Below are positions 1 to 64,000 of a stretch of 64,000 nucleotides of DNA, one piece after another. Within the stretch, counting starts at the first letter, position 1. Each line of letters begins with the position of its first letter. Origin of the DNA: Cirrosporium novae-zelandiae (lineage: Eukaryota); NCBI GenBank assembly GCA_026023565.1, contig JAPETS010000003.1, forward strand, positions 1,116,001-1,180,000, in the 5' to 3' direction. The notes beneath the pieces are model-generated. The model made no database searches. It worked only from the letters and a program-made list of their open reading frames with translations, and had not been told where the DNA came from. The translations under genes and the position numbers were made by a program.

Positions 1-637
1 CGAATGCGTCGCGCCATTTATAACCAAAGTCCCGGAAACCAGGTTGGCGTTCTAGGAAGAGTGGAGAGTATGGCGAGAATATGATAAAGGGGACAGTCCA
101 GGCGGGGGAATCATTAAAGTTGCGTGAGGAATTCTGGAAGAAGCCGGAAAACCCATCTTCAAAAAACGACCGGAAATGATCATGGTGGTGGAAATGATGA
201 TGCCCAAAAGGAAAGGGAGGGCGTTTACGTTCCTCGGGATCCCTCTCGTACCACTTTTTGACAGGTATTACAGCCTCTTGGTCTTGGTCTTGGCTTCTCT
301 GAGCTCTTGCATGTTGTTCCGAGGAATTACCAACACTTTCAGGTGAATTATAGACATTTCCTAACTGTCGGTTGAAGTCCTCCCAAGGATCCCAATATTT
401 ATCTTGTTCATTTTGCTGTTGATCCTTGGGTTGATCGGGCGAGCGGAGAAAGCGTGAATCGCGAGGGGGAGGAACGAGGGTAGAAGGAAGGCCGACTATA
501 GATTGTAGGAATGAAGATATTTGTTCATCGGCATAACGTCGAAAGGCGATGAAAGGATTATTCTCGTGCTGGGTATTGTTTTGAGTATTGTTTTGAGAGT
601 GGTCGGAGCTACGGTCGGAGCTGTCCGATGGAGCCAT
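1..637 (-). CDS. 5' part of a conserved-looking fungal hypothetical protein, truncated by the window edge
   Basis: ATG at 637 opens a frame running off position 1: MAPSDSSDRSSDHSQNNTQNNTQHENNPFIAFRRYADEQISSFLQSIVGLPS...WTVPFIIFSPYSPLFLERQPGFRDFGYKWRDAF. The NPFxAFRRxADEQ and SPYSPL motifs resemble Pezizomycotina hypothetical proteins (recall). Absent from the ORF track because there is no stop in the window. Confidence 0.65.
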   Translation of the reverse strand, partial: MAPSDSSDRSSDHSQNNTQNNTQHENNPFIAFRRYADEQISSFLQSIVGLPSTLVPPPRDSRFLRSPDQPKDQQQNEQDKYWDPWEDFNRQLGNVYNSPESVGNSSEQHARAQRSQDQDQEAVIPVKKWYERDPEERKRPPFPFGHHHFHHHDHFRSFFEDGFSGFFQNSSRNFNDSPAWTVPFIIFSPYSPLFLERQPGFRDFGYKWRDAF

Positions 638-1053
638 GACCTTATCAAGATGATTATAGGAGCAAGGCTTTGAGGTTGAAAATGAATTGTAGGTGGTGGT
701 TTATTGGGTTATTGGATTATTGGAAAGAAAGAAGGAGAATATATAAAGTAGTAGATGGGATATAGAACAAAGGAGTAGAAAGTAAAGAGGTTAAGAAAGG
801 ACAAGATGGAGCAATTAAATTGAGCTGCCTAGAAGTAGACGAGTGAGATGGGGGAACGCGGGGTGGCACGCCAATTGATTGGATGGCACGTCATACAGTT
901 ATCCGGCCTTGATCGGCTTATCGAGCTATCACTCCATCTACATGTAATTGTATATCTAATATTCTTTCAAACCATTTCTAAATAATGCAATCCCCTGTTG
1001 GCATTGCTGTTTTATTAAAGTCATTGTTATCATCATAATAAATCCATCAAACA

Positions 1054-2131
1054 TCAATTCATCATGGCATTCCAGCTCGTCGGATATTGAACTTCTTTCA
1101 CGCTAACCTTTCCAGTTTTACTTACCGTAAGGATATGGTTTTTTGGAATCAAATCCCATTCCTCCTTTTTATAAGTGGATGGCTCACTAGCAATGATGAC
1201 ATGGTCTCCATGTTCCTCGGTCTTCTTATAAGCATCCGGATTTTCTTCTCCGTTTGGATGATCCGGATACTTGCGATTCAAGGTCACACCAGCGCTCGTA
1301 GACCAATATAGGGACGGTGGTTGCTCGATCGCATGATTCCGGAATCGAATAGCAACGACTTGGGAACCATCAGTCACAGCCACATTCAAGCTATTCGGTT
1401 CAGCCTCCTCGCCCAAGACCTTCTTTTGGATTTTGAGTACGTCAAAGATTGCGGTGCAGAGAGCATCTTCCATCTTGTTAACTGGATATTCTTTTTCCCA
1501 TGAAGTATTTCCCTTCCTATCTGTTAGATGTGATATGTACAATGCAGCAAGATGTTCTGAATCAGTTGCCCCATTGACATTGGCATAGCTGTCGTCATCC
1601 AGCAAGTGTACCATATCTCGTTTAATAGCAGTAAAATCGGAGATGACTCCATTATGCATGATAGCATGTCTCCCAAATACGAACGGATGGTTGTTAACAG
1701 ATATAGTTGCCGTTGACGATGCTGCTCGAATATGGGCAAAACATGCCTTGGTTGTGGTATTTGCACAAATACTTTGGAAATTAGTATCATGCGTTGGAGG
1801 TTGGCTAGTCTTGTAAAGTGCAGGCCTTATGCCATTGCTTTGATTGAACTCGTTTCTAGCCATTGTATACCAGGCGACGCCGAAACCATCGACGTTGAAG
1901 AGACGATTTCGGGCAGAAACCTCGTGTGCTGAGGTTATGTTGCTAGGATCATGGGAGAAGAGTTTAGGAAGGTAGTGGTCATGGACTTGTTTTGTCAGAG
2001 CGTGGGTCGGATTGATTAAGACATCTTCTAGGAGGCATTCCTCGGTATCGGAGACGTAGACGAACCACCTAGGGATATGTGTTGAGCTGAAGAATAGGAT
2101 TGCACTTGGAGTAGAAGACTTACCGACACAT
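1054..2131 (-). CDS. DUG3: Class II glutamine amidotransferase (Ntn hydrolase), DUG3/EgtC-like
   Basis: Exon 1 ATGTGTCG (2131-2124), intron GTAAGT..TAG (2123-2069), then MCRWFVYVSDTEECLLEDVLINPTHAL..NVDGFGVAWY joins ORF 1054..1863. Motifs: N-terminal Cys2 nucleophile, AHIRAAS, NNHPF, MHNG, GATDSEH, IIASEP. Confidence 0.85.
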
Positions 2132-2408
2132 GTTTGATCTTTTGAAAGAATTATTTACCTAGGTACCTACTAATTGACAGATTAAAGTAGAGAATGATAA
2201 CCAGGGCCAGGTAGAGTAATTACCTAGGTAGATAGTACTCAAACGAAGCTTTGGGCCAATTCGATGCCTCAGGTCACAAAACCTTATCCCACTCCAATCA
2301 ACGTCATTGACTCATCTCCAACATCTCCAACAACAAATATGATAAACATTATCTAATAAAATATATAAATTATCCCCCAACCTCTTCTTGAATACCCTTC
2401 CAGCAGCT

Positions 2409-3593
2409 ATGAAATTTAAAAGTGGTCTTTACATGTACCTCCCCCCGGAAATAATTTTGCATGTTCTCGATTTCCTACGAGCCGACCGTGAGAATAGCGA
2501 CTATCAAGTGGACATATATTCCTGTTGTCTGGTATCTAGAGATTGGTACAATGCCTCGGTCGAACATCTCTATCCCGAACCTTGGGTAGCTGGACATAGA
2601 TTCGAAAAGTTTGCGAAGACAATAACAGATTCTCGAAAAAGCGATTTTGCAAAGCTTGTAAAGTGCTTGGATCTTTCGATGCTAGTACACGAAAGTAATG
2701 CTAGTAAGACTGCTAGACTTATAGGGAGACTCAAAGACAATCTTGAAATATTCGTTGCTCCTCGCTTTTCATTTGGTACTGCTAGTTTACCGGCGCTTTC
2801 CAAATGTTCTCGATTATGGGATCTTGACCTATCCGAGTACAGGCCTAAGAGTTCTGCCAACTACAAGGCAATTTTTGAGCATACGAAAAATCTACAATCC
2901 TTGACCCACTTACAGCTTCCACCTTTCCAGTTTCTAGAAACTTTTGATTTCCCACTTCCTCCGAAGCTACAGGAACTCACTATCTCACTACCTGAAATAT
3001 GGTGCTCCTTTGATCAACAAAAATACTCTATCCCAACAAGTCTTTCTAAAGTCACATTAAGGAAATGCTCAGGAAATGTAGTCAAAACTTTCCTGAAGCA
3101 TGTGAGTGTCTTCAACCGACTAACTCGACTTGCAATTATATATGCAACAGATGATGGATGGGCAGCCCCCTTGAGTTACATATTGACATCTGCCCCGGAT
3201 CTTCGGTTTCTAAGAATTGACCCCTCATATATTCAATATTTCCTTCCCCCCTATGACGATCTCGTCCATCCTCTAGAAGTGTTACAGCTGGAGAAGGACA
3301 CATCAATGCCTCCAATGTTCGGACCCTATGATATACTCAACGCCGCACGACAGAAATCACTGGGAAATCTAAGGCTCATCAAGTTACGGAAAAGTCTGCG
3401 TCAAGCGTGGGCGAGAAATTTCTCAGACAACCTTGAAGTACCCGACCAACCGGTTGAACATCCACTAGTTCAAAATATTCTCGATAGCTTAGATCGACTT
3501 CTGATCAATAATGCAAGAGCACGAGCCCAGGATTCCGAGGTTGAAGACTTGGACAACCTCAACCTAAATGCAGGTGTACGCATCATTCCATGA
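2409..3593 (+). CDS. F-box / leucine-rich-repeat-like protein
   Basis: YLPPEIILHVLDFL...CCLVSRDWYNAS..LY is an F-box signature followed by LxxLxL repeats. First ATG is at 2409; the ORF track starts at TTG 2388. Confidence 0.8.
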   Translation: MKFKSGLYMYLPPEIILHVLDFLRADRENSDYQVDIYSCCLVSRDWYNASVEHLYPEPWVAGHRFEKFAKTITDSRKSDFAKLVKCLDLSMLVHESNASKTARLIGRLKDNLEIFVAPRFSFGTASLPALSKCSRLWDLDLSEYRPKSSANYKAIFEHTKNLQSLTHLQLPPFQFLETFDFPLPPKLQELTISLPEIWCSFDQQKYSIPTSLSKVTLRKCSGNVVKTFLKHVSVFNRLTRLAIIYATDDGWAAPLSYILTSAPDLRFLRIDPSYIQYFLPPYDDLVHPLEVLQLEKDTSMPPMFGPYDILNAARQKSLGNLRLIKLRKSLRQAWARNFSDNLEVPDQPVEHPLVQNILDSLDRLLINNARARAQDSEVEDLDNLNLNAGVRIIP

Positions 3594-4319
3594 CGAAGTA
3601 GCACCATTTACCAATAAAACTTGTCGACTAAACTACGAGTTGATATGGCACTAGCAGAAACAACCTAGAAGACTGGTCCATGGCGCAATTTCAGATGAGA
3701 GAATAGCTAATATTTCGGATATAGATTTTGGTTGCTCATCCTGTTTGAAGGTGTCCTTAACACAAATAACGCATGTAGACTTGTGCCTAGCGACTAAATA
3801 ACTTTTATCATGGCGATATTACTAGAAAAGTATTAAGCGCTGAGAAATGAGATTTTGAACTAAAGATCATATACAAGACCCCTTTCCTTCAATCCTTGCA
3901 TAATCCAGCTAACGCATCCCCAAAGCTACCATTCACAAATTGAAAAGCGTATGTGTCGCTTCATACCCATGACCTACTTTTAAGGCTCTGTTTGAACCTG
4001 GATTTCTCAGTTTCCAGAACCTCACAATAAGAGATCCTCGACGGAAACTTACAAAAGAAATTTCCACACACCAGCCTCGCTTCGGTGGTTGGAATTCAGC
4101 TAAAGCAACAGAGATGAAGGATGAAGCTAAAGATGAGTTCGAGAAAATATAGACGGATAGAATTAGGTACGGAGAGACAGTGGGCCAGAACCAAAGAACT
4201 TTGGAATAAAGACTTTTCAATTGCAACAAGGGGAGATCAGAACACAAAAAAGCTTTTTTTTAAGAGCAGAGAAAAGTCATTGTCACCAATGCATCTGTTT
4301 TGGTTTCGTGTTGCCATCC

Positions 4320-5864
4320 TCACGCTGCTCTCCACTCATAATGATGAGCACCCTTGGAAGGCTTCCCCGGATCTTCACCACGAACATTCGGCCTGTCATA
4401 CGCATGGGCTCCGAAAAAGTCCATTTCCGCCTCCATGAATTGTGTCGGCAGCATCGTTCCACCCTCATACTTGATATACTCCAGCGAGGCTGAAAGGCTA
4501 GGCACATAAGCATCCCACTCCACGGCTTTGAGTATGACATTCCTGAGTGCCGGGAAATTCTCGTGAAGCGCCGAGGCTACTTCGTCGATCAGCTTCAGGT
4601 TCATGATCTGGGCGTCGGACTCGAACACGGGTTCCAGCATGTTTGCAATGTAGTCTTCTTGGATGATGCATCCGGCTCGCCAGATCTTGATGCATGTGGC
4701 GAGGTTGATGCCCCATCCTTCGTCTACGGATGCGCGGGCAATGAGCTCCATTCCTTGGCAGAAAGAGCACAGGATGGATACGTATACAGCCTTTCTCAGA
4801 TCCTCGATGAATTTATCCTTGTTCTCGATGGTGACCGCCTTGGGCTTAGGTGTGTCGAGCTTCTCTGCGACCCGCAAGCGTTGGTTTCGATTCCCACTTG
4901 CAACACGTAGGAAATGTCCTGTTGCAATTGTTGGGGCAGAGACATGCCTCCTCGCGGCTTCCATGACCGTCCAGTAGAGTGTGCCCTCGGAGCCGTTGTC
5001 ATCCTGGACAACCTTATCAAGGATATCATCGAGAACATATCCATTCTGTCCAACGCCTTCGCCGTTCTCGTCCCCCTTGCGCGTTTTCCTCCTGTGACAA
5101 ATTTCAGAACCAATCTGGATAAGATAAGTATCCTTGAGTTCGCCTTCAGCATTCCACTTCTCGAATATGCTCCCAATGTCATCATTCGATAAACCCAGCG
5201 ACTTGTGGAGCAAACTCCACGCCTCGCAAATTGTAGACAGCATCCCATTTTCAATCCCATTATGCACCATCTTGACGAAATGACCCGAGCCCCTCGGCCC
5301 AACATTAGCAACACACGGCTTCCCGGTACCCTCAGCCTTAGCAGCAAACTTCTCCAACAACGGCAACACCATCTCAACAGCCTTTCGTTCCCCACCAGGC
5401 GACATGCTCGGCCCCCTCCTAGCAGACTGATAACCTCCAGACACGCCCATACCAATCCACCCCACCCCCCTCAACTCCAGCTCCTTCTGCCTCCTCTCCG
5501 TATTCCTATAATCCTCATTCCCGCCATCCAGAACCACATCCCCATCCCTCAACCCGCCCTTAATCTTCTCCAACACCTCATCCACCGGCTTCCCGTGCGT
5601 AATACTAAAAATAAACAGCTTTCGGTCGCAGACACCTAGGCTGCGAACGAACTTGTGGATGTCATGGAAGCCGTCAATCTTGCCCTGGAGCCCTCCTTTT
5701 TGGAGGCCTTTGCACATGGAGAGCGCGTTGTCGACGTTGGAGGGGATTACATCCCAGAGGGAGACGTCGAGACCTTGCTCCGAGAATCTAAAGGCCATCA
5801 TCGCGCCCATGTTTCCGGCACCCACGATGCCGATACATTTGAAGTGTTGGCGCGTGTCCGCCAT
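4320..5864 (-). CDS. 6-phosphogluconate dehydrogenase (decarboxylating), divergent paralog
   Basis: Intronless 514-aa ORF with GIVGAGNMG Rossmann motif, LDGGNE, GMGVSGG, GHFVKMVHNGIE, IWRAGCII and DFFGAH. Confidence 0.92.
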   Translation of the reverse strand: MADTRQHFKCIGIVGAGNMGAMMAFRFSEQGLDVSLWDVIPSNVDNALSMCKGLQKGGLQGKIDGFHDIHKFVRSLGVCDRKLFIFSITHGKPVDEVLEKIKGGLRDGDVVLDGGNEDYRNTERRQKELELRGVGWIGMGVSGGYQSARRGPSMSPGGERKAVEMVLPLLEKFAAKAEGTGKPCVANVGPRGSGHFVKMVHNGIENGMLSTICEAWSLLHKSLGLSNDDIGSIFEKWNAEGELKDTYLIQIGSEICHRRKTRKGDENGEGVGQNGYVLDDILDKVVQDDNGSEGTLYWTVMEAARRHVSAPTIATGHFLRVASGNRNQRLRVAEKLDTPKPKAVTIENKDKFIEDLRKAVYVSILCSFCQGMELIARASVDEGWGINLATCIKIWRAGCIIQEDYIANMLEPVFESDAQIMNLKLIDEVASALHENFPALRNVILKAVEWDAYVPSLSASLEYIKYEGGTMLPTQFMEAEMDFFGAHAYDRPNVRGEDPGKPSKGAHHYEWRAA

Positions 5865-7033
5865 TTCGGGAGGTTTGGTTTGGTTTGGAGATCGGTTTTG
5901 TCACAGAGACTATTGGATTATGAAGACTCGTGTACCCAGAGCTATAAGATTCAAGGATAACAATGTAACAAAATAAATAACCCTAGTCCTTTCGAGTCTT
6001 TGTGTGATGATGAGGGGGTTTCCAATTTACGATATCTGGTTGACCTATTATTCTCGGGTTAGAATCAAACAAAGTGAAGCAATTTACCTCCAAAAAATGG
6101 CTTCTCTGAAGAATACTTGTGATCTAGAGGGAATCAACAAGATACTGTAAAAATGAAAAACCAAGGTTGTAAATATACGTTTACCCCTCTAAACTTTAGA
6201 AATGATATCTATTGAGGGGCAGCTCTTTTCTAGGGGGCGGGGGGAAGGGTTCATTGACAACAAAGCTACGTCATATCGTCATATCTATCAGTTGAGAACC
6301 ATGTATGAATACAGTATGTGGCTATATTCAACTATCTATCATATGCTGCTCATTGTCGTCGTCGTCACTATCATCCCCTTCTAATTAAATCAAATCAAAC
6401 TACAAAATTACTCCTCCATCATATCGCACATACCGCGTATTATAATACCATCCCACATCATCCTTCTCCTTATACAACCTCCTTCCCTCTCCCGCATCCA
6501 ACCACGCCGTCCCCTTCGTCTTCCCCATCACGAACAGGATATCCAAAACGCCTTGCGGGATAAAAAAACACATCACAAAGGCCCAGCAGCACCTCATGTC
6601 CAAGCAATGACAACGAAGTAACACGAGATTGCTCGAACCGAATCATTTTTGGATGATTATACATTAAATAAACGGAAAAAATCGGCCGTCGATATATATA
6701 TATAAGTTTGTCTATTTGTAGCATTGCATGATTCTGTAGTATTTTTTCGTCTGCCTGCAGATTTTTTTTATATCTACTGCTTTGAACAAACTCCTAACAT
6801 CCTCAATCCCATTCGCTGAAGTGGGGTATTTTTCTTTTCCCGAGAGCGAGCCGTCTCGGAACTGTCATCTCTACCTGTATAGATATCTTCTGTATAATAC
6901 CTTTCTTTTTTTTTACCGCAGAAGTCTTCCACATGTCAAAAACGGACCTTTAATAGTCTCCCAAGTTTCATCATCATCGCATAAGTCATAGCCATAGCCA
7001 TAGTCTCTGGGAGTTTACCCGATCCTTTTTCTG

Positions 7034-10000
7034 TTATCCCCGGAGATTACCATCGTTTATCATACGCCGCGCTTCGGCTGAAGGAACTCCTATAATATTG
7101 ACAAGGTAATCCACACTGCAAATGGTAAGCTCAATTCTCAACTTGCTACGAGCACTGGTACTGGTGCTTTGCCAAAACGCATCCGAGGATTCTGTATGTG
7201 GAACAATATAGCCGATACAGTACCAGGAAAGAAAAAGAAGAAAAAAAACAAGCAAAAGACCTTCCTTACCTTGCCTCGACGGCCATCCTCTTTTTCATTT
7301 CCAAAAGTCGTCTTTCACAATCATCCCAGGCCACAATACGGTGCTTTGGCGAAATACGTTTTATGCGCATTTTGAAAGCACCGCTAACTGGCCGGTGATC
7401 AGACACACGAACCGACTCGTGCCGGCGATAGTCAATCTGCTTTACTCGCCCGACACCACGATAGAGTATCCTATCGCACCATGCAGGTGACCGTCGCTTT
7501 TCACTCGAGTCATAGTTATCCGTACCTACATCATATTTGTATGTGGGAGCAAAGGTGATTCGCGCTTCGTTGAAGGCTCTCAATCGAAACGCCGGGTTGC
7601 GCTTTTTTGACAGAAGGAGTTGATCTCTCTCTAGAAGTTTCTCGAGATTTCTTTCTTTGACGGCTCGTATTACTGTATCCCGACTCATGGTATCGATACG
7701 ATAATTTAAGTCGCCATTCAGGATGCAGATTTCATGGTCCATAACCATGGTGCCATCCCCCCCGCCCACAAGGCGGTCAATCCGGACGCCCAAATCTCTT
7801 TCTACTGGGAAAGCATCGGCTTCAAGTATTGCCGCTATGTCGTTATTGCGATGTACTGTTTGTGTTTGACCCGCAGCCAGGTGACAGTTGACCAGGCAAA
7901 CAGAGGTGTCGTCAATGCAAAAACGGAACATTAATGCTCCTTTGTTCCCATGCATACCACCTAGTCCTCGTTTGATTTCTGTCGCATTAATATAGTGTAC
8001 ATTTTGCCGCTCTGAGGCTTTCACGAAAATGCAATAGAAGAGGCCAACGAGATTTGCAGTGTGTAATATAGAATATGATTCTGATGATGGCATGCAATTC
8101 TCGAGAGCTCGAGTAAGATAGTCTCTCCATCGTCGATACTGTCGACTCATATGTTCTTTTTCAGAGGCATCTCTCTTTTTTGCATTCTTGAAAAGAGACT
8201 TGGCTGTCATTTTTTTATCCTCGAGATCTACCAACTCTTGGAATCCAAAAATTAATATGTCGGGGGCTTCGCGGTCTTGGAAAATGTCTTCGAAAAAATT
8301 AATGTCCTTCTCGCCGTGCTGTAAATCAGAGGGGGTTGAAGCTCCAGCGTTCCAGGTTACCACAAGAGCACTTAATTCTCGAAAGCTACAGTAGTCAACG
8401 TCATGAGCTTGCATCTCAGTTTCTGCGATCTTGTTAGTAATGTATCCCGAGCTGGTAATTAATATAACATTACCCAGCCAGTCATCTTCAAGTAGTCCAT
8501 CCCATAACCGCACAGTATTGTCTCCTCCAAGGGATGCCACCTGAAGCCGGTTCAATCGCCACACACTACCGTGGTCTGCCACCAGCCCTGCAACCGGTCC
8601 AGTATGCGCTTGCCAGTCTTTCTTCACTTTCCATGGGCTTTGGTTGATGTCATAAACGTAGATCATGCCGGTGTTGAATGCTGCCCAGAGATAATCCCCA
8701 ACATCAGCAAGTGAGTTGATTTTATAAGCGCTGATATTGACGATCCCTAGACAAGCGTAATCGCTGGTATTATAGATGGTAACCTTCCCATCCGTATGTC
8801 CAAAATATACTCGACTGTGATCGCGACCAAAGACAGTACCGGAGGTTACTTCACCAACATTTGGCTGTATCAAAGGCCTCTCAAGGACCTGAAATCCCAC
8901 GGTCGATTTGCTGCCCGGAAAAAATATTCGAATATCTTTTCCATAAGCAACCCAAAGCTGATCACCAACCAGTAGAGAAAAGGATGGGTTCTTGGGAATT
9001 CGGAAACGTAAAGGGCTATACTGGAGATCCGGAACTCCTGTTTCATCAGAAGGCCACACTAAAAGCCCCCCATCTTCATCCAGTGACCACATTTCCTTCT
9101 TGTGCCTAAAGATTTTTACAATATCCTTATGAGCATGTACACTAGTTTTTGTATCAACAACACCCCCAGAAATAATGTCAACCTCTAAAAGCTCTCCGCC
9201 ATTCGACCCAAGCCACAAACGCTTGCCTTCATCGTCTGGCTTTGCGGCAGGTTTGAAACCTAAAGATGTCATTTTTGTCATTTCAGGATGATTAAAGTTC
9301 AACAACACCTCCCCCGTCAATATGTTCCACACTTTCGTGATGAAACCGGTGGTACAAGCGTACTGACCACAGATATCAAATAATCTTGTATCGTACATGG
9401 TCTGAATGTTTCTTGAACCTGCACGAAAATATGGGGGCCGACGATTGGTTTGAGATGAGTCAGGATATTCCCCTCGTCCTGACACCCCTATGGGCATGCT
9501 AGTATTTATAGGGGTATCCTGAGACAGTCCTGCATGACTAGTGCGTTTTGGCGGGGGAGGTGCCACATTATTTGACTTGTTATCAGGTCTGAGACTTGGC
9601 TGGGTAGAATTAGGAGCCTGCTTCGGCATCGATCTGCTGGGCTGAGCAAAGCTGTGTCGTTTAGGTGGAGGTTGAAATCTTGCATCAGCATCGGCAACCA
9701 CGGAGACCATCGGGTTTGAAGCTTTCATAGGCTCAGCCTGCCCCTGGGGTGGTAGAGGGGAATGCCCGTTTTGCTTGATACTGCTTGAGGATATCTTTGG
9801 AGTTACGCGTCGATAGTCCATTGATTCTCGACGCGACGGTAAACCAGGCCTATCCAGACCAACATTTTCAATCCCTTGGGTCGATCCGGGAAAGTCGAAA
9901 TCTCTTGCATCCATGGGACGAGAGGAAAGCCGTGAAGGCGATATCCGTCCTTGACTATTCCCTGCCCCTTTTGATGGTTGGATAAGTGGCGGGGAATCTC

Positions 10001-11073
10001 GCAGATTCCTAGTAGAACCAATCCACCGATTTTGGACAATTGGCGAAGAACGTTCCGGGGATGGACAACCATCGCTGCCAGGGGGCGTACTAAATGGTGA
10101 CACTTTGTTATCCTCTATAGGTTGGGTCTTCGGAGTAAGAGTCAAACGATCAAGCCCATTTGTGGTTGCTGTGTTCTTTGCAGGGATTTTTGGCTTATCG
10201 GCTCGATTGACCGGGGGCGGCGTGGAGATTCGCTTCTGGATGTTCTTATGATTGAGTCTGAATCTTGAGACGGGACCTCCACGACCATCCAGACTAGGTC
10301 TGGAAGTGTCTATACTAGGTCTGAAGGTATCCATGCTAGGCCTAGAAGCATCCATACCAGATCTTGTGATATCCATACTGGGCCTTGGGGAATCCATACC
10401 GTGCCTTGTAGCGTCCATGCTGGGTCTCGCAACCTCTATACTTGGTCTTGGAGCTACTTTTGACGACTCAGAGTCTCGAACCGGGGTTCCTGGGCGACTA
10501 AGGGTTTTAGACCGTTGAGGCGGTAGCCGAGGTGGTATTGACAGGCCATTTGCGGGAACTCTCCTGTTGGAATCCCCTTGTGAGGAAGAGTCATTGAACG
10601 TATTTCGAGGCGGAGATTGAGGAGCATCTACCATCAGCCTCGGGGGAGACTGTGAATGAGCAGGTGACCATGGACCCATCGAGACAGGTCTTGATCTCGC
10701 AAACGAGGAGCGGGCTCTTGGTAACGTATGGCCTGGAGTGTGGAGCCCTCCTGTATTTCCCCCGCAAGAAAAGGAGTTCGAATTATCAACAGGCGTTCCA
10801 TGGCGCGGGATATCAAATGATCGTCGTTCGAATGATCTATCCTCCGTCTCATTTGGAGCTGCCGTTAGAGTAGGAGCAAGCCTTGTAGAATCTCGAGCCC
10901 CAGCAACTTTGTCAGACTTTCCCTTGCGTGCACCAAGATTCTCGAAATGAGAAAGTAACGACGAAACCGGTTTCTAGTTCTAGCTTTTAGTATTCTATCA
11001 ATCATAGAACAATCCCTGGGCATCCACTCACTATTGACGATTCGTCCGCACTGTCTTTCCCGGAGGTTTCCAT
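7034..11073 (-). CDS. Inositol polyphosphate 5-phosphatase with Pro/Ser-rich N-terminus and WD40-like region
   Basis: Exon 1 11073-11032 (METSGKDSADESSI), intron 11031-10974, KPVSSLLSHFENL into ORF 7266..10679, intron 8473-8423, last intron from 7269, final exon SVDYLVNIIG..LRG*. Catalytic motifs VTWNAG, FGFQE, VNCHLAAG, NGDLNYRI, PTYKYD, PAWCDRILY, SDHRPV. Confidence 0.9.
10281..10448 (-). repeat. Eight tandem 7-codon (21-bp) repeats, consensus R-P-S-M-D-x-x, within the inositol 5-phosphatase
   Basis: RPSIEVA RPSMDAT RHGMDSP RPSMDIT RSGMDAS RPSMDTF RPSIDTS RPSLDGR, read directly from the translation. Confidence 0.85.
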
Positions 11074-12158
11074 TACAGCATCACAGTAATTTTGATAATC
11101 TTTCTAAATTATGGAATTGTGAATTTGTAGATATGAGAATGAAGTAATTTGTGGTAGTGCTTTGGTACAGGTTGGCTTAACTCAAAGTGATTGAATGGGC
11201 TTAATGCCAAAATACCGGTCAACAATTATCGATGGCGTTGAGCTCGAAAAGCTAGTATATGATGAAAGGTCATGTGCTCCCTAGCTTCGAGGTATTTGCA
11301 AGGCTGAGGAGAATATGTAACAGGGCAGACAGGGTCTGAGTCGTCGGAGTGGATAATGTTATTTTGTGAACGTTGGTAGCTGTACAAGAGCTGTGTGAGA
11401 GTCACAGAGTGGATGGGGGGGGGGGGAACCAGGCGATTAGAGAATGAAGGATCCCACATAAAACGAAGGCAAATGAGAAAGATTGTACGAGGATACTTAT
11501 TAAAATAGGTAAGGATTTGGGGGGAGCGGCCTTCGAATAAAATGGGGGTATTGATTTTCGGGTAGAGAGCTCGGAATGATGCAGGTGTAGTTGGAGCATA
11601 GACCTAGGGAAGACGAAAGAAGGTTATTAGTTGATGAGTTCACAGAACGTGGGACATGTAATTATACTATTAACTTACCTTTTCCAAAGTTTGAGTATTT
11701 TCGCCTGGACCTCGGAGATATACTGAGTAGAAAGGAAGGGGGATGGATGGTAGGGACAGTTTTTGAAGGGTAGGGGAATACTTTGATGTTGTTTTTGGTT
11801 GACGAACCAGGCAAAGGTTGGCCTCAAAGTTGAGGGGGTCCACTAAATGCTGGTGAATGTCAAACAACTTCTCCACGGTGACGAAGGTATGTCTACCTTA
11901 TTGTACCAAGCTAAGCTACAAGCCAGTTGTAAAGCCTTATCTTCACGAATTAATTATTCATCCCTAAAACACTGCCCCTTTAAAAGGTTGATCTGCAAGG
12001 GGCCCAACCACTTTCCAACTCAATCAATTAAACTAAAAAGGCACCTAGGAACTTCTTTAATTCCAACCCAACTAATACCAACTAATAGTCTACTCAACCT
12101 TCAATCCATCAGCTTTTATCGTTTGATATCTCCCCTCCCCCCCCCCAAGTCTATCAAT

Positions 12159-12829
12159 ATGTGGTGTGTTATATCCTAGTTTCCTTTGTAGCACTGAGAA
12201 GTGGCAGCATCTAATGATTACCCAAGCAAACACATTCTAAATGCCCAAGTGTCCATTCGATCACCATGCTGTATGTTATTTTCTTCGTCTAGTCATGCCA
12301 GTCCCATCTTCCATGTCACGCTAAACCTATCCAAGGTCACAAGTGGTTTGATTGCGCACAATGTCATGCCGAACAGGAAACTCATCCCCTCCTTCAGAGA
12401 TTTGACATGGTATGTCCTATCTTCTGTTCCCCTTTTTCACATCAGGTCCAGCATCTACTCACCTCAAGTAGACATTTGCCTGTAAGAAGTGCAAAAAATG
12501 CTTCAGAAAGGATGCCCAGGAATTTGAAGAGAGGTCCGTCACAGTCTGTCTTTACTTTCTAAACATACATCAATACTGAGCTCCTTCAGTGATGAATACT
12601 GCCCTCATTGCGATAACCACTTTGTCATTGAGGCCCTGACCCCCAAACCTGCCTTGAAGATCGAAGGTGAAGACGTACGAAAGGATGCTAGGTTTGTATC
12701 CACTAATTATCAGCAATATCCAAGTAAAATGTCTAACACGACAGTAGAATGCTCAAGGATCATCGGATACGTGGAGAGGAGGAACGGACGATATTCAATG
12801 TCAAGGATGCTCCGAATAAACTTGGATGA
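12159..12829 (+). CDS. Small CHY zinc-finger protein (6 coding exons)
   Basis: Spliced by eye: MCKHILNAQVSIRSPCCHKWFDCAQCHAEQETHPLLQRFDMTFACKKCKKCFRKDAQEFEESDEYCPHCDNHFVIEALTPKPALKIEGEDVRKDARMLKDHRIRGEEERTIFNVKDAPNKLG*. All five introns are GT..AG with branch points. Not recovered by the ORF track. Confidence 0.85.
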
Positions 12830-12973
12830 GTCGCATCTTACTTATGCACAGAGTACGAATTTAAATAACATGTCATTTTTATTTTTCACATGCCCAGAGC
12901 TTCATAAGTGTGAAATTACTAGTCTCCTAAAACAAGTGCTCATAGCAATAACATCTATCTCATTGCATAACGT

Positions 12974-13999
12974 CTATTGTGGTCCAGAGCCCTCCCCAGG
13001 ACCTCTAGTCAATATTGCAGCTGTTCCTGTTCCGGGGGTTCTTCCGCCCTTTTTCTTAGCAGCCTCCGCTTGTTTTTCTTGCTCGATGTTCTTGACATAA
13101 GATTCGATCTGCTCAACGGGCAGCATTTCAATTGTCTGCCCCGGAGCCATGATGGCTATCTCAATGTTCTTTGCACCAGTCTGTACAACCTCAAGAAGTG
13201 ACTTGATAGTCAGCTGTATGGTTGTCTCTCTATCCATCTCATCCTTGTGGTTGCGCTCCAGGAACTCCCGAACAGTCTTGCTTGATCGACCGATAGCGTT
13301 AGCTTTCCTATAGAAACGTTAGTTCATATATCAATCCGTAATGTAACAAGTCTTTGGCGAACCATGCAGAATAGATTCCTGATGGCTCTGTTTGGTATAG
13401 CCTTGGTGTGTTATCTCCCTTATCGAAACCAACAATCAAAGTGCTTATGCCAAAGGGTCTAACCCCCCCACTCTGAGTGTAGCGCTGCTGAACACCAGCA
13501 ATATACTTTGTGATGTATTCAATAGAGACAGGGTCTTCAACAGTAAGGCGATGTGACTGGGCTTCTAAACGAGCCTTATCGATGAGAATTCGGGCATCAG
13601 CATTTAGGCCGGCGAAGGCAAGGCAAACGTGGGAATCAATTAAACCAATTTTTGATGGTGTAATTCTTGTGTCTTGAAGCTTCATTGCTGATCGTTTCTC
13701 ACACCCCAGCACTACAATATCCTTTCCCTTAACACCAACAGCGCAAGTCCCTAGGTTCGTTAGATATGCTACAGATTGCTGTTTGAGAGAATGTGATATT
13801 AACCTCGCTTGACAGCTTCAAGAGCATATTCAACTTGGAACACATGGCCGTCGGGACTAAGGCGTATGAGTACTTGAAGTAGAAAGACATCTAAACCATA
13901 AGTAACTCACCTAAACACTATTAAACAAGTCAGCACTGAGCAGGCCTCACTTTAAACAAGTTGCTTACCAGATAGGGCTCGATCATATCCAGATGCCAT
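12974..13999 (-). CDS. PRE6: 20S proteasome subunit alpha-4
   Basis: Spliced N-terminus [94 protein letters not shown]. Confidence 0.95.
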
Positions 14000-14412
14000 G
14001 TTCACAATATAGAACGGTGCGAAGAGTTGGGTGACTTGAAGAATAATATAAAAGATAAAGTTGGATAGTTAGATAGGGGGAGAAGGAAGGACTTAAGCAG
14101 ACAATACAGAGACAATCTGGATGTCTGGATGGTAGGCACAACAGAATCGACTCTTTCCTTGGTGTTCAGTCTGGTTGAATAGACGCGTTGAGCTTGACTG
14201 CCTGAGTTCGGGCACTAGCCTCATCCAGCACACAGCTTCCACTTCTACGGTTAACATTATTAGCGGGGCACAGATCAATCCGTCCCATTATCGTCAAGAA
14301 TGGGGAATCCATAGAAGAAAAAAACGGTTACTATTATTTCTTTAAAAAAGTTTTTGCAGGTGCAATTTGCTTCTATTGCCTATTCGTTTATCTATTTTTT
14401 GGAGAGAGATTC

Positions 14413-16239
14413 ATGGCTACCAATTTACGAATTGCGTCCATATGGCGCAAAGCGAGACCATTCGGAGTCCTTCATCAGCCTGCCTTGGCTGTCCGACAAT
14501 CGCAAAAGTGCAGATGGAGCTCCGTCACAACAGGATCGCATCAAGCGGAACTGGATGGGAAAAATAAATCTAGTCCAAACAGCACTGTCAAGCAGATTAA
14601 GCTAACCGCCCAATCGTAAGGTTATTTATGATTTCAATCATTCCTTCAACAATCAATTGATCCAGTAATGCAGTTATCCGGAGATCAAACGAGACTCTAA
14701 ATATGCGAAGGTCGTGTACCAACCCCGCCGTCACCTCTCACATCGCTGATTTATTACAGCTTTCCGCAGACCATATACAATTCTTCAAGGATCTCCTTGG
14801 TCCTAGTGGTGCTGTCATAGATGGAGTTACGACAGATGCGACCGAGGACCTCGAACCCTTCAATAGTGACTGGATGCGGAAATTTAGAGGCCAGACCAAG
14901 CTTGCTCTACGACCAAAGTCAACGGAAGAAGTCAGCAAGATCCTCAAATATTGCAATGACAACATGCTAGCAGTTGTCCCCCAAGGAGGCAATTCAGGTC
15001 TTGTAGGAGGGTCTGTTCCTGTCTTTGACGAGATTGTTATCAATCTCTCCCGCATGAATAATGTCCGGTCATTTGATGAAAAGTCTGGTGTACTTGTTGC
15101 TGACGCGGGTTGCATTCTTGAAGTCGTTGATAATTATCTAGCGGGAAAGAATTATATCTTCCCTCTTGATCTTGGTGCCAAAGGCTCTTGTCACATTGGA
15201 GGCAATATTTCAACGAATGCAGGAGGTTTACGTCTTCTCCGATATGGAAGTCTCCATGGTAACGTATTGGGAATTGAAGCAGTTCTACCCGACGGCACAA
15301 TCGTAGATGACCTTTCGACTTTGAGAAAAAACAATACTGGTTATGACTTAAAGCAATTGTTCATTGGAGGGGAAGGGACAATAGGTATTGTTACTGGAGC
15401 ATCTATAATTTGCCCGAGAAAGTCTCCAGCTGTCAATGTCGCCTATTTTGGGTTAGAGAGTTACGAAAAGGTGTGCGAGGCTTACCGGGAGGCAAGAGGT
15501 CAACTATCTGAGATTCTTTCCGCCTTCGAACTGATGGATAGAGAAAGTCAAGATATTGTGCACAGTGTGAAAGATAAGAAGCGTCCGTTAGAAGAGCAAC
15601 ATCCATTCTATGTTCTTATCGAGACAAGCGGATCAAATGCTGAGCACGACAGTGAAAAGCTCGAATCATTCCTAGAACATGTAATGTCTGAAGAAATAGT
15701 ATCAGATGGCGTTTTAGCGCAAGATGAGACCCAGGCGAAGGCTTTATGGTCCTGGCGTGAAGGGATTACTGAATGCCTCGGCCATTGGGGTGGAACATAT
15801 AAATATGATTTATCTATCCCACTTTCGGACCTCTACCAGCTTGTGGATGATACTCGCCAACATCTGTCTTCCCTGGGATTGGTTGGAGACGATGAGAGCC
15901 ATCCTGTCGTCAGCGTTGTGGGCTATGGTCACATGGGTGATTCAAACTTGCATCTCAACATACCTACGAGACGATTTGATAAGTCGGTAGAGAAGGCATT
16001 AGAACCATGGGTATTTGAATGGGTAGCTAAGAGAAAGGGAAGCATTTCTGCTGAGCACGGCCTTGGGCTTACCAAGAAGCCCTTTATATCATACAGCCGA
16101 AGTGAAACGATGATCCGGTTAATGAAACAGATCAAAACCCTTTACGATCCAGTAAGTGTTTATTATTACAATCTTGAATTTGGGTAATTCTAACAAGAGC
16201 GTGCAGAATGGAATTATGAATCCTTATAAGTATATATAA
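14413..16239 (+). CDS. DLD2: Mitochondrial D-lactate / D-2-hydroxyglutarate dehydrogenase (FAD-linked oxidase, Dld2/Aip2-like)
   Basis: Basic presequence-like exon 1 (MATNLRIASIWRKARPF), VPQGGNSGLVGGSVP, LRKNNTGYDLKQLFIGGEGTIG, GHMGDSNLHLN, SISAEHGLG; last exon NGIMNPYKYI* ends at 16239. Confidence 0.92.
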
Positions 16240-17069
16240 CGTGGGGATACCCTAGTGATCAAAGTGCACAGAGCTTTTTTTTTCGGGACTGGGTTGTTGT
16301 ATACACAATGCTGGTGAAAATCTGTTGTTTAATGACGTATTGGTGTCAGGGGACACGAATCTTGGATAGCCCTGTTGGTAGCATGTGAATAATATGTTCA
16401 TATCTACAATGCAGTGGAGCTAGAATGTGATGGATGCCTTTTTGTATGGTTAAATGAAGGAGGAACCTGGGAAGATGACCTTTGCGCTCCAGGAATAGGA
16501 TCCCAAAATAGAAATGCCTTACAATGGGGTTTGTGTTCCAGAAAGTTAGAAAGCTAGAAAACGAGGGGCGCTGGGGGATATGCAGACCGGATGCAGGTAC
16601 TAAGCTACCTAGGTCCTTAGTCAATCCCAGAATAATTGTTAACAGACAAGGATGGCACACGCCTGACGGAATAAACGAAACTCACAAATTCGGGTTTTTT
16701 AATACTATTTTTTTATAAATAATTATTTTGCTGTAAATATGACAACATGAGAATAATATCCTAGTAATTAATTCTTCGGCCATTGGTCTTTGGAATTAAT
16801 AATTCAGTAAAAAAGTGGTGAGAAAGCCAGTTTGTGAGGTGTCGTTAGGTTGATTTTCTTTGGTGGTCGCTATGGGGCATTGCGGGTTGCTAGGGACAGG
16901 GGTTTTCGTTTGTACCCAACACAGATCGAGAAATTGGGGCTGACACTTTTGATGATAATATCTCCTCCCCCAATTCTCAATCCTCAATTCCAAAACCCCC
17001 AACTCTACCGTCAAATCCTAAAAACTTCACCGGCACTGTGCTCCTTCTCTTATTCCACTCAAGTTCAAG

Positions 17070-19085
17070 ATGGCGGCGCAATATGAAGTGCTGGAAGAGC
17101 TCGGAAGTAACCATCTCCCTCCGCGCATTGACCGACCTCTCCAGAGCTGACGTAGTTTCAGGTGGCAGTTTCGGGGTTGTGTACAAAGCAATTGAAAAGT
17201 CCACTGGAGAATTGGTTGCAATAAAACATGTGAGCTTAGCTATATAATGTATTTAAACTATCTTCCATCTAACAGTTGGTCTAGATCGATCTCGAGTCCA
17301 GCGAAGATGATATCCAGGAGATTCAACAAGAGATTTCGGTTCTTAGTACTTGTGCTAGTCCGTTCGTTACACAGTACAAGACAAGTTTCCTCCGTGGGAG
17401 TAAGCTATGGATTGTTATGGAATACTTAGGAGGGGGTTCATGTCTTGATCTGGTAATTCACTGGTGACTATGTCTTTTTGCGCATGGCTGACGTCCCTAG
17501 CTCAAACCTGGTCCCTTAAACGAGAAACATATTGCTATCATTATGCGCGAGCTTCTAAATGGCTTGGACTACCTACACCAAGAGGGGAAGATTCACAGAG
17601 ATATTAAGGCCGCCAATGTTTTGTTGTCGCAATCAGGCAAAGTCAAACTGGCCGATTTCGGTGTCGCCGCGCAACTGACAAACATCAAGTCGCAACGAAA
17701 TACATTTGTAGGAACACCCTTCTGGATGGCCCCGGAGGTCATCCAGCAAGCAGGATATGATTTCAAGGCCGACATATGGTCACTTGGGATTACTGCCATG
17801 GAATTGGCAAATGGTGAACCTCCTAATGCCTGTACGCATCCGATGAAGGTCCTTTTCTTGATACCAAAGGCACCAGCCCCACGACTCGATCCAAATAATC
17901 ATAGTAAAGAGTTTAGAGAGTTTGTGGCGCAATGCTTGATCAAGGATCCAGACCGGAGAGCAACAGCCAGGGAGCTATTGAAATGCAAGTTCATTAGAGG
18001 AGCCGGTAGTGTCGACTCCTTGCAGGAATTGATCCAACGCCGACAAGAATGGGATGATGGAACCGAAAAGCCTAGGCACCCAAGATACTACGAGGAAACC
18101 TTGTAAGTTGGAGGCATTCCTCCTTCCTGAGGGTTTACTGACTGTGCAACAGGCACACAATGTCGCCCAAGTCAGAAGATGATGATTGGGTATTTGATAC
18201 GATCAAAGCCACAACAGCCGTGTCAAATACGCAGAAGCGCAGGAAACCTATAGTTAATCGTCGGGAATCCCTTGAGCCACCCGTGAACATGATGCAGGAT
18301 TTTAGCTTCGATGAGAATGGGGCCTCTGGAAATGGGGCCTATTCAACAATGCGCAAAATCAATGAGGATAAACCATCACCAGCTACCCGGAGAATGTCCG
18401 CAGCCAGAAGACAATCTGGTATACAAAAACAACCACTCGCTCCGAGCATGAGTTTTGGAAATGATGGGTCGTCACTGCGACCGTTTCGTCGAGTATCGGG
18501 GGGGGAAGATTCTATGTATCCCGCAACAGATGAGAATTCGGCTCCGGACTCTGAACCACTCACAAAAGAGGGGATGCTGGGACAGAGAGTGTTCAGTAAA
18601 ATTATTGATCCTGCACTCCAGAACATGTATGCGAACACCAGTTCGCGCGACAAGGGACACGCTCTTGCAAGGGTTGCTGAAGCCTGGAGTATATTGGATT
18701 CGACAGATCCTGAAGGGGAATATCTTCTATTAAAACTTATGGTGGAGAAGATCCAAAGGTAAGTAACTTCCCCGTAATTGGAGAAGCTGGATGAAAACTA
18801 AGAGCAATCAGTGATCCCAAATTATCAGCAGCACTATTACCTCCATCTCCACCGGCCAAGTCACCCCCAAAACAGAAACTTGTCCTTGCACAGAACAATC
18901 CACATCTCAAGAACCATCGACGACGGCAGTCAACACAGATGCCCAGTGGTGAGAGCAAGGTCGCCGAACCTCTTGAGTGTTTACCTGGTTTATCAACACC
19001 GGGGATGGAACACACAAAGCAATTAGCAGATGTACTATACGAACGATGGAGTTCCGGTCTCAAAAACCGCTGGCCGGCTGTATGA
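17070..19085 (+). CDS. STE20/GCK-family Ser/Thr kinase, probably Sid1/SepL-like
   Basis: Spliced [67 protein letters not shown]-terminal exon [27 protein letters not shown]. Confidence 0.85.
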
Positions 19086-19901
19086 CGCATGAGGCAATCA
19101 TGGTGTTCCTTTGATTATGCTGGGTTTTGCTTAAGGGTTTTTTTGCTCCTTTCATTTTTTTTCTTTGCACATTACTAGGTTCGGTACGGAGGACAATTGG
19201 AAATAAGGACTCTGGAGACTTGGATGAGTTTGGCACGACTACTGGAGTTGTTTTCGATATGAACAGGAGCAATCTGGTAGGCATCGTTGTTGTTTTTTTC
19301 TCTTTATTTTTTCTCAGGTAGATAGTGTAAGGTACTCTGGAAATGACAAAGAGATCAAATTATCGAGTACAATTTACCTAGGTACCTAGGCAACTAGATA
19401 AGACCAGGGCCATGGGTGTTATAACCACGGCAAATTTGGTTGAACGGGGTTTGTTGCTTGTTGCGCGTCCATGGGTACGAAACCCCCTGTCAGTCAGAAA
19501 CAGCCGTCTGCCCCTACGTGCCCCTAACTTTATTTAGATCAGCGAAATGTTGAGATAATTAAGGACCACAAGGACCTTCTCCCTAGGATCTCCTAGGTAC
19601 CCCTTCAGGTCCTCTCTGTAATTATTTATTTATTCTTTTCTTACTTGTTTCCTTTCATTATTATTACCACTACTACTATTCGCCTTCATTCCTCTTCCTC
19701 ATTTTGAATGCATGGATGAGTGAAGGCAGGAATGAGTGTTTCGCCTTCGATTGTTTGGTCTTTGCTAAATCAATGCCGTTCTTTGTCGATAACAAAACTT
19801 TGATCCACAACTCTGAGTTATGCGTGCAATCGGATATTAGATTTACACAATTACACCGCCAACGCACCCAATTTCTTCCTGATTACAATTGATTTAACCC
19901 G

Positions 19902-21461
19902 ATGGATTCACCTCGACTCCCCCCCATGGCTGCTCCTGATCGATCTCGACGTCGAGCTCTAGGCCACGCCTCTCGTCTATCACTCAACTTTCCCATTCAA
20001 ACATCGGATTATGCTCATAGTTCCACCCAGTCTTCGGCTCCGGGCACTCCTATCCTCAGAAACAGTACTCCGTCATCACCAAACCGATTTCCCATTGTTC
20101 CTTCAGAGACGACTGATTTTCTGACGGTTCTAGCTGCTCAGGAAAGAAGAGTGTTGGAATTGAAGGAAGAGCTCTCTAAGGCCGAAAGTGATTTGGAGAA
20201 GCTGCAAAAACAATGGGCTGCCCACGAAGCTACAAGGAACCGACGTGAGATACGACGCTCGGAGCCTATGCGTCCTCTGAGTATGAGCAGTGTCAGGTTT
20301 GAAGAGACAAGTGAAGATGAGTCTGTCTCTGTACGGCTGAGCCTTGAAAAGGAAAGACGGCGATTGATGCGTGCATCAACCCATCCTGCACAGAGAAAGG
20401 TTTTTTCCGGTGGCCGCCATACAAGAGCATTATCATTGTTATCCCCTACAACTAGTTCATCCAACAATAGTTTATCACAGTCTTCGCTCAGTGGTATTGA
20501 GCCCCCTATGACAGCAAGGAGTGTATCATCGATGTCATCACCGCAGCTACAACCTCGATCTCTTGCCATGAAAAATCTTGAAAACAACACTTCACATAAG
20601 CTAAAGGACAATGATCAAGTCTCTGAATTAGCTCGGGATGCGCTACTACGGACTGGAAAACGTATGGCGGTTGATATCAAAGCTGGACTCTGGACATTTA
20701 TCGAGGATCTAAGACAAGCTACTGTCGGCGATGAAGGGGTGAATGCTACAGAACCAAGAGCAGTGGGAGGGTCAGGCGCCTCGAGACGACAGGTATCCCA
20801 CGATCGAAGCGGCAGGCAGGGTCTGGCAAGGAATGCTTCCCGCGAGAGTATCAACTCTGCAAAGCGAGCCGTCGACATAAAGCAAGCCAGGAGAGCTTCA
20901 GGAAATGCGTTAAATTCTACGAATTCGCGCGGAAGCAGCGCCTCGGGTCAGCCCCGAAGACGACCCAAATCAGCTTTTATTGAGGTCGATGGTTCGTTCT
21001 GGGAGGAATATGGGGTCCAGGAGAAAGGTCGGAATACTGTACGTCGCGAAGAATCCCCACCTACAGCCGATATGGAAGACGATTGGGATAACTGGGACTC
21101 ACCGAATACAAAAGTCTCGTCGTCGCGAGGGAGTAGCGCAGATTACAAAAACTCGCCAATGACGGCTGCCACGAGCCGTCGAACAAGTAACAGGTATACT
21201 AAAAATTTTGTATGCTAAAAATAGGGGCATTTACATTAATACTCAGCTAGTTCAATTGATATACCACGATCCACCAAACATATGAGCTTGATCATGACGG
21301 ATCCCATACCTTGGCCGTCGTTATCCAAGATCTCACCTTTGACGCTTACGAGAACGGCATCAAACTTGATGGCGGAATGGGAAAAGAGCTTGTCCCCTCC
21401 ACCAGAGCCCAAGGAGAACGGGTATTTCTTTCCTACTGGGAAGTGCCAGAAGGGGGATTGA
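19902..21461 (+). CDS. Coiled-coil protein, DUF4048/Tda11-like
   Basis: DFLTVLAAQERRVLELKEEL coiled coil and GLWTFIEDLRQATVGDEG motif. One intron (~21194-21250), then IPWPSLSK..TASNLMAEWEKSL..KGD*. Confidence 0.7.
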
Positions 21462-22014
21462 GCGTGTACGAGTTGGGGTTGCTGGCGTTTTGAGGTTTCG
21501 TCTGGGATGGATGGGTTCTTTTAATTTTTAGATGACAAGGCACGGACAGCGCTTGCTTTTAGAAGCCTTGTATTTGTTGGTTTCTGGTCGCTGGATTTGA
21601 AATCGCCCGCATAGATCATGATGGGCAATTATGACTCTTATGCAATTGACAGGACAGGTCTTAGAGGAATATATCTTGGGAGAAGTCTAAATATAATCAT
21701 CTCAATAGCCATGAGAAGGCTCCAACCAAACTATGAATTGAAATTTTAATATTGGAGTCTTGAACGTTGATCTTAATAAATATGTATGTAGCCCTAGCAG
21801 GACTACTTCACGTAAAGTGTTGTCATGATTACATGTAATTATTAAGAAAATACGAACATTGCGTTCGCAGTTATTCTACTTGGAAACTTTTCTTTATTAC
21901 AAGCCCTTCCACACTTTACTCTCCACTCTCTTCTAGTCCGCCCCCAATTTCTTTCATTCTTTTCTTCCCTATTACCTCCTCTAGGGTTGTAACATATTCT
22001 TGGCCACATAAAAT

Positions 22015-23265
22015 ATGTTTCGACGATCCATCCGGCGGTTTGGAACAACCGCCTATCGCAGTGCGCAAGCAGCTACGAATACAGCCGAGGCGGAAAGCCG
22101 CTGCAGGATTCAGCTGGCCAAAATTCAAGGCTATGTCCCAGGGCTCGTTGGAGGTAGGTTCCCTATATTTACCATATATACATACATTCACCCCTCTCTC
22201 CCAGTCTCCCCCGCCTCAACCCCTCCCCCAAAAATCAAAATAAACTAACAGCGCAGCTCAACCTTAGCAATTGGAAACACGCCTTTAATCCGTCTAAACC
22301 GACTCTCCTCAGAAACCGGCTGTACGATCCTAGGCAAAGCCGAATTCCAAAACCCCGGGGGCTCCGTCAAAGACCGCGCAGCGCTCTACGTAGTCAAAGA
22401 TGCAGAAGAGCGGGGATTACTCCTCCCGGGCGGAACAGTGGTTGAAGGCACGGCGGGGAACACGGGTATCGGCCTCGCACACGTCTGCCGCTCCAAGGGC
22501 TACAAGCTAGTCATCTACATGCCGAACACGCAATCGCAAGGGAAAGTTGACCTCCTCCGGCTCCTAGGCGCAGAGGTATACCCGGTCCCCGCAGTGGCAT
22601 TCGACAATCCGGAAAACTACAATCACCAGGCCAAACGGCACGCAGAGCGTCTAGACAACGCCGTCTGGACCAACCAGTTTGACAACATTGCCAACCGCCG
22701 CGCGCACATCGAGACTACGGGGCCTGAAATCTGGCACCAGACAGGTGGGAAAATCGATGCCTTTACTTGCGCCACCGGCACCGGTGGCACCTTCGCCGGG
22801 ACTACACGGTTTTTAAAAGACATCAGTAATGGGCGTGTGAAGGCGTTTCTTGCGGATCCCCCCGGGAGCGTTCTCTATAGCTACTTCACGAGCGGGGGCA
22901 CCCTAACGGAACGCAGCGGTTCTAGCATCACCGAGGGGATCGGCCAGGGGAGGATCACAGACAACCTAAAGCCGGATGTCGGGCTCGTGGATGGCGCGTT
23001 GCATATATCCGATGAGAAAAGCATAGAGATGGTGTATCGGTGTCTAGATGAGGAAGGGCTGTACCTGGGCGCCAGCTCGTGCTTAAATGTTGTGGCGGCC
23101 AAGGAGGTTGCGGAGAAGCTAGGGAAGGGGTCCACGGTCGTGACCGTGCTTTGCGACGGCGCGTATCGGTATGCCGAGAGGCTGTTTTCGAGAAAGTGGC
23201 TCGAGGAGAAGGGCCTGCTGAGCGCGGTGCCGGAGCGGCTGAGGAAGTATATTGTTTTGCCTTAG
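22015..23265 (+). CDS. cysB: Cysteine synthase (O-acetylserine sulfhydrylase), PLP-dependent, with presequence
   Basis: Exon 1 [14 protein letters not shown], intron ~22154-22267, [29 protein letters not shown] (PLP lysine), [29 protein letters not shown]. Confidence 0.92.
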
Positions 23266-24459
23266 ATGGGTAGAGTGTATGTATAGATATGGTTGTGGGT
23301 TATAGATATTTGATCTATTGGTTTGGTATTGCTTTGCTTTTTTTGTTCCCTTCTCGATATAAGTGCTACACAGTACGCAGCAGCTAAGCCGCCATTCACA
23401 CCTCCTACAATTAAAACAAAAAACACTAGACTAACAAACCCGAATTGTATACACATCAATACCACATACATACATACATACCCAGACACGTACCAAAAAT
23501 ACTACAATATATCCATATCTACCTACCTAGGTAGGCACTTTTTCTTTTTCTTTCCCACGACTCAACCAACCAAAAAAAAGTTTCACCTTCCCGATTAACA
23601 ATTTAGATACCACACACAGTACCTAACTACAACCAATCCAATTCAATCAATCTATTCCTTTTCCCATTCCTTTTTCTTTTCTTTTTCTTGTTCCTTCCCT
23701 CGTACTTAGTACCTAATTACCCACCTACCACCTCCCACCTCACATCACCTCGCTTCAATGCCGCCGTCATGATTCACGATTCACAACGGTTGGGTTGGGT
23801 TGGACCCCTCCCTCTCGTGCTTATCCCCCCACCTGACGTCATAGATGGAAATGAATGGAGTATTAGATATGGGATGTAGAGAGTGGGAAGTACATGTATT
23901 GAGGGATGGAGATTGTGACGAGAAGGTTTAACCAATTAATTAATTGATTTGGGCTACATACGGACTACATGTGCTACAGCATGTATATGGATATGTACAT
24001 GTATAGTTTATGTGGTATGTAGTGCGTGGTGAGAGGTGTACGAGTGAGTACTTTCCTTCAGAATCAGACAGCATAGCTATCGCTATCCTGTTACATGTGC
24101 CTTTCTTTCTTTCTTACTTACTTCCACAGTACTAGCTATAGTTTATAGTCTATGGTCTTATTTCTCCGTGCCACCTACCTACCCATCTACGCTACTATAT
24201 TCTTTCTTCCTCTTCGCCCTTCTCGTTTCGACAAGCTCTATCCAACTAATTAACTAGGTATACATTTATAGAAAACCCTTATTTATCCTACCACCCAACC
24301 ATCTGTTGTGTGTCCTACTTTTTTGGGCAATTGAGGAAAAGAAAAACAGAGAGAGAGGGAGAGATATTATCAACTTCCTTCTTTTTGTGGAGGTATTTAT
24401 ATTTGAGGGGAGAGTATTTTTGGTATATTGTTATTTATTGTGTAGGTGGGATTGGAGAA

Positions 24460-25790
24460 ATGGTTGTGGTATGTATGTTGGTTGTTTATGTTATGGACGG
24501 AGAGATTTTATATACATTATATCCAAGCAACTCTCTCCCCCTTCTCTTCCTCATCATCACTGTCCGAAAACCAAACCAAACTAACCCCACCCCCCCTCCC
24601 AGCTTAAAACTGAATACACCCTCACCAACCCGCTAAACCGCGAACCGCCCCTCACAGACCTAGTTTCAAACTTCCTCACCAAAAAAGGCCCCGCCTACAA
24701 CCGAAACCACAGCCCGATCCCGCACATCGACGCTTCCACCCACCACGTGCAAGTCACAGGCCTCATCTCCCAACCCCTCTCCCTTTCCATCACACAACTA
24801 AAGTATGATTTCCCCCAGCATGAGGTGGCATGCGCGTTGCAGTGTGCGGGGAATCGGAGACACACAATGCGCACGACGCTAAAGGAGGTGAGTGGGATTG
24901 ATTGGGGGGATGGCGCCGTCATGAATTGTGTTTGGAGGGGACCAAAACTGAGGGATGTGCTTACGAGGGCGGGAGTCGCGATGGGGGGTGCTAGGGAGGC
25001 GCATGTTGCATTTGCGAGCTTTCAGATTCCGTGTCAAGAGGAGGGATGGTATGGTGGGAGTATTACGTTGGAGAAGGCGATGCGGGGGGATGGGGATGTG
25101 ATTTTGGCTTTGGAGGTTTGTTTTTTTTTTTTTTTGCATTTTTTGGTTGGATGGGGTTGTTTTTTGTGGAGTGGATGCTGATGGGCTGTCTATTAGATGA
25201 ATGAGCATGCGCTGTCTGCCGCTCATGGTGCTCCGGTGAGGATAATTGCCCCTGGTATCGCAGGTGCGCGGTCTGTCAAGTGGCTAGATCAAATCTCTGT
25301 CCAGCTTCAGGAGTCTCAGAATTATTATCAGATTCGTGATTACAAGGTTCTACCTCCAGAGGCAACGGATGCAAAAACTGCCGAGAAGTTTTGGAAGACC
25401 ACACCCGCGCTACAGGAAATGCCTATTAATTCGGTAATTGCGTATCCGGCAGAGGACTCCAAGGTAAAGAGAGACTCCAAGGGAGCTGTTCAGGTGGGAG
25501 GGTATGCACTTCCGCAGGGAGACCAGGGTCCGGTGACCAAGGTTGAGATTTCGGTTGATGATGGAAGGACATGGCAGGCTGCACAGCTCATAACTGAGCC
25601 AAGGTACCAGTCGAAGTGGTGTTGGGTGCTATGGAAAGCTACCGTCAAGATGAGTTCAGGGAGCAGTAGAAGATTCCTGAGTAGGGCTATAGATGCAGGA
25701 GGCAATGTTCAAACTGCTCATCCAAAGTGGAACTTTCGAGGTGTGGCTTATAATGGATATGGGGAGTCGAAGAAAATTACGATTCTTTAA
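24460..25790 (+). CDS. Sulfite oxidase-family molybdopterin oxidoreductase (Moco and dimerisation domains, no cytochrome b5 domain seen)
   Basis: PLNREPP, YNRNH, LQCAGNRR (Mo-ligating Cys), HGAPVR..PGIAGARSVKWL, SKWCWVLW. Acceptor at 24602 and intron ~25115-25196. The ATGGTTGTG mini first exon at 24460 is tentative. Confidence 0.85.
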
Positions 25791-26093
25791 TGGGTGAACG
25801 TGACGATAGGACTCTTAGGAAAAGTACCGAGTAATGAATTACGAACGACTTCACGCGAGACGGCCGAAATTATTTATCGTTATCGAGCTGTAATGTTTAT
25901 TTAGTTATGGGTATCTGGGAGTATGACCACGAGTGCTTGTCGCCTAAGAATGTTTTTCTTTCAGTTCTGTTTTGATCTAGGCCCCTCATTGTGGTCATTG
26001 ACGAGCCACTGGAAAGAGAATAAAAGTCATTCTTCATGTAAATACGCCTCTCTTTGGTTTTTCTATTCTCGTATCTGTTGATTAGTCTCGTGC

Positions 26094-27957
26094 TTAAATC
26101 GTAACAATTGTGCTCGTAATAATCAGTGTTCTGAACGTATCAATGTTAGCCATCCAAGATTCCAATTGCCTATTAAACTCCCCCTTGCTACCTTCAAGCC
26201 ATCGCAGCAGGTGCTTAAAGCGCACCGGGTTATTCCTCCCTTCCCACCTACTGAACACCAAATACCATTCATCGGCGGTGTTGGCAGCCCATAAAGACGA
26301 TAGATATGGGAGATGCAGGTCAAGAAGAAGGAAACAGAGATTGTTGGGAACGAGCCATTGGGCCGAGTAGACATAATCGAGCGCGTGACAGACGAACATT
26401 GTTCTATTGCTTACGATGCAGGGGGGTGCGAATGTCAGTTCCAAATCAATTACAATGAGAATACAGGCATGAATCAGATCAGCTCTTTACCTCCGCATTG
26501 ACTCCTCCAATATCCAATGTTTCCATGTTGGTCGGGTTGTGGCTGGAGCTATGGCGGACTTCCAGTATTTGACAAGAATTCCCTAAATCCCAAGCATATG
26601 TGAGAAGGCGGTGCGATTTTAGGTATTATTATCATCATATTCATGTAAATAACTACCTTTACTGTTTCGAGTGCTTTTTCACTGATGAGCATGTCCCTAC
26701 TGCTATCGTCGTCGGAAAACATCTGCATACTCGAATATATTACTAAAGCTTGAAGCGCAGAAATGGCATCTCCGTAGCTATAGCCCTCCCACTGTGACAT
26801 GTAAGTCTCACTCTCTCTCATTGTTAGGATGTGGGTGTTATTCAGGCGTACATACTTCCAGGTTGATTCTATTCATCTGCTGTTGAACAGTTTGCATAAC
26901 AAAGGAATGGGTTTTCGGCGTCCTTGCTACGTACATCCGTGCTCTGAGTGTAGCTGTAGCAAGTGGTTGAGCTACTGACTCGTTTTTGAACGCGGTATGG
27001 TGTATAAATGCTAGCAACTCTGATCCGCAAAGGGCTTGCGGCCAACGCTTGAACATCTGAACTAGAAGAAGCCAATTGCTCCGTGATAGGGAAGCTACGT
27101 GGTGCGACTTTGATGAAGGGTTACGGGGTGTAATAGCAGTACATGGTAGTATTACCCCTTGATCAGAAGATGGTAGACCGTCGAAGACTCTTGGATTCTC
27201 TCTTGTTGGTCTACAGACGCCGTCAGTAGTGGCGGCAATAGAATCTACACTAGTTATCTGTGGTGCTGGAGGATTAAAAATATCATTGAATCTGGCCCTG
27301 TCGATTTAGCAGGTTTCTTTCAATCGTCCTCGGGGTGCAGTTACCCAGAGAGAAGGGGTGAAAGACTTCCTGAGAAAGGACTCGGAGAGAATAAATTTTG
27401 AGTAGAGGAATAATCATAATTATAATCAACCAGGAGTTCAGATAGAAAATCAATAGGTGGTGTTTCTCGCATGTTCTGGCCAACAACGACAGCATTCATA
27501 TCAGAAGCTACTGGCTCCGTAGATGTAGCTTCCAACTGCATAGAATCACGTTCCGAAGCGCCTGGCTGAGCTCTCCCATGCCGAGACGTCTTCTCTTGGT
27601 GGGCATAAGTGCATTCCAACCCTTTGAGAGTGCATCGATTACAGAATGGTTCTCCATGATCGCATCTTGTTTTGGCGTGGCTACATGAGATGCACGCTTT
27701 CTTACGAATTCTGGGCTGTTTTCTGCAGCGAAGACAATGCCGGTCACGAGCAATCACTGGATGGGGAAAGTAGTCAGCACTGACTATGAATGAGTTTGAT
27801 ATCTCAATTATTTCATCCTAGCGTTAGGGGTTGGGTTAGACCAACCTGTGTTGAAGTGCTTGCCACATGCTTTACAGGAAATCGAAGAGGAATTTGCTGC
27901 AGCATTGCGGCCATCTGGCAATGTTGGTGGCAACTCAACAGGGAAGGACAATTCCAT
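26094..27957 (-). CDS. Zn(II)2Cys6 transcription factor with N-terminal C2H2-like (C2HC) finger
   Basis: Spliced CKACGKHFNTVIARDRHCLRC followed by KKACISCSHAKTRCDHGEPFCNRCTLKGLECTY; later exons AFIH, ALQALVIY, RPTWKHWILEESMRRT, LPYLSSLWAA. A six-exon frame without stops can be assembled; some splice sites are uncertain. Confidence 0.8.
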
Positions 27958-28520
27958 ATTGACTTTGAGCAAGAGAGAGTGTGTTGGAGATGTATAGCTA
28001 GGGAAAACAAACATGGTAATTACCTAGGCAGCTTATCAAGTCCTCCTTGCCGAGGTTTCCATCCGCCAATCCTCCTAACAACCGTGCATCAATTTATCTA
28101 TATAAGACCAAAAATCCTGCAGTTTGTTCCTCCATTCAATTGCAGGCATCCCAATCTGGAATACTAAAAATTTCCTAATCAGTCCAACAGCTTTAAATTT
28201 GGAACCCCGAAAATGCTTTAACCTTGCTAGTTACCCGTTTTCCTTCCATCATTTTCTCGTATTAATATGAAAAAGGGAATGTACGGTTCCTAATTGGATA
28301 TTTGTTATGTGCAGTGGTCACAGAACCAACCACCCCTTAGATTTGTTCAAGAATGCATCTTCTTCCACTTAGATATCAATCTTTTACAACAGTTTTCTAT
28401 GTACAGTATAGTACCATCCACCAATACCAAGCAAATTTTCTTTCCCACTCCCCTACATCCTGAAATTATCCACCTCTATTCTGCTCCAAGTACACTTCTA
28501 CCTCTACATATATTCTTAAC

Positions 28521-29681
28521 ATGGCACCCTATCCAAATGGAATAAATATCCTCCTAGGAACTAGCGCCTTTGGACCTGCTAGCAATAGCGTTGCCATGTT
28601 CAACACTCCTAAGCAAGTGCAGGAAGTCCTTAATATCTTTGGCAATAGAGGATACACCGGTTTAGACACAACCCGGGGATATCCTGTAGCGTTATAGGGG
28701 GGTAGTGAAGCCCTGCTGGGCGAGGTCGATGCTAGTAAGACGTTTGTGATTGATACTAAGGTTGTATCGTTCGCACCGAAGACCCATACTAAGGAGAAAA
28801 TCGAGAAGAGCATCAAGGATTCGCTGGAGGCGCTGAAAGTTAAAAAGGTATCCATCCCCTTTGAATTCAGTATTCTGCCATTTCCATGTGCTTATGTGCA
28901 ATAAGGTAAATACTATGTACCTGCACAGCCCCGACCAAGCTACTCCATTCAAAGAAACTCTTGAAGCGATAAATGCTGCATACCAAGCGGAAATTTTTGT
29001 TCAGTGGGGAGTCTCGAATTTCAGCGCCATTGAAGTGGAGCAGATCATAAAGATTTGTGATGACAACGGCTGGGTGAAGCCAAAGTTATATCAAGGACAA
29101 TACAACGCAGCTGCACGCAGAATAGAGTCTGAACTGCTCCCATTACTCAGGAAACATGGCATGTCGTTTATCGCATGGAGGTTTGTGCAAACCTATGTCT
29201 ATCGCCCAAGGAATTTGAATTTTAACACTTTCTACAGCCCTGCTGCAGGCGGTTTTTTTGCACAGGAATATGACCCAAGCAGTGTTGGCTCACACTTTGA
29301 TGTGAAGGTATTCTTTCAACAAGAGTCCGTTTACACTCCCCTTCCTACTGACAGGTGCTACCAAAATAGACCGCAACAGGCGTAGCATTCACAAAAATAT
29401 ACCAAAAACCCGAGCTACTAGAAGCGCAGAAAAGATCCCGAGAACTTTCAAAGGAAATGGGACAGAACGGTCACCTCATAGCCCTCCGTCGGACTGCACA
29501 TCATTCAAAACTTTTGGCGGAGGAAGGTGATGGCTTGGTAGTCGGGTTCTCAAGCACCAGGCAACTCAAGGATAATCTCCATGCTATCGAGGTAGGTCCG
29601 CTGTCGGAGGTAGTTGTGGATGCCATTGAAGATTGCTGGGAACACTCCAAAGAGGCTGCGCCGAGCTATTACATAGATTAG
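28521..29681 (+). pseudogene. Aldo-keto reductase (AKR7 / aflatoxin B1 aldehyde reductase-like) with an in-frame stop
   Basis: MAPYPNGINILLGTSAFG..LDTTRGYPVAL*GGSEALLG..IDTKV; YLHSPD, GVSNF, YQGQYN, WSPAAGGFF, GFSSTRQLKDNL. TAG at 28695-28697 is codon 59, and AKR-like sequence continues in the same frame. Confidence 0.8.
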
Positions 29682-30032
29682 TAAATAGTAATTGCCAAGG
29701 GGTGTTGCAGTTGGAAAGACATGACATTAAAAAGCCTTTCGAGTATGTTTTTAATATTTTGTCTTATATTTTCTATCTGTATGGTTTTCTTGGACATGCA
29801 TGCATGCATGAGCCAGCACAACATCATCCTCGTCGTCGATATCCATTCGGGTATCCCGTAGTTTACCGTCCCTACTCCAAAATTTCCCGCCTAGAGATGA
29901 ACACCCACCCACCAACCCATCTTAAAAACGCCAATACCAAACAACCAGCGTCTCAAAATCTTACACATACATCATTACACATCTATCTATCCATCCCCCA
30001 ACCGTATAGAACAAGCACATACCTCTTACTCT

Positions 30033-30845
30033 TTAGTCCTCCGATGGGGGTAAATTCATATAATAATCAATAGCAGCACTAAACGCTGCAAACCCAACGC
30101 ACCCGGCAGCCGCGGCTTGTGGTCCCGCTTTTGCGCCTAGAATACCGCCTGTGACACACCCGGCTGCGATGCCGTTCGCTAGATCGTGTTTCCCACGGTA
30201 CTGGCGCACAGATTTCAGAATTAGCTTTTTGTTATGTCTGTTTGTCTGGAATTTGTATGGAGGGGAGGGTAGAAAGAAAGAAAGAATGTAGGAAAGACTC
30301 ACGCCTTCAATACAGCATTCCGAGCCTGCAAATAGCGCGCCTATGGTTCCAAAATTCTTAGCCGAGCTATAGGACCTCGAGCTCATTTCCTTGAAGCCCT
30401 TTCGTAGCTGTTCGCGCACGGGGAGTTTGGAAAGCTCCTGGCCTTGCGGGGTCATGGGGGTGTCGTAGCTTAACTGGATGGATAAACGAATCGAGTTAGT
30501 GGCAATTTTTTTTCCTTGTGGTGACAGGGAAGGGAGGAGAGGGGGAACATGGACATACACTCGACATGAAGAGACCGAAGGCTCCGCCTAGGGCAAATCC
30601 CATTCCACCTGAGAGTACGCTTTTGCCGGCGCAGCTTTCCATTACGGCGTTCATCTACACCATGTTAGTGAGGAGACTAGTATAGTTGATCGGGGGGGGG
30701 ATGGAACTCCGAAGATAAGGGGGGTTTGAGAACGCACTGTCTTTATCATCTGCTGTTCTTGCTCGCTCATCCCCGCAGAGTTTGGCTGTGGCCCTGCGCC
30801 GGGGAGCCCGCCGCCGAAGCCGCCTAGACCGGGTAGGTTGCTCAT
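30033..30845 (-). CDS. TIM22: Mitochondrial inner membrane translocase subunit Tim22
   Basis: [11 protein letters not shown] / [30 protein letters not shown] / [24 protein letters not shown] / [31 protein letters not shown]. Confidence 0.93.
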
Positions 30846-31194
30846 ATTTCTATATAGGGAGAGGTGTGAGTAAGAGTAGGAGTAGGGACGTAATTGAACG
30901 ACGGCGCGCGGTAGAATAAATGAATGTGTAGACTTGAAAACGCCGCTGGAGCAATTTTCTTTGGAACAGGGTCGACCTGAAAATAAATTTAGAGTTCTTG
31001 GGGAGCTTTTTTGCCGGACGGGAGATGGGAATTAAGGTTATCTTATCTTAAACCCTCCGGACTGACTAATGTCCGATGTTTGTTTACCGTTTTCCGACAC
31101 CGAATTCAAAGGATAGATTTAACGACCTACGACATTCTGCCCTGCAACCTAACTACATTGCCGCACCGCTGGCTGACACCCATCTACACTCAAC

Positions 31195-34100
31195 ATGCCA
31201 GGACGCGCATCCACCCGCTCAACACGATCGTCAACCTCCCGCGCGACTCGAAAATCCTCGGCCCAAACCTCTGGATCGCGCGCATCAACAAATTCTCGCC
31301 CGTCAGTTCCCTTGGTCGAAATTCCGGACGAGGGCCCTGAGACCTGGCTGCGGGCTCAGATATGCGCAATCTTTTCCGATGGGCAGCGAACGACTGCGGG
31401 ACATAGGAAACTTGCGATAAAGCTTCGGAATCTTCAGGAGAGATGCTGCTACGAGCTAACTGAGACCAAGGGGCCTAGTCCGGCGGACGAATTTGGGGAG
31501 GAGGATTTCAATACGGAGATTACGAGATGTGTGTTGCGCCTCTTGCCGATTCGGAAGAGTGAGAGTATTGGGGATAGGATGGTTAGGTTTTTGGGGTTCT
31601 TTTTGAAGTTTGCTTGCGATAGAGGTATGGGATATTTTTTATGCTGGTTGATTTGGTGAGGGCGAGGGCTAACATTTTGCGCTATAAAGATGCTGAACTT
31701 GTTCCTCAGGAGGATATTGATGATACTGGCGTATTTCCAGAAACACCCAGTACCCGCCTGACGACGAGTATACTATCGCTTCTACTACCACTACTTGGAT
31801 CGAAAGAAAAGGTTGTTCGCTATCGGGCTACCCAGATAATCTCTCATATTATCAATACTCTAGACTCAATCGACGATGAATACTACCATCTTTTACGGCT
31901 AGGACTTATGAAGCGAGTTCGTGACAGAGAGCCAATGATCCGTATTCAAGCAGTGCTTGGACTTGGGAGACTTGCAGGAAATGAGGCAGATGAAGGGGTT
32001 GAGAATGACGAAACTGAAGACGACACGAATGGCCTAACAGACAAACTACTCGAAATACTACAAAATGATCCAAGTGCTGAAGTACGGCGCTCGTTGTTGC
32101 TCAATCTCCCTCTAACGCCAGCGACCCTTCCATATCTGCTGGAAAGAGCAAGAGATATGGATCCCGCTACACGCCGCGCGTTATATTCTCGCCTCCTTCC
32201 TGCGCTCGGAGACTTTCGACATCTCTCGCTTTCTATGCGGGAGAAGCTCCTCCGATGGGGTCTTCGAGACCGAGATGAAAATGTGCGGAAAGCGGCCGGA
32301 AAGCTATTCCGGGAACGCTGGATCGAAGATTGTGTCGGGGCAAAGCAGGACCCCGAAGGGGAGGAGCAGCAAGATCAAACCCACAATGAGCATTTACCCG
32401 ACGTCAATGGCCTATTGGAACTCTTAGAGCGAATTGATGTTGTGAATTCAGGAGTCGAGGACGGAGTTGCTCTTGTTGCTATGAAACAATTCTGGGAAGG
32501 AAGACCAGATTACCGAGATGTTGTGTCCTTTGACGATACTTTCTGGAGGAATCTAACTGCCGAAAGTGTCTTTATGGTACGAACTCTGAATGATTTCTGC
32601 AGATATGAAGGCAATGGAAAATATGAAGCTCTGATTGAGGAGAAGTTGCCGGAGGTAACTAGATTTGCATTCTACCTCGAGGAGAGCGCTAATGCCCTCA
32701 TTACCATGCTTAGAAATGCACAGACAGCCGAAGAGGGAGAAGACGATACAGTTGAGAAGGAGTTCGTTGTTGAACAACTCCTTCAAATTGCACTTTCTCT
32801 TGATTACAGTGATGAAGTCGGAAGAAGGAAAATGTTTTCACTTACGCGGGAATTGCTGGCAGCACCTCTCCTACCAGACGAGATCACAAGGCTTGTTATA
32901 GAAGTATTGAGAGAGCTCTGTGGCCACGATCCTCGCGGAGAGGGCGATTTCTGCGGTGTTGTTCTTGAAGCTATTGCCGAAGTCCATGACACAATCGTTC
33001 CAGATGATGATGAAAGTTTTGTTTCTGCACGATCAGAGATCAGTGACGATCCAGTCAAGAGAGAACGACGGTCAAAGTCCAGGACCCCTGGACCTGATGG
33101 GAGTGGGGAAGAGGACGAAGCGGAGAGAGCGATGAGGGAGATCATGGTTAATATGAAGTGTCTCCACGTTGCGCAATGCATGCTACAGAATGTGGAAGGA
33201 AATCTTCAGGAGAACATGCATTTGGTCACCATGCTCAACAACTTAGTTGTCCCGGCTGTGAGAAGTCACGAGGCCCCTATCCGTGAACGAGGATTGCTAT
33301 GCCTTGGGCTCTGTTGCATGCTTGATAAAACTCTGGCTGAGGAAAACCTCACTCTTTTCCTCCACTGCTTCAACAAGGGCCACGAAGCGCTCCAGTGTGC
33401 CTCCCTTCAGGTTCTCTGCGACATCCTAGCCACCCACTCATCCCTTCTCACCATCCCACCGTCCGAGGACTCAGAAAGCTTCCAGGTCCAAAAGGCCGTC
33501 CATAAAGTCTTTATCAAGGCACTCAAAGCCACATCTTCCCCAGACGTTCAGGCTGCTGGCACAACGGCGCTCTGCAAACTCATGCTTCTGAATGTCATCA
33601 AAGAGGAAGACCTCCTTAAGGCCCTGATGGTCTCATTTTTTGACCCCAGTACTCAAGACAACGCCGAAGTCCGTCAAGCCCTGAGCTACTTTCTGCCTGT
33701 GTATTGCTATTCTCGACGCGAAAATATGGAACGCATGGGCAGAATTGGCGTGAATGTCATCCACAGCCTCATGCAAGTCAGTGAAGAGATGGACGATGAA
33801 GAAGAGATGGTGGGGATGCCCATGGTGGCTAATATGATTGTCGACTGGACCGACGCGCGAAAGCTGGTAGAGAAGACGGACGGTGTCATCATATGGGATG
33901 ATCAAGGGAAGCACGAAAGCAAGGGTCCGAACGGAGATGTGCATCTCGAACTTGCGCGAGACGTATTGGAGAAGGTCCTGGGAGGCAATTGTCCTAGTAA
34001 GTTTCCTGTTTTCCATATACCTTGATAGCAATTACCGTACTAATAGCCAACCACAGAAGAAGAAAAGAAATTCCTCATTTCTATGCTCGGCAAGCTATAC

Positions 34101-34526
34101 CTCACCAAGAACTCGACTCCAGAACTAGTCCAGGAGGTCTACGAGCTCGTAACCGAAGCTGTCGATGAGAAGATCGCTAGTGATGCTCCCAGTCGCAACG
34201 CCCTAAATAAACTTAGTCACGCGCTTGAGAAAATCGTCACGAGTCCACCTGACAAGGTGGTCGCGCAGGGAGAGGCGGAGGACCGGGAAGGGTCACGGTC
34301 TCGGACGATTGAGAGGAGCGTTGAACCAAAGGATGATAGCCTCGTACCCAGTCAAGCTGGAGAGGATATAGATCAGAAGGGAAATGAGACTGAGAATGAG
34401 GTTGAGAAGGTAGAAGAGGCGAAAGAAGAAGAGGACGAAGATACCGTCATGACTTCTGACCACTCAGAAGAGACATTGACTGTTGAGGATACCGTGGAAG
34501 AAGAGTCTCTAGGTGATATCGAATGA
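31195..34526 (+). CDS. YCG1: Condensin complex subunit 3 (CAP-G, HEAT repeats)
   Basis: Three exons. AIFSDGQRTTAGHRKL, KEKVVRYRATQI, LQNDPSAEVRR, LERARD, WGLRDRD, LDYSDEVGRR, RQALSYFLPVY; acidic tail. Confidence 0.92.
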
Positions 34527-35017
34527 TGAGTGCGTTTATGTTGCCTTTTTATTTATTGGTTCCGGTGTTTTGGAGTAACTGGCTGGATGATGATTGAGCA
34601 ATATTTGATATTCAACCTTCCTTCTACTAGTTATGGGGGATACCATTCATGCATGTATGATCAGATAAGATCCATCTGGTTATATGGTCACTCCCGACAC
34701 AGACTAGCAGACACATATAGTTATGTCCACTATGAACAATTATGAACACCTTCACATGAATTATAATTACTAAATCAATATCAAGAAAATCTCAATCTTC
34801 TCTCAGTTATCAAGTTTCAAAAAAAAAGGCTTCAACATTTAACGACCATCACCCCTTTGCTATGCTATGTGCGAGTTTTGGTTCAACTACGCAATTCCCT
34901 TATATCCTAGCAATCGTTGTTGTTACAATATACATTGCTCGCTTCCGAAAGCCTGGTTAACAAAAGCTGATTTTGAAAAAAGATCCCTTGGGGCCTATCT
35001 GTCACTTTCCTTCCCCT

Positions 35018-35058
35018 CCCATCCATCCATCCATCCATCCATCCATCTACCCATCCAC
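35018..35058. repeat. (CCAT)n microsatellite
   Basis: tccatccatccatccatccatccatccatc, then degenerating, in the YCG1/NRP1 convergent intergenic region. Confidence 0.85.
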
Positions 35059-35689
35059 CAGCAGAGAGAGACAAATTCTTCCCGTAAAGGACAGTCCATA
35101 TGAAACTTTTTCCCAATACCTCAAGGCCACCCCGTTTCGTAGTTTATCACCAACCCCCCGGTCGCCGCCACCACCGTCACCAAATACTTGCATTGTTTGG
35201 AAAAGAGAGAAAGAGGGATGATGGAATGTGGGACATGTGTGCTTGTTTGTGTGTTTTGTGTGTTGGTGGTTTGTGTTTCAGAATAACAGAATACGAAAAG
35301 AGAAAAAAGTAGCAGACGAAAAAACTTGCAAAGGTAATTGGGGGAAATAAAATAAAGAGACCATTCTCGATTTAACAATTGATTTAGAAAGAAGGAAACC
35401 CACACCCTCCTTATGATTCGCTTTTGAGCCAAGCCCCACATACCAACACCACCCTAGTCTCCAGCCAGATCGCTATGCTCACGAATCGAACAGTATCTAT
35501 ATAGCCCAGAAAGTCACTGACTTTGTACCTGTTCTTGTGTTTGACGAAACCGGAATACCGCGCAACCCACTCCCGCACTATGACAGCCACCCAAAAGCGA
35601 ACACTCAGCCGATGCAAGATCCCATAAGTACGTTTGTCGGTTGAAAATCAAGAGGAATTTACCATTCTGTATAACCCTTCCCATCCTAT

Positions 35690-37778
35690 TTAAGCCGGTG
35701 ACTTTGTATTGGACGCCGTTCCGTTCCTTCGCGCATCATCACTCATAGTGAGACCGCCAAGGCCTGTTGCAAGAAAAGCAAATGGATCTGGTTGGGAGGC
35801 GTCGGCGCCACCATAGAAGCCACCGTTGGCAGCGCCACCAGCATTTGGTTGACCAGCTGAAGTGAAGGCAGCTTCAGCAGCACGATTATCGAACCCGCTT
35901 TGAGAAGGGGTGCCGGAGCTATAGCCGGCACCCATGGTTTGATATGGTCCTGTAGGGGCACCAAGGCCAGAAGGAAGAGCATAAGTGCTCGGTGGACCGC
36001 CGAATTGCTGTCCAAAACCAGCGCCAGATCCAAAAGCGCCTGCAGCCGCGGCAAATGGTGGAGGTCCTGGAGTGCCCGCCATAGATGCATGCCCCATACC
36101 ATAACCAGTGGGAGCATCCATTGGAGAGGCGAACGCGGAGTCAGCAACCACAGCTGCACCAGCACGACTGGCACCGCAGCGGAGACAGGTAACATTTTTT
36201 GCAAAATTATGATAGCCACAGCCGTCAGATCCACACTTCCAGTCACCGGCTCGGAAAGGAACGATACCACCACCACCCATACCTCTCGAATGACCCATAC
36301 CATGGCCGTGGTGACCACCCATATGATGAGGATGTCCCATCATAGACGGTGGACCATAACCATAACCGAAGCCCATTGGATCGCCGGCCGGGCCGGTAGG
36401 CACAGCTGGGAAGGAGCATCTGAAACAGGCCGTACGTCTTTGGAAGTTTGAAAAGCCGCAGGATGGACACTGCCAATCACCTGGTCGGGGACGGTTTTTG
36501 CTTGGGGGGAACGGTGTCAGGATCTCGGCGGCACGGTCCAGGACTCTACTAGAGGATGGAGAGACCTCAATGGCCTTCTCATTCAGAGCTCGTCCATTCA
36601 TGCAAAGGCTTTCGGCAGCCTAGACAACTAGTTAGCAACCATAGTAATGATAAATCGAAAAAGCATCAAAGAATAATCAATAGCTAACCTCTTCATGGGA
36701 TGCAAAAACAGCGAAACCGGATCCCGTAGGCTTGTGTAAATCCGGAGTCCGCAAGGTCCAAAATGCAATAGGTCTCCCTCCAAATTGAGTAAACCAGCTT
36801 TCTAATTCCGATTGCGTAGTATCATGGGGCAAACCGCTCATGTGGAGAACCTTGCTGCGCTCGGATAAGAAAGCTCGAACGTCGGCTCGGGCGTCCATTG
36901 GACGGGTTAAGACCTCTGGATGATCATGAGCTGGTTGAGATTTCCGAATTAAACCCTTCAACACCCTGGCCAAGGTAATAGCTTCTTCCATTGCCCGACG
37001 TGGGGATGCCGGGGCAAGTGCTTGGAGGTGAAATGGTAGATTGTGTTTAATCGGAGCAGATGACTGAATAGGCTCCACCTCAAGTGCTGCACATATATTT
37101 GCCAAAGAACTTGGTCCGAATGGTAAAGACTCGGGATGATGTTGCTGCCAGCGCTGATACTCGGTACGTAAATCAAAGGTTCGTGAGTGTTGAAGGTATG
37201 GGGGGAGAACAACGGCCTTATCCCGAGCTTCTCGAGGCAGTTGAACACGAAGGTCCCAAGCATCTAGAGTGACGAAAGCAAATTCGAGATTATTCGGTAG
37301 TAGATATTCTTGAGCAAAGCTATCGAATCGATTGATGGCTTCTCTGAAAGATCCCGCTGAACGTACATGTTCCCATGTAAGAGTTGTCAGGCTTGCTGTT
37401 TGTTTGCACCATGTATTAGAACAAGCTCGGACAAAATTCAATTGATAGGATTGACAAAGTAAAATTGATTGAGCTACTTACTGCACAGAGGTGTAATTGG
37501 GGTATTCACAGGCTTAACCAAGACGCTCTCACGATGGAGCTGTTGACAGAGAAGCGAGTGATTAGTAGCGAATTCTCAACGCTCAAAACACTGAAGGGAA
37601 GGAGCATTTTTCTCCATCTTACCTCGTCTAGGCTTTTTGCATCAAGCAAGATCCAGCCAAGCTCGATAACCTCTGCCGAATCCTTGGTGACATATACACC
37701 ATGCTCATCGCAAGTAGTTGCAACGTGGATCACGACATACCGGTCCAGGTTTGGTTTCTGGGGCTGCGTCGCGGCCAT
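35690..37778 (-). CDS. NRP1: RNA-binding protein Nrp1/Arp1/Dri1-like (exonuclease-like N-terminus, RRM, two RanBP2-type zinc fingers)
   Basis: Four exons. RRM KVLHMSGLPHDTTQSELESWF..GSGFAVF; RPGDWQCPSCGFSNFQRRTACFRC; RAGDWKCGSDGCGYHNFAKNVTCLRC; Gly-rich tail. Confidence 0.9.
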
Positions 37779-40700
37779 AACGACCTAGGTTTACAGATTC
37801 ACAGCCACCAGAACGTCTCGAATGAGACGATTAAAAGGAAAAAAAAATATATATGATGGCAAACCAGAGACTCGTACTTGAGTCTAGTTGTTTTCCTGGA
37901 ATTTAGCTTTTGGTCTTTTTTTTTTTTTTTTCTTGAAGGGATCGAGGGATCGAGGATTGGGAGCGAAGGAGATCGAACAAGAAACTCAAGGAGGAAAGAG
38001 TAGGTAAAGTATCGTACCAAGAGCGAGACGAGACCAGACAAGACCAGAGGCGGCGGAGTGACGGGAACTGAGGAAAAACCAAGACCTAGAGACCTAAAGA
38101 CCTAAGGAACAGTACACCCGAGAGGACCTAACATTAAAACCAGCTCTCGGTCTTCTTGTTACGACCTAACTTTTACGAAACCCCTAACTGATTGTTCCCC
38201 CCCAATACCACATTGGCCACAAATAATATTTCCCTTCCAAAACACAGACAAACTCTACAACTCATCTTCAACGTGCATCTTCGGACTATTCCAACCAATT
38301 TTCTAACTTTCTTTTCGATAATCCATGGAACTTCTTTCTAATCTGCCTAGGTACTTGACCTTACCTTACCTTCCCTTATTTTCACATTCAACCTCAGATA
38401 CTTCATCCATGAAAAAATAATTCATTATCTTAGTCTAAACCCCAACCCCCCTCCCCACCTTCTCCTTGACCTTGAATTATGCGCTATTCATTACCATAGC
38501 ATATATACCGCTTCTCTGCCGCCCTACCTTTCATCATCTCTCATTCGTCTCTTAACTTCAATAATATATTCGATTTGCTTCATTGGACACCATGACACAA
38601 CGAGTGTCATACAATTCATACAAATCTTACAGATCATACAACGAGGCCGGCATGAAAAATAAATAGCTGCAGTTCAACGTCAGTGCTGTGATATGATTGG
38701 ATTCTGGATGAGTTGAGAAGACCTTAATACCGTTGACCCACAGCCATCGCGCGAACCACCGAATACAATAATCTCTGGAAGGCGTTTCAAGCATTTGCCG
38801 TTCTTGGGTAAAATGAATGGCGGGGAGTTATTTCTAGAGCTATGGAGAATGTGTTATCCCAACAAGATAAAGATGCTATTACTGGTCGAGTACATGTACA
38901 TGGGTATCCTACAGTCTTACTTCTCCTCTTTGACCTTCAATGCCACTTTTTTTGTCTTTACCCACCAAGGTTCTTTGCCGGCTTCTCGACATATTTCAAC
39001 AAGAAGACGCTTTTCTCTATTCTCTACCTCGATTTTTTCAACTCCAGGTAGCTCCTATCTGAACGTATTATCTTGTGTTTGCGTTCATGCAATTTCCAAC
39101 ATAGAGCTCCGAAAGTCTCCCCGAGCAGCTTCTACCATGCTCTTTTCAATATTGACGCCTGAGAAGATCACCGCAGAAACATTTATCCTACTAAGATACG
39201 AGAACTATATACCGGATGGCCCAGTTCAAATTCCAGCTTAAGTTGTCAACGATTTTACATTGCTCAACATAACAATTGCTTGCAATTGGATACGGCGTAT
39301 TAAATATATTTTATCAACTTTAAATTAATCAACCAATTTTCAATTATCAAACTCGATCATCACCTCCAAATCCCTCACCATGGCTGAAGGTAGAGGTGCT
39401 TGGATGCTTTCAACAACTCATCCCAAGGCTGCATAAGAGGTTTGAGCTTTGTGGAGATTTTCTGGAGAAAGGAGCACTGGAGATGGGGTTTACAAGGATT
39501 TCACGTGGCAGTGCCGGCACACTAAGCTTAATGAGTCTCATTTGCTAAGATAACAGATCACCATTTAACATAATAGTTCACAACCCAAAGTTTACGATCT
39601 TTAAAAACTTTCTCGATAATATACAGGATAACGTGGAATATCTGGGGAAATGTTTTTGACGGGCTGGTACTAAAATACGCTTCCAGATATCTAATAGAGC
39701 TGGAATATCCGAGTGTTTGCTTTTATTTAAGCTCCCCTGGATCTATATTTCGAGAATAGAAATGTCACCCTTGTACACAACAATAGTGGTCATGGTGGGT
39801 GAGCAACGCAGGTGCCGTTTTGAGGCGCCGTTTGTACAGTACAAGTATTCCCAGTCAGTATTCTCTACTAACATTATGGTTAATCCTCGAGCTTCTCCTT
39901 GGCTAGAGTTTGGCGGCTATGACGACAGGCTTGGAGGGGTACAGATATCATAGAGCAAACAGGTTACCTTTCATGCAAAGGTACGTTTTCAGGAGAAACA
40001 GGCGCATAGCCTAGATGCAGAATATCAACGAATCAGTAGTACTCTGTATATGATCCTTCCCTAGGGGATGTCCTTAATTTGCTACTAGGGAATAGAATGC
40101 TTGTCCTTAAGAGCAATCACCTAAGATAAAGATAATATCACCTTGGCGAGATAAATCAAAAAGGGTTTAGTAACTCCCTCAACTGATATGCGCTGGTTGA
40201 CAGCTATCTCGGATCAAGTCTACATCAAAGTTTAAATAATTACACGTACTTGCTTATTTCTACCTTTGAAAAGCCTTCATAATTAATTTTGTCATCCATC
40301 CCGATTATTTTCATGAACAACAATAATTCCTCGACCCTGAATAGATAATTCGGGAACCATACCTTGTAGGAAAACATAAACTAGTAGGCATCTATATTTA
40401 ATCTTCACGTCAACCAACCTCCAACGTGGAATACATTTAGAGTGTCCTCGGAGGTCGCTTCCGCTCTTGACATCCTAGGAAAGACAATTTATATACATCT
40501 AAAAGGCTAGAAAATATTTGATAAGGGTCGAATATTCTAATGCTTCAAACACTTCGTTTAGTTCGATGTGTTGACGATTCTCTTAGACTTTGGATGTCGT
40601 GTTTCGGTCACGGATATGGACAAGTCGCCCTGAGATATATCTAGTTCTGGTGCAGGTCTGTAAAATTCGCACCAGCTTAACCAATCCCTAGAGGCACTTG

Positions 40701-40937
40701 TGTGGCTCTTTAGAAACCCCCAGGATATACCCCTCAAATATGTGGACTTTATAGATAGCAAGAATACTTATTTGGAGGAACAAGTATTAATGATCTAGGC
40801 CATAGAAGTCTCAGTAGATTTTCCTTTCGGCTTTCCGGCCTTTCGCCCTCGGTGTCGCGACGCTGTCTTTGATAGCGATGGATCTAAAGGAACAATTCAA
40901 CACACCAGACATGTAACAAGTGAATGATGAAAAATTG

Positions 40938-40945
40938 TATATAAA
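40938..40945 (+). promoter_or_regulatory. TATA box upstream of the EPTP-DUF5624-like locus
   Basis: TATATAAA about 115 bp before the ATG at 41059. Confidence 0.5.
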
Positions 40946-41058
40946 CATCTCCAGTGAAACTACACAACGAGATTAGAGCTTGCAAAAGTACACATTTAAC
41001 CCCACTCTCAATTCTAACACAAACCCCAGTTGTTATTACTTGCAATAGTACTTGCAGC

Positions 41059-43327
41059 ATGGCGACTATTAACCAAAAAAGTACTAATGGACTCCTCGAA
41101 CTTGTTCAATCCTTACTGACAACTGGTGCCCGGGCTGTAGACCCTTTCACAGTCAATGGTCTGCAGTATATTGCCATTCCTCAACTTGCGAAGGACATAC
41201 CAGACCAGCCAGTGGACATGACAAAAGGAGATTCGGACGTAAAAACACTCATCTTCAAGTTTAAAGAGAACAAATGGAAAATATGGCAACGGCTTCTTGT
41301 TAATGGAGGCGAGGATGCTGAGGTTTTTATCATTGGTGATCGGCAATTTCTTGCAACTGCTAGTTTTCGAGTGGGCAGTGATCCCTATGATCTTGATGTC
41401 GACTCGACCATTTTCGAATGGAAAGAGGGCGGATTTTATCCCTTTCAACAAATTCCTAGGTATGCGGCAAAGCAGTGCAGACATTTTGAGATCCAACAAC
41501 GTCATTTCCTCGCCCTAGCCCAAGGAGTTGTTATTGAGGGAGTCACTCGGAAGAACCCAGCAAAGTCCACCATATTCGAATGGGACGGTTCTTCTTTTGT
41601 TTCATTTCAAACGGTCACGTCTGCCTGGGGCTACAACTGGCTTCACTTTTGTTTAGCTGGTAGTCATTACCTTGCATACGCCGATCATGCCACACCAACC
41701 ATGATCTAGTGGGAGGGCATTCTGTTTCTTTGAAGCCAATAATGATGCATATCTCGCTTTTGCCAACCTTATGGACCGCACTTTGCTCTACCGATGGAGT
41801 GGGGAATGCTTCAACGTACACCAAACACTAAGCGGTCCTGGTGGTCGGGAATTTGCTATTTTCTACCAGGACACTGATTTGTATATGATACAAGTCAATT
41901 TCTTGACAGGTAGTGGAAGGGACCCTAACCCGACCCAGGAATCGGTCATTTATCGATTCCAAGGGGACAAATTGGTTATGGTGGATACCTTTACAACATC
42001 TGGAGCGACAGATGCTAAGGTCCTAGACCTTAATGGGAGGACGCTTGTTGCGGTTTCGGAGAGCATGACTGCTGAAGTCCACTTCAAAACTGACTCCCAT
42101 ATATTTCGATTGCTACCCTCCGCATCTACTACTCGTCCGAAGAGTAGGCGACCTTCAGTGTATCAAAACCTAGAGCTAGTGAACCTCTTTCATACTTACA
42201 CAGCAGGGTCAGATGGTATCGGAGCTCACTTAAGTAGTAGTACGTACAAACTCGGGCAGAAGATCCACTGTTAATCGCGACCGACACTGACATGGCTTTG
42301 TTCCGGGCGGCCACCAGAAGCCTTCATTTCAAGTTTTCGCCTATCCACCAAGGGCTTCAAGGAGCTCGCTGCGGTATTTCACCTTGGTCCGGCTATGGCC
42401 TCACTAGTAAGCATGCATACCTTAAATCCTATGGCGGACCTTTGGAGGAGCGATGTAGAAAGGCTCTTAAGGGCCACGGAGGAGGCAAGAAAGGTTAACA
42501 CAGCTTATCTTTGGTCCGATAAGATTGCAGTAGAGGCTTATCGCGGGCGTGAAGATGCAATCGCATCTATGATTGACTACGGTTGTGCAATTACGATTCG
42601 TTTTCTGGGCGCCGTTTTGGATGATTCTTCAAAGCTCAATGCGAAATTCTTACGTGAAGCGGTTCTTGAAGCAATATATCATTCACTCGGAGCATCGGTA
42701 CCTTTTAACTCTGTCATGATTGCCACCTTCTTCCTGACTGGCATGGACATTTCCTATCGTGCTACTGGTTGGCTAAACGACGAGAAAGTTGACTGGAGCC
42801 GAGCTATGGTATTGGTTTGCGGGAAACAGGGTCGTCCAACAAGTGGTGTCACCTAGACTACCAACTCTGTATGCCAGATAATTCGAGGTGCTTCTGGTGG
42901 GTTGCTGCCACTGGATCATATGTATATCGCACCACATGCCCCCAGCTTCAACATCGCAGATCTTAGAAATATTGATGCCATTCAAGCTTATGAGCAGCCA
43001 ATGCGCTCGTTATGATGCTACACACGTGCTATCGCCGAATCGGGTCCAATGATGTTCCAAGACTTCCCTCGATACGCACCTGAGTCGTTTTCTGCACCCG
43101 TCCTGAATGATGGTGTAAGTGAAGTTTCTGAAATGCCTCACATTCGTGGGCCTGATGATATGTTCACGATGACAACTCGCCTTCGTCTAGTCATGGAAGA
43201 CCTTCGTCAACTGCTCTCTGGGTGTGTTACAGATTATGCAATTGAGCAACTCGGCAGGAACAAGAACAATCCGGCAAGAGTCGTGGTTCCTGGCCTTGGT
43301 AATGTCACTTATACTGTGGGTCTTTAA
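41059..43327 (+). pseudogene. Intronless EPTP/EAR-repeat beta-propeller fused to a DUF5624-like domain; disrupted
   Basis: Seven repeats of the type xFxxxxxxYLAxA...SxIFxWxGxxFxxFQ across ORFs 40954..41709 and 41771..42274. C-terminal domain motifs FRLSTKGFKELAA, HLGPAMASL, NSVMIATFFL, GKQGRPTSGVT, YIAPHAP, RLRLVMEDLRQLLSGCV, VVVPGL. Lesions: deletion/frameshift ~41707, frameshifts 42255-42332, stops 42854-42856 and 43013-43015. Domain names are from recall. Confidence 0.75.
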
Positions 43328-43775
43328 ATATAGGGAGTGTTATTTCTCATGTTATTGTAATCTGGAGGTTTAGGGAAGTGAGAGTAATAGTAATTCAATA
43401 AATGCACTTTCCTGTAAAAATGAAACTAATAATCCATCATTATTACCTATTTTTATACCGTCATATTTTTAAGCCCGAGAGCCTGATTTAGTTCTTCAAC
43501 CTTGGTGAATTCTGCCAAATTTTACTTTCTTAAAGCTATCTATCATCGGTAGATAAATATCCAAGTGAGGTTTACTAAAGTAAGTGATGACGTTGGACCG
43601 TTATATTGGAGCTATAGATCGGCGGTCGGCAATTAGCCGCGAACCAAGCTCGAAGTCACAACGCGACGGCGTGACTTCAGTTGGACAACACAGTGACCAT
43701 AATGTTGTTGATCTAACCTATAAAAGTCACTCAGCAACCCCTCGCCATGGCCATTCTGACCCCGATACGCGCATA

Positions 43776-46700
43776 ATGGCGAAGCGCAGGCTTAGTAGTG
43801 GATCCGATATATCGTTACCAAGAAAACGCTCGAAACCAAAACAAGGAGCTATCAACAACAATACCACGGATCTCCAGGACTCATACAGTGGGGACTCTCA
43901 GGAATACGCAGTGAAGAGCATACTTCAAGAAAAACGCAATAAATATTTGATTGCTTGGGAAGGAGGAAATCCAGAGACTGGAGAACCCTGGTCTCCTACT
44001 TGGGTAGGTATAAAATCCTCGTTGCGCTTTAAATGTGACCTAAAGTTTTATACCATCATTTCAGTACTCAATATAGTTTCCTGATTTCCTCTTTTCGTTC
44101 AGTATAATTCTTCGGTTTCAAAGCTTTGCTTATTTTGGAAACCTGTTGTATAGGAACCGAAAAGTAACGCCAACGAGCTTGCTGTCATTGATTGGCAGGA
44201 GAGACAGCAGCGTGCAAAAGCAACTCCCAAACGTCGCGGTAGGCCCCGCAAATCTGCCACTCCCGCAACTCAAACACCGCAAAGAGGACGCCAAAGGAAG
44301 TCAATTATTTCAGGAACTTCCCCAGTTTCAGAGATACAGGATAGCCACTCACAAACTGCTTCTGGACCTGGTAATCGTCCCCCATCACCTTTAGTACAGG
44401 TGACAAGAGACGGGAATTTTCACCAAAGTCAATATATTAACTATTCTTCACCACTTCCAACACAAGCGACTTCATTGCAGCAGCACGACACAGATTCGGC
44501 AATTGGAAGCTCTCCAGCAGAACATCTCCAAGAAACCCGCCCTCCAAGTTCTTTTGTCATTCCTGATTCACAGTCCCAACGCAATACAAGTAGTTATATT
44601 CCTGTCTCGAGTAATTCAGAAACTAACGCTATTTCCGCGTCAAATTACGGAGGTCTGAGTCAACCATTCCAATATCTGGGGAGTGGCACTGAACTAGTTG
44701 CCGGACAGACGCAGAGGTTTCAAACCCCTCTATATGCTGTGTACAGTGATCCGATCGAAGATTCATCAATTGCTGAAAAAATTCAAGCACCTAACCTACC
44801 TCTAAAACATCAAAGGGGGTTAGAATATTCGGACCAACGTACAAAAACTACCGAAGTGGCTGTGGCTATTGAAAACGAGACAGATAATAATATCCAGTCA
44901 GTTGAAGGTTTCGCTACTCAAGTGGATAATTTTTATACGTCTAATTGTGTAGAACTGGATTTGGATGCGGCCTTTAATCAAGCAGCTCCAATTACGTCTC
45001 AGATACCAGATACCTTGACTCGAGCGAGGCCTTCTACCCCATCAAATTCTAACAACATGGCGGATTTTCCAAGTCCAAATATCGAATCATCAAATTCCAC
45101 TCCAATTGGAGATAAACTTAAAAGAATGCGTGAGATGGTGCGTGCACGCTACAATTCTGGTATGGATACTACTACGTCATCTACATCTCTAACCGCACCT
45201 AAGAATGTTGACCAACCTCGGTCCCCTTCTCAGCCTTCAGGGTCAAGGATTGAGAACTCTACTGTCTCTCGCATATCTGATAATCACCGTTTGCAATCGC
45301 ACCTGCCAGCATCTCCGAGCAGGCTAGCATTCCATAGTGAGGTCTCACAGCCAATGGACTCTCAAACATCAGAGCAATCGGAACAAAAACCATTTCCTCG
45401 TCCACTTTTGGGTGAGATGGAGTTCATTGTTCCACTGCCAATGGATCCGCGCATACAAGACGAATACAAAAATTACATTATCCGTAATATGACCGCTATA
45501 CAACGCTTCTGCCTTGGGGATACGAGCCAGGACACTGATACCACCCCTATATATGTAAGCAACTTTGATTCTCTATTTGAAACATGCGTACTAACATAAA
45601 ACAGAGTCTTACAGCTACAATGGTTGACATGATTGACCATCTCCAGAATATTCTGTCTCATCGTGACCTCGATGATGAAGGCACCCAAACGCAAGATCGG
45701 GATTTGGATAGCGTTACAGCCACCTGGGCAGAATTTTGCAGCTCAAAGTTTAAGTTTCTATCGAGTTTTTTCAAAGAAGCGAAAGATCAAAGCCTAAACG
45801 TTGCTCTAATTGCGTCTCCAGGCAGATTGCTTGATATCATTGAGACATATCTGAGAGGGAAACGAGTTGATTATAGCCGCCCTGATAATCCTAGGCGACC
45901 GGACTCTGCTAAAGATCCTGGGCTATTGGCTACCTCTGAACCTCACCCGCATGTAACGCTTTTACCAACAGGCATGAATATACCCACGGAAGCAGAGTTG
46001 ATAATAGCATTTGACAGCTCATTTGATCCCGACGCTCCATCGATTAAAGATATACGCCGTCCATCTGCCAACTCACAGCTCTATCCCATAATTCGCCTGT
46101 TGATCGCCAATTCATACGAACATTTTGATGTCTGCCTATCAAAATCAATGGACAAGACCCAACGCCTCAGAGAGCTTGTTAGCCGCACAGCGCTATCAAG
46201 ACAGCGTGTGGGATTGCTTCCGGATGATGCGCCAACTCCGCAACAGGCTGGGTTAAAGGTTGCAGAGTTTATGGCGTCTGGCGGAAGTAGAATGAATTGG
46301 TCAATCCCGGAGATAGAGATGCTCAATTCCAACTCCGTTGAAACAGCAACCCAGCCCGATTCAATGGACAACTCGGTGGAATCTACCCAAAGTGGCACAG
46401 AGCAGATTTTGTCCATTGGGTTGAAGCGACCATTAGTATTTTTTCCTGTCTTGTATGTGAATGTGTCTAATTTTCTATTTAGGATCCTGAAATAGCAGAA
46501 CGCGACGTTTCATCTGCTAAAAAACCTCGCTCGAGCAGCGCAGACGCGGACGTAACGCATATTAGCGATTCCGCTAAAGACCTGTCATCTCAAATTGAAG
46601 ACCTCCGCACAGGACTCAAAGAATCCGAACAACGTCTTGCGGACGCTAAAAACAAGCACGCGGATCAGGTTTTGAATATGGAACAAACCATAAAGGCCAG

Positions 46701-47421
46701 CGAAACTCGGTTGGAAGAGCATATCGTCTCCTTGAGTAAACTCCAACAACGGTTTGAGGAACAAAACGTAGAATTAGCTAAACTTCGAGGGGAGAAAACT
46801 CGATTCACCAACGACATGAAAAATGCCACAAAAAGAATCGACGCTCAAAACATCGAGATCTCCAAACTAAAAGATGAGCGCTCAGCCCTTCGATCAGAGC
46901 TTCAAGCCTCCCGGGACCTCCTCAAAACTAGCACTGCCCCCCCAGTCGCCGAACTCGCCAAACTTCAAGACGAAGTAAAAATGCTCCGCACGGAAAAAGA
47001 CTCCCTCTCCCGCCGTCTGCGCAACCTCCAAACAGATTTCGACTTCACCCGCCAACAATATCAAACTGCCTCCACCGCTGCCGCCGAAGAATCAACCCAG
47101 CTCCTCGCCCTCCAAGCCGAAAACACACAGCTCCAAGAAAAAGCAAGGGGCGTCGCCGTCCGCCTCCGCGAAATGAATATCGAGAATGAGAATAGTGTGC
47201 ATCTAGCGAGGGTAGAAGAGTTAGAGGATCAAAATGCGGAGTTAGAGGGGATGCTGCGGAGGAGGGACGAGGAGATTAGGGAAATGAGGAAGGGCAGAGG
47301 GGTCCAGACGAGAGGGAGCACGCCCAGAAGTCCCAGGATCTTGGGGAAGGAGAGTCGCGGGAATAGTCCGGCGAATGCGAGTGTCAATGGCGGACGCGGG
47401 ACTAGGGATAGGCATCTGTGA
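43776..47421 (+). CDS. Chromodomain + AT-hook + HDA2/HDA3-like domain + coiled-coil nuclear protein
   Basis: Four exons. EYAVKSILQEKRNKYLIAWEG..PTW|EPKSNAN (chromo-like, split by intron ~44004-44152), KRRGRPRK (AT-hook), EFIVPLPM, SHRDLD, WAEFCSSKFKFL, LIIAFDSSF, PIIRLL, long heptad region in 46672..47421. Confidence 0.75.
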
Positions 47422-48393
47422 TTATGGGTGGGTAGATGGAATGAACAAATATTACAGGGGGTTGCGTACATACAAACAAAGCCTTGCATGGATGGCGGGA
47501 CAGCTAACTGGCGAATAGGTGGCTCTATCGATAGCTTTTCCTTTTCAAAGACATAGAACTAAACCGGTGGTTAATTACTACATACGTATCCTTCCTTTCT
47601 TACTTTGTTCTAAGATTTCTAATATTTACTAAGCGTAAAGAGAGAGATCCCTTTGCTATTTAACGCTTACTGTATGCATGCATCCTCATGATGGATAGAC
47701 TTGTCGATACGTGTATGATATACGTGGATGTGTGTGGATGTTCGATCTGATTAAATTTAGTTTGATCTTAGAACTCTCCTATAGGGGCTTTGGGATAGTA
47801 AGAAAGGGTGTGTAGATGGATAACTTGGAATATGCAAAATGGCTGTGGTATTAAAAAACAGCTTCTTCATAAAGGCCTTAAATGACCCGATTTTGAAAAG
47901 TAGGTTACTTAGATGATTAAACTATTAATACTGTCTACGTTTACAATTCCTCCTCTATTAATTTGAACGATCAGTTAGATATACTAGTACCTTAGCTGAA
48001 TTATGTATCTATGTGATGTGATAGCAGATGTCTACAATGAGATGTGCGATTCGACATGATTGGAGATCTACTGCCGCCCACGTGCCGCCGCCGGGAGCTA
48101 TTAGGCCGAAGGGATCACTTTACATAGTAGTGAAAAGAGAGGCGCAACTCTCTTTCAACAGTATAGGAAGAATCTACTACGTCCTTCCGGATACTAGTAA
48201 TATGATAAATAGCCTACTATCAATCTAGCATCTATTTATAGGGCCAGTAAAGCTGATGTCGTGACTCCTATAATATTTATTCTTCAACTTTTTCATAATT
48301 TTCCTCATCCTATCTAATACATGTGCAGTCAGCTGCCTCTGAATGATCCACCGATAAGGCCAGCTATTGGGTCTTTACAGCCCCTAGAAGCTG

Positions 48394-49698
48394 ATGTCTG
48401 CGCCTAGTCCTACCCAGATCCTTAAACCCCTTCCTGCCTTTTATGGCTGTTACCTTCTCCGCTCCACCATACGACACGCTTCTCTCTACGTCGGTTCGAC
48501 ACCAAATCCCCTTCGAAGACTGAAGCAGCATAATGGCATTTCAAAAGGGGGAGCGATTCGGACGAGCAGGAAGACATTGAGACCTTGGGAGATGCTATGT
48601 ATTGTTCATGGTTTCCCAAGTAGTGTGGGGGCGCTACAGTTTGAGTACGCCTGATGTTGTAGCATTGGCTTTATTACGAATATCTATATATTTGGTGAAT
48701 ATCGATTGACAATACTATTTAGGTGGGCGTGGCAGCATTCGCATCTAACGCGGCACATTCCCGAAAAGCAACGTATTACAGCTCGGCTCACACGCACACG
48801 GGTTTCCCCTAGATCGGGAAAGACACGCAGACGTCCTACGAAGCCCCGTGATAGCCTCCCTGATCGTATTGCGAATCTTCATATACTCCTTCACGTCAAA
48901 TACTTTTCCAGGTGGCCCTTGGAGGTTAGGTTTTTCTCTGAAGATGGATGGAGGGTCTGGAAGAAATGGTGCGACGAGCATAGCGTGGGAAAGGACATTA
49001 GGGTAGTGAAGGACTTTAAGCCAAGTGAGGATGAAGGAAAGACAGAGGTAACTGCTAAGGATAGGGAGGAAGGAGAGAAGAGCTTGAATGAGAAGATCGA
49101 GGGAATTGATATTGAGTATGGAAGCTATAAATTATTTTTGGAGAAGAGCCAATTTTTGCTCGCTGAGGACGATCCACTATTTTGCAGCGTCTGTAAGGAT
49201 AGCATTGGTCCGGAGAGGAAATTAGTGATAGTATGCCCAGGTGAGGACTGTCGTTCCGCATTCCATGTGAAGTGTCTTGCCAGTACCTTTTTAAGGGGGC
49301 AGGACGATTTGCTTCCTATGACAGGATCTTGTCCATCCTGCAAGACAGAGATGGTCTGGGCAGATCTGATTAAGGAAATGACACTGAGAGCGCGTGGAGA
49401 AAAGGAGGTTCGGAAGTTATTCAAGAAGACAAGGGGACGAGCAAAACCTAAGGGGAACGCACCAGAGTTCACAGACGAGCGAGTAATTGCGGACAGCGAG
49501 GATGATTCCCAAACAGAATCGGAAGATGAGGGATTTCAGGCTGCTGATTTTTCTGATGCAAAAGTTGATCTCGATGATAGCTTGATGCCTACTCTGAATG
49601 AAAGTTCGACTTCAATGCTCAACTTCAAGCCAAGCCCGGTGAAATTTAAGCAGCCACCCTCTCTGATTATTGAGGATAGCGACGAAAGCTTAGAGTGA
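48394..49698 (+). CDS. SLX1: Structure-specific endonuclease subunit Slx1 (GIY-YIG plus RING/PHD-like zinc finger)
   Basis: [46 protein letters not shown] across the intron, CSVC..CPGEDC..HVKCL..CPSC. Confidence 0.93.
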
Positions 49699-50037
49699 TC
49701 CTAGGTCAACCCCATTAATCGTGCAGAGGGATTGGATAATGAAAATAGCACCTGCATAGAATAGCCAGAATAGGGGATCTAAAAGCTGGATGGTCCACTT
49801 TGTTCGAAACCTTCGGCAGACTGAGGCAGACTGAATCTGTACCAAGAGGCGGTGGATTTTTTTGTTCAATACCAGTTCGGAAGCTCTCTCCAACAAGGTA
49901 TTTCTACTACAGTGGTCTAAATTTAGGTTGTCCTGCCCCACCATCAGACTCTTCCTTTTCTCTAGGTAGCTCACATAACAGCAGATAGACTGCTATGCAT
50001 GCTATGATGAATGATTACTTGGCTAAGAGGGAAAGCT

Positions 50038-50823
50038 CTACCCGAACGTTTTACTAGGATCGCTAGTATCACCGCCCTTAGTGTTTAAAGGGCCGAATTT
50101 CCTCAGTATTAGATTCCCTTGAATTGAACTGATGCAGTTCTTCGCAGCAGCTAGAACATCCATATTCACATCTTCCCACGGTCTTCCGGCATCAATAACT
50201 TTCATTTCATCATTCTCAGGCATCCTAACCAACGTATTGAAAAGCCGCCTAACTTCTTGTTGCATTTTATTATTTTCATATTTTTCGTCACCAAATCCTC
50301 CACGCTTAGCAGCAGCTTCTGGGGAAATATCCAGGAAAATGCATAGATCAGGTTTTGGTAAACCTACTTCGGGTTGCCAGGCCCATTGAAGGGAAAGCCG
50401 AGGATTTTGTTTTGCCGCAGAGTAGACGGCCCCCGAATATGAGTAACGATCGACCACAACATGAGTCCCGGCATTGATGAGATCAAGAATCCGAGAAAGG
50501 CGTTCCCATCTGTTTGCGGAAAATAGTAAATGGATGGCATGGTCGTCAACATGGTCCACTCCCTTTAGATATTTATTTATCACTTCTCCGATGTAGGTAG
50601 TTCTATCTACAACTGGTCAATATTGGTTCTAGGGTATCATAAGTAGAAAAAAACCCGAAATACCTGGAAAACGCATAGCAACGCCATCAATAACTTTTGC
50701 AAGCTCTTTAACCTGGGTTGATTTGCCCGCTCTATCCAGGCCTTCAATAACAATCAAGGCACCGCGACTTACGGTAGAAGTTTCAGAGTGATTGATTTGA
50801 TTATTTTCAAATTGCGAACTCAT
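50038..50823 (-). CDS. CDC8: Thymidylate kinase
   Basis: RGALIVIEGLDRAGKSTQ P-loop, RFP|DRTT across the intron, HLLFSANRWE, VVDRYSYSG, GLPKPD. Confidence 0.93.
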
Positions 50824-51096
50824 AGTGGAGATCTTTCTTGAGGGTCTATTGCCAATACAGGGATTTGAGAAGAGAAATTGCAGATATATGAGGTAGCAGC
50901 ACGAAATAGCAAAAAGTTAAGTGGAGTAATTTCTTGAGCGGTTTCTACGACAGCACCGTGGTAAAAACTGCTGTAATCTGATAAGAGCGGCTGATAAGCA
51001 TAGCGCGTCTAATAGCTTTTTAAAGGGCGCTTGTTTTTTCTAACTCCATTGAAATCTGCGACAGTTCATTATTAAAGTGCAACATTCAGTTAACCA

Positions 51097-52652
51097 ATGG
51101 GTGATGCCATGGCAGATCCCAGTTCAACCAAGCTATCGGATGAAATGCTTTCTTTCAATATTCTTCAACCAGCAACAGAGGCTGTTAGTGTCCGCCTTGG
51201 TAAACTTTCTATCCCTGGACGAAAATCCATCTACACCCCTCACTATGTTGCAAATACTTCAAGGGGAGCTGTATCCCATATATCCCAAGATAATATAAGA
51301 AGCAAGACATCTATAAGCAGTGCATATTTTGCTATTGAAGACTGTAAGTATAGAACTGAGTTTTATATTTCCTTTCCGGCTACTTTTGTATATTAGCTCT
51401 GACTAGGGCTCACAAGTCATAGAAAAGGCACCATATCAGGTTCCCCCGATCTACAAATTCCCAGTTCAAAGTGGGGAATCTAGGTTAAGAAAGTTTATTA
51501 CCCTTCAACCAGATGTTGTGACTATATTGGGTCCTCGGCGTATACCTGCGATACCATGTCCACATCACAATACGAATACAGCCATCTCCATCTTGACCTC
51601 TGTTGGTTTTAGATGGCTAGAGGCTGAGGACTATCATGAAGGTTCCAGAACCTTGGGTCCGGATATCTTCATAGGTCTGGCCGATCTACCACAGGATGTT
51701 TATAAATCGAGTAAAAAGAGAAAGGAGAAAATGGTGGACAGGACAGATGACTGGATACAGACAATCTCCAGCGAACTTGCCGACGATAGCGTCGCGCAGA
51801 AGCCTGCATTATTCGCCCCTATCCTCCCACTTGAACCAGAACAGCAGTCCTACTACCTGGCTAACCTCCGCAACCTTCCCTATCTCTCTGGTCTTGCCCT
51901 CTTCAACTCGACCTCCACCACGACTATTCCAGTAGCGCTTCGTGACCTCCCTCGCCTTTCAGTTGCATCCCCTTCGTCTCCCCATGCCTTGCTCCATGAG
52001 ATCTCCCTTGGCGTTGACCTATCATTACTTCCGTTTATCACCACAGCCTCGGACTCTGGCATCGCCCTCTCATTCGCTTTTCCTGCCCCTGACCCTTCGC
52101 TCTTGTCCAAACCCATTCCCCTCGGAATTGACATGTGGTCTCCCGCACATGCCACGTCGATGACACCACTAACTCAGGGCTGTGATTGCTATGCTTGCAC
52201 AGCTCATCACTCTGCATATCTCCACCATCTCTTATCCGTAAAAGAAATGCTAGGCTGGGTATTACTGCAAATACATAACCATGCTGTTATGGACCGCTTT
52301 TTTGAAGGTGTAAGGAAAAGTATTGCGCATGGAACATTTGAGGAGGATATAAAAACATTTGGTCAGGTATATGAAGCCGAGTTTCCAGAAAAAACAGGGC
52401 AAGGTCCTCGGTGTGTTCAGTCCGGTTATTATAGTACCCCCACTCTTCGAATCTCAGCTAACTCTTTTTACCTTTTCCAGAGTTCGTGGCTACCAATTCA
52501 AGTCTATTGGTGGCGGTGAGCCGAAGAAGAATGTTCTTGCTTTTCGTACACTGGACGACACTAAAAATAAAGTAGCAGATGAAGGGATTCTAAGCCCTAA
52601 CGATGACGTCAAGTATTTAGATGAGCAAGGGATCACTGAGAAAATAAACTAG
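51097..52652 (+). CDS. QTRT2: Queuine tRNA-ribosyltransferase accessory subunit
   Basis: RLGKL..TPHYVANTSRGAVSHISQD, LADL, LGVDL, Zn site CDCYAC..H, YLHHLL..KEML..LLQIHN, GQGPR|VRGYQ; three exons. Confidence 0.85.
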
Positions 52653-53400
52653 TAGCCAGTAAAGACCTAGATAGCGCTTTGAGGATCAATCATAGCCAAC
52701 TCAGAGACATGACCAATGCATTTTAATGGATTTCACAAATACATCTTAGTTTTAGGTTCGAGGTAAATATGTCAGTGTAAAAATAGACTTCGAAATGGTG
52801 GCTTTCGGCGGGCTCGTTGAATCAAAACAGGAAGGTCAAAAAGATTTTATCCCAGAGATACTCAATTCTCATTTAATTGACTGTCAGTTTCGGTGAAGAG
52901 TGTAGTAGTAATGCAATATGGGAAAATAGTCATTTTTCATTTTGCCTGAAGGTCGGCCCGAGTATATCAAACGCAAAAGTCAATTTCTATGAGGTGTTAG
53001 TTTCAATCAAACACACATTTCGATTGAAGGCCTCCCTAGTTTCTCATATATATGTTAATTAAGCTCAAACTTTTACAGGGGAAGGGCATAGAGTTTCAAC
53101 ACCGGAAACAAGGGTTGTTACGTATGATAGGTTTTTATGCAATGATATAAAAAAAAGTCTTACTACTTGTTTGAGATCTAGACTATGGGCAAAATATCGA
53201 ACCGTGGCTACAAACGCAACAGCGACAATAGGAGTATCAAGGATCCGAGTATTCTCCAGTAACATGTGCCGTGGAGACGTTTCTTCTTCAAACCCCATTT
53301 CCCGGACCCGGTCGTAAACTTCGTGATGGAACTCCAGGCAAAGGCTTTACCAAGTCTCGTTGGATCCCGCTAAAGGGTATTACAAATATTGCAATCGGTA

Positions 53401-54297
53401 TCACCCTTCCCTACTATCCACACCCCCAGTTTCCTCCCACAGCCTCTTCACAATACCCCAATACCTAACACCGCCTTCTACTCTAACGTGTGAGACATGC
53501 TGGCTTCCAGCAAACTTCTCCCTCTCCACTACGAATCCCTTATCCTCGGCCTCCCGCGCATGCCCCTCAACATCATTCCACCCGACCAGCTGATCCGCCT
53601 CACTATATATATAAACTCTCTTCGCCTCCTTCACCACCAGCTCCGGATCATTCAAATCCTCCCTAATGACATCCACCGGATTCTTCGCAACCCCTAGAAC
53701 ATTTACCGTGACCCAGACGGCGAAGAGGAAAAAACATGTTAAGATGATGCTTGGAATACGGATGTAGAATGCGGGGGGGAGGGCGGCGGCGAATGCGTTG
53801 TAGCCTTGTTGCATTGTCCCTCGACCCGGGCACGAATCGAATATTGTGACATACGACGTGAGGGGTTTGCCTGTGGCTTCCTTGTAGGTATGCAGCAGGT
53901 TGCAGGTTTCGAAGGAGCCGCCATTCGAGAAGACATGCAGAAGGATTTGAGGCTGCTGCTGCTGCTGCTGGTTTTGGGGGGAATTCGGGTCATCGAGAGC
54001 GGAGAGGATGGTGGATATGGCAGGCTTAGCCTGTTTCCTGAGGGCGCTAGTGCTGCGATATATCCAATTGGCGGGCCCGCTCCTGATGAGGAGGATGCGC
54101 GTGGTTGGATAGAGGGTTTGGTACCCGGTGACATATTTGCGGATGTGGGATGGGTAGGCGCCGAGCCATGTTGCTAGGATTATAAGTTTGGGGGCAACTG
54201 CAGTGCTGGTGGTGGTGCTCTCTGGCGGCGAGTAGAGGTAAACAACGGGTGACAGCTGTGTGAACGCAGACAATGGGGCTGAAGGGGATTCAGACAT
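53401..54297 (-). CDS. DUF829/TMEM53-family alpha/beta-fold protein (PaxU-like)
   Basis: LIILATWLGA, KYVTGY, LHVFSNGG, IFDSCPG, a hydrophobic segment, YIYSEADQLV, SQHVSH; includes a short poly-Q. Confidence 0.85.
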   Translation of the reverse strand: MSESPSAPLSAFTQLSPVVYLYSPPESTTTSTAVAPKLIILATWLGAYPSHIRKYVTGYQTLYPTTRILLIRSGPANWIYRSTSALRKQAKPAISTILSALDDPNSPQNQQQQQQPQILLHVFSNGGSFETCNLLHTYKEATGKPLTSYVTIFDSCPGRGTMQQGYNAFAAALPPAFYIRIPSIILTCFFLFAVWVTVNVLGVAKNPVDVIREDLNDPELVVKEAKRVYIYSEADQLVGWNDVEGHAREAEDKGFVVEREKFAGSQHVSHVRVEGGVRYWGIVKRLWEETGGVDSREG

Positions 54298-54667
54298 GTT
54301 TAGAAAATTTGGAGCTTGGGCAAAGGGTGGGAGAAAGTGAGGGTGGGAGGGAGTCTTCTTCTAGTGGTTTGTTCTACTCTGCATTTAAATGGGAATTTTG
54401 GGTGGCTGGTTTGTAGGATTGTTTGTTCATTGAAAGGAATATATTTATTTGCTATTCTGGTGGTTCCTATAGGTGTGTTCGTAAGGCTTTGGGTGACTTT
54501 GGTGTGAATTAATTAAAGGATTTATTAGTTTAAAGATTAGATTAGATTTTCGGCAGACTCGATGATCAATCAGCTCTTTAGAGCCGAGGTTTACTCACTT
54601 GCCGTTGGGGAAGTGTGGGAGGCTCTCCCTCCATCTCCGCAACTAACATCATCCCAACCCACTGTAG

Positions 54668-54682
54668 TATAAAGTATATAAA
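54668..54682 (+). promoter_or_regulatory. Tandem TATA elements in the divergent DUF829/MDR intergenic region
   Basis: TATAAAG-TATATAAA about 115 bp upstream of the ATG at 54795. Confidence 0.5.
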
Positions 54683-54794
54683 GAGCGGTTATCCAGACAT
54701 TTAGTCCTGGATGTGATTATGATCCATCAGACTCTCTTTTGGTAATCTGTATTTCCTTAATTGCTATTTATACCTACATCGCTATTTAATTACT

Positions 54795-55880
54795 ATGTCC
54801 AAAGCAATTACCATTTCCCTTATTGACGGAAAGCCAGGAAAGCCAGGAAAGGTCTATTACCCCATCAAGCTTCAAACAGTCCCGATTCCGACCCCTAAAC
54901 AAAATGAGCTTCTCATCAAAGTCAGTGCTGCAGCACTCAACCATCGAGACCTGTTCATCCGTCAGCATCTTTATCCGGCCATATCGTTTGAAACCCCACT
55001 ACTCGCTGATGGCTGTGGAGTTGTTATCAGCCCGAATTCAAAGTATTCACCGCAGCGAGTCATCTTGAATCCAGGCACTGGCTGGGATTCTGATCCACTA
55101 GGGCCAGAAAAGCAAGCTTATTTTATTCTAGGCGGGACTTCGAGTAACCCGCTTGGTACCTTGCAAGAAACGCTTGCCATTGCTGACTCAGAAGTCGAAC
55201 TTGCACCAGAACATCTCTCAGATGTCGAAGCAGCCGCCTTACCTCTGACAGGCCTCACCGCTTGGCGGGCATTTAATACAAAGTCTGGGAATGCAGAAGT
55301 CGGTCGTAACATCCTCGTCACTGGTATTGGCGGAGGGGTAGCCATCATGGTGTTGCTATTTGCAGCTGCTAAGGGATGTAACGTTTTTGTGACGTCCTCT
55401 TCTGAGGAGAAGATTGCTCGGGCAAAGGAGCTAGGAGCTGTTGGTGGAGTCAATTATAAAGACAAAGAATGGGGAAAAAATCTGCAAAAGATGTTGCCTA
55501 AGGATCGGCCTTTTCTTGATGCCGTAATTGATGGCGCGGGCGGTGATATTGTGCCTCGCACATGGAAAGTCCTAAAACATGGAGGTGTAATTGTCAGCTA
55601 CGGAATGACGGTGATGCCCCAACTCGCATTCACAATGCAAGCTGTCATGAAGAATATTGATATCCGAGGAAGTACCATGGGTTCAAGAGAAGAGTTTCGG
55701 GAGATGGTGGAATATGTGAGGCAAAAGAAGATAAAGCCTATTGTGGATAGGGTGGTTGTTGGGATAGATAACGTTAAGGAGATAGATGGATTGTTTGAGG
55801 ACATGAAGAAAGGGAACCAATTTGGTAAATTGGTAATACAGATATGCAAGTCGGAGGAGGGAGAAGGAAGCAAGTTGTGA
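54795..55880 (+). CDS. Medium-chain dehydrogenase/reductase, quinone oxidoreductase-like, with C-terminal SKL
   Basis: Intronless 361 aa: AALNHRD, AAALPLTGLTAWRA, LVTGIGGGVA, VIDGAGG, GSTMGS, QFGKLVI; ends ..GSKL*. Confidence 0.88.
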   Translation: MSKAITISLIDGKPGKPGKVYYPIKLQTVPIPTPKQNELLIKVSAAALNHRDLFIRQHLYPAISFETPLLADGCGVVISPNSKYSPQRVILNPGTGWDSDPLGPEKQAYFILGGTSSNPLGTLQETLAIADSEVELAPEHLSDVEAAALPLTGLTAWRAFNTKSGNAEVGRNILVTGIGGGVAIMVLLFAAAKGCNVFVTSSSEEKIARAKELGAVGGVNYKDKEWGKNLQKMLPKDRPFLDAVIDGAGGDIVPRTWKVLKHGGVIVSYGMTVMPQLAFTMQAVMKNIDIRGSTMGSREEFREMVEYVRQKKIKPIVDRVVVGIDNVKEIDGLFEDMKKGNQFGKLVIQICKSEEGEGSKL

Positions 55881-56956
55881 ATTGAATTGTGAATTCAAAG
55901 CATAACTAATAATTAATTAATTAATTATGCCCTATCATTTATCCTTTCCGAGAGTAGTTAGAGACTGAGCAAGGTTTTTGCCGGCAAGCGATACCAAAAG
56001 GGGGAAGGGAAAAAGAAAAAAGGAAAAGGAAAAGAAAAGGGCAGAAGTAATTAACGGAACATGCCACCTATGGGTCAGTCAAGTTTCAATGAATGACAGC
56101 CTGAGAATGAGTCTGGCTGCCATGTATCGCAAAAATAGGTCACACTGACTTCCATTTTATGCTTACTAGGCATCTGGTCCTCTACCTGACTAGGATAATT
56201 CTCTGTATCACTACAAGTAGTTATATTAATATTGTCCACCTGTTTTTGATACGCTCTGATACCACTAATTAGATACTTTCATAAAAAAAAATGTTAAATT
56301 ATTCTAGTGCTACCTAACCTAATAATAAATATACCTATCTAAAAGAATAAAATCACGAGAATAATAATTAACTCTTTATCTTTGCTATATCCTTTTTTCT
56401 TTTTTTTTTTTTTCTATCTGCAATGCCTTGCATGAGTATAATTAGACAAGCGAGAGTTACATATAGTAGGGGAAGTAGGTAAATTCTGGTTGACGGGAAA
56501 AAAGACTGGCTATGCCTATGCCTATGCCAATGCCAGTGCCAGTATTAGGTTATTAGCTTCAGTGCTTGGACTATCCATCTACCGTTCGTCTACCCACTGC
56601 CCTACCACCTTACATTTCTTAGCTTTTGATACACCTCTCTCTCTTTCTCTCTCTTACTCTCTTACTCTTACCCTTACCCTTACTTACTCTCCCTCACCCT
56701 CTCTCCTCATTAATCTTTTCTCACCTTCCTACTTATATCGCTTCCCTTTTGATTCCACCTCCCCTCCAATCTCGACCCTCACTACCTTTATTCGGCACAA
56801 ATGACCTTCGACCAGCTGTTCGCATATCGCCCGAATTCTTCGATACCGAATCATATATCTTTAATAGCAACGGAACCCGAAGCCTTATTCACCTAAACCC
56901 CGAACAACTAACCCATCATGCCATAACCATTAATTACAACCATCGTCTATCATTGA

Positions 56957-62751
<5,795 letters not shown>

Positions 62752-63558
62752 GCACGATTCGGTTCTAAACCTGGCGAAGATGACGATGATGATTAATGTT
62801 GGCGGGTTTTCCTTTGCTTCGCAGATGGATGGCGCAAGAGCTCCAGCAAGAACTATCACTATCAACGGTGTTATGGTTATGGAAAGGATGGTGCATACTC
62901 TACATTGCATTATTGGTGTTTTCTTTTCTTTTTTTCGCAGAGGTTTTTATTTTGCCTTTCGTTGTATCATTATATTTTCCCTCAGCTTTTTATTTACTTT
63001 TTCTTTTATTATGCACCGCCTGTATTATAGATGTTTAGAAAGTAATGTGCTTGATCTTTGTTCCTCGGTGCTTTCATGGCCGTGGCAGAGGTCTAGCTCA
63101 GGCTTTCGAGGATGTACAAGAGTGTCAGGTAGCTGAGAAGTTGGTTCTGTATGCAATGGATTAAATTCTCCCTCTCTCATTGTTTCAGTAGGATAAGAAG
63201 TCGATTCAGTTTGGTAATTGTCAAGCCACAATGTCGATAGATGTGTGGTGGAGAGTCGTAAGTACCATGAAAGGATACAGTAAGTGCGTGACGAGGGACT
63301 ACCCCGCAGATCCAGCAATTACATACCTAGATACTTATAGGGATTGCACTCCTCCCCAACTTGAATCTATCTAGTATTCATAGAAGAGAGGTTAGCGAAA
63401 ATCGGGCTTGTAAATAAGTAAATATATAACATCTTTGCAAAAAATGTTATCTAGATCCGATGTGTGTGATCGTTTTGTCTGTGTTGGTATATCATTAATC
63501 TGACCCAGTTTCCGGGCCTGTTATTTCATTCCTATCATGTTAGTTGGAGGATTTACTC

Positions 63559-63592
63559 ATATGTATATGTATATATGTATATATGTATATAT
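63559..63592. repeat. (ATATGT/AT)n microsatellite
   Basis: atatgtatatgtatatatgtatatatgtatatat. Confidence 0.8.
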
Positions 63593-63738
63593 AATCATGA
63601 TGGCGATGTTAAGTCGAATAGTCGACACACATGTCACTGGAGAATCTCTCTCTCTCTAGTTTAGATTTTTCTAATCGGAATAGTTAGTCGACAACACTGA
63701 CCCAGAAACCCCCATCTTTCTAATAGTCTATCCCATCT

Positions 63739-64000
63739 TTATGGTCCATTCCCATCCATATACTTCCTCAACAACGGGGCCACCTGTTTTCGACTCGCAG
63801 TCAGCTCCCTCTGTTGCCACATTTTCATTTTGCCTCCTGCGGTTGCATCTATCTCTCCATCCCTTTTCTCTAATCTAAGCTTCTGGCCCCCCACCCCCTG
63901 AAAGCGCATAAGCACTTCCTCCCCATGCTCATTCATGGGCAATAAAGCCAGCTCTCTTTCAAATTCCCCCTCTTGGTTCGTGAACGCCGTCATGATTGCA
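63739..64000 (-). CDS. 3' end of an unidentified gene entering from the right edge
   Basis: Open frame from the window end to the stop at 63739 (..FERELALLPMNEHGEEVLMRF..LLRKYMDGNGP*), purine-rich and coding-like. Family not recognised. Confidence 0.5.
   Translation of the reverse strand, partial: AIMTAFTNQEGEFERELALLPMNEHGEEVLMRFQGVGGQKLRLEKRDGEIDATAGGKMKMWQQRELTASRKQVAPLLRKYMDGNGP

Follow-up and report, generated by a model that had tools for sequence, protein, structure and literature searches.

We favor, as likely on the whole, the reading that a stretch of Cirrosporium novae-zelandiae DNA (64,000 nucleotides of contig JAPETS010000003.1, hereafter the window) carries an inactivated fungal fusion of an EPTP propeller with a DUF5624 domain, that the fusion goes back to two neighboring bacterial genes by way of a single entry into Pezizomycotina, and that the two partners would act as a cytosolic catabolic pair. 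Five open stretches on the plus strand span positions 41059-43327, one in frame 1 (40945-41709) and four in frame 2 (41705-42274, 42275-42856, 42857-43015, and 43016-43327). EPTP (PF03736) is matched by four stretches on 41059-41706 (E 7.4e-26, 90.4 bits) and by three on 41705-42271 (E 5.1e-15, 55.7 bits), which gives seven repeats in the window reading, and DUF5624 (PF18538) is matched on 42275-42853 at 149.8 bits (Table 1); the Pfam gathering cut-offs are 21 bits for EPTP and 25 bits for DUF5624. The two last fragments, 42857-43015 and 43016-43327, have no Pfam match; they correspond to the C-terminal region of DUF5624 proteins from bacteria. Collinear similarity to bacterial homologs over the whole of 41059-43327 is why we take the gene to be intronless. 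The original prediction of an intronless, fragmented gene of ~750 codons with seven repeats, a linker, and a DUF5624-like domain is thus borne out, and the two families that it named are both found above their gathering cut-offs. By eye, the N-terminus (MATINQKSTNGLLELVQSLLTTGARAV) has no hydrophobic leader and enters blade 1 directly, in agreement with the earlier remark that no signal peptide is visible. The window holds no second copy of the gene, no alpha/beta-hydrolase remnant downstream of it (tblastn and a profile HMM built from 21 alpha/beta-hydrolase tails), and none of the operon neighbors described below (aldolase, amidohydrolase, alpha/beta-hydrolase, and others).

Table 1. Features of the EPTP-DUF5624 gene, in window coordinates; P0003 is a natural bacterial fusion and P0012 a bacterial protein.
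Feature	Positions	Strand	Remarks
Start codon, EPTP blades 1-3, and first half of blade 4	41059..41706	+	Frame 1; 54% identity to P0003 residues 16-227
Lesion 1: second half of blade 4 (~17 codons) missing, with shift from frame 1 to frame 2	41707	+	Frame-1 TAG at 41707-41709
EPTP blades 5-7	41708..42115	+	Frame 2; three Pfam stretches; aligned to P0003 residues 236-375
Linker PSASTTRPKSRRPS between the two halves	42116..42157	+	At the site of the bacterial stop/start junction
Start of the DUF5624-type protein (YQNLELVNLF...YKLG)	42161..42256	+	Frame 2; aligned to P0012 from about residue 40
Intron-like 78-nt stretch, GTACGT...ACTGAC...CAG, across lesion 2	42240..42317	+	Deposited 574-aa model skips about here
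Lesion 2: 1-nt loss near 42256 and ~8-nt loss near 42304	42256..42304	+	Homolog alignment
DUF5624 Pfam region and the helices after it	42302..42853	+	Frame 2; Pfam E 5.4e-44; 4jx2_A E 1.5e-15
Lesion 3: stop codon TAG in place of the Trp of homologs (GVTWTTNS)	42854..42856	+	Homolog alignment
Lesion 4: stop codon TGA in place of the Trp of homologs (LRSLWFYTRA)	43013..43015	+	Homolog alignment
C-terminal part of the DUF5624-type protein, ...TYTVGL, then TAA	43016..43327	+	Same end as the bacterial proteins

The two halves are encoded in bacteria as separate, adjacent, co-oriented genes, the arrangement expected of the sources of a gene fusion (a Rosetta-stone pattern). Bacterial loci were found by alignment query; a pattern scan of bacterial genomes with the bacterial fusion P0005 gave 28 matches, none of them a relative. 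In 74 of 80 loci, the DUF5624 gene is immediately preceded by an EPTP ORF on the same strand; of the other six, two have no upstream DNA and four have no EPTP ORF there. None of these 74 pairs shares a single ORF. The junction consists of a few to tens of bases or an overlap, and genes that abut or overlap in this way suggest translational coupling. The claim of two coupled bacterial genes is supported by this arrangement, and we note that unlinked EPTP and DUF5624 genes are present in some Streptomyces genomes. Carriers of the pair include Variovorax, Streptomyces, Pseudonocardia, Granulicella, Ktedonobacteraceae, Rhodospirillales, and Gemmatimonadaceae, among others; the bacteria with operons come from soil, peat, and lichen, and the fungi with double or triple fusions are scattered, from soil and wood.

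ORFs in high-GC loci were called with GC3 weighting, and neighbors were counted by tblastn. An alpha/beta-hydrolase is directly downstream of the DUF5624 gene in 25/81 loci; near the pair are an Amidohydro_2 (lactone-hydrolase-like) gene (45/81), an HpcH/HpaI aldolase (44/81), and a LysR regulator (33/81). Neither lactonase type is within reach in 12/81. Transporters, UbiD, a Rieske oxygenase, and an FAD hydroxylase also occur nearby, and LysR, GntR, and TetR regulators are among the conserved neighbors. The bacterial module is thus often three-part, with the alpha/beta-hydrolase as its third member. Compared with the window, the bacterial operons contain the same two or three proteins in the same order, with 54-60% identity to each window half, and differ in having separate (74/74) and intact ORFs beside the aldolase and lactonase, or beside the hydrolase.

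Fused genes of the same clade as the window gene are found in Xylariales sp. PMI_506, Oidiodendron maius, Talaromyces proteolyticus, Trichoderma virens, Cladophialophora immunda, and other fungi. These double and triple fusions (the latter with the alpha/beta-hydrolase) keep the bacterial gene order, and one fungal hydrolase tail shares 50% identity over 272 aa with the alpha/beta-hydrolase downstream in Streptomyces. Whereas the other fungal fusions are annotated as open proteins of 770-1107 aa, with a hydrolase domain on 22/34 long fused forms, the window copy is broken and has no hydrolase. The proposed two-protein module therefore stands as a conserved pair and falls short where a third part is present, in the bacterial loci with the downstream hydrolase and in these longer fungal forms.

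The fungal holders are scattered single species in several Pezizomycotina classes, with Hypocreales in two subclades. In a careful, unrooted IQ-TREE analysis of the concatenated halves, all 17 fungal sequences form one clade (99/98), within which the window gene groups with its nearest kin, the Xylariales sp. PMI_506 group (98/91), and the sister of the fungal clade is a set of split bacterial pairs, L001-L005 (92/92). The tree of the N half agrees with this placement (94); in the tree of the C half alone, the window gene has no firm place and falls with L002/L003, away from the fungi (88 SH-aLRT, not starred). Since the tree is unrooted, the direction from bacteria to fungi rests on nesting, taxonomic breadth, and operon logic. 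The original prediction had named outcomes that would count against it, and none of these occurred: both Pfam families are present, the fungal holders are scattered, and the bacterial halves are co-located.

Where the fusion took place is less clear. Bacterial fused forms have at least three separate origins on the tree, so that fusion is not peculiar to fungi, and the fungi may have taken in a gene that was already fused, of the kind seen in P0003/P0005 or in the Variovorax sp. Sphag1AA protein, with no operon fusion of their own. An AU test of a tree with the fungi and P0003/P0005 as one clade is in keeping with such a donor (p-AU 0.441, log-likelihood 1.47 lower), and because this topology is not rejected, fusion within the fungal lineage is given only as likely. 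Against a fused donor, the sister group in the best tree consists of split pairs, the fused forms of at least ~1000 aa in the tree all lie inside fungal clades, L002 and L003 of the sister group carry the hydrolase as a separate downstream gene, and the P0003 operon is of the aldolase/amidohydrolase type, without that hydrolase. We regard a fused donor as the less probable course, although one that deserves real weight. Of the earlier claim of bacterial acquisition followed by fusion in a fungal lineage, the acquisition part is made likely by one fungal clade beside split pairs, and the place of the fusion is left to this comparison.

As judged from alignment to homologs, the breaks between the fragments of the window gene are lesions and not introns: three indels and two nonsense codons at conserved Trp positions. 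At lesion 1, the window reads ...YADHATPTMI followed by SGRAFCFF, and homologs have ~17 residues between the two (LRWNGSAFESFQILDGA in P0003); the original prediction had also listed the fourth repeat without its second half. In the lesion 2 interval, 16 conserved codons (AEDPLLIATDTDMALF) are readable only in frame 1 (frame-1 ORF 42241-42498), and frame 2 runs into a TAA at 42272-42274; homologs read A.DPLIVATGTDMAIF in this interval. The gene thus has neither an uninterrupted frame nor frames joined by true introns, as read from one metagenome-assembled sequence. The window copy is most likely a recent pseudogene, a point that the original prediction had missed in taking the fragments as a gene to be reassembled. 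Inactivation is read as recent because few near-invariant columns are changed, 1/53 in the N half and 1/49 in the C half. Repeat-induced point mutation (RIP) was considered as the cause of the stops and rejected. RIP is indicated by TpA/ApT above ~0.89 and (CpA+TpG)/(ApC+GpT) below ~1.03, and the indices of the gene (0.74 and 1.25) are at the level of the whole window (0.76 and 1.26).

The alternative that the gene is intact and functional, with its lesions due to errors in a metagenome assembly or spanned by genuine introns, as the deposited 574-aa model (P0002) has it, is in our view improbable. It draws on the near-complete preservation of the near-invariant columns, on the good fungal splice signals and length divisible by three of the stretch 42240-42317, and on the fact that a single metagenome-assembled sequence lies behind the lesions. 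A look for sequencing data gave one run, which may be the source of that very assembly, and no RNA run. The deposited model is identical to the window reading in all shared segments, joins ...GAHLSS to KAFISSF..., and skips or stops at each lesion. Yet its introns would take out conserved coding sequence, namely the whole of blade 4, two strands of the beta core that carry near-invariant residues, and a portion of a conserved helix region, and its stop at the TGA loses the last 104 conserved residues. In particular, 42240-42317 is not a true intron, because the DNA left out by the model codes for conserved core strands in another frame. The number of separate lesions within 2.3 kb, five of three kinds, with plain substitutions in Trp codons as two of them, likewise argues for a broken gene. 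We note that so few changes at conserved columns are also compatible with an intact gene that was badly assembled.

These observations fit a history that would start from a bacterial pair of EPTP propeller and DUF5624 protein, often accompanied by an alpha/beta-hydrolase. The operon, or an already fused version of it, would have entered the ancestor of several Pezizomycotina lineages once. A likely route is that, in a eukaryote, only read-through fusions would allow the downstream reading frames to be translated. Fungi probably began with the triple fusion, from which the hydrolase part would later have been lost several times, including in the lineage of the window, where the remainder would now be decaying.

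The structural comparisons were made on bacterial homologs. An AF2 model of P0003 has a pLDDT of 93.1 and a pTM of 0.59, and with this pTM no interface is claimed for the EPTP-DUF5624 fusion. The propeller of this model finds human LGI1 EPTP as its top match (E 6.8e-17, TM 0.84, rmsd 3.1 Å, ~15% identity), with unrelated propellers following at E 1e-8 at best. The seven-bladed, LGI1-like fold is therefore a property of the P0003 model, and the window's own blade 4 is half deleted. Conserved polar residues of the propeller lie at its central face, in the motifs SGARA, GGEDAE, AAKQW, WGYNW, GRAF, GxREF, and GxTD, and DUF5624 has conserved Arg, Glu, and His residues. For the other half, the only solved relative is Legionella pneumophila lpg1979 (PDB 4jx2), a structural-genomics entry and the founder of Pfam DUF5624; a model of a DUF5624 homolog matches it with a Foldseek E of ~1e-15 and a VIA Z of 33.1 over 370 of 400 residues. 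It differs from the window protein in its ~20% identity and in its title of "putative secreted protein". Beyond 4jx2, Foldseek returns nothing at E <= 0.001 (ASKHA and RuvC-like rows have a probability <= 0.3), a wide VIA search returns generic four-helix bundles at Z <= 9.1, and the DUF5624 profile against the PDB finds only 4jx2 (E 2e-43). Pfam on 40 members of the DUF5624 protein family gives only DUF5624, and the ESM Atlas gives no usable match for this protein. In neither half was a catalytic fold or motif recognized by these Foldseek, VIA, profile, Pfam, and ESM Atlas searches. A complex prediction on the L002 pair returned a score of 0.00 with alignments unused and an uncertain partner fold, and is evidence neither way. 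In the literature searched, there is no paper on DUF5624, 4JX2, or lpg1979, and nothing relevant by title or abstract on EPTP in fungi or bacteria.

What the pair does is suggested by its bacterial setting of lactone hydrolase, aldolase, transporters, and LysR, a metabolic context that narrows the kind of system that it can be. The neighbors are reminiscent of the muconate/muconolactone-type and sugar-acid lactone pathways, in which a cycloisomerase or oxidase is followed by a lactone hydrolase and then by a class II pyruvate aldolase. Their best NCBIfam likenesses are to 4-sulfomuconolactone hydrolase, the 3-oxoadipate enol-lactonase PcaD, and HpaI/GarL/rhamnonate aldolases, all under the curated cut-offs; because scores are far below these cut-offs (e.g., 192.7 vs 500 bits), the substrates should differ from those of the named enzymes. 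None of the enzymes of these pathways is resembled by EPTP or DUF5624. From this context, we infer that the two proteins are cytosolic catabolic enzymes that work beside a lactonase and a pyruvate aldolase. As an enzyme pair, they would degrade an imported organic acid, probably aromatic-derived, and their product or substrate would be a lactone or ester. This compound could be opened by the neighboring Amidohydro_2 protein (sulfomuconolactone-hydrolase type) or alpha/beta-hydrolase (enol-lactonase type), and the opened product would be split by the neighboring HpcH/HpaI aldolase into pyruvate and an aldehyde.

To the best of our knowledge, the EAR/EPTP propeller has so far been described solely as an extracellular module that binds proteins, in neuronal and sensory proteins of animals. 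Like animal LGI1, TSPEAR, and ADGRV1, the protein described here has seven EPTP repeats, and fish TSPEAR proteins give weak sequence matches to the fungal protein (E 1e-18 to 2e-30). We therefore weighed a secreted, ligand-binding propeller of the animal type with DUF5624 as an accessory, and find it very improbable. The Pfam family itself, the LGI1 domain as the closest solved fold, a Hyphomicrobiales variant in which both proteins have twin-arginine leaders, and the title given to lpg1979 all point in this direction. However, a leader is seen neither in the window protein and the fungal homologs nor in most bacterial partners, whose frames open at most a few residues from the conserved core, and the genes sit in cytoplasmic catabolic operons. 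In animal EAR proteins, the propeller is joined to LRR, laminin-G, or GPCR parts, whereas here it is attached or adjacent to DUF5624, at ~15% identity to LGI1, with no leader seen by eye and in a bacterial catabolic operon setting. As judged by eye, the window protein lacks the signal peptide of the secreted animal class, and its partner domain is DUF5624.

We give almost no credence to the pair as an anti-phage defense or toxin-antitoxin-like two-gene system: the tightly coupled two-gene cassette, its patchy occurrence, recombinase and RES-domain genes near one copy, and PIN genes near another would fit, but the conserved neighbors are an aldolase, a lactonase, transporters, and LysR/GntR/TetR regulators, and PADLOC assigned none of four proteins to a family, a result with which a defense role that has no model is still compatible.

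The locus itself is genuinely fungal, as indicated by its flanking genes, which encode condensin Cnd3, a RanBP-Zn/RRM protein, HDA2-3, SLX1, thymidylate kinase, and TGT, and by a GC content that is even across the window (0.47 in the gene vs 0.456). Bacterial contamination of the assembly, which the 56-60% identity to bacterial proteins, the lack of introns, and the metagenomic origin might suggest, is scarcely credible given these eukaryotic housekeeping genes on both sides within the same window, the matching GC, the grouping with named fungal genomes, and a fused gene where all of the bacterial pairs are unfused.

Returning to the catabolic pair, one further idea is that EPTP-DUF5624(-alpha/beta-hydrolase) is an unrecognized multistep catabolic enzyme in which the propeller itself is catalytic or holds the substrate. 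We consider this speculative and rather unlikely. The propeller might then, for example, act on an aromatic-derived acid in a step that forms a lactone or opens a ring, and pass the product to the fused or adjacent lactonase. If this were true, it would be the first enzymatic role for the EPTP fold and would trace an animal domain linked to epilepsy back to a metabolic protein of bacteria, and the repeated independent fusions (at least three bacterial and one fungal) would mark an obligate complex.

Because the locus is a dead gene, the interest lies in the family more than in this copy. Two domains of unknown role emerge as a conserved, repeatedly fused pair with a clear genomic setting, and the catabolic operons make the function of this pair testable in common laboratory strains and provide a first functional lead for DUF5624 and lpg1979. 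The family also offers a clean example of an operon that became a single eukaryotic gene and was then lost, a loss that the window shows under way.

Read from the ATG at 41059, the window gene carries EPTP and DUF5624 domains on the first three of five open stretches that lie end to end, and Pfam places no family on the last two (Table). The EPTP matches comprise four and three stretches, in agreement with the seven repeats of the original prediction, and the DUF5624 assignment is borne out; the observation of an EPTP-DUF5624 fusion is confirmed. The sole solved relative of the DUF5624 half is 4jx2 (E 1.5e-15), Legionella lpg1979, a structural-genomics entry titled 'putative secreted protein'.

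Features of the window gene and neighboring housekeeping genes (window coordinates)
Feature	Coordinates	Strand	Details
Five open stretches	40945-43327	+	end to end
Open stretch 1	40945-41709	+	frame 1; ATG at 41059
Open stretch 2	41705-42274	+	frame 2
Open stretch 3	42275-42856	+	frame 2
Open stretch 4	42857-43015	+	frame 2
Open stretch 5	43016-43327	+	frame 2
EPTP (PF03736)	41059-41706	+	Pfam E 7.4e-26
EPTP (PF03736)	41705-42271	+	Pfam E 5.1e-15
DUF5624 (PF18538)	42275-42853	+	Pfam E 5.4e-44
Lesion 1	after ...YADHATPTMI, which ends 41706	+	~17 codons common to all homologs absent; frame 1 to 2
Lesion 2	near 42256	+	1-base loss
Lesion 3	near 42304	+	~8-base loss
Lesion 4	42854	+	TAG; Trp in homologs
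Lesion 5	43013	+	TGA; Trp in homologs
Cnd3	31623-34022
HDA2-3	45581-46492
SLX1	48655-49695
Thymidylate kinase	50038-50613
Queuine tRNA-ribosyltransferase	51407-52516

We searched the protein collection with P0001, the read-through translation with X at stops, and compared it with full-length homologs. Homology is collinear across the whole 2.27 kb, with five lesions, the first of which deletes the second half of blade 4. Because of lesions 2 and 3, the 16 conserved codons of AEDPLLIATDTDMALF are readable in frame 1 only, and frame 2 meets a TAA at 42272 within this stretch. Judged against the homologs, the breaks between the ORF fragments appear to be lesions, not introns. The deposited 574-aa model P0002 ('MAG: hypothetical protein M1834_005089 [Cirrosporium novae-zelandiae]') is identical to the window translation in every segment kept; it skips lesions 1-4 and stops at lesion 5, so that its 'introns' take out conserved coding sequence. 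One of these (42240-42317, 78 nt) has near-consensus fungal splice signals (GTACGT ... ACTGAC ... CAG) and covers exactly the doubly frameshifted segment; the signals may be there by chance, or splicing may be able to remove the damaged segment. RIP fails to account for the stops, since the gene has indices of 0.74 and 1.25, values that match the whole window. The gene deviates at 1 of 53 conserved columns in the N half and 1 of 49 in the C half (columns kept in all but at most two of 108 rows), and because these columns are nearly intact outside the lesions we read the inactivation as recent. The lesions come from one metagenome-assembled genome, with a single sequencing run found that is possibly its own source; on this sequence, the window copy is most likely a pseudogene.

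The locus itself is fungal. Its flanks carry ORFs for condensin Cnd3, a RanBP-zinc-finger/RRM protein, HDA2-3, SLX1, thymidylate kinase, queuine tRNA-ribosyltransferase, DUF829 and a zinc alcohol dehydrogenase, and base composition is uniform across the window. Cirrosporium belongs to the Xylobotryomycetes (Pezizomycotina). Within the window no catabolic cluster surrounds the pseudogene, its surroundings being ordinary fungal housekeeping genes.

P0001 gave 419 protein matches at E <= 0.001; among the best 120, 111 have DUF5624 only (304-451 aa, 48-61% identity across ~70% of the query) and nine have both domains. An alignment-based scan of prokaryotes, one genome per species, found 250 relatives, of which the best 80 loci were kept; the propeller halves taken from five fused proteins served as tblastn queries against them. 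In 74 of these loci a same-strand EPTP reading frame lies immediately upstream of DUF5624, which upholds the expected operon adjacency of the bacterial halves. Two of the other six loci lack upstream DNA and four have no propeller within reach; two of these four genomes hold EPTP genes elsewhere, in one as a second adjacent pair. All 74 pairs are separate ORFs that overlap or are spaced by anything from a few bases to some tens. Holders among these best 80 loci are Comamonadaceae, Streptomyces, Pseudonocardiaceae, other Actinomycetota, Acidobacteriaceae, Ktedonobacteraceae, Gemmatimonadaceae, Rhodospirillales, Hyphomicrobiales and one Melainabacteria MAG. Leader sequences are absent in most bacterial partners and in all fungal ones read. 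In the Hyphomicrobiales MAG locus L001, the propeller (913-2145) and the DUF5624 protein (2142-3464) each have their own twin-arginine leader (SRRDVF..., TRRDFL...), beside AraC, Rieske oxygenase subunits and an FAD hydroxylase; the leaders suggest that the pair here is a periplasmic variant.

Neighbors were counted by tblastn over 81 loci, the best 80 of 250 plus the metagenome contig L081. Amidohydro_2 occurs in 45 (42 on the same strand), HpcH/HpaI aldolase in 44 (41 same strand), a LysR regulator in 33 (4 same strand, mostly divergent) and an alpha/beta-hydrolase in 25, always on the same strand and starting within tens of bases past DUF5624. The alpha/beta-hydrolase and amidohydrolase/aldolase types are mutually exclusive save in L059, and 12 loci have neither. 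NCBIfam likenesses all fall far below curated cut-offs: the amidohydrolase is closest to 4-sulfomuconolactone hydrolase (192.7 vs 500 bits), the alpha/beta-hydrolase to 3-oxoadipate enol-lactonase PcaD (85.6 vs 255.85 bits) and the aldolase to HpaI, GarL and rhamnonate aldolases. Other recurring or notable neighbors are TctC, MFS and LIV-type ABC transporters, porins, TonB-dependent receptors, and isochorismatase-family and BD-FAE hydrolases; UbiD lies nearby in L002. Malate synthase and a GlcG/HbpS-like gene come after the pair in Granulicella (L004:11188-13203), suggesting glyoxylate among the pathway products there.

With the Oidiodendron protein as query, admitting only proteins of 435-1386 aa at E <= 1e-10, we obtained 38 matches. 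Both domains are present in 34, of which 22 also have alpha/beta-hydrolase domains and 12 do not; the triple fusions span ~1070-1184 aa, plus a 915-aa Xylariales protein whose order of EPTP, DUF5624 and hydrolase is the bacterial gene order. Over 272 aa, the hydrolase tail of the Talaromyces protein shares 50% identity with the hydrolase encoded downstream in Streptomyces. The module had been predicted as a two-protein system; the pair stands, and it is often three-part, in loci and fusions alike. Fungal holders named among these matches include Oidiodendron maius, Fusarium albosuccineum, Diatrype stigma, Clonostachys byssicola, Kalmusia sp., Talaromyces proteolyticus, Cladobotryum mycophilum, Trichoderma virens, Penicillium lagena, Cladophialophora immunda, Rhinocladiella similis, Zarea fungicola and Xylariales sp. 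PMI_506; the P0001 search contributes one more species, recorded as 'Hapsidospo...'. Of the remaining four matches, three are fish TSPEAR proteins. The fourth, P0168 (798 aa), combines MFS/sugar-transporter domains with EPTP repeats and shares 43% identity with the fungal propeller half; it is either a fusion with another partner or the product of a gene caller that joined two adjacent genes. Six proteins of 1185-3096 aa (P0177, P0178, P0198, P0217, P0220, P0259) give up to eight separate propeller-half matches at 32-36% identity, so EPTP-type propellers also occur in giant multi-propeller proteins.

Bacteria fuse the genes too: a 754-aa RefSeq protein from Variovorax sp. Sphag1AA, P0062, placed among Actinomycetota, and P0003 (769 aa, GTG start). 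P0003 lies on L081 among overlapping ORFs for a GntR regulator, a TonB-type receptor, an unknown 433-aa protein, HpcH aldolase and Amidohydro_2. The region just downstream (12132-14335) encodes a serine recombinase with Resolvase/Recombinase domains, and a RES-domain gene lies there too, a hint of a mobile-element border. Two contigs in the 90% cluster of the fused P0005 encode separate pieces of 286 aa and 484 aa in place of a single protein (P0126/P0132, P0129/P0134; sum 770), and because the break falls inside the propeller, not at the domain border, some bacterial copies look broken as well.

In a 108-row FastTree of the C half, 31 rows form a main fungal clade (100, starred) and the window is unplaced among bacterial rows outside it. 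Double fusions are one subclade (100, starred) inside the triple fusions, so the fungal ancestor would by parsimony have been triple, with the hydrolase part probably lost at least three times in fungi (this subclade, P0004/P0124 and the window). We halved the set to 54 rows; most of the 54 left out were near-duplicates from Streptomyces, Variovorax and fungi. Quick IQ-TREE runs on each half agree in part: the N half joins every fungal row, including the window, at 94, and the C half recovers the main fungal clade (13 rows, 100) and a Xylariales group (3 rows, 100) and sets the window with L002/L003 (88, unstarred). A careful IQ-TREE run on the concatenated halves (54 rows x 768 columns, LG+C20+F+G4 by PMSF) unites the 17 fungal rows (99/98), with the window beside the Xylariales group (98/91), and needs three origins for the bacterial fused forms (5-95% of bootstrap trees). 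Fusion in a fungal lineage, as originally predicted, agrees with the split pairs L001-L005 as sister of the fungal clade (92/92), whereas the AU test does not reject a tree uniting fungi with bacterial fused P0003/P0005 (log-likelihood 1.47 lower, p 0.441). Transfer from bacteria to fungi, taken from trees without an inferred root, rests on three points: the fungal clade attaches inside bacterial diversity, the spread is far wider in bacteria, and operon-to-fusion logic favors it.

An AF2 model of a Variovorax DUF5624 protein (79-row alignment; pLDDT 92.8, pTM 0.90) retrieved 4jx2 alone with Foldseek at E <= 0.001; the VIA wide search also gave 4jx2 (Z 33.1, 370 aligned residues, rmsd 3.7) and beyond it generic helical bundles only (Z <= 9.1, residues 67-205, the Pfam region). 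For P0003 (92-row alignment; pLDDT 93.1, pTM 0.59), each modeled domain is firm and their relative placement is not. Its modeled propeller best matches LGI1 EPTP (E 6.8e-17, TM 0.84, rmsd 3.1, 15% identity); other propellers trail it by some eight orders of magnitude. Both bacterial families have many invariant polar residues, in blade-specific motifs at each blade's start in the propeller and, in DUF5624, several Arg, Glu and Asp and one His; these would fit enzymes or a shared active site, and prove nothing. The literature searched (subscription journals outside its scope) holds no mention of DUF5624, 4JX2 or lpg1979, and its titles and abstracts nothing relevant on EPTP in fungi and bacteria. 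Databases already name these proteins by domain; the architecture is therefore recorded, not interpreted.

The core of the earlier interpretation thus holds, amended in that the window copy is best read as a pseudogene, the module often has a third part, fusion is not confined to fungi and the setting, judged from gene neighborhoods, is catabolic. EPTP and DUF5624 proteins are co-inherited, co-oriented and abutting, and have fused independently several times; the neighborhood of the pair includes uptake systems, a regulator and a hydrolase of the lactone or ester kind, and more than half of the loci add a class II pyruvate aldolase. We propose that both proteins together, most simply as a putative heterodimer, would act on an imported organic acid in a step bordering on a lactone or ester, which the neighboring hydrolase would open before the aldolase frees pyruvate, a guess we make because both interchangeable neighbors are lactone or ester hydrolases. 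The aromatic flavor of the neighbors (PcaD-like, sulfomuconolactone-hydrolase-like, HpaI-like, UbiD, Rieske, FAD hydroxylase) inclines us slightly toward a ring-cleavage-type route over a sugar-acid route.
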